From Bdellovibrionales bacterium (GTDB lineage Bacteria; Bdellovibrionota; Bdellovibrionia; Bdellovibrionales; JAMPXM01), in NCBI GenBank assembly GCA_043784965.1, contig JAYVXS010000085.1:1-48350 (forward strand): 48,350 bases of DNA, given 5' to 3'. Shown here piece by piece: positions 1 to 48,350 of this stretch. The position numbers and the translations under genes were made by a program. Each line of letters opens with the position of its first letter. Within the stretch, counting starts at the first letter, position 1. Below the pieces are notes generated by a model. It saw nothing but the letters and a program-made list of their open reading frames with translations, did no database searches and was not told where the DNA came from.

Positions 1-85
1 TGAAAAGGTCTCGAAAACGCCAGGAGCGAAGCGCCCAGACTAGCGAAGCGGCGATTGCAACAGAAATCTGATGAAATATCCGGGC
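1..85 (+). mobile_element. Repeat family A (MITE-like), right half, cut by the window start
   Basis: Near-identical to 4300-4384 and the exact reverse complement of 48261-48345. Ends CTGATGAAATATCCGGGC followed by TA (86-87). Confidence 0.9.
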
Positions 86-87
86 TA

Positions 88-174
88 GTTACGTAGTGCA
101 GTCTGGAGGCAGTTTCGGGGCAGCTGCGACTGCTTGCAGTTTTTCGGTTTCGGTCCCGGTTAGGGGTTGGTCAG
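88..174 (-). repeat. Repeat family B copy, abutting the family A end
   Basis: Reverse complement aligns with 13897-13984 (AACCGGGACCGAAACCGAAAAACTGCAAGC...CTACGTAA). Confidence 0.85.
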
Positions 175-308
175 GCTCATTCAGTGTTTAAGCTTAAAGA
201 TTGAAGTTCGAAGATTGAAGTTCGAAGGATATCATGCAGTTTGTTACTCAGAAAGATGGCAACCTATAGGTTACTATCTTTCTGACAGGACCCTGCATAT
301 ATAGGTTT

Positions 309-356
309 CAGGTGCAGGTGCAGGTACAGGTACAGGTGCAGGTACAGGTGCAGGCG
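309..356. repeat. Hexamer tandem repeat (CAGGTR) x8
   Basis: CAGGTG CAGGTG CAGGTA CAGGTA CAGGTG CAGGTA CAGGTG CAGGCG read directly. Confidence 0.9.
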
Positions 357-410
357 TGGGCGTTCGTCAGGGTAGAGATATTCCCTCTCGCTAAATTTGA
401 TTTTCGCGAA

Positions 411-439
411 TTGACGGCTTAGATTGGACAAATTAGTCT
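411..439 (+). promoter_or_regulatory. Putative sigma70 promoter of the kamA-like gene
   Basis: TTGACG-N17-TAGTCT, followed by AGAGG RBS and ATG at 462. Confidence 0.45.
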
Positions 440-461
440 CAACCGGCTAATTTAGAGGCTT

Positions 462-1796
462 ATGAAGTTCGAATTTCAACCAGCCCCTTCTCATTATTTT
501 TCTGGCAGTGCCAAGTTTGCTGCTGGCCCCAAGGGCACGGGCCCAAATACGACCAATAGCGAAGAGACCTGGTTGAATTGGAAGTGGCAAATGCAAAACG
601 CCCTTAAAACTAAAGCGGACTTTGCCCAGTATATTGAGCTAACGCCAGAAGAAGAGATGGGTTTTGCTACTGATTTTTCTGTTCGCTGTACGCCATATTA
701 TATGAGTCTTGCTATTGGTAAGGGTCCACAAGACCCGATTCGAAAAATTATTATTCCGACTAGCCATGAAAGTCTGCCAGGTCTACAAGAGATGCTTGAT
801 CCTTTGGGTGAAAGAAAGAATAGCCCGGCGCCGCGTGTAATTCATCGCTATCCAGATCGCGCCCTTTTGTTGGTGACGGATACCTGTAGTGTATATTGTA
901 GGTATTGCACTCGCAAACATTTCACCGCGACCGATCAGGCGTTCATCAATTCATCGCAATACGACCAAGCGCTTAGTTATTTTAAATCTCAAAAATCGCT
1001 TCGCGAAGTCATTCTGACTGGTGGAGACCCACTCACCCTAAGTGATGAATTACTTGAAAAAGTGGTGAGTGATCTATCTTCGATCGATCATATTGAGTTG
1101 ATTCGCTTGGGAACACGTATGCCTGTGGTTTGTCCGATGCGAGTGACAGACTCACTGGTATCTAGGCTAAAAAAATATCATCCAATTTTTGTGATGACCC
1201 ACTTCAATCATCCCCGTGAGGTAACACTTGAAGCTTCGCAGGCGCTGCTGAAGTTTGTCGACAATGGCTTTCCGGTATTTAATCAGTTGGTGTTATTGAA
1301 CGGCGTAAATAATCATGCGGCCATTGTTCAGGCTTTATCCCGGCGATTGTTAAGTTTGCGAACCAAGCCCTATTATATGTTTCAATGCGATCCTAGTTTT
1401 GGCAGTGATCATCTGCGAACCTCTGTTCGTGATTCACTGGCCATACAAAAGGAGTTGTGGGGAAAGCTTTCTGGGCTGGCAATGCCAAATCTAAGTTTAG
1501 ATATTCCCAGTGGTGGCGGAAAGGTCGGGCTCGTTCCCGATTTTCACGTTTCGACTTCAACAACTGCTTCAGGTATTGAAACTCGCAATTTTAAAGGATG
1601 GGATGGGATCGAAAGTGCATACATCAGTCCTTCTGATTCACAAATTCGAAAGCCCATTGATTTTCAAAATTATATGGCGGAGTGGGATGCTCTTAATTTT
1701 ACAGTAAACGGCAATTTAATTGGTGCTTTAAATGTTACCTTTAATGCTACTGTCAAACGCGCTCAAGACGAGCATATTTTACACGAAATTTCTTAA
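462..1796 (+). CDS. kamA: KamA-family radical SAM protein (lysine 2,3-aminomutase-like)
   Basis: HRYPDR, CSVYCRYC (CxxxCxxC), LTGGDPL, THFNHPRE, NQLVLL, and PLP-lysine motif GGGKV. Confidence 0.85.
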   Translation: MKFEFQPAPSHYFSGSAKFAAGPKGTGPNTTNSEETWLNWKWQMQNALKTKADFAQYIELTPEEEMGFATDFSVRCTPYYMSLAIGKGPQDPIRKIIIPTSHESLPGLQEMLDPLGERKNSPAPRVIHRYPDRALLLVTDTCSVYCRYCTRKHFTATDQAFINSSQYDQALSYFKSQKSLREVILTGGDPLTLSDELLEKVVSDLSSIDHIELIRLGTRMPVVCPMRVTDSLVSRLKKYHPIFVMTHFNHPREVTLEASQALLKFVDNGFPVFNQLVLLNGVNNHAAIVQALSRRLLSLRTKPYYMFQCDPSFGSDHLRTSVRDSLAIQKELWGKLSGLAMPNLSLDIPSGGGKVGLVPDFHVSTSTTASGIETRNFKGWDGIESAYISPSDSQIRKPIDFQNYMAEWDALNFTVNGNLIGALNVTFNATVKRAQDEHILHEIS

Positions 1797-4038
1797 CTGA
1801 ATTATCTGCGAAAACTACGCTCACATCCATCGTATCACCGATACCATCTGTTTTGAAAATCGTACCTATACCAAATGTTGGGTGGCGGATGCGCATACCT
1901 TTTTTAAAGGCATCCTCGCCGCTATCGTCAAAACTTTCGTCAGAAAAGTCTTCATAACTTGGATGATCAGTTTCGCTGCGCTTAAAATTTCTGCCGCCGC
2001 TCCCAGGCGAGCTAGGCGAAGAAGAACGCGAATAGTCCGCATACTTTTGCATGAAGCGAGAGGATTGCTGAGAGCTTTGCATTTCAACAAACTCAGGCGG
2101 GATCTCTTTTAAAAATCGGCTGGGGGGGTTGTTCTGATCAGAGCCCCAGACCTTGCGAGACCGAGCATAAGTTAAGGTTAATTTTTTTTCAGCGCGAGTC
2201 ATCCCGACATACATTAAGCGACGCTCCTCTTCAAGGCGACTCTCAGATTCATCGTTAATAGATTGCCCGCTCGGAAAAAGTCCTTCTTCTAGGCCAACGA
2301 TAAATACCACGGGATACTCAAGACCTTTTGAGATATGTAAGGTCATCATGGTAATGGTATTTTCATTATCATTCATGGAGTCGACATCGCTAATTAGAGC
2401 CATTTCTTCTAGAAAGCTTTGCAAATTGGCCTCATCGCCGCGTTCTTCTGCAAATTTTGCTATTGCATTGGCCAATTCTTCTAAGTTCTGCAGTCGCGAG
2501 TCAGCCTCGGGAGAATCTTCTAACTTGAGCTTTACGGTGTATTCGGTTTGCACCAGTAATTCAGAATAAAAATCATCAAGTGAAAGAACCTGTACTTTTT
2601 CTCTCAAGACCTGCATGAGCTCTAAAAAACGGCGAATTTTACTCGTGGTCCCCGAATTAAATTCTTTATGGTCTACAGCATGTGCGGCAGCTTGAATGAG
2701 ACTCACCCCAAGCTTTTGTGCGACTTCTTCTAGTTTTTCAATCGTGGTTTTACCGATGCCACGAGCTGGAACATTGATCACTCGCTTAAAAGCAATATCA
2801 TCAGTTGGATTCAAAACGAGCTTTAAATAGCCAAGTACGTCTTTGATTTCAAGACGATCATAGAATTTCATTCCGCCGACGATTTTATAGGCAAGTGCAT
2901 TACTGCGGAGTTGCTCTTCAAGCACTCGAGATTGAGCATTGGTTCGATAAAAAATGGCAATATCACTTCTTGATAGATCAGTATTGCTTAAAACGTTTTG
3001 AATTTGTCTTACCACGTAACGAGCTTCCTCGTACTCATCTTGTTCTTCACGAACCGTGATCAATTCACCATCGTCATTTTCAGTAAAGAGTTCTTTTACT
3101 TTTCGTTCACTATTGTAGGCCACGACTTTCGTGGCAGCACCTACAATGGTCTTTGTTGAGCGATAATTTTGTTCAAGCTTGATGACGACTGCTTCTGGAA
3201 AATCCTTTTCGAAGTCCAAAATATTTTGAATGTCAGCACCTCGCCAAGAATAAATGCTTTGATCTTCATCTCCGACGACGCACAAATTTCTTGTTTTATT
3301 GGCGAGGGCCTTTACCAAGAGGTATTGAATGTGATTGGTGTCTTGATATTCATCAACCATCAAAAAGCGAAAACGTTCTTGATAGGCTTCAAGTACCCCA
3401 GGGTGACCTTGAAAAAGTTGGTATACTTTTAGTAGCAAATCTTGAAAATCAACGGCATTGGACTGCCTCATTTGCTTTTCGTACTCAGCGTAAACCTCAA
3501 TGGATTGCGCATCAAAGCTGAGGTTGTTATTGCGCTTAGAACTATTCAGTTCCTCAGGCGTCACCGCCAAAGTTTTGGCATTATTTATTCGTGCCTGAAA
3601 GTTCTTTGCCGGAAAGACCTTTTCATCAAGTTGGAGTCTGTTGCAAACCTGTTTAACCATTGAAAGTTGATCAGTTTGATCATAGATTGTGAAGGTGCTT
3701 TGATAGCCGAGCAATTCAATGTGACTTCTCAAAATGCGGGCGCAAATCGAATGAAATGTCGAAATCCACATTCGATCAAAAACTGGTATTTCAAGCTCGC
3801 CAAGTAAACTAAGAATGCGAGCTTCCATTTCACGTGCTGCTTTATTTGTAAAGGTCACTGCCAAAATTTCTTGTGGTGTGGCAAGCCCTTGAGCAACTAG
3901 ATTTGCGGTTCGATAGGTGAGTACCCGGGTTTTGCCGCTGCCAGCTCCGGCTAAAATGAGCAGGGGGCCCTCGAGGGCCTGCATGGCTTCAAACTGTTTT
4001 TTATTCAATGTGCTTGCAAGATTTTCAAGTGAACTCAT
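1753..4038 (-). CDS. uvrD: ATP-dependent DNA helicase UvrD/PcrA
   Basis: AGAGSGKT, TFTNKAA, DEYQDTN, VGDEDQSIYSWRGA, YRTNAQSR, KGLEY, YVGMTRA and a C-terminal HPTFG Tudor-like domain. Start set to ATG 4038 (ORF open to 4080). Confidence 0.95.
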   Translation of the reverse strand: MSSLENLASTLNKKQFEAMQALEGPLLILAGAGSGKTRVLTYRTANLVAQGLATPQEILAVTFTNKAAREMEARILSLLGELEIPVFDRMWISTFHSICARILRSHIELLGYQSTFTIYDQTDQLSMVKQVCNRLQLDEKVFPAKNFQARINNAKTLAVTPEELNSSKRNNNLSFDAQSIEVYAEYEKQMRQSNAVDFQDLLLKVYQLFQGHPGVLEAYQERFRFLMVDEYQDTNHIQYLLVKALANKTRNLCVVGDEDQSIYSWRGADIQNILDFEKDFPEAVVIKLEQNYRSTKTIVGAATKVVAYNSERKVKELFTENDDGELITVREEQDEYEEARYVVRQIQNVLSNTDLSRSDIAIFYRTNAQSRVLEEQLRSNALAYKIVGGMKFYDRLEIKDVLGYLKLVLNPTDDIAFKRVINVPARGIGKTTIEKLEEVAQKLGVSLIQAAAHAVDHKEFNSGTTSKIRRFLELMQVLREKVQVLSLDDFYSELLVQTEYTVKLKLEDSPEADSRLQNLEELANAIAKFAEERGDEANLQSFLEEMALISDVDSMNDNENTITMMTLHISKGLEYPVVFIVGLEEGLFPSGQSINDESESRLEEERRLMYVGMTRAEKKLTLTYARSRKVWGSDQNNPPSRFLKEIPPEFVEMQSSQQSSRFMQKYADYSRSSSPSSPGSGGRNFKRSETDHPSYEDFSDESFDDSGEDAFKKGMRIRHPTFGIGTIFKTDGIGDTMDVSVVFADNSVKKFRVKYARLERV

Positions 4039-4196
4039 CGAATCTTTCTTCAGGATTTTATAGGGCTGAGGTGCTAGCACCCATTTATTTCGTTATAGCC
4101 CGAATTCAGCCCTCACTTATACAAATCGAAAGCAGCTTTGTGAAGGAGTATTCGTGCAAATTTGAGCCTGATTCTTGCTTAGGATCAGGCTATCTA

Positions 4197-4384
4197 GCCC
4201 GGATACTTCATCAGTTTCGTCGTGAAATCGTTGATTCGCAGACTGGCCTGGCGCTTGAGAGACCTTTGAGTGAGGCAACCTCAAAGCAGGTTATCGCAAT
4301 GAAAAGGTCTCGAAAACGCCAGGAGCGGAGCGCCCAGACTAGCGAAGCGGCGATTGCAACAGAAATCTGATGAAATATCCGGGT
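4197..4384 (+). mobile_element. Repeat family A, full-length 188-bp copy
   Basis: TA|GCCCGGATACTTCATCAG...CTGATGAAATATCCGGGT|TA. Terminal inverted repeats of ~18 bp, extensive internal self-complementarity, no transposase. Confidence 0.9.
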
Positions 4385-4550
4385 TAAGTACTTACAATGA
4401 TTTCTTGACTTTTTTGGAGCTTTATATTGATTTTGGTTCGCTTTCTAGACTTGGTGTGCTAGTCTTTAAAACTGAACCGGTCCGAATTAAGAGTCTTTGG
4501 CGTTTTTTGTCCGATCTCTGAAGCGGCCACCCGACCCCTAGGAGGAATTC

Positions 4551-4898
4551 ATGGGCAGAAAACTATACGTAGGAAATTTATCTTACCAAACTACAGACGA
4601 GACCCTTTCGTCACGATTCCAAGAATTTGGAACTGTTGAGAGCGCTCGCGTGATCACTGATCGCGAAACTGGACGAAGCAAGGGTTTTGCTTTCGTTGAG
4701 ATGTCATCAGATCAAGAGGCTGCAGCTGCGGTAACTGGGCTTGATGGTCAAGAATTTGAAGGCCGAAACCTAAAGGTTTCTGAGGCACGTCCACAAGAAA
4801 ACACTGGTCGTGGTGGTGGTGGCGGCCGTGGCGGCGGCGGCGGCGGTCGTGACTTTGGCGGTGGCGGTGGCGGTGGCGGAAGAACAAATCGCTGGTAG
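4551..4898 (+). CDS. RRM RNA-binding protein with Gly-rich tail
   Basis: RNP2 LYVGNL, RNP1 KGFAFVEM, GGRGGG tail, AGGAGG RBS. Confidence 0.95.
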   Translation: MGRKLYVGNLSYQTTDETLSSRFQEFGTVESARVITDRETGRSKGFAFVEMSSDQEAAAAVTGLDGQEFEGRNLKVSEARPQENTGRGGGGGRGGGGGGRDFGGGGGGGGRTNRW

Positions 4899-4930
4899 TC
4901 TAAGAACACTCATTTTTTCTTAAAGATTTC

Positions 4931-4963
4931 AAAGCCATTCTGTTTTCAGAGTGGCTTTTTTTT
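4931..4963 (+). terminator. Rho-independent terminator after the RRM gene
   Basis: AAAGCCATTCTG-TTTT-CAGAGTGGCTTT plus T-tract. Confidence 0.85.
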
Positions 4964-5110
4964 AGCTCGCAGTATGTAGAAAAAATAAACTCAGGACCAA
5001 AGAAACTGGCAATCTATGTCCCAATAAAGAGTTAGAAATCAAACTGATCCACGTGCCGAATCCAAGTAACTAGAAAACCAAAGAAACATTGCGCTCTACC
5101 GAGCACACAT

Positions 5111-5140
5111 AAAAAAAGCCCACTCCTACAAGTGGGCTTT
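5111..5140 (-). terminator. Rho-independent terminator after hppA
   Basis: AAAGCCCACT-N6-AGTGGGCTTT preceded by an A-run (T-tract on the minus strand). Confidence 0.85.
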
Positions 5141-5169
5141 CTAAAAATCTGAATTCTATTTCTAAAATA

Positions 5170-7674
5170 CTATTTAGCGGCCAGAGGCTTAGCGGCCTTC
5201 ATTGCATCAGGTTTAACTTCTGTTTGAATACGCATTCCATAGAATGAACGATAGACAAAGAACAAGCCAACCAACAAAAAGAATGTGCCAATATACATAG
5301 AAATTTCTTTTGCTTCGACAGCAATTTCCGCGGCCAAGAGACCAAACAGAGTTGTAAACTTGATGATTGGATTAAGCGCAACTGAAGAAGTATCTTTAAA
5401 TGGATCCCCTACCGTATCACCCACCACACATGCGGCATGAAGCGCTGTGCCTTTTTCCTTTAAATCCACCTCAACAACTTTTTTGGCATTATCCCAAGCT
5501 CCACCAGCATCAGCCATAAAAAGTGCTTGAAACAATCCAAATGCAGCAATTGAAATCAAATAACTTGTGAAGAAAGTAACATCGAAAAATGCGAATGAAA
5601 GAGTGAAAGAGAAGACCACGATAAAGATATTGAACATACCTTTTTGTGCATACTGAGTACAAATTTTCACAACCTCTTTAGAATCTTTAATCGAAGCACG
5701 ATCCGAAGACTCCAGACGAATATTTTCTTTTATGTATTGAACCGCCCTAAAGGCGCCTGTGGTTACCGCTTGCATAGAGGCCCCAGTAAACCAATAAACT
5801 ACCGAACCGCCAGCTATGAGCCCCAATAATACTCTTGGATCAAGCAAATCCAACTTAATGCCAAGAAGCAAAATGATCGAGAAGATCATGGTAGTTGCAC
5901 CGATAACAGCTGTTCCGATTAAGACTGGCTTTGCAGTTGCTTTGAAAGTATTTCCCGCAGAATCATTTTCTTCCAATAATTCTTTGCCGAGTCTGAAATC
6001 AGGCTTGAAACCAAAACTCTTTTGAATCTCAGCAGAGATATTTGGAATATTTTCAATTTGCGAAAGTTCAAATACGGATTGAGCATTATCAGTTACCGGG
6101 CCATACGAATCGACCGCAATTGTCACCGGGCCCATACCCAAGAAACCAAATGCCAAAAGACCAAAGGCAAAAACTGCTGGAAAAATCATTGGAAACTGCT
6201 CAGTTACTGTAACCGGAGTAGCAACGACGAACGAAACGGTCATCAGGGCGACAATCGCAACGCCCTTCCAAAAGGCACCGAAGTTTCCAGCGACTAGGCC
6301 AGACAAGACGTTCAAAGATGCTCCACCTTCACGACTTGCAGCTACAACTTCTTGCACATGACGAGAATGTGCTGATGTAAAAACACGAGTCAGTTCAGGA
6401 ATAATCGCAGCACCTAATGTACCACAGCTGATGATTGTTGATAGCCTCCACCACAAAGAAGCGGGTTGAATATCTGAAATCATTACGTAAGAAACCGTGT
6501 AGGTAACGATAATTGAAACTATTGATGTGATCCAAACCAAAGTTGTAAGCGGAATTTCAAAATTAAATTTCAATTTAGTTAGAAACATTGCGCGAGAGAT
6601 AACTCCATTTATCCAGTACGAACCAACTGAAGTTACGATCATCAAAAGGCGCATTGCAAATAACCAAACGATCAATTTCGCTTGAAAAATAGCTCCCTCT
6701 GGAGTCGCAACATGAAGACCATTTGGATCAACAACAGTGCCCACGGCCAAAATAATGAAGGTAATTAAAGCAACACCTGTCACACCATAAGTCTCAAATC
6801 CATCAGCGGTTGGTCCGACAGAATCACCGGCATTATCACCAGTACAGTCTGCGATCACTCCTGGGTTACGAGCATCATCTTCTTTAATATTGAAAACAAT
6901 TTTCATCAAATCAGATGCAATGTCTGCAATTTTTGTAAAAATACCGCCACAAATTCGAAGTACAGAAGCCCCGAGAGATTCTCCGATTGCAAACCCAATA
7001 AAGCAGGCGCCGGCACTCTCCTTTGGAACAAAAAGTAAAATCCCAATCATCATGATGAGTTCAACACAAATCAAGACAACACCAATAGACATACCTGCGC
7101 GGAGTGGAATATCCATTACAGGATAAGCCTTTCCTTCGAGCGAAGCGAAAGCCGTTCGACTATTTGCGTAAGTATTAATACGAATACCAAACCAGGCAAC
7201 CGAGAAAGAGCCCAAAATACCGAGAACTGAGAAGCCCAAAATCATCAAAACCTTGCCCGCCTCAAGATGTGAGAGCACGCCAAAGTAATAAACAATACAA
7301 GCACCAATGAAAACCTCAATAATAACTAGAAACTTAGCTTGTTGAAGCAAATAGGTTTTACAAGTTTCGTAAATCAAATGAGAGATCTCGAGCATCGATT
7401 TATGAGCCTGTAAATTCTTAATTTTGAAGAATTCAACCATACCAAATATAATCCCAAGAAAGCCAACTAAAATACCTGACCAAAGAATCGTCTCTCCAGA
7501 AACCTGGCTGCCAAACATATTAAACGACACATTCAATGAAGGCATACGTAAAGTGGATTCGTTAGCGAAGACCTGGCTACTAGCAAACATAGGCAAAATG
7601 AGGCTCAACGCCCATAAATGTACCCGGCCCAGTTTAGATGTCTTCAGCTTATTCATGAGCTGACTAATTGGCAT
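5170..7674 (-). CDS. hppA: Membrane-bound ion-translocating pyrophosphatase, K+-independent signature
   Basis: GGIFTKIAD, EDDARNPGVIAD, YGPVTDNA, GNTFKA, GGAWDNAKK, GDTVGDPFKDT and many TM segments. Confidence 0.95.
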   Translation of the reverse strand: MPISQLMNKLKTSKLGRVHLWALSLILPMFASSQVFANESTLRMPSLNVSFNMFGSQVSGETILWSGILVGFLGIIFGMVEFFKIKNLQAHKSMLEISHLIYETCKTYLLQQAKFLVIIEVFIGACIVYYFGVLSHLEAGKVLMILGFSVLGILGSFSVAWFGIRINTYANSRTAFASLEGKAYPVMDIPLRAGMSIGVVLICVELIMMIGILLFVPKESAGACFIGFAIGESLGASVLRICGGIFTKIADIASDLMKIVFNIKEDDARNPGVIADCTGDNAGDSVGPTADGFETYGVTGVALITFIILAVGTVVDPNGLHVATPEGAIFQAKLIVWLFAMRLLMIVTSVGSYWINGVISRAMFLTKLKFNFEIPLTTLVWITSIVSIIVTYTVSYVMISDIQPASLWWRLSTIISCGTLGAAIIPELTRVFTSAHSRHVQEVVAASREGGASLNVLSGLVAGNFGAFWKGVAIVALMTVSFVVATPVTVTEQFPMIFPAVFAFGLLAFGFLGMGPVTIAVDSYGPVTDNAQSVFELSQIENIPNISAEIQKSFGFKPDFRLGKELLEENDSAGNTFKATAKPVLIGTAVIGATTMIFSIILLLGIKLDLLDPRVLLGLIAGGSVVYWFTGASMQAVTTGAFRAVQYIKENIRLESSDRASIKDSKEVVKICTQYAQKGMFNIFIVVFSFTLSFAFFDVTFFTSYLISIAAFGLFQALFMADAGGAWDNAKKVVEVDLKEKGTALHAACVVGDTVGDPFKDTSSVALNPIIKFTTLFGLLAAEIAVEAKEISMYIGTFFLLVGLFFVYRSFYGMRIQTEVKPDAMKAAKPLAAK

Positions 7675-7965
7675 ATCTTCTCCTCGTTAAGTAGTAAAGA
7701 AATCAGAGTCGCAGTTTAATTGAATTGTCGCCTACTGATTTTTAATTTTAAATGAAAATTACAAAGCGTATTTCGTAGCCTAGCCCGAAATCAATGTCAC
7801 GTATAAAAGTACTTTTAGTGGTTAGATATAGGGGGAGGCTCAGTCGGACCGCTTTAATGAGCGTCCACAAAAAATTTGAATTAGCTTTTTCGAACTCATC
7901 GACAGCAAATCAAACTAATTTTGAACTATGATTTAAACTTTGAGAGAAATCTTGTTCGTCATCAT

Positions 7966-7990
7966 AAAAAAAGGGCCCTTCGCGGACCCT
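7966..7990 (-). terminator. Rho-independent terminator after the small secreted protein
   Basis: Minus strand AGGGTCC-GCGAA-GGGCCCT plus T-tract. Confidence 0.75.
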
Positions 7991-8019
7991 GTTTTTCAAA
8001 CTTGAAATTACAAAACTTA

Positions 8020-8217
8020 TTAATGAGTTTTTTTAGCTTTAGCTTTTTTGCTCTTTTTTTCCATTTTTGCATCAGCTTTGCCCATATCATCTTTTTTCGA
8101 TGTGTCCGCTGCTGGAGCTGATGCTGGAGCTGCTGCTGCTGGAGGAGCATCTGCAGCGCGTGCTGAAAATGCAACTGCTACGATGGCCGCAAGCATAAGT
8201 GCGTTAAATTTTTTCAT
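8020..8217 (-). CDS. Small secreted Ala/Pro/Lys-rich protein
   Basis: AAGGAG RBS, signal peptide ending ARA-AD, low-complexity basic tail, own terminator. Confidence 0.8.
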   Translation of the reverse strand: MKKFNALMLAAIVAVAFSARAADAPPAAAAPASAPAADTSKKDDMGKADAKMEKKSKKAKAKKTH

Positions 8218-8466
8218 ATATTCTCCTTATAAGTGGGCATATGCCCGTTGTTTAAAGCAAATTAGTGTTAGGTCTGGTTTTTATAGCGTCAATCTAGTCC
8301 TGAATTTACTGGGCTGCGCTAAAAAGGCAAGAGAAAACTATTTTCATCAAGAAAATTGAAGCCTTGTGTTATTTAGTATTGCTCTAAAATCACGCTGAAT
8401 ATTCTGCCAGACAAACACGACTTTGGCTCTCTTGTAGATAGCTTAGCAAATTGTTAAAATAAAAAG

Positions 8467-8940
8467 ATGCTAAATTTAGAAGACAGAAAAAAATTTGCCC
8501 AAGAGCTCAATCGGAGCTTTGAGCCAGGTGAGCTTATTTTTACTGAAGGTGACGACAGCCGTGAAATGTATGTGGTAGTTAGCGGCGGCGTAGAAATTAT
8601 TAAAAAGACAAAAATCGGAGAAGTCCGATTAGCTCAATTGAATAAGGGCGATTTCGTTGGCGAAATGTCCCTGCTTGAGAGCCTTCCACGTAGTGCCACA
8701 GCCAGGGCTTTCGGTTTAACCAAATTATTGGTCATTCACCCGGGCGGCTTTCTATTAAAAATTCGCCGGGACCCTACTTTTGCTTTTGAGATGTTACAAA
8801 GTTTATCACGGCGGATTCGGGTTACCAATGAAAGCCTCGTGAAAGAACTGGGTCAGGACAAATTCAATGCTGAAGCGTTACGAACAATCGTAAGTGGATC
8901 TGAGTACTCAAATACCTCAGACACTAAAAAGATCGCATAA
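8467..8940 (+). CDS. Stand-alone cyclic nucleotide-binding domain protein
   Basis: IFTEGD, MYVVVSGGV and phosphate-binding cassette GDFVGEMSLL...PRSATA. No HTH. Confidence 0.9.
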   Translation: MLNLEDRKKFAQELNRSFEPGELIFTEGDDSREMYVVVSGGVEIIKKTKIGEVRLAQLNKGDFVGEMSLLESLPRSATARAFGLTKLLVIHPGGFLLKIRRDPTFAFEMLQSLSRRIRVTNESLVKELGQDKFNAEALRTIVSGSEYSNTSDTKKIA

Positions 8941-9689
8941 TGATCACCGACATCAAATCAGACAAAATGGTGGTAATTTCTGATTTACATCTTGGAAATC
9001 CATTTTCAAAGGCCAAATTGAACACCGTTGAATTTCTCAATTGGGCAAGAGTGAATGGCTATGATGTCTGTATAAATGGGGACGGTTTTGAAATTGCACA
9101 AGTGTCTTTTGCAAAGTTAGCAAGAGATGTTCCGGAGGTCCTACATGCCCTCAAAGCCCATACTAACTCAGGCAAAAATATTTACTATGTGGTCGGCAAC
9201 CATGACATCGTTTTTGAAAACTTCTTAAATGACTGGGGCGGTTTTAAAGTGGCGCCATTTTTGAATCTGAAAAATAAAGATCTTCGAATTCGTATTGAAC
9301 ACGGTCACCTTTATGATCCGTTTTTTGTTAAAAATCCAGAGCTCTATGAGTTTTTAACATGGGCCGCGGGCTTTGCCCTTGCGATACATCCAAATTTTTA
9401 CAAACTTTGGATCCAATTCGAAATTTTTCAGTCTCGTCTATGGAGCAGTCAAAAAAAGGGTATCGAAGGAGAACATGAAAATTTTATTAATGCGGCTGAA
9501 GAACTCCTAGCTCGTGGATTCGATCATGTCATCTTTGGCCACACCCACCATATTGGGCAAGTCGATATGGGCGATGGAAAATTCTATTTCAATCCAGGAT
9601 CTTGGTTGATGGACACAACCTATGTCCATATTGAAAATGGGATCTGTGATATGCGCTCTTGGAAGAAAATTAAATTTCTCGCAGCTTAG
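8940..9689 (+). CDS. Calcineurin-like metallophosphoesterase (LpxH-like family)
   Basis: ISDLHLG, NGD, VGNHD, EHGH, FGHTH, NPGSW. TAATG overlap with the upstream gene. Confidence 0.85.
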   Translation: MITDIKSDKMVVISDLHLGNPFSKAKLNTVEFLNWARVNGYDVCINGDGFEIAQVSFAKLARDVPEVLHALKAHTNSGKNIYYVVGNHDIVFENFLNDWGGFKVAPFLNLKNKDLRIRIEHGHLYDPFFVKNPELYEFLTWAAGFALAIHPNFYKLWIQFEIFQSRLWSSQKKGIEGEHENFINAAEELLARGFDHVIFGHTHHIGQVDMGDGKFYFNPGSWLMDTTYVHIENGICDMRSWKKIKFLAA

Positions 9690-9697
9690 CCCATATA

Positions 9698-11395
9698 CTA
9701 TATTTCAAATAGCTTCTCACCACGGTCAAAACTTTCACGCATTTGATTTAGAAAGTTGGTGAGCATAAGTACGGATTGGCCACTGCCGCCAGCCTCACTA
9801 AAGGGCCCTGAGACGCCATCTTTCCATGCGAAAATATCAAGATGTGCCCAAGGCAGACGCCCTACAAAACTCTCAAGAAAAAGGGCTGCTGAAATGGCGC
9901 CTCCATATCCACTATCCGAGCAATTGCTCATGTCCGCAAACTGACTTTTCAACTGATTTCGATAATTTTGAAAAAGTGGCATCGGCCAGCACAAATCATT
10001 CTGTTCGCGACCCGCCTCAAAAAGCATATCAGAAAGTAAATCATGATTGCAGAAAAGGCCTGCGATTTCAGTGCCAAGTCCGACTTTTATAGCACCAGTC
10101 AAAGTTGCAATATTAATAATTAAGAGTGGCTCATTAGGTCCTTGTTGTTTAGCTGCAACATCCAAAGCATCAGCTAATACAAGGCGCCCCTCGGCATCCG
10201 TATTGTGAATCTCAACAGAAGTTAAATTTCTCGCAATTATAACATCGCTAGGACGAAAGGCTTTCTCATCGACCGAGTTTTCAGCGATTGAAAGATAAAA
10301 ATCTAGCGGATGTGGATAGTTTGTCGAGCTCGCCCAATAACATATTCCAAGTACGGCAGCAGAGCCCCCCATATCCTTTTTCATTAAGCGCATGCCCGAG
10401 GAGGGTTTCATGTCGAGGCCCCCTGAATCAAAGGTAATACCCTTACCAACAAAGGCAATTGGCTTTTGCTGACGAGTTTTTGCCGGATCTGACTTTGTTT
10501 TTGGTCGGTATTTAAGATGTACTAGTCTGGGCCCAAACTCTGCTCCTTGACCGACTGCTCGCAATAAATTCATGTTCTCTTTTTTTAGCTTTTCATCTTT
10601 CCAAACTTCAATCGAAAGATCTGGCAATGCTTGGAAGCCATTCTCGATTTCGGCAACAAAAGTCTCAGGGTTTAGAATGTTGGGCGGTAAATTCACCAGA
10701 TGCCTAGCTATATTAATTGCTTTCGCCTCTTTTGAAATAAGCTTCAGAACTTCGCTATTAATACTTTTCTGAAGAAGTGGGCTTCCGCTACTTCGATCGA
10801 GCTTACGAAAGCGGAGATCGAAAATATCCAATTTCGGCAATTTCCTATTTTTTCCAAAGTAATCTTGATTAAAACGATAGGAGGCGAGTTCGAAACCAAT
10901 CAGCGCCTGGCGAATTTCTTCGGCTGTTGCGTCGGCGAAAACTACCTCTAATCGAAGAATCGAAAAATTTGAAATTCCGCGAACCAATTGGCCGAACAAA
11001 TCTCGAAGTTTTGCGGATTCTTCAGGACGAATAAGTCCACGATGCACATCAAGCGCCCTTTGTTTTTTCTGAGCTAGCGCCAAATCCAATGGGCGAATCA
11101 ACCAAATCGGACCTTTGTTGCCATGAAATTCAAAAAACTCAAGCTTTGATTTCTTGATATAATCAATCTGCTTAAGGCTAAGCTCCCGTGCAATGATCTT
11201 TGCCGCAATTTCAAAATCCGATTCGCGAACAACCAATACTTTAGCAAAATTCGCTGAGCTATTGAGTTGATTTGAACTAGTTGTTGTCTTGTTTTCAAAT
11301 TGAATTCTTGCAGACTCAATCCATGTCGTAAACGGCATTTTAAAAAACAGCTTTTCAGTCGACTTTTCAACTTGGTTTTTTTTAGACTGGTCCAT
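9698..11395 (-). CDS. Leucyl aminopeptidase (M17 family)
   Basis: VGKGITFDSGG, MKKDMGG, NTDAEGRL, ATLTGA, WAHLDI. Start set to ATG 11395 after AAGGAAG. Confidence 0.92.
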   Translation of the reverse strand: MDQSKKNQVEKSTEKLFFKMPFTTWIESARIQFENKTTTSSNQLNSSANFAKVLVVRESDFEIAAKIIARELSLKQIDYIKKSKLEFFEFHGNKGPIWLIRPLDLALAQKKQRALDVHRGLIRPEESAKLRDLFGQLVRGISNFSILRLEVVFADATAEEIRQALIGFELASYRFNQDYFGKNRKLPKLDIFDLRFRKLDRSSGSPLLQKSINSEVLKLISKEAKAINIARHLVNLPPNILNPETFVAEIENGFQALPDLSIEVWKDEKLKKENMNLLRAVGQGAEFGPRLVHLKYRPKTKSDPAKTRQQKPIAFVGKGITFDSGGLDMKPSSGMRLMKKDMGGSAAVLGICYWASSTNYPHPLDFYLSIAENSVDEKAFRPSDVIIARNLTSVEIHNTDAEGRLVLADALDVAAKQQGPNEPLLIINIATLTGAIKVGLGTEIAGLFCNHDLLSDMLFEAGREQNDLCWPMPLFQNYRNQLKSQFADMSNCSDSGYGGAISAALFLESFVGRLPWAHLDIFAWKDGVSGPFSEAGGSGQSVLMLTNFLNQMRESFDRGEKLFEI

Positions 11396-11414
11396 AATCA
11401 CTTCCTTTGTACAT

Positions 11415-12083
11415 TTAAATCTGATTCGTCGCCTGACTTTGAAATCGAATTTTTGAAACACAGGCATTCCTGCCCTTTTTGACTCCATCAAATTCATGCA
11501 AATCTCTCAAGCTAAATCCAATAGTAATATGCGGGTAAAAATTTTCTGGATCAAACTTGCCAGGCGGTCCGCCCTTTGCAGCAAAGGCCTTAAAAACTTG
11601 ACGCCGAAACTCAATTAAGTCACCCGATTCAATCACTATAAAAAAACTTGTCTCTCTCACTCCGCCGATTAAGACTTCACCTCGGCCCAGACAAAGCATC
11701 TCCAATTGACTATTTTGAATTGTAAATTTTTTGCCAATTTCATTGATTTCTTTCATGCTAAGGTACGGACTTAAAACCTCATCAAATTCGGGTGGAGTAA
11801 TCACTGTCAAATGCGCCTCGCCCCGATTCTTTAGCTTTCCGAATTGTTTTTGAATTTCTTCAAATAATTTAGCAAACGGCGGGTAACTCAAATTTATCGC
11901 CAAGTAACTTTCAAACTTTTTCGCGCCTGAATGCGGTAAAAATGGCTCAATCTTGCCGCTGATCTGAGCTGCGCCCAATGCAAATTCGGTGGTCTCACCC
12001 ATGCAATTGAATTCAGCTTTTTGTGATTTGTTTGCACAATTAGAAAAGAAAAAAATCATGGTCATGAGAACATGCTTTTTCAT
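11415..12083 (-). CDS. 2H phosphoesterase family protein, probably exported or a lipoprotein
   Basis: Two HxT motifs (AHLTV, PHITIG), N-terminal hydrophobic stretch followed by Cys, ATGA overlap with the upstream gene. Confidence 0.75.
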   Translation of the reverse strand: MKKHVLMTMIFFFSNCANKSQKAEFNCMGETTEFALGAAQISGKIEPFLPHSGAKKFESYLAINLSYPPFAKLFEEIQKQFGKLKNRGEAHLTVITPPEFDEVLSPYLSMKEINEIGKKFTIQNSQLEMLCLGRGEVLIGGVRETSFFIVIESGDLIEFRRQVFKAFAAKGGPPGKFDPENFYPHITIGFSLRDLHEFDGVKKGRNACVSKIRFQSQATNQI

Positions 12084-13363
12084 CGCATCCAACCTAACCA
12101 ACTCTTTAAATAAGTTCCCTGAGGGAACTCTGCTAGCTCTGGATGGTCGGGGCTATGACTGCCCCTCCAGAGCCATTCCAGGCTTCTTCCAGATTTGCAC
12201 GTCGCCTGAATCAAAACCTCACGAAACCTTGAGTCATCTAAATGCCCAGAGCAAGAGCAGCTGATAAAGAGGCCGTTAAGGGCAGTTTTTCTAATTGCAT
12301 CTCGATTCAACTTTATATAGGCCCGTTCGCCATTCGGCACATCTTGCTTTTTCTTAATGAATGCCGGTGGATCACAAATTACAACATCATAACTTTGATC
12401 AGCTAAGCTAGAAAGCTCTTTTAAAACATCCAGCTTCTCGAGCTTGATCTGAGAGTCCATAACTCCATGCCTTTGAATGTTTCTTTTAGCCAATTGAAGT
12501 GCTCTTTCTGAAGCATCGACACACGTGAATTCCGCTCCAATATTCAAACTTGTAAAAAGATTTGCCATTTGGGCACTCCATTGCCCATTATAACAACAGA
12601 GATCCAAAACTCGCAGTGACTTCTTTTTACCTGTGAACAATTGCTGACTAGCCTTCACTAGCATTTCGATATTCGTTCTCTGATCGAGAAAAAAGCCAGT
12701 TTTTTGCCCACCAAGGAAGTCGACACTCATTTTAATCTTAGGTAAACTCGAATGTGCAGGCGCAATTTCAATTTCTGTATCACTCCAATCAACGCCCTCT
12801 ATATCTTTGTAAATGCGTTTAGCCTCAACAGTGAGTCCCTCAATTAGACGCGATTTTGAATCATTAGCTAAAATGATGGCGGTCCGCTGCCACTTAATAG
12901 ACGTACTATTTGTTACAAACTGCTCAAGCCCATCGAAAACAATCGGCAAAAGCTGATCCATTCCGGCAGTCGAGGATTGCAGTACAAAAATTTGCGAGTC
13001 CTCCCCTAACCTGTATCGATCAATAATTAGGCCAGGTAAAAAATCAGCTTCGGCAAAAATAAACCGAAAGCTTAATTGCTCAACCTTTGCCAATGCCCTC
13101 TTTAAATAGGCGCGCTCAAATCGCGAGCAGAAAAATTTTGCATTTATATCTTCATTCAATTCTCGACTTAAAATTCGAAAACAAATAAGCGTATTAGGGT
13201 GTGCATAACCTCGCGCTAAAAAATCTCCCGATTCATTAAAAAGGTCGACCAGTTCTCCTGCCGAGACATTTTTTGGAGAATGATTTAAATCGTTCGAAAA
13301 CACCCACGGATGTCTGAGATAGAACTTTTTAAGCGCGTGAAACTTAAGGTGCCATTTCTTCAT
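12080..13363 (-). CDS. RlmI-like class I SAM-dependent rRNA methyltransferase
   Basis: PUA-like HPWVF, GQKTGFFLDQR, VLDLCCY, DPPAF, SCS, PQGTYLK. Confidence 0.9.
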   Translation of the reverse strand: MKKWHLKFHALKKFYLRHPWVFSNDLNHSPKNVSAGELVDLFNESGDFLARGYAHPNTLICFRILSRELNEDINAKFFCSRFERAYLKRALAKVEQLSFRFIFAEADFLPGLIIDRYRLGEDSQIFVLQSSTAGMDQLLPIVFDGLEQFVTNSTSIKWQRTAIILANDSKSRLIEGLTVEAKRIYKDIEGVDWSDTEIEIAPAHSSLPKIKMSVDFLGGQKTGFFLDQRTNIEMLVKASQQLFTGKKKSLRVLDLCCYNGQWSAQMANLFTSLNIGAEFTCVDASERALQLAKRNIQRHGVMDSQIKLEKLDVLKELSSLADQSYDVVICDPPAFIKKKQDVPNGERAYIKLNRDAIRKTALNGLFISCSCSGHLDDSRFREVLIQATCKSGRSLEWLWRGSHSPDHPELAEFPQGTYLKSWLGWMR

Positions 13364-13496
13364 TTAAGTTTAACCTTCGTTTCAAGGTAGATGACCAAAG
13401 CATAGTTTATGCCGCCTAAAGGACCGAGGGTCAAGCGAGTCCGGGATATTGCTTCTGAAATTATTAGATGATCGTCACCTTTGATCCTTTGCGAAT

Positions 13497-13856
13497 GCCG
13501 AAATCGAAGAAGTAAAGCTCAGGCGCGAATATTTAGTTCAAATTATTAAAGCAAAATATTTTCACGAATGGAGATCAAGTACTAGCGAAAATATCGAACG
13601 ATGAAACTATCGAACTAAAAGTAATGAATCGCTCGATAATTGACTCTGCTTCAAATAAGACTATTGATGCGATTGAAGCCTTGATTGTCCTGAAGGAGCC
13701 AGTCCTGCCATGATCTTAAGAATCTATTATTGGTATCAACGGCTTTATGGCGACAAATCTGAATCCAAGGCAATTTATAAAATGCCAAGTCTGATCGAGA
13801 AAATCAGTAAAACCAATGATAAGTTTAAAAATCGAGAACCCAGCATTCCAAATTGA
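13497..13856 (+). pseudogene. Possible decayed gene or chain of small ORFs
   Basis: Three consecutive short open frames: 13497-13604 (no start), 13624-13713 and 13710-13856 (AAGGAG upstream). No recognisable motif. Confidence 0.25.
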
Positions 13857-13896
13857 GACAATTAGACCGATTTCAGATGCGGTCCCCACTTTATAA

Positions 13897-13984
13897 ACTG
13901 ACCCACCCATAACCGGGACCGAAACCGAAAAACTGCAAGCCGTCGCCGCTGCCCCGAAACTGCCGCTAGATTGCTCTACGTAAT
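13897..13984 (+). repeat. Repeat family B, longest copy, with no A insertion
   Basis: ACTGACCCACCCATAACCGGGACCGAAACCGAAAAACTGCAAGC...CTACGTAAT, followed by TA-GACCAACAA. Confidence 0.85.
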
Positions 13985-14006
13985 TAGACCAACAATAAAT
14001 CCCGGG

Positions 14007-14047
14007 CCTCTTTGGGTGACCTCTTTGGGTGACCTCTTTGGGTGACC
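14007..14047. repeat. 13-bp tandem repeat (CCTCTTTGGGTGA) x3
   Basis: Three exact units read directly. Confidence 0.9.
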
Positions 14048-14160
14048 ATTGTATCAACAGCGCATACAATTTTAGTCGAGCCGATATAGTTTCAAAATAC
14101 TCAAGTCCATGAAATCACTTGGTTTATCGACTGGCATGCTCCTTGTACTCTTGATGTAAT

Positions 14161-15462
14161 ATGCTAAGAATCCTCAAAAAGTCTAAGAAAATCAGAAGCT
14201 TTATATTGCTAATCCTCTGTTTAAATCTGGTTAATTCTCAAACTCTTTTCGCTTATCAAGTAGAAATTACCCAGGCCAGAAATATACGATTAGCAGAAAC
14301 TGACGGCGAGGGCCGGCTTAAAATAATTGGTCGATTAACCGCGGGCTCAACACTAGAGATACCAGACGAATTTGCCGTTATCGAAAATGGCAAGCTCAAT
14401 TTCGACAAGAGCGTTCAGCAGTGGATGTTTGCGCTCAAAGAGCCAAATGCAAAATCTCCAATTTTAGCAAAGTTTGATAGTAACAAACGCGACTATTTCA
14501 TTCCAATCAAGGTTGTACAGGCCGCACCTGGCTCAAATTTTAGCAGCGTTAATCAAGAAGTGTTAATTTCGATCCGCGCAGTTGGTGTCGTTCGAGATAC
14601 AAAAAATAAAAGTGCAGCATTACAAACCACTCAAGCTACAAATTTAGTGTCGACTAAATCTACGCGTCCCCCCATACTTAAACCCAACCCAGCTATGACT
14701 TCTCTGGAAGCAACTTGTAATGGCAATTGCGATAACCATGCGGCTAATAAAAGTAAACTCGTTAAAAGCATTATGGGGATGAATACTTTGGTTGCAGGCG
14801 CCTCAGTAGTCGGAGCTGACCCGGCAAAGAAACCAATGCCACTTTTGAACGATCCGTCGCTTAAAGCCTACTACGAAATTAGCAATAACTTTAAAAATGA
14901 ATGTAATATGGAGCTTTCAGACTTTATCGGAGTAATTGAGCAAAAAGTAACAAACACGCCATTTCGAGCTGAGCAAATTTTGGCAATAATGGGACAAGAG
15001 TCAAGAGGTATATGCTTTCCAAAATCTGCGACTGGTATCCCTACAAAACATGGCCTTTTTGGAATCCAAGATAAAACGGTTGAAGAGCGTATCTGCTCAG
15101 CGAAGCAAAGTGCAGCCCTTAGAAGTGTTGTAAACTCCAACGACCATGTCTTTAAAAGACTGAGTGGCTACCAAACCAATGACGACTTGAACTGTGTTGG
15201 CAATCCATTCTTAAATCTCCAGGCCTCTCTTCGAATTTTAGCTATGAAGACAGCATATGTTAGAAACCCATCCAGAGATGGAGATGGCAAATACACGGAC
15301 GAAACAATTAAGAAATTGCTGTTCTACTATAATGGCAATACCGCAGCTACTAGAAATGGCAAAGATACCTACCAGTCGCAATATGTTAAAATTGTGTTTC
15401 CTCTTTCTCAGGTTCTGCGCAAGGCCATTGCTATGTCTCAGTCAGCTCAACCGGTCTCGTAA
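14161..15462 (+). CDS. Secreted protein with a C-terminal lytic transglycosylase/lysozyme-like domain
   Basis: Signal peptide, ILAIMGQES (putative catalytic Glu), HGLFGI, NPFLNL, YYNG. Confidence 0.6.
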   Translation: MLRILKKSKKIRSFILLILCLNLVNSQTLFAYQVEITQARNIRLAETDGEGRLKIIGRLTAGSTLEIPDEFAVIENGKLNFDKSVQQWMFALKEPNAKSPILAKFDSNKRDYFIPIKVVQAAPGSNFSSVNQEVLISIRAVGVVRDTKNKSAALQTTQATNLVSTKSTRPPILKPNPAMTSLEATCNGNCDNHAANKSKLVKSIMGMNTLVAGASVVGADPAKKPMPLLNDPSLKAYYEISNNFKNECNMELSDFIGVIEQKVTNTPFRAEQILAIMGQESRGICFPKSATGIPTKHGLFGIQDKTVEERICSAKQSAALRSVVNSNDHVFKRLSGYQTNDDLNCVGNPFLNLQASLRILAMKTAYVRNPSRDGDGKYTDETIKKLLFYYNGNTAATRNGKDTYQSQYVKIVFPLSQVLRKAIAMSQSAQPVS

Positions 15463-15526
15463 ACGACCCTGTTGACAGAGTAATCTCGTCAACAGCATGA
15501 TTGAACTCAAACTTGGAGACCCAATC

Positions 15527-16531
15527 ATGCCCTCAACAAACCAATTGAAAACACTGTTTTCTGCAGCCCAACCAACCGGCGGCGGAATTATGCTTGGCAA
15601 TTATTTGGGCGCCATCAAGAATTGGGTTCAACTGCAAAATCAATATCAATGTCTTTTCTCAGTGGTCGATCTTCATTCAATTACCATGAGGCAGGAGCCT
15701 ACAAAGCTTAGAGAATTGTCTTATAAAATGGCCGCAAGTTATATTGCTTGTGGAATTGATCCGAAAAAGAGTCTTGTTTTCGTTCAATCACATATTCCTC
15801 AGCACGCTGAACTTGCCTGGATTCTCGCTTGCTTTTCAAATATGGGTGAGCTCAACCGCATGACCCAATTTAAGGACAAAAGTGCAAAAAGTGATCATAT
15901 CCCAACAGGTCTTTTCGTCTATCCTGCATTAATGGCCGCTGATATTTTACTTTACCAATCACACCTGATTCCAGTCGGTAGTGATCAAAAGCAGCACATT
16001 GAACTTGCAAGAGACCTCGCACATAGAATGAATAAACTTTACGGACCACTCTTTCAAACCCCTGAAATTTATACCGGAACCATTGGCGCGCGAATTATGA
16101 GCCTTCAAGATCCAGCAAAGAAGATGTCAAAGTCAGATGAAGATCCTGCCGCAACTATTTTTTTGACTGACAGTGACGATGCCATAGTGAAAAAACTAAA
16201 ACGTGCGATCACAGACTCAAAGAATGAAATAGGCTTAAGTGATGATCAGCCTGGGCTTAAAAATTTATTAATTATTCAAGCTGCCATTAGCGGCAAAGCT
16301 CCGCAAGAAATTGCAGATTCTTTGGCAGGCAAACAGTATGGCTTTTTCAAAATGCAAACGGCTGATATGATTATATCTCTATTTGCACCGATTCGAGCTG
16401 AAGTTGAAAGACTCTACTCTGAAAAAACAGAGCTAGACCGCATATTAAAAGAAAGTGCCCGCAAAGCCAAAGAGCTCGCAGAAAAAACTTTAACTCAAGT
16501 CCACGAAGCTCTAGGTTTTATAAAACGCTAG
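15527..16531 (+). CDS. trpS: Tryptophanyl-tRNA synthetase
   Basis: QPTG, VDLHSIT, RMTQFKDK, YPALMAADIL, VGSDQKQH, KMSKS. Start set to ATG 15527 after GGAG. Confidence 0.96.
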   Translation: MPSTNQLKTLFSAAQPTGGGIMLGNYLGAIKNWVQLQNQYQCLFSVVDLHSITMRQEPTKLRELSYKMAASYIACGIDPKKSLVFVQSHIPQHAELAWILACFSNMGELNRMTQFKDKSAKSDHIPTGLFVYPALMAADILLYQSHLIPVGSDQKQHIELARDLAHRMNKLYGPLFQTPEIYTGTIGARIMSLQDPAKKMSKSDEDPAATIFLTDSDDAIVKKLKRAITDSKNEIGLSDDQPGLKNLLIIQAAISGKAPQEIADSLAGKQYGFFKMQTADMIISLFAPIRAEVERLYSEKTELDRILKESARKAKELAEKTLTQVHEALGFIKR

Positions 16532-16542
16532 CCACTTCTTCA

Positions 16543-16567
16543 ACTGACCCACCCATAACTGAAACCG
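16543..16567 (+). repeat. Repeat family B, left-end fragment
   Basis: ACTGACCCACCCATAAC is identical to 13897-13913 and is followed by TGAAACCG. Confidence 0.75.
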
Positions 16568-16971
16568 GAATACTATTTCGCCAAATTGGGGCAAGCGAAA
16601 CGACCATTTTAAACGCAAAATCCACAGATGTTGAAACTAATCTTAACTTTATGACCGTTCCAGTATCTGCGAAATACTATTTTAGCAATCAACACGAAAG
16701 TTCTTTCTTCGCGAAAGTTGGCATTGCCCCCTCATTGTTAGTCGGCAGTAAATTCATCGCAAATACTCAAGGCCCAAATTTTCGAAACTCTGATCCAAAT
16801 TCGTTCGCATTAGATGGACTGATTGGCTTGGGTGGAAAATATCAATTTACCAGCCAGATTGGTATTGTTCTCGAGGTTTCATATTGGAGAGCGGTAACTC
16901 CCGCCTACTCTGGCCGTAATATCTACACATCCAACTTCGTCAATACCATTGGTATCAATATCAATTTATAA
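16561..16971 (+). pseudogene. 5'-truncated outer-membrane beta-barrel (porin family) gene
   Basis: Frame is open upstream of ATG 16651 (ETGILFRQIG...NLNFMTVPVSAKY). Alternating beta strands, C-terminal IGININL, no signal peptide or RBS. Confidence 0.65.
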
Positions 16972-17035
16972 AATCATAAATAATTTAAGCTAAAAAAATA
17001 CCGGACCGCAAAAAAATACGCTCAAGAAATTGGGC

Positions 17036-18520
17036 TCATTTTTCAAGTTCTGGGACTTCTATGGGAGGTTCATTTGAAAATGGAATGTCAGAAGAGTCCT
17101 CTTTATACTCTTCAGTCTTTGCTCGACTGAACTGATCAACATCAATTGTTGTCTTTCTTGATCCAATTCTATATTCTTTGCTCACCGGAAACTCACCGCC
17201 AATTCGATCGCCAGGGCGAACCTCATCTATAGTATTCAAAATAAGGGCGGTCGAAGAATCCTTCGAAACTTTGGCTACTTTAATAACACCAATTGGTCGG
17301 CCAACATCCATCAGACTCGTACCTTCTCTACGAGATTTTCGAATTGAGCGAACAGCTAACAAGTCACCTTCTTTGACGCCGCTTTCCACTCCAATATTTA
17401 TAAATATAACCGAAGCAGTGCCGAAAATTTTTCGCTCGGAACTAAACTCGCCTCCGACTATTTCTCCCTGAATATTTTTTCTAGGACCAATAAATTCGAA
17501 AGAAGCCTGGGGCAAAGGCTCGTCTGTCACCCAAGCATTCAGCACAATTGGAGAAACACAATCGACAACGATCGCTTTATATATTCCGTCTTCTTCATTT
17601 ACGATTTCGATAATTTCGACCGAACCGTTGACTTCAATAATATTTCCGAGACTCTTGCCGTCACTATCTGAGATGTCACCTTTTACGACTACGATATTGA
17701 GCCGTTCGCCAACTTTTACTTTTCTACCGAGCTCTAAGAAAACATTCTGCAGGATGGAGGCCGTAGCCTCTTGGACTTCCATTTCTTTTACGAATCCCAA
17801 CTTTCTTGGTAGATCTGTATTTAAAAATGAATTTAAGGTGACCTTTCCAGCAACTTTAAGTGCCTTTGTAAACCCAACATCAAGTCCTGTACTATCAAAA
17901 ATCCCTACATATTTTGAAATTGAGGGCTTAGAAAATGAAGGTGGGAAGCTCTTTAGTGGTAGCTGTATCTTTTTTGTTGAAGGAGGAATTTCAGGTTTTC
18001 GGCCGATCACATCTGCATCTTCGATAATGCTTCCGCCAGCAATCTCTTCAGCCGTAACATTTTCATGTACCTCTTCGACGTAATAAGGCTTTGGAGCCTC
18101 ATTCATTTCAATGATAACTGTCGGTGCCTGAGACTCATTTCCCGCAATAAATCGAACCAATCGCTTAGGAACAATTTGATGAGGATTTTCAATGCTGTGA
18201 TTTTCGGACCATAACTTCGGCCAATAAGAACCATCTCCAAACATGGTCTCACTCAAATCCCAAAGGGTATCCCCGGCTTGGATCCTATACGACTCTGAGG
18301 CTCTCGTCCCAAGCATGCTTTGCCATTGGCCTTCATCCAAGGGCACTTTATTGAACTTCTCGAAAATATTTTGCAGTCGCTTCTCTCGCTCCGTATCAGG
18401 AGCACCAAATTTAGCTTCGGACTCAGCCGCAAAGACCGTACTCGTCGCCAGATTAGCAAAGGCAAAAGAAATCAGAATCCATGTTTTGCTCAAACTCCAA
18501 AGAATAACTTTTGCATTCAC
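17036..18520 (-). CDS. Exported LysM peptidoglycan-binding domain protein
   Basis: YRIQAGDTLWDLS...YWPKLWSEN..IENPHQI and a signal peptide. Confidence 0.85.
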   Translation of the reverse strand: MNAKVILWSLSKTWILISFAFANLATSTVFAAESEAKFGAPDTEREKRLQNIFEKFNKVPLDEGQWQSMLGTRASESYRIQAGDTLWDLSETMFGDGSYWPKLWSENHSIENPHQIVPKRLVRFIAGNESQAPTVIIEMNEAPKPYYVEEVHENVTAEEIAGGSIIEDADVIGRKPEIPPSTKKIQLPLKSFPPSFSKPSISKYVGIFDSTGLDVGFTKALKVAGKVTLNSFLNTDLPRKLGFVKEMEVQEATASILQNVFLELGRKVKVGERLNIVVVKGDISDSDGKSLGNIIEVNGSVEIIEIVNEEDGIYKAIVVDCVSPIVLNAWVTDEPLPQASFEFIGPRKNIQGEIVGGEFSSERKIFGTASVIFINIGVESGVKEGDLLAVRSIRKSRREGTSLMDVGRPIGVIKVAKVSKDSSTALILNTIDEVRPGDRIGGEFPVSKEYRIGSRKTTIDVDQFSRAKTEEYKEDSSDIPFSNEPPIEVPELEK

Positions 18521-19320
18521 TTTGCTGCCTTTGCTTGAAGAGATAATAACTTGAGTTCAAGTGGAACGCGGTAGGCTTCTGGACTTCCTGGAAAATAGCT
18601 TTGAACATCTGCCAATACCGATTTAGCCTCGAAGAGATTCCCTTGTTTTTTTAATATTTGAGCTTTCAAAAAATAGGCTGAAACAATTTTATTTGCGTTT
18701 GGATAGAAACGAATTAGCTTTTCACATTCCGCTAAAGCAGCTTGAACATTTGCATTCTCAAAATCGAGGCGAGCATTGAGGAAAATAGCCCGATCAGCAA
18801 AAACACTTTGCGGATAAGTTTTTAAAAGTATCTCAGTTACTCGCTTCAAATCAGGCAGTTTCTTTTGCCGATAACTCGCAATCACTTTCGCATATAAGTT
18901 ATGCTCAGCACTTTCATGACTATCGGTAGCAATCGCCTCTTCGGTTTTTACTGCATTTGCTCCTATTGGCGAGACAATCGAAGGCTGCGGTAAGACTTGC
19001 GACACTTGGGGGGTATTTGAAATGCTAGCAACAGGTCTTATTGACTCATCGGACTGAATTTGCCCAGCACTAGGCTGAAATGGAACCGGAACTTTTTGGG
19101 TTGACGCTTGATTATCAGCCAAATATTTTTGCTTGAGTATCCAATTTTGCTCTTTCAAGTTTTCAATACTCAATTGCTTTTTTCTCAAGTCATTCTCAAG
19201 AGTCCGAATTTTTCTATTGCTTTGAACACGCTCCGACTGGAGCTGCCCAGTTTGCACGCAGGAAAAAAACATTGTGCAACTTAAAAAGTAAGCCGCTCTC
19301 AGAAAAATGGAACTATTCAT
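18517..19320 (-). CDS. Coiled-coil/TPR lipoprotein (CpoB/YbgF-like)
   Basis: Lipobox-like FFSC, coiled coil, TPRs ending YPQS, YPNA and FPGSPEA. Confidence 0.7.
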   Translation of the reverse strand: MNSSIFLRAAYFLSCTMFFSCVQTGQLQSERVQSNRKIRTLENDLRKKQLSIENLKEQNWILKQKYLADNQASTQKVPVPFQPSAGQIQSDESIRPVASISNTPQVSQVLPQPSIVSPIGANAVKTEEAIATDSHESAEHNLYAKVIASYRQKKLPDLKRVTEILLKTYPQSVFADRAIFLNARLDFENANVQAALAECEKLIRFYPNANKIVSAYFLKAQILKKQGNLFEAKSVLADVQSYFPGSPEAYRVPLELKLLSLQAKAAK

Positions 19321-19474
19321 AAATCTCCAATTAAGATTTCACACCGCACCACATTTAAATCTTAATGCACTCTAGCCTACTATTAAAGGGCTCTGTGGCA
19401 ACAATTGGTCTAGATTCATCGAGTCCGCACAATCTTTTGGCAGAATATCTATCATAAGAAAATTCTTATAGCAG

Positions 19475-19483
19475 TTATCCACA
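19475..19483 (+). promoter_or_regulatory. Consensus DnaA box
   Basis: TTATCCACA in an AT-rich divergent intergenic region. Only one perfect copy. Confidence 0.4.
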
Positions 19484-19725
19484 AACTTTGTGTATTTGAG
19501 GCTCTCCTGGACTATAGACCCAATAATGGATATGGCTTTGCGGCTTTTGCACTAGCTTTGTGCACCGCTTATATATGTAATAATACTTATCTTTTTACTA
19601 TTTATGACATGCTTTTGCAGCTTATCTGTTAGAGTTCTTAAATTCGCGTTTCGAATTGTTAAATCCTCTGAATTGCATTTTATCGCAATTTGATTTCGGA
19701 TTTTTATTTGCAGTTCGAATTCTAA

Positions 19726-20604
19726 ATGCTCATCAGTGTATTTTTAGTAATTTCGAGTCTAGTGGGACAGTTCTGTGTACCAATTGAGCATCTTAGGGGA
19801 TTCTCATCTTTCGTACATGAAGGCTGCTTGCGAATCGCCCCCAGTTCAGTTTACAGAGAAGAATATCAATCCCTGGTTTGTGGAGCCAAACTATTGAGTC
19901 AAAAAAGCCTGTTACAATCCAGTGGCTTTATCCATCTTTTTTTCATTTACGGATTTCAAATTTATCTCGCGCAAATTATCTCTAAACGGCTTTTTGCGAA
20001 TAATTTGTCACGAGTTACTTCTTTGTTCATTTTTGTAGCGCTCATACTTTCAGTTACAGCCTTTCATCCTTCAAGCATGCGCGCAGCCATCGGACTATTT
20101 TTAAGAGAAACCTCAAGCCAGAAAAAATTATTTTGGTCGCCTCTTCAAATCGCAATATTTTCTGGATTTTTCTGCGTAGGACTTGAGCCAGGTTTGATTC
20201 AAAACTACTCTCTATTGATCAGCTGGATTGCAGCAATTAGCTTTGGCTTTTTCTCTAAATACCAACCTCAGTTTAAAGTATTTGCTATCCCAATAGTAAT
20301 CCTACCAGTCCTCTCTGGAATGGCGATTCCACATCCAATCCTCAGCTTCATCTTTTCAATTTTCTCGCAGCCAATTCTTTTTATAATTTTCCCGCTTAGC
20401 GTTTTAAGTTTTATTATGCCAAAAATGGTCGTTTTACTTGATTTATTTTGGCAGAAGGCATTTTCAATTGCCGAATTCAGCAGGCATATTTTGAGTCCTG
20501 TTCAACTAAATGAAAAATTCTCGTTCATTGTAATCTGGTTCTATTTGTTAATGCTCATCACTCTATTTCTATTTCTTGAGAACAAAAAATTGCGCGACAA
20601 GTAA
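19726..20604 (+). CDS. ComEC/Rec2 membrane (Competence) domain protein
   Basis: SSGFIHLFFIYGFQ (degenerate G.xHL..SGxH), PSSMRA, multiple TM segments, adjacent to the MBL half. Confidence 0.7.
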   Translation: MLISVFLVISSLVGQFCVPIEHLRGFSSFVHEGCLRIAPSSVYREEYQSLVCGAKLLSQKSLLQSSGFIHLFFIYGFQIYLAQIISKRLFANNLSRVTSLFIFVALILSVTAFHPSSMRAAIGLFLRETSSQKKLFWSPLQIAIFSGFFCVGLEPGLIQNYSLLISWIAAISFGFFSKYQPQFKVFAIPIVILPVLSGMAIPHPILSFIFSIFSQPILFIIFPLSVLSFIMPKMVVLLDLFWQKAFSIAEFSRHILSPVQLNEKFSFIVIWFYLLMLITLFLFLENKKLRDK

Positions 20605-20624
20605 ATTCAGCAGAAAGGTTCAAA

Positions 20625-21392
20625 ATGTTACAATTTCTAAATTCTATTCTCGTAATATTCAATATCCATATCTTTGAAAGCTCTTCCCAAAAAGAGCTCC
20701 GTACACCAAGAGACGAACTCATTATTTGGAACGTTGGACAGGGTCAGTGGGCGACTGTATCTACAAGCAAAACATGCCTACACTTTGATATAGGTGGCGA
20801 ACGCGTTAATTGGTCGCCTATATTAGCTTTATGCAAACCTAAAAAGAATCTGGCATTTTTTAGTCACTGGGATATGGATCATCTCTCATTTGTCTCATCG
20901 GCTTTTCGCCAATTTGAAAACTTCTGTGTTTCAGCACTACCAAGCGGTCCGTGTCCTTCAGAGAAAAAATTAAAAATATTTTCGAACTTGCCAAGATGCT
21001 CAATCGAAAGGCCTAAAGAAGTTATTGAGATTTTCGAGAGTCGCTCATTAAACCTGCAAAAACTTTCGAGCAATGACTATTCCCGCGTTTTTGAATATTC
21101 CAACTGGATGCTTGCTCAAGGTGATTCTCCTATTAGACAAGAAAAGCATTGGACTGAAAACTCTGCACTATTAGAAAAGATCAAAGTAATCGTGCTTGGA
21201 CATCACGGAAGCCGCACTAGCACTTCAGATCTCTTACTCTCTCGCTTGCCTAATTTGAAAATAGCTATTGCTAGTGCCAGAAAGGCTAGATACGGACATC
21301 CTCATGAAGAGGTTTTGAAACGTCTAAAAAAGTTTGGCGTTTCCAGTATACTAACGGAAGAGTGGGGCAATATTCATATTGAATTGCCCTGA
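20625..21392 (+). CDS. ComEC-type metallo-beta-lactamase fold domain protein
   Basis: NVGQG, SHWDMDH, GD, HHGSRTS, RYGHPH. Confidence 0.85.
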   Translation: MLQFLNSILVIFNIHIFESSSQKELRTPRDELIIWNVGQGQWATVSTSKTCLHFDIGGERVNWSPILALCKPKKNLAFFSHWDMDHLSFVSSAFRQFENFCVSALPSGPCPSEKKLKIFSNLPRCSIERPKEVIEIFESRSLNLQKLSSNDYSRVFEYSNWMLAQGDSPIRQEKHWTENSALLEKIKVIVLGHHGSRTSTSDLLLSRLPNLKIAIASARKARYGHPHEEVLKRLKKFGVSSILTEEWGNIHIELP

Positions 21393-21464
21393 TTAGCCAC
21401 TCTGATGACCTACCCTGAGTTGGGCCAGCTCTAAACGTCTGATGAGAGTAACAAGTAAAGACTC

Positions 21465-21493
21465 TCAAACACTCCCCCAGCGAAAGTGTTTGA
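21465..21493. terminator. Hairpin between convergent genes, possible terminator
   Basis: TCAAACACT-N11-AGTGTTTGA. Confidence 0.45.
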
Positions 21494-21523
21494 AATATTC
21501 TATGTATATAAATTAAATTCTAA

Positions 21524-22630
21524 CTAGTTTTTGAAGGCCTTAAATTCCATTTTCAAATCTCGCGCCACAGGCTCGTATGAAACGAAGCCTTTGTAAACAT
21601 TTAGTCCTTTGTAAAGGGCTTTGTCTCTTGTGATAGCATCTTCAACACCCATTTGAGCGAGCATCGAAGCATATTTAAAAGTGGCATTAGTTAGAGCGTA
21701 AGTTGAAGTCCGCGCTACAACACCTGGCATATTCGGAACACAATAGTGAATGACTCCATTCACTTCATAAGTTGGATGTGTATGACTAGTTGGTTTACAA
21801 GTTTCAATACAGCCCCCTTGGTCAACAGCTACGTCAACGACAACACTTCCGGGACTCATTTGCTCAATCATCAATTTTGTAACTAGGACAGGCGCTTTGT
21901 GACCAGTTACGAGAACTCCACCAACCACAAGGTCAGAATCTTTTACTGAAAGCTCAATGTTTTGCGAGTTTGAGAAAAGTGTATGCAGTCTTCCTTGAAA
22001 AACATCGTCTAGGTACTCAAGTCGAGCCATATTCACATCTAAAATAGTCACGTCGGCACCAAGACCAACTGCCATTTTTGCAGCATTGATTCCCACAACA
22101 CCGCCACCAATAATGGTAACTTTACCACGCTTAACGCCGGTTACGCCGCCGAGGAGAATGCCTTTGCCACCATGATCTTTTTGCAAATAGAAAGCTCCCA
22201 CTTGCGTTGCCATACGTCCGGCTACTTCACTCATTGGAGTGAGCAATGGAAGACTACCGTCTTCTTTTTGAATTGTTTCGTAGGCAATCGCCTTCACTTT
22301 ACGATCACATAATACCTTTGTGAGTTTTGGTTCCGCGGCTAAATGCAAATAGGTATAAAGAATGAGATTTTCTTTTAGCAGCTCATACTCATCGGCGAGA
22401 GGTTCCTTTACTTTTACTATCATCTCAGCTTTGCCATAAATTTCTTTTGCGGTATCAAGAATTTTAGCTCCTGCTTCGAGGTAACTCTCGTTTGAAATTC
22501 GGCTACCCAAACCCGCATCTTTTTGAACATAAACCTGGTGTCCTTCATGCACGAGTTGCTTCACTCCTGCCTCAGTCATGCCGACACGATTTTCACTAAT
22601 CTTAATTTCTTTAGGTACGCCTATGATCAT
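21524..22630 (-). CDS. ald: Alanine dehydrogenase
   Basis: [57 protein letters not shown]. Confidence 0.97.
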
Positions 22631-22835
22631 GAATACTCCCTGACAATTATTGTTTTTTAGAAAGGTCAGATCTTAGCGGGGCTTTTTAAAAACTCAAGTG
22701 TTGAATTTGAGATTAAACTTCTTTCATGACTAGTCGTGAGATAAAATGAAAGAAATCAGTCATAAGGGAGGTCAATTATGCCTTTTTTTCTAACGCGGGC
22801 CTATTCCCGGAGCTGATTCCTGACGAAGACTGGTT

Positions 22836-23744
22836 CTATTTATAGGCGGCAGCCCTCATCAGCAATTCGTCTCGAGACTCAATTTCTGCGCCCAACTCTA
22901 CGTTTCGAATAGAGTCCGGTGAGTTTTGGATTTTACGTACGAGTTTGTTCATTACATCGTGGCCCGCTTTATAAAGCACCAATTGACCCATCAATGGAAC
23001 GCCAAGAGTCGCCAAATCACCTAGGGCATCAAGGGCTTTATGGCGTACAAATTCATCTGGAAATCTCAATCCTTCTGGATTCAGAACGTCGCGATTATCG
23101 AGAACTACTGCATTGTCAAGACTCCCACCAAGCGCCAAGCCCCGGGCACGTAACATTTCGACATCTTTTAAAAATCCAAAGGTTCTAGCCCGAGCCAGTT
23201 CACGAGAAAATGAATTTTCATTGATATCGATATCAATCTTCTGTTTTCCGATTTTAGGATGTGGAAACTCAATCGTACAAGTTACCCGAAGCCCATTATA
23301 AGGTATGACGTAGGCATGCTTATCGCCGTCTCCATAAAATATAGGTTGGGTGACATAGGCATATTTGCGAGCTTCGTCTTGCTCAACAAATCCGGCTTCG
23401 AGAATGGCTTGCATAAAAGCATGCGCACTTCCATCACAAATCGGAATTTCTGGACCGCTCAATTCAATAAATAAATTATCGATACGAAAGGCAGCCATCG
23501 TCGATAGACAGTGTTCGACCGTTGATACCGAAAACTCGGGTCCACCAAGTGTGGTTGCCATCGAGGTTGCTTGGACATGCTGAGCATGAGTCGTAACCGC
23601 AGGCATACCCGGCAGGTCGGTGCGCACAAAGTAAATTCCAGTATTAGCCGGCGCTGGCCTAAAGGTGAGGGATGCGGGCTTTCCGCTATGAACACCAATG
23701 CCTTCTACTTTTACTCTTTTGCGAATCGTACGTTGTAAAAACAC
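22836..23744 (-). CDS. lpxC: UDP-3-O-acyl-N-acetylglucosamine deacetylase
   Basis: QRTI, GIGVHSG, TVEHCLS, ARARTFGF, EFVRHKALD, KAGH. Start set to GTG 23744 (ATG 23756 is the alternative). Confidence 0.96.
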   Translation of the reverse strand: MFLQRTIRKRVKVEGIGVHSGKPASLTFRPAPANTGIYFVRTDLPGMPAVTTHAQHVQATSMATTLGGPEFSVSTVEHCLSTMAAFRIDNLFIELSGPEIPICDGSAHAFMQAILEAGFVEQDEARKYAYVTQPIFYGDGDKHAYVIPYNGLRVTCTIEFPHPKIGKQKIDIDINENSFSRELARARTFGFLKDVEMLRARGLALGGSLDNAVVLDNRDVLNPEGLRFPDEFVRHKALDALGDLATLGVPLMGQLVLYKAGHDVMNKLVRKIQNSPDSIRNVELGAEIESRDELLMRAAAYK

Positions 23745-23785
23745 ATAGCCCTTCATTTCAATTTTTTGCTTACACTTACTACTAA

Positions 23786-23800
23786 GCAATTTAGATACCA
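23786..23800 (-). promoter_or_regulatory. Putative sigma54 (-24/-12) promoter of lpxC
   Basis: Minus strand TGGTATCTAAATTGC (GG-N10-GC), about 42 bp upstream of the start. Confidence 0.55.
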
Positions 23801-23943
23801 ATAAAGTTCGAACCAGCAAAGCACTAATAGTCCGTAACCTACTGAAATTACCTAGTAAACTTGCGGATTGAAAGTCGAGTTATTAGCCCAACCGCAAATC
23901 CAGTAGTAGAAAATCCACAGTGTGTCTCCTTTAGGACCCAAAT

Positions 23944-23979
23944 CAGGTCTATTACCCAGGTCTATTACCCAGGTCTATT
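23944..23979. repeat. 13-bp tandem repeat (CAGGTCTATTACC) x2.8
   Basis: Read directly. Confidence 0.85.
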
Positions 23980-24054
23980 TGCCCCGTATCTCTGAGCCTG
24001 AAGCTTTACCAAGAAAACCAAATTGCCGATACAAGTAAAGGTACCTGACTCAGA

Positions 24055-24345
24055 TTGAAAGGTCTTTTTGTGCGAAATAATTTTGCAGCCAACGGATTAA
24101 TGGTTTTATTCATGAGCCTGCTGGCTTCGTGCGCTAGTCAGTCACCAACTTCAAGGTTCGGCTCAGAACCTAATATAGACTCAAGAGCAATAGGCGCAGC
24201 CTATGCCGCCGAGGGTTTTACCTATTCAAAAAATATGCCCCTCCATCAAAAATCACCATTTGATTTCTACTTCAGAACTTGCACCCACGACGATGGCAAA
24301 GCCTACTATTCGAAGACTTCTTATGACTGTACGATGATTCCCTAG
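24055..24345 (+). CDS. Hypothetical small lipoprotein
   Basis: Lipobox LLASC and two further Cys. The start may be downstream of the TTG. Confidence 0.6.
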   Translation: MKGLFVRNNFAANGLMVLFMSLLASCASQSPTSRFGSEPNIDSRAIGAAYAAEGFTYSKNMPLHQKSPFDFYFRTCTHDDGKAYYSKTSYDCTMIP

Positions 24346-24394
24346 CCAGTGCTCTTGAATCCTCTGCCGATCAACTAGCAGCCAATTTATATAG

Positions 24395-24471
24395 ACTGAC
24401 TCACCCATAATCGGGACCGAAACCGAAAAACTGCAAGCAGCCGTTGCTGCCGCTAAACTGCCGCTAAACTG
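24395..24471 (+). repeat. Repeat family B copy, 3'-truncated, with an internal 11-bp duplication
   Basis: ACTGACTCACCCATAATCGGGACCGAAACCGAAAAACTGCAAGC... followed by (CTGCCGCTAAA) x2. Confidence 0.85.
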
Positions 24472-24506
24472 ACAATTTTTTGATAGCTTTGCGTTAGTCG
24501 CAAATA

Positions 24507-25535
24507 CTAAAGCTCAATTGGGCGAAGTGAAAACTGTTCTGCGGATAGATTTAATCCCAAGTGAAGGCGCGCACTTTCGGTGATGATCCGTCCACGTGGA
24601 GTTTTTTGCAACAGACCTTCTTGAAGTAAAAATGGCTCATAGACCTCTTCAATGGTATCGCGCTCCTCGCTTAAAGCTGAGGCAATTGTTTCAATGCCTA
24701 CGGGTCCGCCGCCGAACTTATCTGAGATGAGTGCCAGGATCTTTCGATCCATTTCATCAAGACCTAGAGCATCTACTTCGAGCTGAGTCAGAGCATATTG
24801 AGCAAGCTCTAAACTTATGTTACCGTCACCTTTTACTTGCGCATAGTCCCGCACCCGCTTCAAGAGACGATTGGCAATTCGCGGCGTACCTCGACAGCGT
24901 CTGGCAATCTCTTGGGCTCCATCTGGAGACATTTCAATTTTTAATATTTCAGCTGAGCGAGTGAGAATTTGAACTAATGACTTTCGGTCGTAAAAATTAA
25001 GTGCTTCTGGAATTCCAAATCGAGAGCGCAGTGGCGCAGTTAGTAGGCCAGATCGAGTGGTTGCTCCAATTAGCGTAAATGGAGCCAATTGAAAACGCAT
25101 ACTTCTGGCGCCCATGCCATCGCCCATAACAATATCAATACAAAAGTCATCCATAGCAGAATAAATATATTCTTCGACTACTTTATTTAGGCGATGAATT
25201 TCATCTATAAATAAGATTGAATTTGGCTGAAGACTGGTCAATACTGCGGCAATATCTCCCTTTTTTTCAAGAGCTGGACCCGAAGTTATTTTAAAGTCGA
25301 CGCCCATCGCTCCCGCAATAATTCCAGCAAGAGTTGTTTTACCTAGTCCCGGAGGACCGCTAAGTAAAATATGATCGAGCGGCTCGCTTCTCATTTTGGC
25401 AGCGGCAATAAATACTTTCAATTTTTCTTTGACTTTATCTTGCCCCGGAAAGTCCTCAAATGTCTTCGGACGCAAAACATTTTCCCAATTGCCTTCTGAA
25501 TTTTCAATTTCAGCATTTACAATACGATCTTCCAT
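24507..25535 (-). CDS. ruvB: Holliday junction helicase RuvB
   Basis: LRPK, GPPGLGKTTLA, FIDEIHRL, GATTRSG, RGTPRIANRLL, KTPRGR. Confidence 0.98.
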   Translation of the reverse strand: MEDRIVNAEIENSEGNWENVLRPKTFEDFPGQDKVKEKLKVFIAAAKMRSEPLDHILLSGPPGLGKTTLAGIIAGAMGVDFKITSGPALEKKGDIAAVLTSLQPNSILFIDEIHRLNKVVEEYIYSAMDDFCIDIVMGDGMGARSMRFQLAPFTLIGATTRSGLLTAPLRSRFGIPEALNFYDRKSLVQILTRSAEILKIEMSPDGAQEIARRCRGTPRIANRLLKRVRDYAQVKGDGNISLELAQYALTQLEVDALGLDEMDRKILALISDKFGGGPVGIETIASALSEERDTIEEVYEPFLLQEGLLQKTPRGRIITESARLHLGLNLSAEQFSLRPIEL

Positions 25536-25575
25536 TCCTCACCCCTTCGCCGGCCAAATTCCTAAATTTAAATTT

Positions 25576-26163
25576 CTAAGCTTGTCCTGAAAGCGCGGCC
25601 AAGCCCTTTCGCAAACTCTCCTCAATTCCAAGTTCACGTGGCAATCCAGCAACGACTCTCTCTACTTCGGGTAAACGATACCCAAGATTCACCAAAGCAG
25701 ACACAAGTTCTGTTCTAATTCCAACTGGAGATTTAAAGTGCGAAGCATCACCCTCACTACTTTCAAAACTCAACTTACCTTTTAAAGTTAAAATAAGCTG
25801 TTCGGCGGTCTTCTTTCCGACTTTTGGGATCGTTGAAATTGCCTTAATGTCGCCCGTCTCAATCATTCTAACTAGTTGGTCGAGGCTTGATCCAGATAGA
25901 ATCTTAAGCGCGAGCTTCGGGCCCACACCATTCACTTTAAGAAGCGATAAAAAAATTCTCTTTTCCAGGGCCGAACTAAATCCAAAAAGTGTCAAAGCAT
26001 CTTCTCGCATATGGGTATGAACATAAATCTTTGTCTCTGAAGTAAGACTCAAATTATCAATTGTATTTGTCGAACAATTGAGTTCATAGCCAACCCCCGC
26101 CACATCAAAAATGATATGTTCAGGGTATTTTTCGACTAGCTTACCTCTTAACTGGCCAATCAT
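25576..26163 (-). CDS. ruvA: Holliday junction branch migration protein RuvA
   Basis: GVGYE, REDALTLFGF, VNGVGPKLA, VGKKTAE, ALVNLGY. Confidence 0.97.
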   Translation of the reverse strand: MIGQLRGKLVEKYPEHIIFDVAGVGYELNCSTNTIDNLSLTSETKIYVHTHMREDALTLFGFSSALEKRIFLSLLKVNGVGPKLALKILSGSSLDQLVRMIETGDIKAISTIPKVGKKTAEQLILTLKGKLSFESSEGDASHFKSPVGIRTELVSALVNLGYRLPEVERVVAGLPRELGIEESLRKGLAALSGQA

Positions 26164-26165
26164 AA

Positions 26166-26711
26166 TTACTCCTTGTTCATTAAAATACTTTGCGAGGACA
26201 CCTGGCGCGCCAAGCGGGTCTGAAACTCAATCGTTCGCGCATGATAAAAGCACAACGAAAGGGCGTCAGAGGCATCCAACTTCACAGACTGAGTCAATTT
26301 CAGCCCAAGGGCAGCGTAAAGCATCATCTGGACCTGTTCTTTGGACGCCGCACCACTACCTGTAATGCCCTTTTTTACTGACCGGGCGGCATACTCAACT
26401 ATTTCACTGTTTCTTTTAAGTGCTTCAAGTAAACATACACCGCGAATATGTCCTAATTTAAAAGCAGAATCAGCATTTTTACCCAAAAATATTTTTTCGA
26501 CAACCGTTATGCTGGGCGAAATACGCTCTACAAGTTTTGAAATTTCAAGACCAATGATTTCAATTCGTCTCAAGAAATCAAGAGTCTTAGGCGCAGAGAT
26601 CACACCGTGCTCAATATGTTTGAGTTTGTGACCCTCAAGTGATATTACGCCAAATCCAGTATGATAACTTCCGGGATCGAGTCCTAAAATGGTTTTTGGT
26701 ATCTTTTGCAT
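26166..26711 (-). CDS. ruvC: Crossover junction endodeoxyribonuclease RuvC
   Basis: ILGLDPG, TGFGVI, VEKIF, VKKGITGSGAASKEQV, DASDAL. Start set to ATG 26711. Confidence 0.96.
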   Translation of the reverse strand: MQKIPKTILGLDPGSYHTGFGVISLEGHKLKHIEHGVISAPKTLDFLRRIEIIGLEISKLVERISPSITVVEKIFLGKNADSAFKLGHIRGVCLLEALKRNSEIVEYAARSVKKGITGSGAASKEQVQMMLYAALGLKLTQSVKLDASDALSLCFYHARTIEFQTRLARQVSSQSILMNKE

Positions 26712-26797
26712 GTCAATTAAATCATACAAACGCGGTGCCCTTGTGCTTGGCAAGCAAGAATTTGAAATATTCCGATGTTTGTGCGAGAGTTAAGACT

Positions 26798-27595
26798 ATG
26801 GGCATTAGCGGCGAATTTATCGAGCGTTATCAGAACGAATACGACAAGAATCCTAATTCAAGATTGTTTGCTCCGTTAGCCGAAGCCTATCGAAAAATGG
26901 GCCGTCTAGCAGAGGCTGAAGGCCTTTGTAAAAAGGGCACTCAGATACATGCTAATTTCGCCAGCGGAAGGCTTGCTTACGCAAAAGTCCTCTTGGACCT
27001 GCAACAAATAGAAGCAGCTCATCAACAGTTGAAAACTGCGACGGAGCTTTCACCCGACAACATTTTAGCTTTTCATCTACTTGGAGAGGTTTGCCTTAAA
27101 CTTAAGCGCCCAAGAGAGGCACTTCAAGCCTTTAAAATGTTACTATTCTTGCATCCCGAAGACGAGCGTGCGCAAAAAGCCGTTAAAAAATGGGAGTTTT
27201 TAGTGGCTCAGGACTTTGCTGAAGAAAGTTTTGAAAAAGAGGGCGGCAAGCCATCATTAGCAAAAGAAAACCCTTCATTTGAAGCTCAATCCCAGCCTGG
27301 ACGAAGCTTGACTCCCCAACGAGAACTCGATCATGCTATTTCTCTGGCCGATGCTCTTACAATTCGCAACGATCTCGAGCGCGCTCTTGAGGTTCTAATA
27401 GAAGCACAAATGCGCCTCGGTCAAGTAAATGAAATTGAGCGTCGATTGAAGATTCTGAAACGCAGAACTCAAGCCTATAGCGAACAAACCACAATTGAAT
27501 CGAGCACTCCATTTGAGAGCGCGCCGAAACCTAAAATTCGCAAACAAAAGCTGGAGTTACTTCTGCAGCGTATTATGAGTAGACCTCTTTTGTAA
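26798..27595 (+). CDS. Tetratricopeptide repeat protein
   Basis: NPNSRLFAPLAEAYRKMG and further TPR units. Start set to ATG 26798. Confidence 0.85.
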   Translation: MGISGEFIERYQNEYDKNPNSRLFAPLAEAYRKMGRLAEAEGLCKKGTQIHANFASGRLAYAKVLLDLQQIEAAHQQLKTATELSPDNILAFHLLGEVCLKLKRPREALQAFKMLLFLHPEDERAQKAVKKWEFLVAQDFAEESFEKEGGKPSLAKENPSFEAQSQPGRSLTPQRELDHAISLADALTIRNDLERALEVLIEAQMRLGQVNEIERRLKILKRRTQAYSEQTTIESSTPFESAPKPKIRKQKLELLLQRIMSRPLL

Positions 27596-27627
27596 CTAGT
27601 CGCGAGGTCTAATATTAGCCCCGGCTA

Positions 27628-27826
27628 GCCCGGATATTTCATCAGTTTCGTGGTGAAATCGTTGATTCGCAGACTGGCCTGGCGATTGAGAGACCTTTGA
27701 ATGAGGCATGAGTGAGGCAACCTCAAATCAGGTTGTCGCAATGAAAAGGTCTCGAAAACTCCAGAAGCGAAGTGCCCAGACTAGCAAAGCGGCGATTGCA
27801 ACAGAAATCTGATGAAATCTCCGGGC
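27628..27826 (+). mobile_element. Repeat family A, full-length copy with an 11-bp internal duplication
   Basis: CTA|GCCCGGATATTTCATCAG...CTGATGAAATCTCCGGGC|TAG, colinear with 4197-4384. Confidence 0.9.
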
Positions 27827-27867
27827 TAGGACGGGCCTCCGAGAGCCTGTATAAGAGAGCTTTCAAG

Positions 27868-27897
27868 TTGACGAAAGTCTTTGAAATATCTAATAAT
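27868..27897 (+). promoter_or_regulatory. Putative sigma70 promoter of efp
   Basis: TTGACG-N17/18-(T)AATAAT upstream of an AGAGGA RBS. Confidence 0.4.
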
Positions 27898-27938
27898 CAA
27901 ACTTTTACAACCGATTTAATTACTGACAAAGAGGAAAT

Positions 27939-28502
27939 ATGTACCAGCTTACCGATTTCAAAAGAGGCTTGAAAATAATGGTTGAGGGGCAACCCTTCGC
28001 AGTTGTCGATTTTCAACATGTGAAACCCGGAAAAGGGAATCAATTTACGCGAACAAAGTTACGAAATCTTTTAACTGGCTCTAATCTCGAGCGCACTTTT
28101 AAATCCGGCGAAAAATTTGAAGTTCCAGATGTCAATACTCAAGACATGACATTTTTATACAAAGACGAGAATGGCTATAACTTCATGAATCAAACCAACT
28201 TTGAGCAGATATGTGTTAGCGAAGATGATATCGGTGATGCAAAAAATTATTTGATCGAAAGTCTTCAATGTGTCGTGATGAATTATAATGGAAAACCCAT
28301 TGGCATCGACTGTCCAAACTCAGTTGCTCTCAAGGTCGTCAAAACGGACCCAAACTTCAAAGGAAATACAGTTACGGGAGCTACCAAACCAGCCATTCTT
28401 GAAACTGGCCATACCGTGAATGTTCCAATGCATATTGGTGAAGGCGACACGTTAAAGGTCGATACTCGAACCGGAGAATATGTCGAGCGCGTAAGTAAAT
28501 AA
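27939..28502 (+). CDS. efp: Translation elongation factor P
   Basis: FQHVKPGKG, KPAILETG, VPMHI, VDTRTGEYVER. Confidence 0.97.
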   Translation: MYQLTDFKRGLKIMVEGQPFAVVDFQHVKPGKGNQFTRTKLRNLLTGSNLERTFKSGEKFEVPDVNTQDMTFLYKDENGYNFMNQTNFEQICVSEDDIGDAKNYLIESLQCVVMNYNGKPIGIDCPNSVALKVVKTDPNFKGNTVTGATKPAILETGHTVNVPMHIGEGDTLKVDTRTGEYVERVSK

Positions 28503-28547
28503 GTCTGATTCCAAATACACCTATGAGAAACCAACTTTGGAGAATTT

Positions 28548-29594
28548 GTGAATTCAGTCGAATTAAAAATTCGAGATTTTCTCAACGAAAACAAAGATGT
28601 CCGATCGGCTGCAAATGCACTAACGGCCACTTGGAAGAAGAATCTCTATTCTCCGAAAGAACAATTTGTGGTAGCACAATTTTTTTTGAATGCGGGCCTA
28701 GTCAGCTCATTTATTAAAGAAGTTCGCTATCTCATCGAACAGGAGCGCCACCTTCCTTGGGCGCAAATTTCTGAAGTTCTAAATGACTTGCAGACTATTC
28801 CAAATGCTGAGGAGCAAAAGGCCATAGTTCAAGGCGTGCGCAAGCAAGGCGCAATGGGTGAAATTTTACTATCCCCAAGGGCGGTCAATCTAGCCCCGCG
28901 AATCGCCAAAGAAAAAGAATTGGCCGAGACACAAAATCTTGAAAGACAGAATGAACAAAAATTAGCCTTAAGAGAAAAAATTGAGTTTTTAAGATCTCAG
29001 CGTATGATGGATGATGAGTCCAAAGCCCTCAAGCAGTATCATCTCACTTACCCGGATGATGTAGACGCGAGTTTAGATCAGAACGCTTTTGATGTGCGCT
29101 GGGCAAGGCATATTGTCGGCGAGAACATAGATCATCGCTCACTGCAAACAATTATAGAAGAAAAGGGCGCACCGCTTAGTAAGGATCAACTTGCGATACG
29201 CAAGCTTATGGTTTCAAAGGCAAAGGAAATGGTTAAAAATGCTCCAGAAAAAAACTATGATCTTGCCATGACACTTGCCTTTATGGATTTTTATGAAGAT
29301 GCGCTGGATATTCTGCGCCTCAGCCCTCGGTCCAATGAAGCGTCTTGGTTTGAGCTCGAACTACTTATTAATAGCAGGCGCTTCTTAGAGGCTCTTGAAC
29401 TCAGCCAACAACTTGAAGTTAAATTTGCGCAAGAACCAGAAAGCAGTTTTGCTGCCATATACGCCCGAGCGAGAGCGCTATGGGGACTCGGACAAAGATC
29501 TGAAGCTATTGAATTTATGAGAAGTATTGTAAAGGTGAGAGCGAATTATAAAAATGCCCACTCATTGTTAAGCCATTGGGTTGGGCAAACATAA
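28548..29594 (+). CDS. Hypothetical helical protein with C-terminal TPR-like repeats
   Basis: Long ORF with GGAG RBS and GTG start. YARARALWGLG...YKNA is a TPR-like end. Confidence 0.7.
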   Translation: MNSVELKIRDFLNENKDVRSAANALTATWKKNLYSPKEQFVVAQFFLNAGLVSSFIKEVRYLIEQERHLPWAQISEVLNDLQTIPNAEEQKAIVQGVRKQGAMGEILLSPRAVNLAPRIAKEKELAETQNLERQNEQKLALREKIEFLRSQRMMDDESKALKQYHLTYPDDVDASLDQNAFDVRWARHIVGENIDHRSLQTIIEEKGAPLSKDQLAIRKLMVSKAKEMVKNAPEKNYDLAMTLAFMDFYEDALDILRLSPRSNEASWFELELLINSRRFLEALELSQQLEVKFAQEPESSFAAIYARARALWGLGQRSEAIEFMRSIVKVRANYKNAHSLLSHWVGQT

Positions 29595-32500
29595 ATGAAA
29601 TCCTTTTCTCGTAAATTTTGGCTGTCAATCGCGCTTCTAGCCGCCACTGGCTTTCTGACGGGGTCACTCGTAGGAGCCGGAATTCCCAAGCTTAAGACCT
29701 ATGCTCTCGTTAAGATTGAGAAGCTTTCTCAAGAGCGACTATATATTCGCATCTTACCTAAGAATCTTAGCTTTCATTTGTTCCCCCTGGCTGTCTCTTT
29801 TCAAAATGTGCGCCTAGTTCCAAAAGAAGAATTGAAAACTCTGTTCGATCCCTTTGAAATTGGTGAGGTCAAAGTCGAATTTAGCGTCTTTCATCTAATA
29901 AAAGGAAGTTTAAGAATTAATCGCTTAGCTATTCGAGCAACCAAATTTGATTTGCACCTTCCTGACTCAAAAGCGAAGCTTTCACATCGACCACTCGATG
30001 GTCTATTTTCAATTTTAGAAAAACTTCCCTTACAGTATCTCGATATTGAAGATGCCGACATTAAAATCTGGGTTCCATTCCCAAGAACAGAAATCGCAAT
30101 CTCAAAATTGCTGCTCAATGCAGAAAAATATAATGAAGAACTTGTACTTAACCTTGCTTCGGAATCCATCTATCTCAAAGATCTTACGAGTAAAGCAGAC
30201 TTAAGAATTGGAACCGATTGCAAGGTATTTTTGTCACCCCAAAAGATTGTTGTTTCTCATTTCAATATTCAACGTGGCAATTCAAACTTTGTTTTCAGCG
30301 GCGTTGCTTTAGGCGATATTGAAGCCCTTGCTATCAAGGAATACGATTTGAAAGCGCAGGGAAACCTCAGCCTGGATTCGCTATCGACATGGGCATCAAA
30401 GGCCCTGGGTAATTCAAATCAAATCCCGAAAATAAATGGTACTGCGGACATAGCCGCAGAATTGAAACTGCGCCCCGGCCAGACAGAAGAGTATAAGTTT
30501 GATATAAAAACTCAAAACCTAAAGGTCTTAAAGTATTTTATCGGTGAAGTTCAAGCAAAAGGTGCCCTTTCAAAAAAAGAAGTTTCAATTCCTTCGCTTC
30601 AAGTAAAGAACGATAGCTTTATTGTAGAACTCGAGAATCTTAAGCTTCTTTTGAATGAAAAGATTCAACTAACAACCTTGGCGAAGGTTAAAAGCCTTTC
30701 GATTTTTGAATTATTTAAGAATCTTGGACTTAAAGAAATCCCGCTTTGGATAAATGCAAATGGCGAGCTTCCTTGCGAGGCTGAATTGAAGCCAAGTTTT
30801 TCTTTGAAGTGCACGGGCTCCTTAAATGGAAAAAACCTGCAGCTTAAATCCAATATGAAAACCGATCGTGTTATTGTTAAAATTGATAGCTTTTCGGCGA
30901 TTGGCAATCTTCAAGTTGATGCCACTGCAGTTAACTTTGAAGCCAATGTGTCCATGCCAAATTCAAAGGGTGCTACTCAGGGAGTTGTTACCTATGCTGA
31001 TGGCTTTCATATCAAATATCAGGCTGAAAAATTGGATTTTAAGGATGTCACCAATTTGGCAAATTTAAAAATTGAAGGTAACACTCAGCTCAGTGGCGAA
31101 ACATCTGGAGATAGCTCGATTGCAACCATGGCCTTGCAAATGAATGGAATTGACTTTTGGCTAAGCGATTTTTGGCTTGGTAGTGCCAAAACTAATTTAA
31201 GTTATGCAAAAGGCAAACTCAACTTCTCAGGCTTGAACGGTCGATATCCCAATTCAAATTACCAAGCTGATGTCTCACTTGACCTTTTAGCAAATCGAAT
31301 TTCTGTTCTCGGAAGATCGCAAAAGCTTGATGCGATAGACCTATTGCAAATCTTTAGCCGAAAAGTAAAACTGCCGTTCAATATGTCAGGCATTGGGAGC
31401 CTTCAGGCTAAAGTTTGGGGCCCGCTTCAATTCAATGCCCTTAGCTATGATATAAAATCGCAAATTTCGCGGGGGAACCTTTGGCGTGAACCCTTTGAAC
31501 AAATTATATTTGATTTGCACGCTCGTGATGGCGAAGTTGAGACCGACCGTGTACAAATGGTAAGAGGGGGACAAGTTATCAATCTCACTGGCGTAGGACA
31601 TCCAAACGGCGATATTGATGTAACTGCACATGCACAAAATATAAAGCTCGAAGAGTCACCAAATTTTGAAGATTTTAAACTCAATATTACCAGCCTTGCC
31701 GAATTTGACTTAAAACTTCAAGGTTATGTTTTGAAGCCCGATGCAGATCTTTTTGCAAAATTGACGAAAACTTCTGTAGCTGACCACCCTACCGGCGACT
31801 CTGACTTTCACGTGAAATTTCGCGAGAGCACAATTGAAACCCAAGGACATTTTTTAAGCGATACAATTCAGACCGACCTAATAATTCCGCTCAATGCAAA
31901 TGCGCCGTATGCATTGAAACTAAAAACCAGAGATTGGAACTTTGCACCGGTCTTCGCACCGCTCAAAGCTATGGGTGCAAAGAGAGACTTTGACTCAAAA
32001 CTCACCTCCGAAATTAGCCTGACTTCACCTGCTGGTGGATTCTGGAACTCAAGCGGAAAGATTGGAATTCAAAAATTTGAACTGAAACGCGGAGCACTTT
32101 CAATGGCAGCGCCATATGAGATAAAGATTAAAGTAAGCGATGGCCGGTTTCACATTGAAAACTTTGTCCTAGCTGGACAAAACACAAACTTAAAAGTAGC
32201 CGATGCTGCCCAATCAACTGATAAAATTGATTGGCAACTAAATGGAAAGCTCGATATGAGCTTAATATCTTTGCTCCTTCCATTCTTTGAAGAGCTTCGG
32301 GGTGAGCTTTCGTTTGCCTGTAATTTGAAAGCCAATCCTAGCCGACTAGATTTACTTGGGTCGGCATACATTGAACATGGCTTTTTGAAGCTCTTTGATT
32401 TCACTCATCCATTTGACGAAATTAGAGCCGACATACTTTTTAATAAAAAGAAAGTGTTAGTGAACTCAATAAAGGGAGATTTTGCTGGCGGCTTAATTTC

Positions 32501-33578
32501 TGGTGATGGCAATTTGGAGTTCAAGGCTTTTCATAATTTTCCCTTTCAGATTAATGCAAGCCTCGACAAAGTTAATCTAAAGGTCCCTGACGGGTTTTTA
32601 ACTAAAGGTAGCGGAAAAGTAAGTTTGAGCGGAACTTGGTTTCCGTTTCTATTAAAAGGAAATTATGACGTTAGCGACGGTCTAATCTCGAAGGAATTCG
32701 GCGGCAACGATGACAATGCAACTTCAAAAGTAAATCAGTACCTTCCTAAAAGTATCTCAGAAGAAAGTCAAAGTCCGCTTCTTCTTGATCTCGAAGTTAC
32801 TTTCAACAAAGGTCTCCCTATTCGAAATTCTCTGATGGAAGGAATCCTCAAAGGTAAAATGAACATCAAGGGTCCTCTTGAAAAAGCCTCTCTGCTGGGA
32901 GTTGTGACTGCCGTCCCAGAAAGTAAGGTCAAGTTTAACGATAGGCCTTTTGAAGTGATTACGGCTAACTTTACCTTTGATAATCCGAAAGAAATTAATC
33001 CAAAACTCTATTTGAGCGCAAGAACGCATATAGATCCTTCAACCCCCAACTCCAAAGATGTAGAGTACGATGTTAATTTGCTCGTACAGGGCACTGCCCA
33101 GAAACCAGTGGTGGTTTTGACAAGTCAACCAGTGCTCACACAGCCAGACATTATATCTCTTCTTGCGTTAGGCACCATATCAACTAATGCCAGCTCAAAT
33201 ACTTCACAGCAAAATGGCAATCCAGGATTTATGTTGCCCTCTTCAGTCCTTAAGCAAAGTCCGATCGGAAAAGAGTTAAAAGATCGCTTCAATGTTGATT
33301 TGCAATTTACTAGTGGCTTTGACGAAACCGACAAAGTTGGCGTACAGAAGATTTCTTTAAGCGGAAAACTGTCAGACAAATTAGGCTGGGTCTACAATCG
33401 ATCTTTGGGTGCAAAATCTAACAATGAGGTTTCACTCAAATACAATCTATCAAAACGCTTTCAAGTGGTCGGTAGCTTTGTCAATCGACAGGCAAATGAG
33501 TCGGAAGCGCAACAACAAAAAATTGATAATCCAAACATTTTGGGACTTGATCTCGAATATCGGTTTCAATTTAAATGA
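29595..33578 (+). CDS. Translocation/assembly module TamB (AsmA-like) protein
   Basis: N-terminal TM anchor, long beta-rich body, C-terminal LTSQPVLTQPDIISLLALG and LDLEYRFQFK, adjacent to an Omp85 gene. Confidence 0.85.
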   Translation: MKSFSRKFWLSIALLAATGFLTGSLVGAGIPKLKTYALVKIEKLSQERLYIRILPKNLSFHLFPLAVSFQNVRLVPKEELKTLFDPFEIGEVKVEFSVFHLIKGSLRINRLAIRATKFDLHLPDSKAKLSHRPLDGLFSILEKLPLQYLDIEDADIKIWVPFPRTEIAISKLLLNAEKYNEELVLNLASESIYLKDLTSKADLRIGTDCKVFLSPQKIVVSHFNIQRGNSNFVFSGVALGDIEALAIKEYDLKAQGNLSLDSLSTWASKALGNSNQIPKINGTADIAAELKLRPGQTEEYKFDIKTQNLKVLKYFIGEVQAKGALSKKEVSIPSLQVKNDSFIVELENLKLLLNEKIQLTTLAKVKSLSIFELFKNLGLKEIPLWINANGELPCEAELKPSFSLKCTGSLNGKNLQLKSNMKTDRVIVKIDSFSAIGNLQVDATAVNFEANVSMPNSKGATQGVVTYADGFHIKYQAEKLDFKDVTNLANLKIEGNTQLSGETSGDSSIATMALQMNGIDFWLSDFWLGSAKTNLSYAKGKLNFSGLNGRYPNSNYQADVSLDLLANRISVLGRSQKLDAIDLLQIFSRKVKLPFNMSGIGSLQAKVWGPLQFNALSYDIKSQISRGNLWREPFEQIIFDLHARDGEVETDRVQMVRGGQVINLTGVGHPNGDIDVTAHAQNIKLEESPNFEDFKLNITSLAEFDLKLQGYVLKPDADLFAKLTKTSVADHPTGDSDFHVKFRESTIETQGHFLSDTIQTDLIIPLNANAPYALKLKTRDWNFAPVFAPLKAMGAKRDFDSKLTSEISLTSPAGGFWNSSGKIGIQKFELKRGALSMAAPYEIKIKVSDGRFHIENFVLAGQNTNLKVADAAQSTDKIDWQLNGKLDMSLISLLLPFFEELRGELSFACNLKANPSRLDLLGSAYIEHGFLKLFDFTHPFDEIRADILFNKKKVLVNSIKGDFAGGLISGDGNLEFKAFHNFPFQINASLDKVNLKVPDGFLTKGSGKVSLSGTWFPFLLKGNYDVSDGLISKEFGGNDDNATSKVNQYLPKSISEESQSPLLLDLEVTFNKGLPIRNSLMEGILKGKMNIKGPLEKASLLGVVTAVPESKVKFNDRPFEVITANFTFDNPKEINPKLYLSARTHIDPSTPNSKDVEYDVNLLVQGTAQKPVVVLTSQPVLTQPDIISLLALGTISTNASSNTSQQNGNPGFMLPSSVLKQSPIGKELKDRFNVDLQFTSGFDETDKVGVQKISLSGKLSDKLGWVYNRSLGAKSNNEVSLKYNLSKRFQVVGSFVNRQANESEAQQQKIDNPNILGLDLEYRFQFK

Positions 33579-36541
33579 GGACTTTCTACTGTTTTATTTT
33601 TACTATCCTAATCTTTGCAGGCAATTGTTTTGCCGAACCTCACATTCTCAAATTTGAAGGCGTGCCCTCGCTAATGTCTGCCAAAATAAAGCAAAAATTC
33701 TCATTTGTATTTGAGCGCGATGTTAGTGCCGCAGAAGCTGATCAGGTAATACGCTTTTTAATGGGAACGGGTCAATTCTCAAACATTGAAGTTCATGAGC
33801 GTTTTCCTGACAATAGGCCTGCAGAGTATGTCGTCATAGCGAGCATCCTGAGGGCCATCAAGGATATTACAATAACCGGCAACAATCAATTTAGTAAATC
33901 TCACATCATTGAAAAACTTGGTATATCTATAAATCAAATATTTTCACGAAAAGAAATTTTAGCAAACGCCGACGAACTTCAAAATGAGTATGCAGAGCAA
34001 GGCTATCTGAATCCGCAAATCGATATTGATTTTGAAACGCCGAAAGAGTCTGAAATTATAGTACATATTAAGATAATTGAGGGCGAGCCAAGCACGATTG
34101 TCAGCATTGGTTTTGAGTGTGGCAATCCTGATATTACTCTAAAAGCTAAGAGACTTTCAAAATACTTAATAGGAGACAGACTCTCGAACTCAAGTCTAAA
34201 AGATTTTGAAAATTCGATGAAAGAATTTTTTTCTAATGATCGTTTTTTAAGAGCCAAAATATCAGCACCAAACTTAGCCTTTAACAAGGAGCGAAATAGG
34301 GTAAAAATTAACTACATCATCGACAACCCAACACATTATGAGTTTGTATTCGAGGGGAATATGTACTTTTCTGATGGTCACCTGCTTGAAGCCATTGAGC
34401 TTGAAAAAGTAGTTGGTGCAACGACAAGCTTTGCCCCTGACCTTGCCGAACGTATTCGCAAAGCCTACCTGAATATTGGATTCGCAAATGTTCAAGTGGA
34501 TTTTAAAGAAAAGTCTTTTCCAAAGTTATTTAAAGAACAGATCCGTTTTAAAATCAATGAGGGTTTACGTGTTCGAATTCGTGAGCTCCAGGTCGATGGA
34601 CAAATTACAAGTCCATCGAAATACTACTCAGATATCATTCGCAATAGTAGTTCTGAAATCGTGAATCTTGGTTTTTACAACCGTAAGGATTTTGAAGCCG
34701 GCCTGAAAAATCTAACGAATGAACTAAGAAATCAAGGCTTTTTGCAAAGCAAAGTTATTTCAGTTCGAACTTCTTTTTCTAAATCAAAAGAGTTTAGTGA
34801 CACTAATATCACAATCGACGAGGGTGTGCAGACAATAATTAAGGAAATCAACTTTAAGGGAAACTCAGACATCTCGAGCGCAGAATTACTTGGCAAAATG
34901 AGCATTTATGCCGGCAGTCCCCTTTTACAAAACGAATTAGAAAGCAGCATCCAGGCGATCAAAGATTATTACCATTCAATTGGATATCTTGAAATGCAGA
35001 TTCTGAATGAAGATTCAAAGTTAGTTAGTTTTAACGATACCAATACCGAAGCTAAAATTAATTTTTTATTACAAGAAGGTCCGAAAGTCATTGTTGCCGC
35101 AATTGAAATCCAAGGATTAAGTTCTACAAAAAGATACGTAGTTGAACGCGAATTGGGCTTTAAAATTGGTGATATTCTCACTCAAGAAAAACTGAAGGAC
35201 ACCACTTATCATTTGCAAAAATTGCAGCTTTTTTCTTCAGTTGATATTCGCACCGATGGTGATGGGACCAATATCCCAAGGCGCACAGTTATCATCACTC
35301 TGAACGAAGACGATGCTGGCTTATTTAATCCAGGCCTTGGATTTAACAACGAGCATGAATTGACCTTCCGAGGCTTTTTAGGCTTTGTTTATAAAAATTT
35401 GGGTGGTACCGGACGCGCCATTAGCGCTCGGGGCGATCTATGGTATTCTATGGATAAATCGATTCAATATCTTGAGAATCGTGAAACTCTTGGCTATTAC
35501 GAACCACATATTTTAAATTCTCTGAACAACGGGCGCTTCAATCTTACCCGTGAAGATCGATTCATTTCCACCGTTTTAGGTACCGGATCAGAACCCGGGG
35601 CCGGAGCTGCCATTATACAAAATAAGACGCAGGCTGATTTTATCATCGAACGTGAGATCTCAAGGCATTTTAAAATTACTTTTTACGCTTGGGAGTTTTC
35701 AAAAATTAAGGATTTTTATCGCTTCGAGGCCCCTAAAGATGTTGATTCAGTGACCCTTTTTGTTGACGTGGCTAAGGCCGGACCGACATTTGAAATTGAT
35801 TATCGGGATGATATTTTTAATCCCACTCGCGGCACCTATTTTAAAACCCAATTTTTTTACTCTGATCCATTTCTGGGCTCATCTGGCGACACTCACAGTT
35901 ATGTGCACTTCTTCAAAACTGATAATTCTGCCACCAACTATCAGCGGCTGAATAAGACCGCCAGCTTAGTCTGGGTAAATCAACTTCGCGGCGGCTATGC
36001 CGGAAACCTAAGCCAGAACTCAGAATCCTATAATATCCCGCCTCAAGCAGGCTATACCAATGTGCCGGTGCCAGTTTCTGGATTTCCGTCTACCGAGGCT
36101 TTTGCTCTTGGTGGGCCCACTACCATTCGGGGTTTTGGACCGAACGAGCAATTTCCAAACGTATATGATTTGGCGCCACTCGGTAACGGAGACATTACCA
36201 GGTTCAAGTATACCACTGAGACCTACTATTACTTGCTAAAGAGCGAATTGCGCTTTCCGCTTTTTAAAGCGAAAGGTTTTTCAATTGGTGGGGCAATTTT
36301 TTATGATGCCGGAGGCGTCGTTGTAAATCAGGCCTCTTCGGACTCGCCCGATAGCTATAGGCATTCGGTGGGCTTTGGAATTCGCATCAATACGCCAGTA
36401 GGCCCGGTTAATATTGACGCTGGTTTCAAACTTAATCCTAGAGCCAGATATGCGGGACAGCATAATAGTGTCAAATATCCAAATAATACAAGCACCCCAG
36501 AGTCTCCCTACGCCATTCATTTAACTGTCGGAAACTTTTAA
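33575..36541 (+). CDS. Omp85 family (BamA/TamA) outer-membrane protein with a long POTRA array
   Basis: Repeated I.I.GN...GY...I.EG POTRA units, NLGGTGR, DYRDDIFNPTRG, GGPTTIRGF, TPVGPV, terminal F. Confidence 0.9.
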   Translation: MRTFYCFIFTILIFAGNCFAEPHILKFEGVPSLMSAKIKQKFSFVFERDVSAAEADQVIRFLMGTGQFSNIEVHERFPDNRPAEYVVIASILRAIKDITITGNNQFSKSHIIEKLGISINQIFSRKEILANADELQNEYAEQGYLNPQIDIDFETPKESEIIVHIKIIEGEPSTIVSIGFECGNPDITLKAKRLSKYLIGDRLSNSSLKDFENSMKEFFSNDRFLRAKISAPNLAFNKERNRVKINYIIDNPTHYEFVFEGNMYFSDGHLLEAIELEKVVGATTSFAPDLAERIRKAYLNIGFANVQVDFKEKSFPKLFKEQIRFKINEGLRVRIRELQVDGQITSPSKYYSDIIRNSSSEIVNLGFYNRKDFEAGLKNLTNELRNQGFLQSKVISVRTSFSKSKEFSDTNITIDEGVQTIIKEINFKGNSDISSAELLGKMSIYAGSPLLQNELESSIQAIKDYYHSIGYLEMQILNEDSKLVSFNDTNTEAKINFLLQEGPKVIVAAIEIQGLSSTKRYVVERELGFKIGDILTQEKLKDTTYHLQKLQLFSSVDIRTDGDGTNIPRRTVIITLNEDDAGLFNPGLGFNNEHELTFRGFLGFVYKNLGGTGRAISARGDLWYSMDKSIQYLENRETLGYYEPHILNSLNNGRFNLTREDRFISTVLGTGSEPGAGAAIIQNKTQADFIIEREISRHFKITFYAWEFSKIKDFYRFEAPKDVDSVTLFVDVAKAGPTFEIDYRDDIFNPTRGTYFKTQFFYSDPFLGSSGDTHSYVHFFKTDNSATNYQRLNKTASLVWVNQLRGGYAGNLSQNSESYNIPPQAGYTNVPVPVSGFPSTEAFALGGPTTIRGFGPNEQFPNVYDLAPLGNGDITRFKYTTETYYYLLKSELRFPLFKAKGFSIGGAIFYDAGGVVVNQASSDSPDSYRHSVGFGIRINTPVGPVNIDAGFKLNPRARYAGQHNSVKYPNNTSTPESPYAIHLTVGNF

Positions 36542-36598
36542 CTGAAATTGCACACTAGCCAAGGATATTATTGTGATCGTTTGCCCACTTGAGGGTTA

Positions 36599-36693
36599 AC
36601 CCGGATTTTTCAAAAGTCTCGAAAACGCCAGGAGCGAAGCGCCCAGACTAGCGAAGCGGCGATTGCAACAGAAATCTGATGAAATATCCGGGT
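36599..36693 (+). mobile_element. Repeat family A, internally deleted 95-bp copy
   Basis: TA|ACCCGGATTTTTCA joined to the right half ...GAAATATCCGGGT|TA. Confidence 0.88.
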
Positions 36694-36986
36694 TAGATCT
36701 GCTCGAAGGAAATTTCAACTGCAAGTTTATGGCCCTTAGTTGAATTGCACGCCTTACAGCTTGGCACAATATTTTTTTTATTTGATTTTCCGCCTCGAGA
36801 AAGTGGAATTAAGTGCTCCATGGTGAGCTCTGCTTTGAGAAACTTAGTTCCGCAATGATGACAAAGGCCGGGACCGATCTGCTGCTTCCACCATTGACTG
36901 GCTTTGAGCTCTTGCGATCTAAGGCGCTCTTTTCTAATCTGTTCGGGACTGACAAATCCTTCTAAAATCATCCCTATCCCTAACAT
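36693..36986 (-). CDS. Small HNH endonuclease family protein
   Basis: CHHC, TMEHLIPLSRGG, NIVPSCKACN. Confidence 0.88.
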   Translation of the reverse strand: MLGIGMILEGFVSPEQIRKERLRSQELKASQWWKQQIGPGLCHHCGTKFLKAELTMEHLIPLSRGGKSNKKNIVPSCKACNSTKGHKLAVEISFEQI

Positions 36987-37060
36987 AATTTTGTAAAAGC
37001 CTCAACTAGCTCGTGCTTGGGCCCTTGCAAATGGGCCAAGCTCTATGTTATTTACAATAT

Positions 37061-37294
37061 ATGACGCCAAATGAAATACAAAAGCGCCTGGAAGAGGCAT
37101 ATCCAAGTGCAAAAATTAACGTAGTGGATTTAACTGGTACTGCCGACCATTACTATGTGGAAATTGAAAGTAATGCCTTCACAGGGATGAGTCGCATTCA
37201 AACTCATCAGCATGTTATGGGCGTTTTTGGTCCAGAACTTAAAACCGGTGAAGTGCACGCACTTACCATCAAAGCGACCCTCGCTTTAAAATAG
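37061..37294 (+). CDS. BolA/IbaG family protein
   Basis: DHY, SNAFTG.SRIQTHQ, VHAL. Start set to ATG 37061. Confidence 0.9.
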   Translation: MTPNEIQKRLEEAYPSAKINVVDLTGTADHYYVEIESNAFTGMSRIQTHQHVMGVFGPELKTGEVHALTIKATLALK

Positions 37295-37303
37295 GAGTTT
37301 AAA

Positions 37304-37606
37304 ATGCAGGTAAAAGAAAAAATTGACGAAATTCTCACGCAAAATAAGGTAGTTTTATTCATGAAGGGCGACGTTCAGATGCCTCAGTGCGGGTTCTCAG
37401 CAAGAGCTGTTGCGATTTTGAACGAACTCGGAACTAAATTTCAAACTGTTGATGTATTAATCGATCAAGAAATTCGCCAAGGTATTAAAGAGTATGGTAA
37501 TTGGCCGACGATCCCACAGCTTTATATCAATAAACAACTCATCGGCGGCAGTGATATCATGATTGAGATGTTTGAATCAGGCGAACTCAAAGACGCTCTT
37601 AAGTAG
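37304..37606 (+). CDS. grxD: Monothiol glutaredoxin (Grx4)
   Basis: LFMKG, PQCGFS, WPTIPQLY, IGGSDI. Confidence 0.96.
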   Translation: MQVKEKIDEILTQNKVVLFMKGDVQMPQCGFSARAVAILNELGTKFQTVDVLIDQEIRQGIKEYGNWPTIPQLYINKQLIGGSDIMIEMFESGELKDALK

Positions 37607-37691
37607 CAAGATCAGTCCAATTAAATTATCGACAAGATATTGTTGGTGCCGTCCGAAAGTGGCCTCGGACGAGGCCCCAGAAAAAGTTAGT

Positions 37692-38198
37692 CTATTTTTT
37701 TTCGGGACTCTTGATCAACTCCCATTTTTTTAGTTGCCATTTTGTTTTGGCGAGCGCCACAAGCTCGCCTTTTTCATTTTTGATTTCTGTTTTAAGATCT
37801 AACCAAAGCTCGCCATCTTTTTCTTCGGGCCATTCTGATGGGGCCGTAGCTTCGCCTATGAGTGTACCTCTGCCCTGCTTGTGATAATCCACTTCGAGTT
37901 TTGCAATGATCATGCGGTAGTCTTGCATTGAATACTTTTGGCTAATAAGTACTCCTGCTGGATACTCGCCTAAAAGCGCGAGTGCACAAGCATGTGCGCC
38001 ACCAACATGATTTCTGCGAAGAATTCTTGGTGGAGAGCTGACTCGTACCTGCACCTGACTCATTGAAATAATTTTCATCCCAAGCCAACGATTAAATGGA
38101 ATTGCCAGATTGATTGCGACATCCATCATGCGATTTCTAATTTGTGGGATTGATATCCGATCCACGTACTTTGTAAGTCCAATGAGTTTGAAGTCCAT
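37692..38198 (-). CDS. Hotdog-fold PaaI/DUF4442-like thioesterase
   Basis: IPFN, RNHVGGAHACAL..LGE, VDYHKQGR. Start set to ATG 38198. Confidence 0.75.
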   Translation of the reverse strand: MDFKLIGLTKYVDRISIPQIRNRMMDVAINLAIPFNRWLGMKIISMSQVQVRVSSPPRILRRNHVGGAHACALALLGEYPAGVLISQKYSMQDYRMIIAKLEVDYHKQGRGTLIGEATAPSEWPEEKDGELWLDLKTEIKNEKGELVALAKTKWQLKKWELIKSPEKK

Positions 38199-38250
38199 TT
38201 GCACCACTTTCACTTGAATTTTTAAAAAGGTCTCTGCTATCATCTCAAGA

Positions 38251-38439
38251 ATGTCAGCAAATCTGAACCTCTTTGATCGATGGATTCGACTTTTTATTGG
38301 TTGTCTTATGCTTGCCTGGGCAATTGCTGGTGGACCTTGGTGGGCATTTGCCGGCTTTTATCTTATTGCTAGTGGGGCCGCCCGTGTTTGCATTTTCTAC
38401 GCTTTATTTGATAGCGGGAAAAGACCTTCATCTAAATAG
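38251..38439 (+). CDS. DUF2892/YgaP-like small membrane protein
   Basis: N....DR.IR..IG, two TM helices, C..Y..F. Confidence 0.8.
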   Translation: MSANLNLFDRWIRLFIGCLMLAWAIAGGPWWAFAGFYLIASGAARVCIFYALFDSGKRPSSK

Positions 38440-38609
38440 ACCCAAAATAAAACTAGTCCTTTCTAAAACCTAGACCAAGTTCTTTCTTTTTTTTAGTTGG
38501 TAAAAGGTTAAAAACCGGAGCTCAGGGACGGTGAGACAGTTAAACTGATTTCAGGGGCAGGCGCAGGGGCAGGCTCAACAATCAGCATGCCGGCCAATTT
38601 ATTCAAGCT

Positions 38610-38658
38610 ACCCATAACCGGGACCGAAACTGATGAAATATCCGGGCTAGACCAACAA
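38610..38658 (+). repeat. Chimeric B::A repeat remnant
   Basis: B part ACCCATAACCGGGACCGAAAC joined through a shared CGAAAC to the reversed A left end TGATGAAATATCCGGGC, then TA-GACCAACAA as at 13985. Confidence 0.85.
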
Positions 38659-38844
38659 AAAAACACAATGCACCCTATATTTGACGATTCCTTGAACTTC
38701 TCTGCAATTTTGCCTCATTATAAGCCATTAGCATCTGCAACATTAAGCTCTATTGAAACCCAAGAAACCGAACTCTTTCGAGCGAAAATTAATATCCTAT
38801 TTCACCGGAGAATTCCGATAAGTACTTAGAATTAGAGGAATACA

Positions 38845-39549
38845 ATGGCGAATATATTACTCGTGGATGATGATGAAGATCTGCTTCGTCTAGCACGAAA
38901 CCTATTAGCAAGTCAGAAGCACAGCGTAATGGTTGCACATGAAGCCATTGAGGCCATTGATCTTATTGGGCGGTATCGATTTCATTTAATCATTACTGAT
39001 GCCAATATGCCGCAATATTCTGGCTTTGATTTTGTAAAAACTGTGCGAAATCAAGAAGCATTACGAACTGTAAAAATTGCCATGTTGACTGGTCGCAGAG
39101 AAAAGCGTGATATCGATCGCGCCTTAAATGCAGGAGTCGACGACTATATTGTAAAGCCAATTGATCCCATTCTCTTCTTAAAAAAGATCGAACGCCTTTT
39201 GGAATCACCGACCGCTGTCGCCATAAGCGAAGTTGAACTTACTGATACCCCCGCACTTGCGGTAGCCAAAGTGGAGTTCGCCATTCAAATGACATCCGTA
39301 AGTGAAATGGGCTTAGTTGTAACCAGTCCGCATCCTATGGCTGAGGGCAAGCTAACAAATGTTGCGAGCTTGATGTATGATGAAATGGGGATTTCACCGC
39401 CCCATTTAAAAGTTTTGTCTTGCCTACAACTCAAATCACCGCGTGAAGGATATGAAATTCGTATGGCCTTTATTGGTACGGATGATACAACATTACAAAA
39501 AATTCGCTCTTGGATTTTCAAAACTCAAATCAAACGGAAAGTTTCATGA
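38845..39549 (+). CDS. Response regulator with a C-terminal degenerate PilZ-like domain
   Basis: ILLVDDD, ITDANMP, MLTG, YIVKP. C-terminal SVSEMG and Y.IRMAF. Confidence 0.8.
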   Translation: MANILLVDDDEDLLRLARNLLASQKHSVMVAHEAIEAIDLIGRYRFHLIITDANMPQYSGFDFVKTVRNQEALRTVKIAMLTGRREKRDIDRALNAGVDDYIVKPIDPILFLKKIERLLESPTAVAISEVELTDTPALAVAKVEFAIQMTSVSEMGLVVTSPHPMAEGKLTNVASLMYDEMGISPPHLKVLSCLQLKSPREGYEIRMAFIGTDDTTLQKIRSWIFKTQIKRKVS

Positions 39550-39923
39550 AAATATTACTGGCCGAAGATGACCCAAGCATTGTGTATATTACCCAAACTT
39601 GTCTTGAAAAAATTGGTGGCCACAAAGTTACCGTCGCTGTTGATGGAGAAAAAGCTTTGGCGCAAGCATTAGCCGAGACCTACGACTTATTAGTACTCGA
39701 CGGCATGATGCCAAAAAAGACGGGCCTTCAAGTAGCGACAGAATATCGTAAACTTTCTTTGATTAAGACTCCAATCATTTTTTTAAGTGCGCGAAATGAA
39801 GAAAAGGAAATAGAGAAGTACTATGAATTGGGCGGTGGTTTTATTGCGAAACCTTTTGATCCAATGAAAATATGTAAACAGGTTGATGAAATACACTCAA
39901 AACTGATGAAAGCCTCAGCATGA
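39546..39923 (+). CDS. Single-domain response regulator
   Basis: ILLAEDD, LDGMMP, FLSA, FIAKPF. ATGA overlap. Confidence 0.92.
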   Translation: MKILLAEDDPSIVYITQTCLEKIGGHKVTVAVDGEKALAQALAETYDLLVLDGMMPKKTGLQVATEYRKLSLIKTPIIFLSARNEEKEIEKYYELGGGFIAKPFDPMKICKQVDEIHSKLMKASA

Positions 39924-41287
39924 ACTTAATTAGATTTCGAGTGTTATTTCTGTATTGGAGCGCAATCTTCTGCGTAGTTTTTTTTGGCGTCAGAGGCTAC
40001 AAATCATATATAATGCTAAATCATGAATATGAACAACTTAGCCAAAGTTCAAATTTAAGAAATATCGTGCTCGATCTCGAACCCAGTAATTTTAATCGAG
40101 ATATCAAAAGTAAACTGCAAGATATCAAAAGATATATGGAGCAGTCGCAACGAACCTATAATTTAAGTGATCTCATTCAGGCCTACTCAAACCATGACTC
40201 TCACTTAGCAGAACTAAGGCGCGTTGTAGTTTTGAATGGCGAAAAGGCGTTTTATCAAAAAACCACATCTGACATTGATTTTTGGCAGAAACGGTTTATC
40301 TTCAATTTAATATGCGCCAGCCTAGGACCGATCCTTGGTTTTACCGTGCTCGTATTACTTCTCAAAAGTGCGCTCTTTAAGCCGTTACGCCAATTGACAA
40401 ACCGTATGATGGACTTTCTTGTTGATCGCTACTCATTTCAATTTTCGCAACCCGCTAACAATGAAATTGGCGCTCTTCAGAGAACATTTAGTTCTCTCGC
40501 TCAACGGGTGATCAACAATATGGATGAACTGAAATCATTGGATCAGGCTAAATCTGAATTCTTAAGCATAGCAAGTCATGAGCTTCGCACACCTATGACT
40601 TCAATTAAGGGCAGCTTGAGCTTACTTGCTGCTGGGGTGGCTGGTCCCATTGACCCCTCTGCAAAAAAATTGATTGAAATTGCCGAAACCGAAACCGATC
40701 GCCTCATTCGACTAATCAATGATTTACTAGATCTTGCAAAGATAGAGGCCAGAAGACTTCCTTTAAACCTAAAATGGGAATCTTGGCGTGAAATTGCTTC
40801 GAAAACTGCTGAGGGACTATCGGCCTTTGCCTATAATTCAAAGGTTCAACTCATTTTTGAGGCCTCAGCAGACTATGAATTGTATATAGATCCAGATCGT
40901 ATCCAACAGGTGCTGACAAATCTCATTTCAAATGCGGTCAAATTTTCGCCAGAAGGCGGCAAGATATTTATTAAGCTAATTGAAACCAACACACAGGCTC
41001 TTGAAATTCAAATACAAGATGAGGGCCCTGGAATTGCTAAAGAAGATCAAGAACTCATTTTTCAGAAATTTCGCCAAGCTGCTAATGCAGAAAATCCAAT
41101 TGTCAAAGGCACAGGACTAGGATTAGCTATTGCTAAGGCCCTTGTCGAAGAACACAAAGGCGTAATAGGTGTTTTTTCTAAAAAAGGAAATGGCGCGATG
41201 TTCTACTTCACTCTACCTGAATGGAAGAAAAACTCAGTTTCACCGCCTCAGTCTTTAACAGAGGCCTCAAAGGCAAAGGCAGCTTGA
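39920..41287 (+). CDS. Membrane sensor histidine kinase with HAMP domain
   Basis: Two TM segments, NEIGALQRTF, SHELRTPMTSI, NLISNAVKF, DEGPGI, GTGLGL. Confidence 0.95.
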   Translation: MNLIRFRVLFLYWSAIFCVVFFGVRGYKSYIMLNHEYEQLSQSSNLRNIVLDLEPSNFNRDIKSKLQDIKRYMEQSQRTYNLSDLIQAYSNHDSHLAELRRVVVLNGEKAFYQKTTSDIDFWQKRFIFNLICASLGPILGFTVLVLLLKSALFKPLRQLTNRMMDFLVDRYSFQFSQPANNEIGALQRTFSSLAQRVINNMDELKSLDQAKSEFLSIASHELRTPMTSIKGSLSLLAAGVAGPIDPSAKKLIEIAETETDRLIRLINDLLDLAKIEARRLPLNLKWESWREIASKTAEGLSAFAYNSKVQLIFEASADYELYIDPDRIQQVLTNLISNAVKFSPEGGKIFIKLIETNTQALEIQIQDEGPGIAKEDQELIFQKFRQAANAENPIVKGTGLGLAIAKALVEEHKGVIGVFSKKGNGAMFYFTLPEWKKNSVSPPQSLTEASKAKAA

Positions 41288-41637
41288 TCATTGAAGATCT
41301 GATGAAACAACTGAAGCTTGAATACGTCGATAGCTTACCTGAAAAGGGTAAACGACTTGTTCTGTTTTTTCAAAAAAACCAGCTGGCAGAACTTGAAAGT
41401 GAATTTCATAAAATGAAAGGCACTGGCAAAACTTACGGCTTACCAGAGGTGAGTTTACTTGCAGAAATTCTTGAAAAAATTTGCATGGATCATAGCGAGT
41501 TTTTGCACTCCGCAATACCAGTTGCACTTCATTTGATAGAAGAAATATATAAAACTCGAAAGGCTGATCTTGCATTCATGATTGAAGAGATAGATGAGTT
41601 TCAAAAATTAAAGCTCATCACCAGAAACAAAACTTAA
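41284..41637 (+). CDS. Hpt (histidine phosphotransfer) domain protein
   Basis: FHKMKGTGKTYGLPEVS..AE.LE. Start TTG 41284 or ATG 41302. Confidence 0.88.
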   Translation: MIIEDLMKQLKLEYVDSLPEKGKRLVLFFQKNQLAELESEFHKMKGTGKTYGLPEVSLLAEILEKICMDHSEFLHSAIPVALHLIEEIYKTRKADLAFMIEEIDEFQKLKLITRNKT

Positions 41638-41692
41638 GCTTGCTCTCTTGATAAGTAGACTCGCAAACCGCAAACCTCTGAAGGCGAATGAT

Positions 41693-43069
41693 ATGACAAA
41701 CTCATCACTAAATGAAATTTTTTCGAAAGAGCAAATCCTAACTGACCCAGAAAGTCTTAAACTCTATGGCAAAGATTGGCTCAAGTATTTTGAGTCAAAT
41801 GCCCGAGCCGTGGTCTTCCCGAAGTCCACACTTGAAGTGCAAAAACTTGTCATGTGGGCAAGAAAAAATAAAGTCTCTTTAGTGCCCTCCGGAGGGAGAA
41901 CCGGCCTCAGTGGCGCCGCTGTGGCACTTAACAATGAAGTCGTCGTAAGCTTTGATAAAATGAATCAAATTTTGGACATAAATGAAACCGATCGAGTTGT
42001 ACATCTCGAACCTGGGGTCATTACTGAAACTTTACAGAAGTATTTATGGGAAAAGGGCCACTACTACCCTGTTGATTTTGCATCTAGAGGGTCCAGCCAA
42101 ATGGGCGGAAACATCGCCACTAACGCCGGTGGCGTCAAAGTATTAAGATATGGACTTACACGAGATCAAGTATCAAGCCTAGAGGTCGTCACTGGCAATG
42201 GGGAGATTTTGCATTTAGGAAATGACTTAGTTAAAAATGCCACAGGACTTGATTTGAAACATCTATTTATTGGCTCCGAAGGAATATTGGGTTTTATTAC
42301 CAAGATCGGAATTAAATTTACTCATCAACCAAAGCCTTTAAGCGTCATGATTTTAGGTGTTCCCCATCTTGACTCTGTGATGAAGGTTTTTGAGAAGTTT
42401 CGCGAAGCCGTACCACTAACGGCCTTCGAATTTTTTTCGGATATTGCACTTGACTTAGTTACTGAATATACCGGGCTTACATCTCCTCTCGCGAGGCGTG
42501 CACCAAATTATTTACTGGTTGAAGTTGAAAACACCGACCAGTTGATTGCCGAAAAAATGCTTCAAGTTTTTGAAGATTGTCTAGAGAACAATTTGGTTCT
42601 AGATGGAACCATTGCTCAAAATGAAGCTCAGGCGCGCATTCTTTGGCGTTTTAGAGAAGATGTGAGTGAGGCTACTGAACGCTATTCTCCATATAAAAAT
42701 GATGTGTCGGTTCGCATTTCTCAAGTCCCGCAGTTTCTAGAACAAGTCGACTTGATATTGAAAAAGAATTATCCAAGCTTTAAAGTTGTTTGGTTTGGCC
42801 ACATCGGCGACGGAAATATGCACATTAATATTTTAAAGCCAAAAGATCTAAGCAAAGCAGAATTTATTAAAAACTGCGAGCAGGTTAATGAACTACTTTT
42901 TAATGTGATCGGTGAAATGAAGGGTTCAATCTCAGCCGAACATGGCGTTGGATTGACCAAAAGAAATTATCTAAAACATTCAAAGTCTCAAGCTGAGATT
43001 AGTCTGATGCAAGAAATTAAGAAAGTATTCGATCCAGACGGAATCATGAATCCTGGAAAAGTGATCTGA
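41693..43069 (+). CDS. FAD-binding oxidoreductase (D-2-hydroxyacid dehydrogenase/GlcD family)
   Basis: PSGGRTGLSG, GGNIATNAGG, GSEGILG, GHIGDGNMH, SAEHGVG, DPDGIMNPGK. Confidence 0.92.
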   Translation: MTNSSLNEIFSKEQILTDPESLKLYGKDWLKYFESNARAVVFPKSTLEVQKLVMWARKNKVSLVPSGGRTGLSGAAVALNNEVVVSFDKMNQILDINETDRVVHLEPGVITETLQKYLWEKGHYYPVDFASRGSSQMGGNIATNAGGVKVLRYGLTRDQVSSLEVVTGNGEILHLGNDLVKNATGLDLKHLFIGSEGILGFITKIGIKFTHQPKPLSVMILGVPHLDSVMKVFEKFREAVPLTAFEFFSDIALDLVTEYTGLTSPLARRAPNYLLVEVENTDQLIAEKMLQVFEDCLENNLVLDGTIAQNEAQARILWRFREDVSEATERYSPYKNDVSVRISQVPQFLEQVDLILKKNYPSFKVVWFGHIGDGNMHINILKPKDLSKAEFIKNCEQVNELLFNVIGEMKGSISAEHGVGLTKRNYLKHSKSQAEISLMQEIKKVFDPDGIMNPGKVI

Positions 43070-43228
43070 AAATAATCAGCGTCTGTAGTCCTTAGATCTG
43101 ATCCCTGCTGCATAGTCTGCCAAGAGCCATGGCTGAAGATCTATCTTTAAGATCATCTTGTCATAATGAGATTCAGTTGAATAGAATAGTATTTTGAATG
43201 AACTGCTTTTAACCTAAGGGAGCCTCCC

Positions 43229-44596
43229 GTGTCTGAATTATCTAGCTCCAATGATGAACGTCTGAGACTTCTTTTCATTGACGACGACATTTTGATCGCC
43301 CAAAGCGTAAAAATGTTGCTCCCTTCGAATTGGCGAATGGTTCATGCCCTCTCACTTAAAGGTGTTGATGGTAGAAATTTTGATGCTGCTTTTATTGATA
43401 TGCATCTTGCCCCTGACTCACTTAGAGCTAAGAAACCTGAAGGGCCTGGTCTGATCGGAGAGCTCAGTAAACAAAATCCACATCTTGAAATTGTCGCGCT
43501 CTCGGGAGATCTCGATCGCCATCTAATGGAGGCTTGCTTGCAAGCAGGCGCTTCAAGATATTTAGCAAAGCCATTGGCACCAGAAGAATTTAAATTGGTT
43601 TTAGCAAAGATTGAAGCGCTGATCTTATTGCGAAATGCAACTCATCGGGCTTTTCAGAGCTCACAAGCTTGGATCGGATCAGGTTCAAAAAGTCATGAAG
43701 TTTGCAAACAAATTGCCTCATTACAAAGTGAAAGTGGACCAATTTTAATTGAAGGTGAGTCAGGAACTGGTAAGGAGGTCGCTGCCCACCTCATCCACGG
43801 GCCCAAATCTGAGCGGCCCTTTATTGCAGTGAATATTGCAGCAATTTCCGAAAAGCTTTTTGAATCTGAAATGTTTGGTCACGTCAAAGGGGCCTTCACT
43901 GGTGCCGACCAGAATAAAATTGGTTTGATTGAAGCCGCAAGTGGCGGCGATCTTTTTATTGATGAAATTGAGGCCCTACCACTTGAACTTCAGCCCATTA
44001 TGCTGAGATTTTTAGAGAGCGGCGAAATTCGTAGGGTTGGGGCCAAAGAAAATATGAAAATCAATGTACGCGTAATCGTTGCAACAAATCAGAATCTAAA
44101 TCAAATGGTTCGCGAGCAAAAATTTCGTGACGATCTTTTATGGCGGCTAAATGGTAAAAAAATTGTATTGCCTCCTCTCAGGGAGCGCCGCGAAGACATT
44201 CATGAGTTATGTGAGTATTTTCTGAAAGCCGAACGACCCAAAAGAAATAAGTCACTAGCTGAGGATGCCAAATTGGCTTTAAGTGAGTATTCTTTTCCTG
44301 GCAATGTACGCGAACTCAAGAGAATCATTGAACAACTTAGCTTATATTCTCCTCTGCCAATTATTCGTAGGGAGGATGTCGTAAACTGTTTACCTAGAAG
44401 CTTCAGTGGTTCACAAATTGAAGACATCGACTTCAGTCCTGGTTTGAATGAGGTCATGCAATCTTTTGAGGCAAAAATCATATTAAAGGCTCTAAAACTC
44501 TATCCAGAAATTGATGAATTGGCACAAGTGCTAAAGGTTTCTCGCTCGAATTTGTATAAAAAGTTAAAAGATCATAATATTGAACTGCCAAACTAA
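43229..44596 (+). CDS. Sigma54-dependent response regulator (NtrC family)
   Basis: Receiver domain, GESGTGKE, ESEMFGHVKGAFTGA, FPGNVREL, Fis-type HTH. Confidence 0.95.
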   Translation: MSELSSSNDERLRLLFIDDDILIAQSVKMLLPSNWRMVHALSLKGVDGRNFDAAFIDMHLAPDSLRAKKPEGPGLIGELSKQNPHLEIVALSGDLDRHLMEACLQAGASRYLAKPLAPEEFKLVLAKIEALILLRNATHRAFQSSQAWIGSGSKSHEVCKQIASLQSESGPILIEGESGTGKEVAAHLIHGPKSERPFIAVNIAAISEKLFESEMFGHVKGAFTGADQNKIGLIEAASGGDLFIDEIEALPLELQPIMLRFLESGEIRRVGAKENMKINVRVIVATNQNLNQMVREQKFRDDLLWRLNGKKIVLPPLRERREDIHELCEYFLKAERPKRNKSLAEDAKLALSEYSFPGNVRELKRIIEQLSLYSPLPIIRREDVVNCLPRSFSGSQIEDIDFSPGLNEVMQSFEAKIILKALKLYPEIDELAQVLKVSRSNLYKKLKDHNIELPN

Positions 44597-44608
44597 TACG
44601 AACGCTAG

Positions 44609-45571
44609 TTGGACGAGAGAAAAGCAAGGATTCGAAATCAAATGTTTGTAATGTGGAATGATCTACTCTATCGACAGACCGTCTATTTAGTTTTTGGAAC
44701 CATGCTGGTTATTGGCCTAGGTTTGTTTTTCTTGAGAAATAGGAACTCACAGTTTCAGGCCGGCTGGGCCAGCCTAAAAAGTTGGGTATTTGCAGCCCCG
44801 GTACTCGTTGGTCTGTTGGGCCTAAGTTCACCCTGGCCGCTAATTGTACTGACCATTCTTTCAATATCATGTGCGAAAATATTTTTTCAGATGACAGGTA
44901 TGTATCATCGAAGCAATTTTGTCTGGGCCACCTATATCGGAATCATTCTTTTAGGCTTCTGTATTGAGTTCGATCTGCAATCACTCTACGAAGTTGGGCC
45001 GATGATATTTTTGGGATTCATTTGCTTCATCCCGATTCTTAGAGACTCTACCAAACATATGATTCAGTATCTGTCGCTCACTCTCGTTGCATTTAGTTTT
45101 TTAGGTTGGGCATTTATGCATCTCGGCTGGCTTCTCAAACTCGATCATGGCCCATTTTTGGTTCTGTATATTGTTATACTCACTGAAGTATACGACAATA
45201 TGTATATTGCGATCAGCCGGCGAGTTGGCAAGATTAAGATTTTTCACCGCATAAATCCAAAACGAAATTTAGAAAGTTTTTTAATTTCCTGTATTCTGAC
45301 TTTTGCATTGGCATGGGCAATGAGACATTTGTTGCCAATTCGAAGTGAAGTATTTTGGATGGCCTCAGCCTTTGTTGCCTGTTTTGGCGGAAGTCTTGGC
45401 GACCTCACTCTTTCAGTCATAAGACGGGATCTCGGCATAAAAGATGTCGGCGCCTTCATTATTGGGCGCGGCGATCTGCTCACTGTTGTTGATCGACTTC
45501 TTTTTGTCGCTCCGATTTATTACTATGTAATGAGTTACCTTCTTAAGCTCTATGCACAGGGTCGACTTTGA
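44609..45571 (+). CDS. Phosphatidate cytidylyltransferase (CdsA/YnbB-like) family membrane protein, divergent
   Basis: Multiple TM segments, SW, LTEVYD, GDLTLSVIRRDLGIKD.G. The start may be ATG 44642 or 44651. Confidence 0.8.
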   Translation: MDERKARIRNQMFVMWNDLLYRQTVYLVFGTMLVIGLGLFFLRNRNSQFQAGWASLKSWVFAAPVLVGLLGLSSPWPLIVLTILSISCAKIFFQMTGMYHRSNFVWATYIGIILLGFCIEFDLQSLYEVGPMIFLGFICFIPILRDSTKHMIQYLSLTLVAFSFLGWAFMHLGWLLKLDHGPFLVLYIVILTEVYDNMYIAISRRVGKIKIFHRINPKRNLESFLISCILTFALAWAMRHLLPIRSEVFWMASAFVACFGGSLGDLTLSVIRRDLGIKDVGAFIIGRGDLLTVVDRLLFVAPIYYYVMSYLLKLYAQGRL

Positions 45572-46326
45572 AAGATTTTGACTACGAAAATGATCAATGG
45601 ATGAAGCTGCCCTCTCATCTCAAACATCTGCCCATTTTCACCAGACACTTTGATTTATTCAGTCGAGTCATTCGAGTACTCTGGAGAATCGTCTTAAAAG
45701 GTTGGTTTTTTAAGCTCTATATTAACCTTAAAGTGATAGGTGATTTTGAAGAAATTCACAAAAATTATCCAAAACTAATTATCATCAGCAATCACGCCTC
45801 ACATCTAGATGCGACCTCCATTGCCGCTGCAATTCCGTTTAAATATTGGATGGACGTCTACATAGCGGCGGCCAAAGACTATTTTTTCTCAAATACTTTA
45901 TTTACTTTTTTTTCACAGCACTGTCTTGGCGCCATTCCCATTGATCGCAGAGAACGTAAAAGTGAGGCTCTCGATTTATGCATTAATTTGCTTACTAATC
46001 TCGAAAATATTTGGCTGATAATTTTTCCTGAAGGCACACGATCACCTGATGGATATATTCAAGAATTTAAACGAGGCGTGAGTGTTTTTTCAGAACGAAC
46101 ACTTACGCCACTTCTATTTATTTATATCGATGGTAGCAGTAGACTTTGGCCACGCGGCCGGGTTTTTGCAAAAACCGGAACGCTCACACTCTATATTGGG
46201 CCGGTACATCCTCCAGGACCCATTGAACTGATCTATGAACATTACCGCGATTGGGTCATGACGATTAATCCAAAAGCCTTTGAAGAAGAAGCTCTGCCAG
46301 AAGCCAATACTGCTGTAAAAAAATAG
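45568..46326 (+). CDS. Lysophospholipid acyltransferase (PlsC family)
   Basis: NHASHLD, AAAKDYF, IFPEGTRS, FKRG. Confidence 0.9.
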   Translation: MKDFDYENDQWMKLPSHLKHLPIFTRHFDLFSRVIRVLWRIVLKGWFFKLYINLKVIGDFEEIHKNYPKLIIISNHASHLDATSIAAAIPFKYWMDVYIAAAKDYFFSNTLFTFFSQHCLGAIPIDRRERKSEALDLCINLLTNLENIWLIIFPEGTRSPDGYIQEFKRGVSVFSERTLTPLLFIYIDGSSRLWPRGRVFAKTGTLTLYIGPVHPPGPIELIYEHYRDWVMTINPKAFEEEALPEANTAVKK

Positions 46327-46393
46327 ATCCTTCAGAGCTCGGTGACAGCTGACAGACTTCTGCTATCGGCTGCCCCAATATTTCTGAATTCTC

Positions 46394-47509
46394 TTAGAAC
46401 ATATAGGTCATGCTGGCATTGGCAAGAAAGTTGTTTCCATCAATACGGCCTTGTGTCCCCATACCTGCACCTGCTGGAGCAGTTGAGCTACCTGCTGTGC
46501 CGGCAAGAGTGCCGTCAATGGTGACCTTCTTCCAGCTGATTCCAACGCCTCCTGAAACAGTTGTTGAATTTGGATTATTGGAATTAGTAACAGTTGTCAC
46601 TTTCTGATCGAGAACTACATTCTGAGCAACAGAGCCTCTTAACTTCAACCAATCAGTCGCCACCGTCTCAAGACCTACTACAAGCGGAATGCTGGTACTC
46701 TTCAAAGCAGCATTTGAATTATTAGTATAGGCCAAAGCTGCAGAATAGAAAAATTTAGTAGAAGAATCTGGGTTTAGAAAGTGCGCATATCCAGCCGTAA
46801 TATCAGTCATGCTTGCTGTTGTTTCAACGCTACCAGTACCCGGAGTTGCTTTATAATTCATGAATCTGCTCTCTACATAAAGCTTTTGCTCACTACTAAT
46901 TTCGTAACCAGCCCCCAATTTGAAACTTGGATTAAGTGTGAGCGAATTTGTTCCAACGCCAAAATCATTATCGGCACGGCTGAGCATATCAAGTGCGGCA
47001 TAGGCATCTAACTTATCACGCTTGATACCACCACGAAATTCATAAGTACTTGCCTTTTGGGTAGATGCGGTACTTGTTCGGCTCTCTGTCATCCCGTAAA
47101 TAAAAGCAAAGCCCCATTTAAGTGAGCTGCCACTACCAATTTGAAGTTCAATTGTATTTTGTGGATTCTTAAATGTTGAGCCATTGTAAGTTCCAATATC
47201 TGTTACCACTGCATTGAAATCAGCTTGGCGACCGAGTTGCAATCCAATATGATAAGCGCCCCATTTATGAAAAAATCCACCTTCTGAATTTGCTGATGTT
47301 GCAAATGGACCAGATTGGTTGCCAAACTCGAAATTCGCAAAATCATTCGTTGTATTGATATTGGCGGGATTCAAAAATAATGAGCGGGTATCCTCAATAT
47401 AAGATGAGCCATCTGGATTTTGACCCAACGAAATAAGACGCGCCTTTGAGGCGAATGCATTTGGTACCATTAGCACCAATAGTGCAGCTGCTGTTAAAAA
47501 CTTTTTCAT
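46394..47509 (-). CDS. Major outer-membrane beta-barrel protein, PopA/Bd0427-like
   Basis: Signal peptide then mature ASKAR, EGGF, WLKLRGSVAQNVVL and C-terminal NNFLANASMTYMF, resembling my recollection of the Bdellovibrio major OMP. GGAG RBS before ATG 47509. Confidence 0.75.
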   Translation of the reverse strand: MKKFLTAAALLVLMVPNAFASKARLISLGQNPDGSSYIEDTRSLFLNPANINTTNDFANFEFGNQSGPFATSANSEGGFFHKWGAYHIGLQLGRQADFNAVVTDIGTYNGSTFKNPQNTIELQIGSGSSLKWGFAFIYGMTESRTSTASTQKASTYEFRGGIKRDKLDAYAALDMLSRADNDFGVGTNSLTLNPSFKLGAGYEISSEQKLYVESRFMNYKATPGTGSVETTASMTDITAGYAHFLNPDSSTKFFYSAALAYTNNSNAALKSTSIPLVVGLETVATDWLKLRGSVAQNVVLDQKVTTVTNSNNPNSTTVSGGVGISWKKVTIDGTLAGTAGSSTAPAGAGMGTQGRIDGNNFLANASMTYMF

Positions 47510-47734
47510 AAAAATTCTCCTAGTTTCAGTTGATGAGCTCATTCATAACAAGAGCCCTAAAACTAGACCAATTCGAGAATTTATGTCCAGTAAAAACATG
47601 AAGACTCATAAGTGATTTGCAAAAGCAAAAACTGTCTGAAAAAAGCCGCAGCTATTGATTTCAAGCGATTTCTTAGACAATCTTCTAGATGAGACATTAG
47701 ACAGGCAAATAGACTGTTTCTTCGGCAGCAACGG

Positions 47735-48258
47735 CTAAAAATCTTTTTGCAAGATGGCTTCGCCACCCCGTCCGTCACGGACAACAAAAACAAAAGTATA
47801 ATGCCCCGTCACTGGGGGCAATTTTCCGGGCGTAAATTGATTTGAACTTAAAAAATCAGTTCGAATATATTGATAATCTCCTGCATTGCTGAACCATGTG
47901 ATCAGTAAATTCTCAGTAGACGCAACAAGTGTGCCGAGAGAATCTCGATAAGAATAGTTCTCTGCGGCGGCTGCCGGAATTGAAGGCAACAAAGATGCAA
48001 CTGCAGTGGGCATCGCCGCGAAACTGGTTCCAGAAACTAATATATCTAATATATCTGTGATGCTTGGATTTGCATTCTGAACGTGCCCCTGAGATACAAC
48101 AATTCTTCGAAAAGCTGAAGTGGAAGCTCCATCAGACGCAAGCAAGCTATAGGTCACAAGATAACTCACGCCATTGTAGATATTATTGCTATTTTGTCCC
48201 GCTAATAAATTAGTCGGAACTGCGACTGAAAATGCGTTTGCAAGCCCGGTATAAGACC
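47735..48258 (-). pseudogene. 3' part of a hypothetical gene interrupted by a family A element
   Basis: Frame stays open upstream of GTG 48169 (SYTGLANAFSVAVPTNLLAG...YNG) right up to the element's TA at 48259-48260. C-terminal VVRDGRGG. Confidence 0.65.
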
Positions 48259-48260
48259 TA

Positions 48261-48350
48261 GCCCGGATATTTCATCAGATTTCTGTTGCAATCGCCGCTT
48301 CGCTAGTCTGGGCGCTTCGCTCCTGGCGTTTTCGAGACCTTTTCACTGCG
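48261..48350 (-). mobile_element. Repeat family A, right half on the minus strand, cut by the window end
   Basis: 48258-48345 is the exact reverse complement of 1-88. Confidence 0.9.

What the first reader, a model, noticed from the sequence alone, without database searches (positions are those of the whole stretch)
4197..4384. Family A: abundant ~188-bp TA-flanked element that folds into one long rod
Seen: six copies or fragments in 48 kb (1-85, 4197-4384, 27628-27826, 36599-36693, 38625-38647, 48261-48350). Every intact end is RCCCGGA.. next to TA, in a CTAG, TTAA or TTAG context. Complementarity continues far beyond the terminal repeats in nested order: CCCGGATAYTTCATCAG/CTGATGAAATATCCGGG, TTTC/GAAA, AATCGTTG/CGGCGATT, TTCGC/GCGAA, CTGG/CCAG, CCTGGCG/CGCCAGG, GAGACCTTT/AAAGGTCTC, with a small apical hairpin (TGAGG-CAA-CCTCA or AACCT/AGGTT). 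Known: TA duplication is typical of IS630/Tc1-mariner and some IS5-family elements and their MITEs. Inference: a non-autonomous mobile element, mobilised in trans, whose ssDNA or RNA form is highly structured. I do not recognise it as a named family.
Basis: partly seen in the sequence, partly recalled or inferred. Interest (0 to 1): 0.8.

Follow-up and report, generated by a model that had tools for sequence, protein, structure and literature searches.

The report
IS1380-type MITE burst in a Bdellovibrionales genome
The repeat is a real, recently amplified 186-bp non-coding transposon whose ends match an IS1380-family insertion sequence rather than the mariner/IS630 type first suspected; it is an ordinary kind of element in an unusual family.

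Summary
All six window copies exist. The element folds into one rod (RNA -90.5/-92.0 kcal/mol, z -7.6/-10.0). It occupies 186 places in this 3.46-Mb, 356-contig genome, and 103 of 712 contig ends lie in it. The interpretation needs correcting. The element runs CCCGG...CCGGG (186 bp) and is flanked by a 4-bp YTAR duplication, not by TA: CTAG at 156 ends, TTAA at 41, CTAA and TTAG at 13 each, of 228 ends. Its 17-nt terminus is identical to the ends of a 1,595-bp IS1380-family IS with a 442-aa transposase (NF033539, 402.7 bits). That IS is found here only in pieces. It is complete in locus L031 and present in all three congeners, none of which has the MITE. No IS630-type transposase is present. 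Named relatives (ISPosp7, ISPa33, ISMaq4) in finished plasmids show the same CTAG|CCCGGAT...GGG|CTAG ends. Mobility is supported by a syntenic empty site, an element-free allele in another metagenome, and contig-end halves identical to the consensus. The rod shows essentially no compensatory covariation. Verdict: a new MITE family of a known kind, mobilised in trans by an ISPa33-like IS1380 transposase. Interest is modest.

The parts
1..84 (+). Right half of a copy (about element positions 104-187) cut by the contig start; followed by CTAG at 85-88
   Evidence: (D1, D4)
4194..4197 (.). Left flanking 4-mer CTAG of the reported copy
   Evidence: (D5)
4198..4383 (+). Full MITE copy, 186 bp, CCCGGATAC...ATATCCGGG; 17-nt terminal inverted repeat and a rod-like fold
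4384..4387 (.). Right flanking 4-mer TTAA. It is discordant with the left CTAG. The joint is repeat-mediated: 4296-4383 is identical to the start of C340 (reverse complement), which continues with CTAG
27625..27829 (+). Full copy of the 197-bp variant (one extra 11-nt apical unit) at 27629-27825, with CTAG on both sides; a syntenic empty site exists in congeners
36596..36696 (+). Internally deleted copy (36600-36692, 93 bp) with both termini, flanked by TTAA and TTAG; an allele without it is seen in run X5
38630..38650 (+). Solo 17-nt right terminus CTGATGAAATATCCGGG plus CTAG, abutting a family B repeat fragment
   Evidence: (D4, I12, I13)
48258..48350 (-). CTAG (48258-48261), then 89 nt of a copy in reverse orientation (right arm), cut by the contig end
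   Evidence: (D5, I1-I4)

Best explanation
Family A is a miniature inverted-repeat transposable element (MITE) of 186 bp. It encodes nothing and is moved in trans by the DDE transposase of an IS1380-family insertion sequence of the ISPa33/ISPosp7/ISMaq4 clade. The transposase recognises the shared 17-nt terminus CCCGGATATTTCATCAG. It inserts the element into YTAR tetranucleotides, strongly preferring CTAG, and duplicates those 4 bp. The element amplified recently to roughly 110 copies in this one Bdellovibrionales-like species. The surviving copies are almost all intergenic. The long rod follows from the element being an imperfect palindrome from end to end and is not demonstrably selected. 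Shown: copy number, termini, 4-mer statistics, identity of termini with the IS, IS family, absence from relatives, empty sites. Inferred: trans-mobilisation by that transposase, the 4-bp staggered cut, and the recency of the burst.
For: 1. Shared terminus. 228 ends carry the 17-mer with at most 2 mismatches. The same 17-mer also ends other units (X: C248, C235, C50, C344; Y: C225, C74, C220).

2. IS family. PF13701 hits C248 directly behind the X end, with the transposase C-terminus about 170 nt from it. L031 holds a complete 1,595-bp IS. Its right 471 nt are 99.8% identical to C248, and its left end matches C225 and C74. Its 442-aa ORF scores PF13701 543 bits and NF033539 (IS1380 equivalog) 402.7 bits.

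3. Presence of the IS. In G000 the pieces include C74 (IS 1-95) and C235 (IS 1502-1595), both 100% identical to L031 and both at contig ends. All 3 congeners carry the IS, with 22, 12 and 2 matches, yet 0 of 30 relatives have the MITE.

4. The 4-bp duplication. Flanking 4-mers are CTAG 156, TTAA 41, CTAA 13, TTAG 13 of 228 ends. The 4-mer is identical on both sides in 29 of 40 copies, P=0.0004, including TTAG/TTAG x2, CTAA/CTAA x1 and TTAA/TTAA x2; no TTAG/CTAA pair, which a TA model predicts, is seen. In finished plasmids, 4 of 4 named relatives read CTAG|CC(C/T)G(G/A)AT...GGG|CTAG.

5. The discordant CTAG/TTAA copies are repeat joints. 3 of 3 informative ones have flanks on different contigs in congeners. 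2 of 2 informative concordant copies are collinear.

6. Mobility. A syntenic empty site exists in G003 and G001. A single TTAA is present at the right-flank site in G002 and G001. An X5 contig lacks the 36600-36692 copy. 37 of 99 contig-end halves are 100% identical to the consensus, against 0 of 40 full copies at 99% or more. Variants with 1-3 extra apical units have themselves spread.

7. Target preference per 1000 genomic sites: CTAG 23.4, TTAA 1.84, CTAA/TTAG 1.06. Only 3 of 33 rebuilt empty sites lie in an ORF of 150 aa or more, against 81% of 400 random sites.
Against: No intact full-length transposase gene is assembled in G000 itself; there are only fragments, some with stops, so trans-mobilisation in this genome is inferred. 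Only the terminal 17-18 nt are shared with the IS and the interior is unrelated, so the element is not a simple deletion derivative. 11 of 40 full copies have unequal flanking 4-mers. Of 12 paired-end IS copies in other assemblies, only 5 have equal 4-mers, 5 differ by one transition, 1 is cut and 1 is doubtful. The synteny test of the hybrids rests on 5 informative loci only. Base-level reading of the syntenic empty site was not possible because of divergence. No transposition was observed experimentally.
Confidence: 0.88

Rival explanations
1. One reading: a MITE of the IS630/Tc1-mariner type (or an IS5-family type) that duplicates TA, with element ends RCCCGG...CCGGGY.
For: Every end is next to TA (223 of 228 have TA at -3/-2). 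IS630 is known, from my recollection, to prefer CTAG and duplicate TA. IS5-group elements duplicate YTAR (recalled). Three DDE_Tnp_1 loci and one DUF772 locus exist in G000.
Against: No PF13358 (DDE_3) and no PF13359 hit in a genome scored 100% complete. The base before TA and the 'first element base' co-vary: 197 of 223 ends are palindromic 4-mers. The two sides share the whole 4-mer more than chance. The DDE_Tnp_1 loci show no end resembling the 17-mer even at 5 mismatches. The terminus is identical to IS1380-family IS ends.
Confidence: 0.04
2. A piggyBac-like variant of the main explanation. The excised element carries the donor's 4-nt flank as an overhang, so that true insertions can end up with a donor-derived 4-mer on one side and a target-derived one on the other. 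This would explain the CTAG/TTAA hybrids and the one-transition discordances of IS copies.
For: IS1380-like elements are paired with piggyBac in print (PMC5718144, passage read). The junction TTAA/CTAG + CCC...GGG resembles piggyBac (recalled). 6 of 40 MITE copies and 5 of 12 IS copies have discordant YTAR 4-mers.
Against: 3 of 3 informative hybrids sit at synteny breaks. One has its matching half, with the concordant CTAG, on another contig end, so assembly paths or recombination between copies explain them. 4 of 4 relatives in finished plasmids are concordant CTAG/CTAG.
Confidence: 0.05
3. A family of structured RNA genes or REPIN-like palindromic repeats spread by a RAYT (Y1) transposase, selected for the hairpin.
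For: Very stable rod on both strands. Intergenic location. Slight excess of pair-keeping one-sided changes, 35 observed against 26.0 +- 3.7 expected. One Y1_Tnp hit in the genome.
Against: Rfam gives 0 matches at gathering threshold for the whole window and 0 at E<=1 for the element. Only 1 compensatory double change lies outside the target base in 64 pairs x 32 copies; 56 changes break pairs. Copies fold about 10 kcal/mol worse than the consensus. Both strands fold alike. The element has target duplications and IS-type termini. The Y1 contig C43 carries no family A copy.
Confidence: 0.03

Closest known systems
ISPa33 / ISPosp7 / ISMaq4 clade of the IS1380 family (names as annotated in PLSDB records)
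   Same: Terminus consensus CC(C/T)G(G/A)AT.T.TCA... and CTAG on both sides in 4 of 4 copies inspected. The partner IS of the MITE (L031) has a transposase 51-54% identical to them and scores as the IS1380 equivalog.
   Different: Those are autonomous 1.56-1.63-kb ISs. Family A is 186 bp, non-coding, shares only 17-18 terminal nt with its partner, and both its ends are of the IRR type (CATCAG).
Bacterial MITEs in general (e.g. Correia/NEMIS, ERIC, Nezha, MaeMITEs; names recalled, except MaeMITEa-h which are listed in PMC2779907, passage read)
   Same: Under 600 bp, terminal inverted repeats, target duplication, high copy number, intergenic, strong hairpin potential.
   Different: Here the partner is identified and belongs to IS1380. 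I found no paper linking a MITE to IS1380: searches (listings), with passages of PMC3542288, PMC2779907 and PMC3281130 read. ISfinder could not be queried, so a listed IS1380-derived MITE cannot be excluded.
piggyBac and its MITEs in eukaryotes (recalled)
   Same: 4-bp target duplication at a TA-centred palindrome (TTAA is used here at 41 of 228 ends), CCC...GGG termini, and a transposase superfamily paired with IS1380-like in PMC5718144.
   Different: The preferred target is CTAG, not TTAA. No sequence match to any solved structure. The mechanism (hairpin intermediate, seamless excision) is untested here.
REPINs mobilised by RAYTs
   Same: Abundant intergenic palindromic repeats that form hairpins.
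   Different: Family A has IS-type terminal repeats and target duplications. The only Y1 transposase hit is unlinked to it.

Membership tests
MITE | Short (<~600 bp) and without coding capacity | tested here: met
   186 bp. The only ORF across it (4008-4370) runs through the repeat; the copies carry indels and an internal deletion.
MITE | Terminal inverted repeats | tested here: met
   The 17-nt CCCGGATATTTCATCAG is present at both ends; 228 ends genome-wide.
MITE | Target-site duplication | tested here: met
   4-bp YTAR; identical on both sides in 29 of 40 copies, P=0.0004.
MITE | Multicopy with presence/absence differences between genomes | tested here: met
   186 places; 0 of 30 relatives; syntenic empty site; X5 allele without the copy.
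MITE | Termini shared with an autonomous IS that can supply transposase | tested here: met
   17 of 17 nt identical to IRR, 16 of 17 to IRL, of the L031 IS and of the G000 X/Y ends.
IS1380 family (as source of the transposase) | Transposase matches the IS1380 models | tested here: met
   PF13701 543.3 bits; NF033539 402.7 bits against a cut-off of 180.
IS1380 family (as source of the transposase) | 4-5-bp direct repeats and CC-starting ends (the family table is recalled; IS1247 DR 5 bp is in PMC3281130 Table 2) | tested here: met
   Ends start CCCGG; 4-bp YTAR.
IS1380 family (as source of the transposase) | Intact transposase gene in the same genome | tested here: inconclusive
   Only fragments in G000. 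Two contig ends are 100% identical to the intact L031 IS, and the bin holds no contig under about 2.5 kb, so a 1.6-kb repeat contig could have been lost.
IS630/Tc1-mariner-derived MITE | 2-bp TA duplication | tested here: not met
   The whole 4-mer is shared between sides; no TTAG/CTAA pairs.
IS630/Tc1-mariner-derived MITE | DDE_3 transposase available | tested here: not met
   0 hits for PF13358 in G000.
IS5-family-derived MITE | Termini shared with an IS5-type IS | tested here: not met
   Three DDE_Tnp_1 loci have no match to the 17-mer at 5 mismatches or fewer, apart from one chance-like internal site.
REPIN/RAYT | Association with a Y1 (RAYT) transposase gene; no target duplication | tested here: not met
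   One Y1_Tnp hit on C43, which holds no family A copy; target duplications are present.
Rfam RNA family | Match to a curated covariance model | tested here: not met
   0 matches at gathering threshold and 0 at E<=1.
piggyBac-like mechanism | Seamless excision through 4-nt overhangs and hairpin intermediates | not testable with these tools
   Only resemblance of target and termini; the structure model was too poor to compare.

The most novel reading that the evidence does not exclude
The ISPa33-like clade of IS1380 and this MITE transpose by a true piggyBac-type reaction: a 4-nt YTAR stagger, hairpin intermediates and footprint-free excision. That would make Family A the bacterial counterpart of eukaryotic piggyBac MITEs. 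It would also give a natural, very small cis element (17-nt ends) for seamless cut-and-paste at CTAG/TTAA in bacteria. A weaker add-on is that the end-to-end palindrome is kept because it helps synapsis or acts at the RNA level.
Probability: 0.25. Interest if true: 0.55.

Novelty: new member of a known kind. Interest (0 to 1): 0.3.

Why it matters
It explains much of why this genome assembles into 356 pieces: one contig end in seven lies in the element. It also warns that contigs crossing a copy, including this window at 4296-4383, may join unrelated loci. It documents a species-specific MITE burst in an uncultured Bdellovibrionales lineage whose congeners carry only the parent IS, which makes a clean natural case of MITE birth. 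It links a MITE to the IS1380 family, the prokaryotic relatives of piggyBac, with a defined 17-nt end and a CTAG/TTAA-type 4-bp target; I found no such link in the papers searched. The biology is otherwise ordinary.

Tried and rejected
**Fold comparison with piggyBac.** I aligned 5 intact transposases and predicted the structure. Mean pLDDT was 48.3 and pTM 0.45, too poor for a fold search, so none was run. I chose not to spend a large homologue search to deepen the alignment.

**PDB sequence search.** The transposase gave 0 hits at E<=10.

**C248.** This contig, a 3,774-bp unit assembled as a circle, was checked for a full transposase and holds only a truncated remnant.

**L011.** This Planctomycetaceae MAG contig holds only a 33-nt solo end, not an IS.

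**Relaxed end matching.** It gave no further complete IS copies.

**Uninformative synteny tests.** C308, C117 and C260 gave nothing, because my E-value cut-offs (1e-100, 1e-95) were strict.

**Base-level target reading.** It failed at the syntenic empty site of copy 27629-27825 because the intergenic sequence is too diverged.

**Reads.** No RNA holder was listed among the runs, so nothing can be said on expression. The k=31 contigs break at every copy, so they cannot test the hybrid joints or copy number.

**Donor-flank carry-over.** I considered it for the discordant 4-mers and did not favour it.

**Signals.** The promoter/terminator scan gave 1 promoter-like site (chance 0.5) and 0 terminators.

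**Literature.** Searches were read as listings. Passages were read from PMC10813416, PMC3281130, PMC5718144, PMC3542288 and PMC2779907. None describes an IS1380-derived MITE or a YTAR-specific IS1380 clade. Supplements were not seen and ISfinder cannot be queried here.

**Other.** I did not use the count of structure pairs; the pair counts are from my own scripts.

Full report
**What is there.** The other five places it listed are recovered by the repeat finder. The 188-nt stretch folds into one long rod. As RNA the + strand gives -90.5 kcal/mol (z -7.62) and the - strand -92.0 (z -10.03). As DNA it gives -52.9 (z -10.81). In each case 0 of 200 shuffles fold as well. Rfam has no match, either at gathering threshold over the whole window or at E<=1 over the element.

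**Abundance.** Blastn of the element against the genome gives 282 HSPs that merge into 186 places: 42 full-length, 101 cut by a contig end and 43 internal partial copies. 103 of the 712 contig ends lie inside the element. A search for the 17-nt terminal core, allowing up to 2 mismatches, finds 228 ends. Nine of these belong to other units, so there are about 110 copies. None of 30 related genomes, three of them in the same genus, has a match. The pieces at contig ends are closer to the family consensus than the copies the assembler could cross. Their mean identity is 98.4%, and 37 of 99 are 100% identical. The 40 full copies average 95.1%, and none reaches 99%. The youngest copies are therefore the ones that broke the assembly.

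**Ends and target.** Every end is preceded by YTAR: CTAG 156, TTAA 41, CTAA 13, TTAG 13, and 5 others, of 228. Three observations argue for a 4-bp duplication, with the element running CCCGG...CCGGG (186 bp).
- The base before TA and the base after it co-vary: 197 of 223 ends are palindromic 4-mers.
- The complete 4-mer is the same on both sides in 29 of 40 full copies. The mean of 20,000 shuffles is 21.4 (P=0.0004). The matches include TTAG/TTAG (2), CTAA/CTAA (1) and TTAA/TTAA (2). The TTAG/CTAA pair that a TA model predicts for a G...C element in a TTAA site is never seen.
- In finished plasmids, the named relatives of the partner IS all read CTAG|CC(C/T)G(G/A)AT...GGG|CTAG, 4 of 4.

Per 1000 available genomic sites, CTAG is used 23.4 times, TTAA 1.84 and CTAA/TTAG 1.06.

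**The discordant copies.** Six of 40 copies have CTAG on one side and TTAA on the other, and the reported copy is one of them. In two congeners the left flank of the window copy is followed by sequence that in G000 lies at the end of contig C340. C340 (reverse complement) begins with 88 nt identical to window 4296-4383 and then continues with CTAG. The right flank's site in G002 and G001 has a single TTAA with a different upstream neighbour. Two further hybrids (C1:5630, C91:5536) also have their flanks on different contigs in the congeners. One hybrid (C308) was uninformative. Two concordant copies (window 27629-27825 and C114) are collinear in G001 and G003, and two more were uninformative. 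So 3 of 3 informative hybrids are repeat-mediated joints, either assembly paths or real recombination, and 2 of 2 informative concordant copies are simple insertions. The numbers are small. I had considered a piggyBac-like carry-over of the donor's 4-nt flank as an alternative; these results do not favour it.

**The partner.** Twenty-nine ends continue differently from the standard MITE arms. Most are MITE variants. Four (type X: C248, C235, C50, C344) and three (type Y: C225, C74, C220) lead into other sequence. The IS1380-family Pfam model PF13701 hits C248 directly behind the X end. The transposase C-terminus (...YCARGEMENRIKEQQLDLFADRTSCHNWWPNQFRL...) points at the end and stops about 170 nt from it. 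The Y end runs into an ATG that opens MANCNQDSFEFPALK.

A pattern matching both IS ends but not the MITE ends finds 56 stretches in the genome collection and 37 in the metagenome collection. Twelve hold both ends 1.2-1.6 kb apart. L031 has a complete 1,595-bp IS. Its right 471 nt are 99.8% identical to C248, its left 142 nt are 94% identical to C225, and its intact 442-aa ORF starts with the same residues. That ORF scores 543.3 bits on PF13701 and 402.7 bits on NF033539, the IS1380 equivalog, whose cut-off is 180.

G000 itself has only pieces of this IS. Among them are two contig ends, C74 (IS 1-95) and C235 (IS 1502-1595), that are 100% identical to L031. The bin has no contig under about 2.5 kb, so a collapsed 1.6-kb repeat contig may simply be missing. 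All three congeners carry the IS, with 22, 12 and 2 matches and one complete copy at 86% identity. The MITE and the IS share only the terminal 17-18 nt. Both MITE ends are of the IRR type (CATCAG).

By contrast the genome has no DDE_3 (IS630) hit and no DDE_Tnp_4 hit. Its three DDE_Tnp_1 loci have no similar ends. Its one Y1 transposase hit lies on a contig without any family A copy.

**Evidence of movement.** Besides the species-restricted burst, three lines support mobility.
- The intergenic region that holds copy 27629-27825 is syntenic in G003, G001 and G002. It is about 60 nt long there, against about 300 nt in the window, and the element is absent from it.
- A contig of run X5, from a second study, replaces window 36575-36698 with 27 letters ending ...GGCTTAAAG. 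That is a single TTAA where the window has TTAA-element-TTAG.
- Length variants differ by one to three extra 11-12-nt units near the apex, and the one-unit form occurs in five copies, so variants have themselves spread.

Copies avoid genes. Only 3 of 33 rebuilt empty sites are spanned by an ORF of 150 aa or more, and one of those three is a hybrid joint. The figure for 400 random positions is 81%.

**The rod.** I aligned the 32 of 42 full copies that are 186-190 nt long, leaving out ten indel variants. The consensus structure has 64 pairs. Of the 2,048 cells, 1,946 are unchanged, 41 carry a one-sided change that keeps a pair, 56 carry a one-sided change that breaks it, and 5 carry a double change. 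Four of those five are at the outermost 'pair', which is the duplicated target base. Leaving that pair out, 35 of 88 one-sided changes keep a pair, against 26.0 +- 3.7 expected from the substitution spectrum at unpaired columns. This is a weak excess, made almost entirely of wobble pairs. Copies fold on average at -94.7 kcal/mol against -104.8 for the consensus. Paired columns change slightly less often than unpaired ones (2.6% against 4.0%). With about 3% divergence from the consensus the test has little power. As it stands, it gives no good evidence that the structure is maintained in individual copies. Both strands fold equally well, and there is no terminator-like tail or promoter signal beyond chance.

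**Host and known relatives.** A UvrD/PcrA-like helicase next to the element is 89, 86 and 83% identical to those of three Bdellovibrionales MAGs. 28 of the 56 genome-collection hits for the IS terminus come from two such MAGs. The nearest named ISs are ISPosp7 (54% aa), ISPa33 (52%) and ISMaq4 (51%). A review pairs piggyBac with IS1380-like elements (PMC5718144, passage read), and piggyBac studies use IS1380 as outgroup (PMC10813416, passages read). The resemblance of YTAR + CCC...GGG to piggyBac's TTAA + CCC...GGG is my recollection of piggyBac, not a test. A structure prediction meant to test the relationship was too poor to use.

**Verdict.** The class (non-autonomous, mobilised in trans) is right. 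The family and the duplication length were wrong. Family A is a new MITE family tied to an ISPa33-like IS1380 element. It inserts at YTAR with a 4-bp duplication, amplified recently in one species, and is responsible for much of the assembly fragmentation. I rate it a new member of a known kind, of modest interest. The most novel reading still open is a piggyBac-type seamless mechanism for this clade.

Noticed in passing
window 4296-4383 (and contig C340 end): The window contig probably joins two unrelated loci at this MITE copy, or records a real MITE-mediated rearrangement. In two congeners the UvrD-like gene (1753-4080) is followed by the gene that lies on G000 C340, not by the RRM-protein gene at 4551-4898.
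   Followed up: yes
window 82-174, 13886-13990, 24384-24471, 38591-38629: A second dispersed repeat (family B, about 100 nt, with different ends) has 88 blastn hits on 68 contigs. 12 of them lie within 15 nt of a family A copy, including two such junctions in the window.
   Followed up: partly
G000 contig C248 (3,872 bp): The contig begins and ends with the same 98 nt, so it is assembled as a 3,774-bp circle or tandem unit. It carries a truncated IS1380 remnant (IS positions 1079-1595), a 379-aa ORF of unknown family and small ORFs. It could be a small plasmid or a repeated unit.
   Followed up: partly
L011 1277-1372: A Planctomycetaceae MAG contig has, between gcvT and an RNase R-like gene, a 33-nt stretch identical to the MITE left end, 11 nt beyond the shared terminus, preceded by a degenerate second copy 60 nt upstream. 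This hints that the MITE's left arm derives from an element that also occurs in another phylum.
   Followed up: partly
window 4008-4370: A 120-aa ATG ORF runs from the upstream spacer through most of the MITE copy. It is probably spurious.
   Followed up: no
window 309-360 and 38552-38573: Short tandem CAGGTG/CAGGGG-type hexamer runs occur near the family A and B repeats.
   Followed up: no
G000 C119:5718-5917: One MITE copy sits in the CTAG at the centre of another palindrome (ctggttatcCTAG...CTAGgataaccgg), that is, nested in a different palindromic sequence.
   Followed up: no
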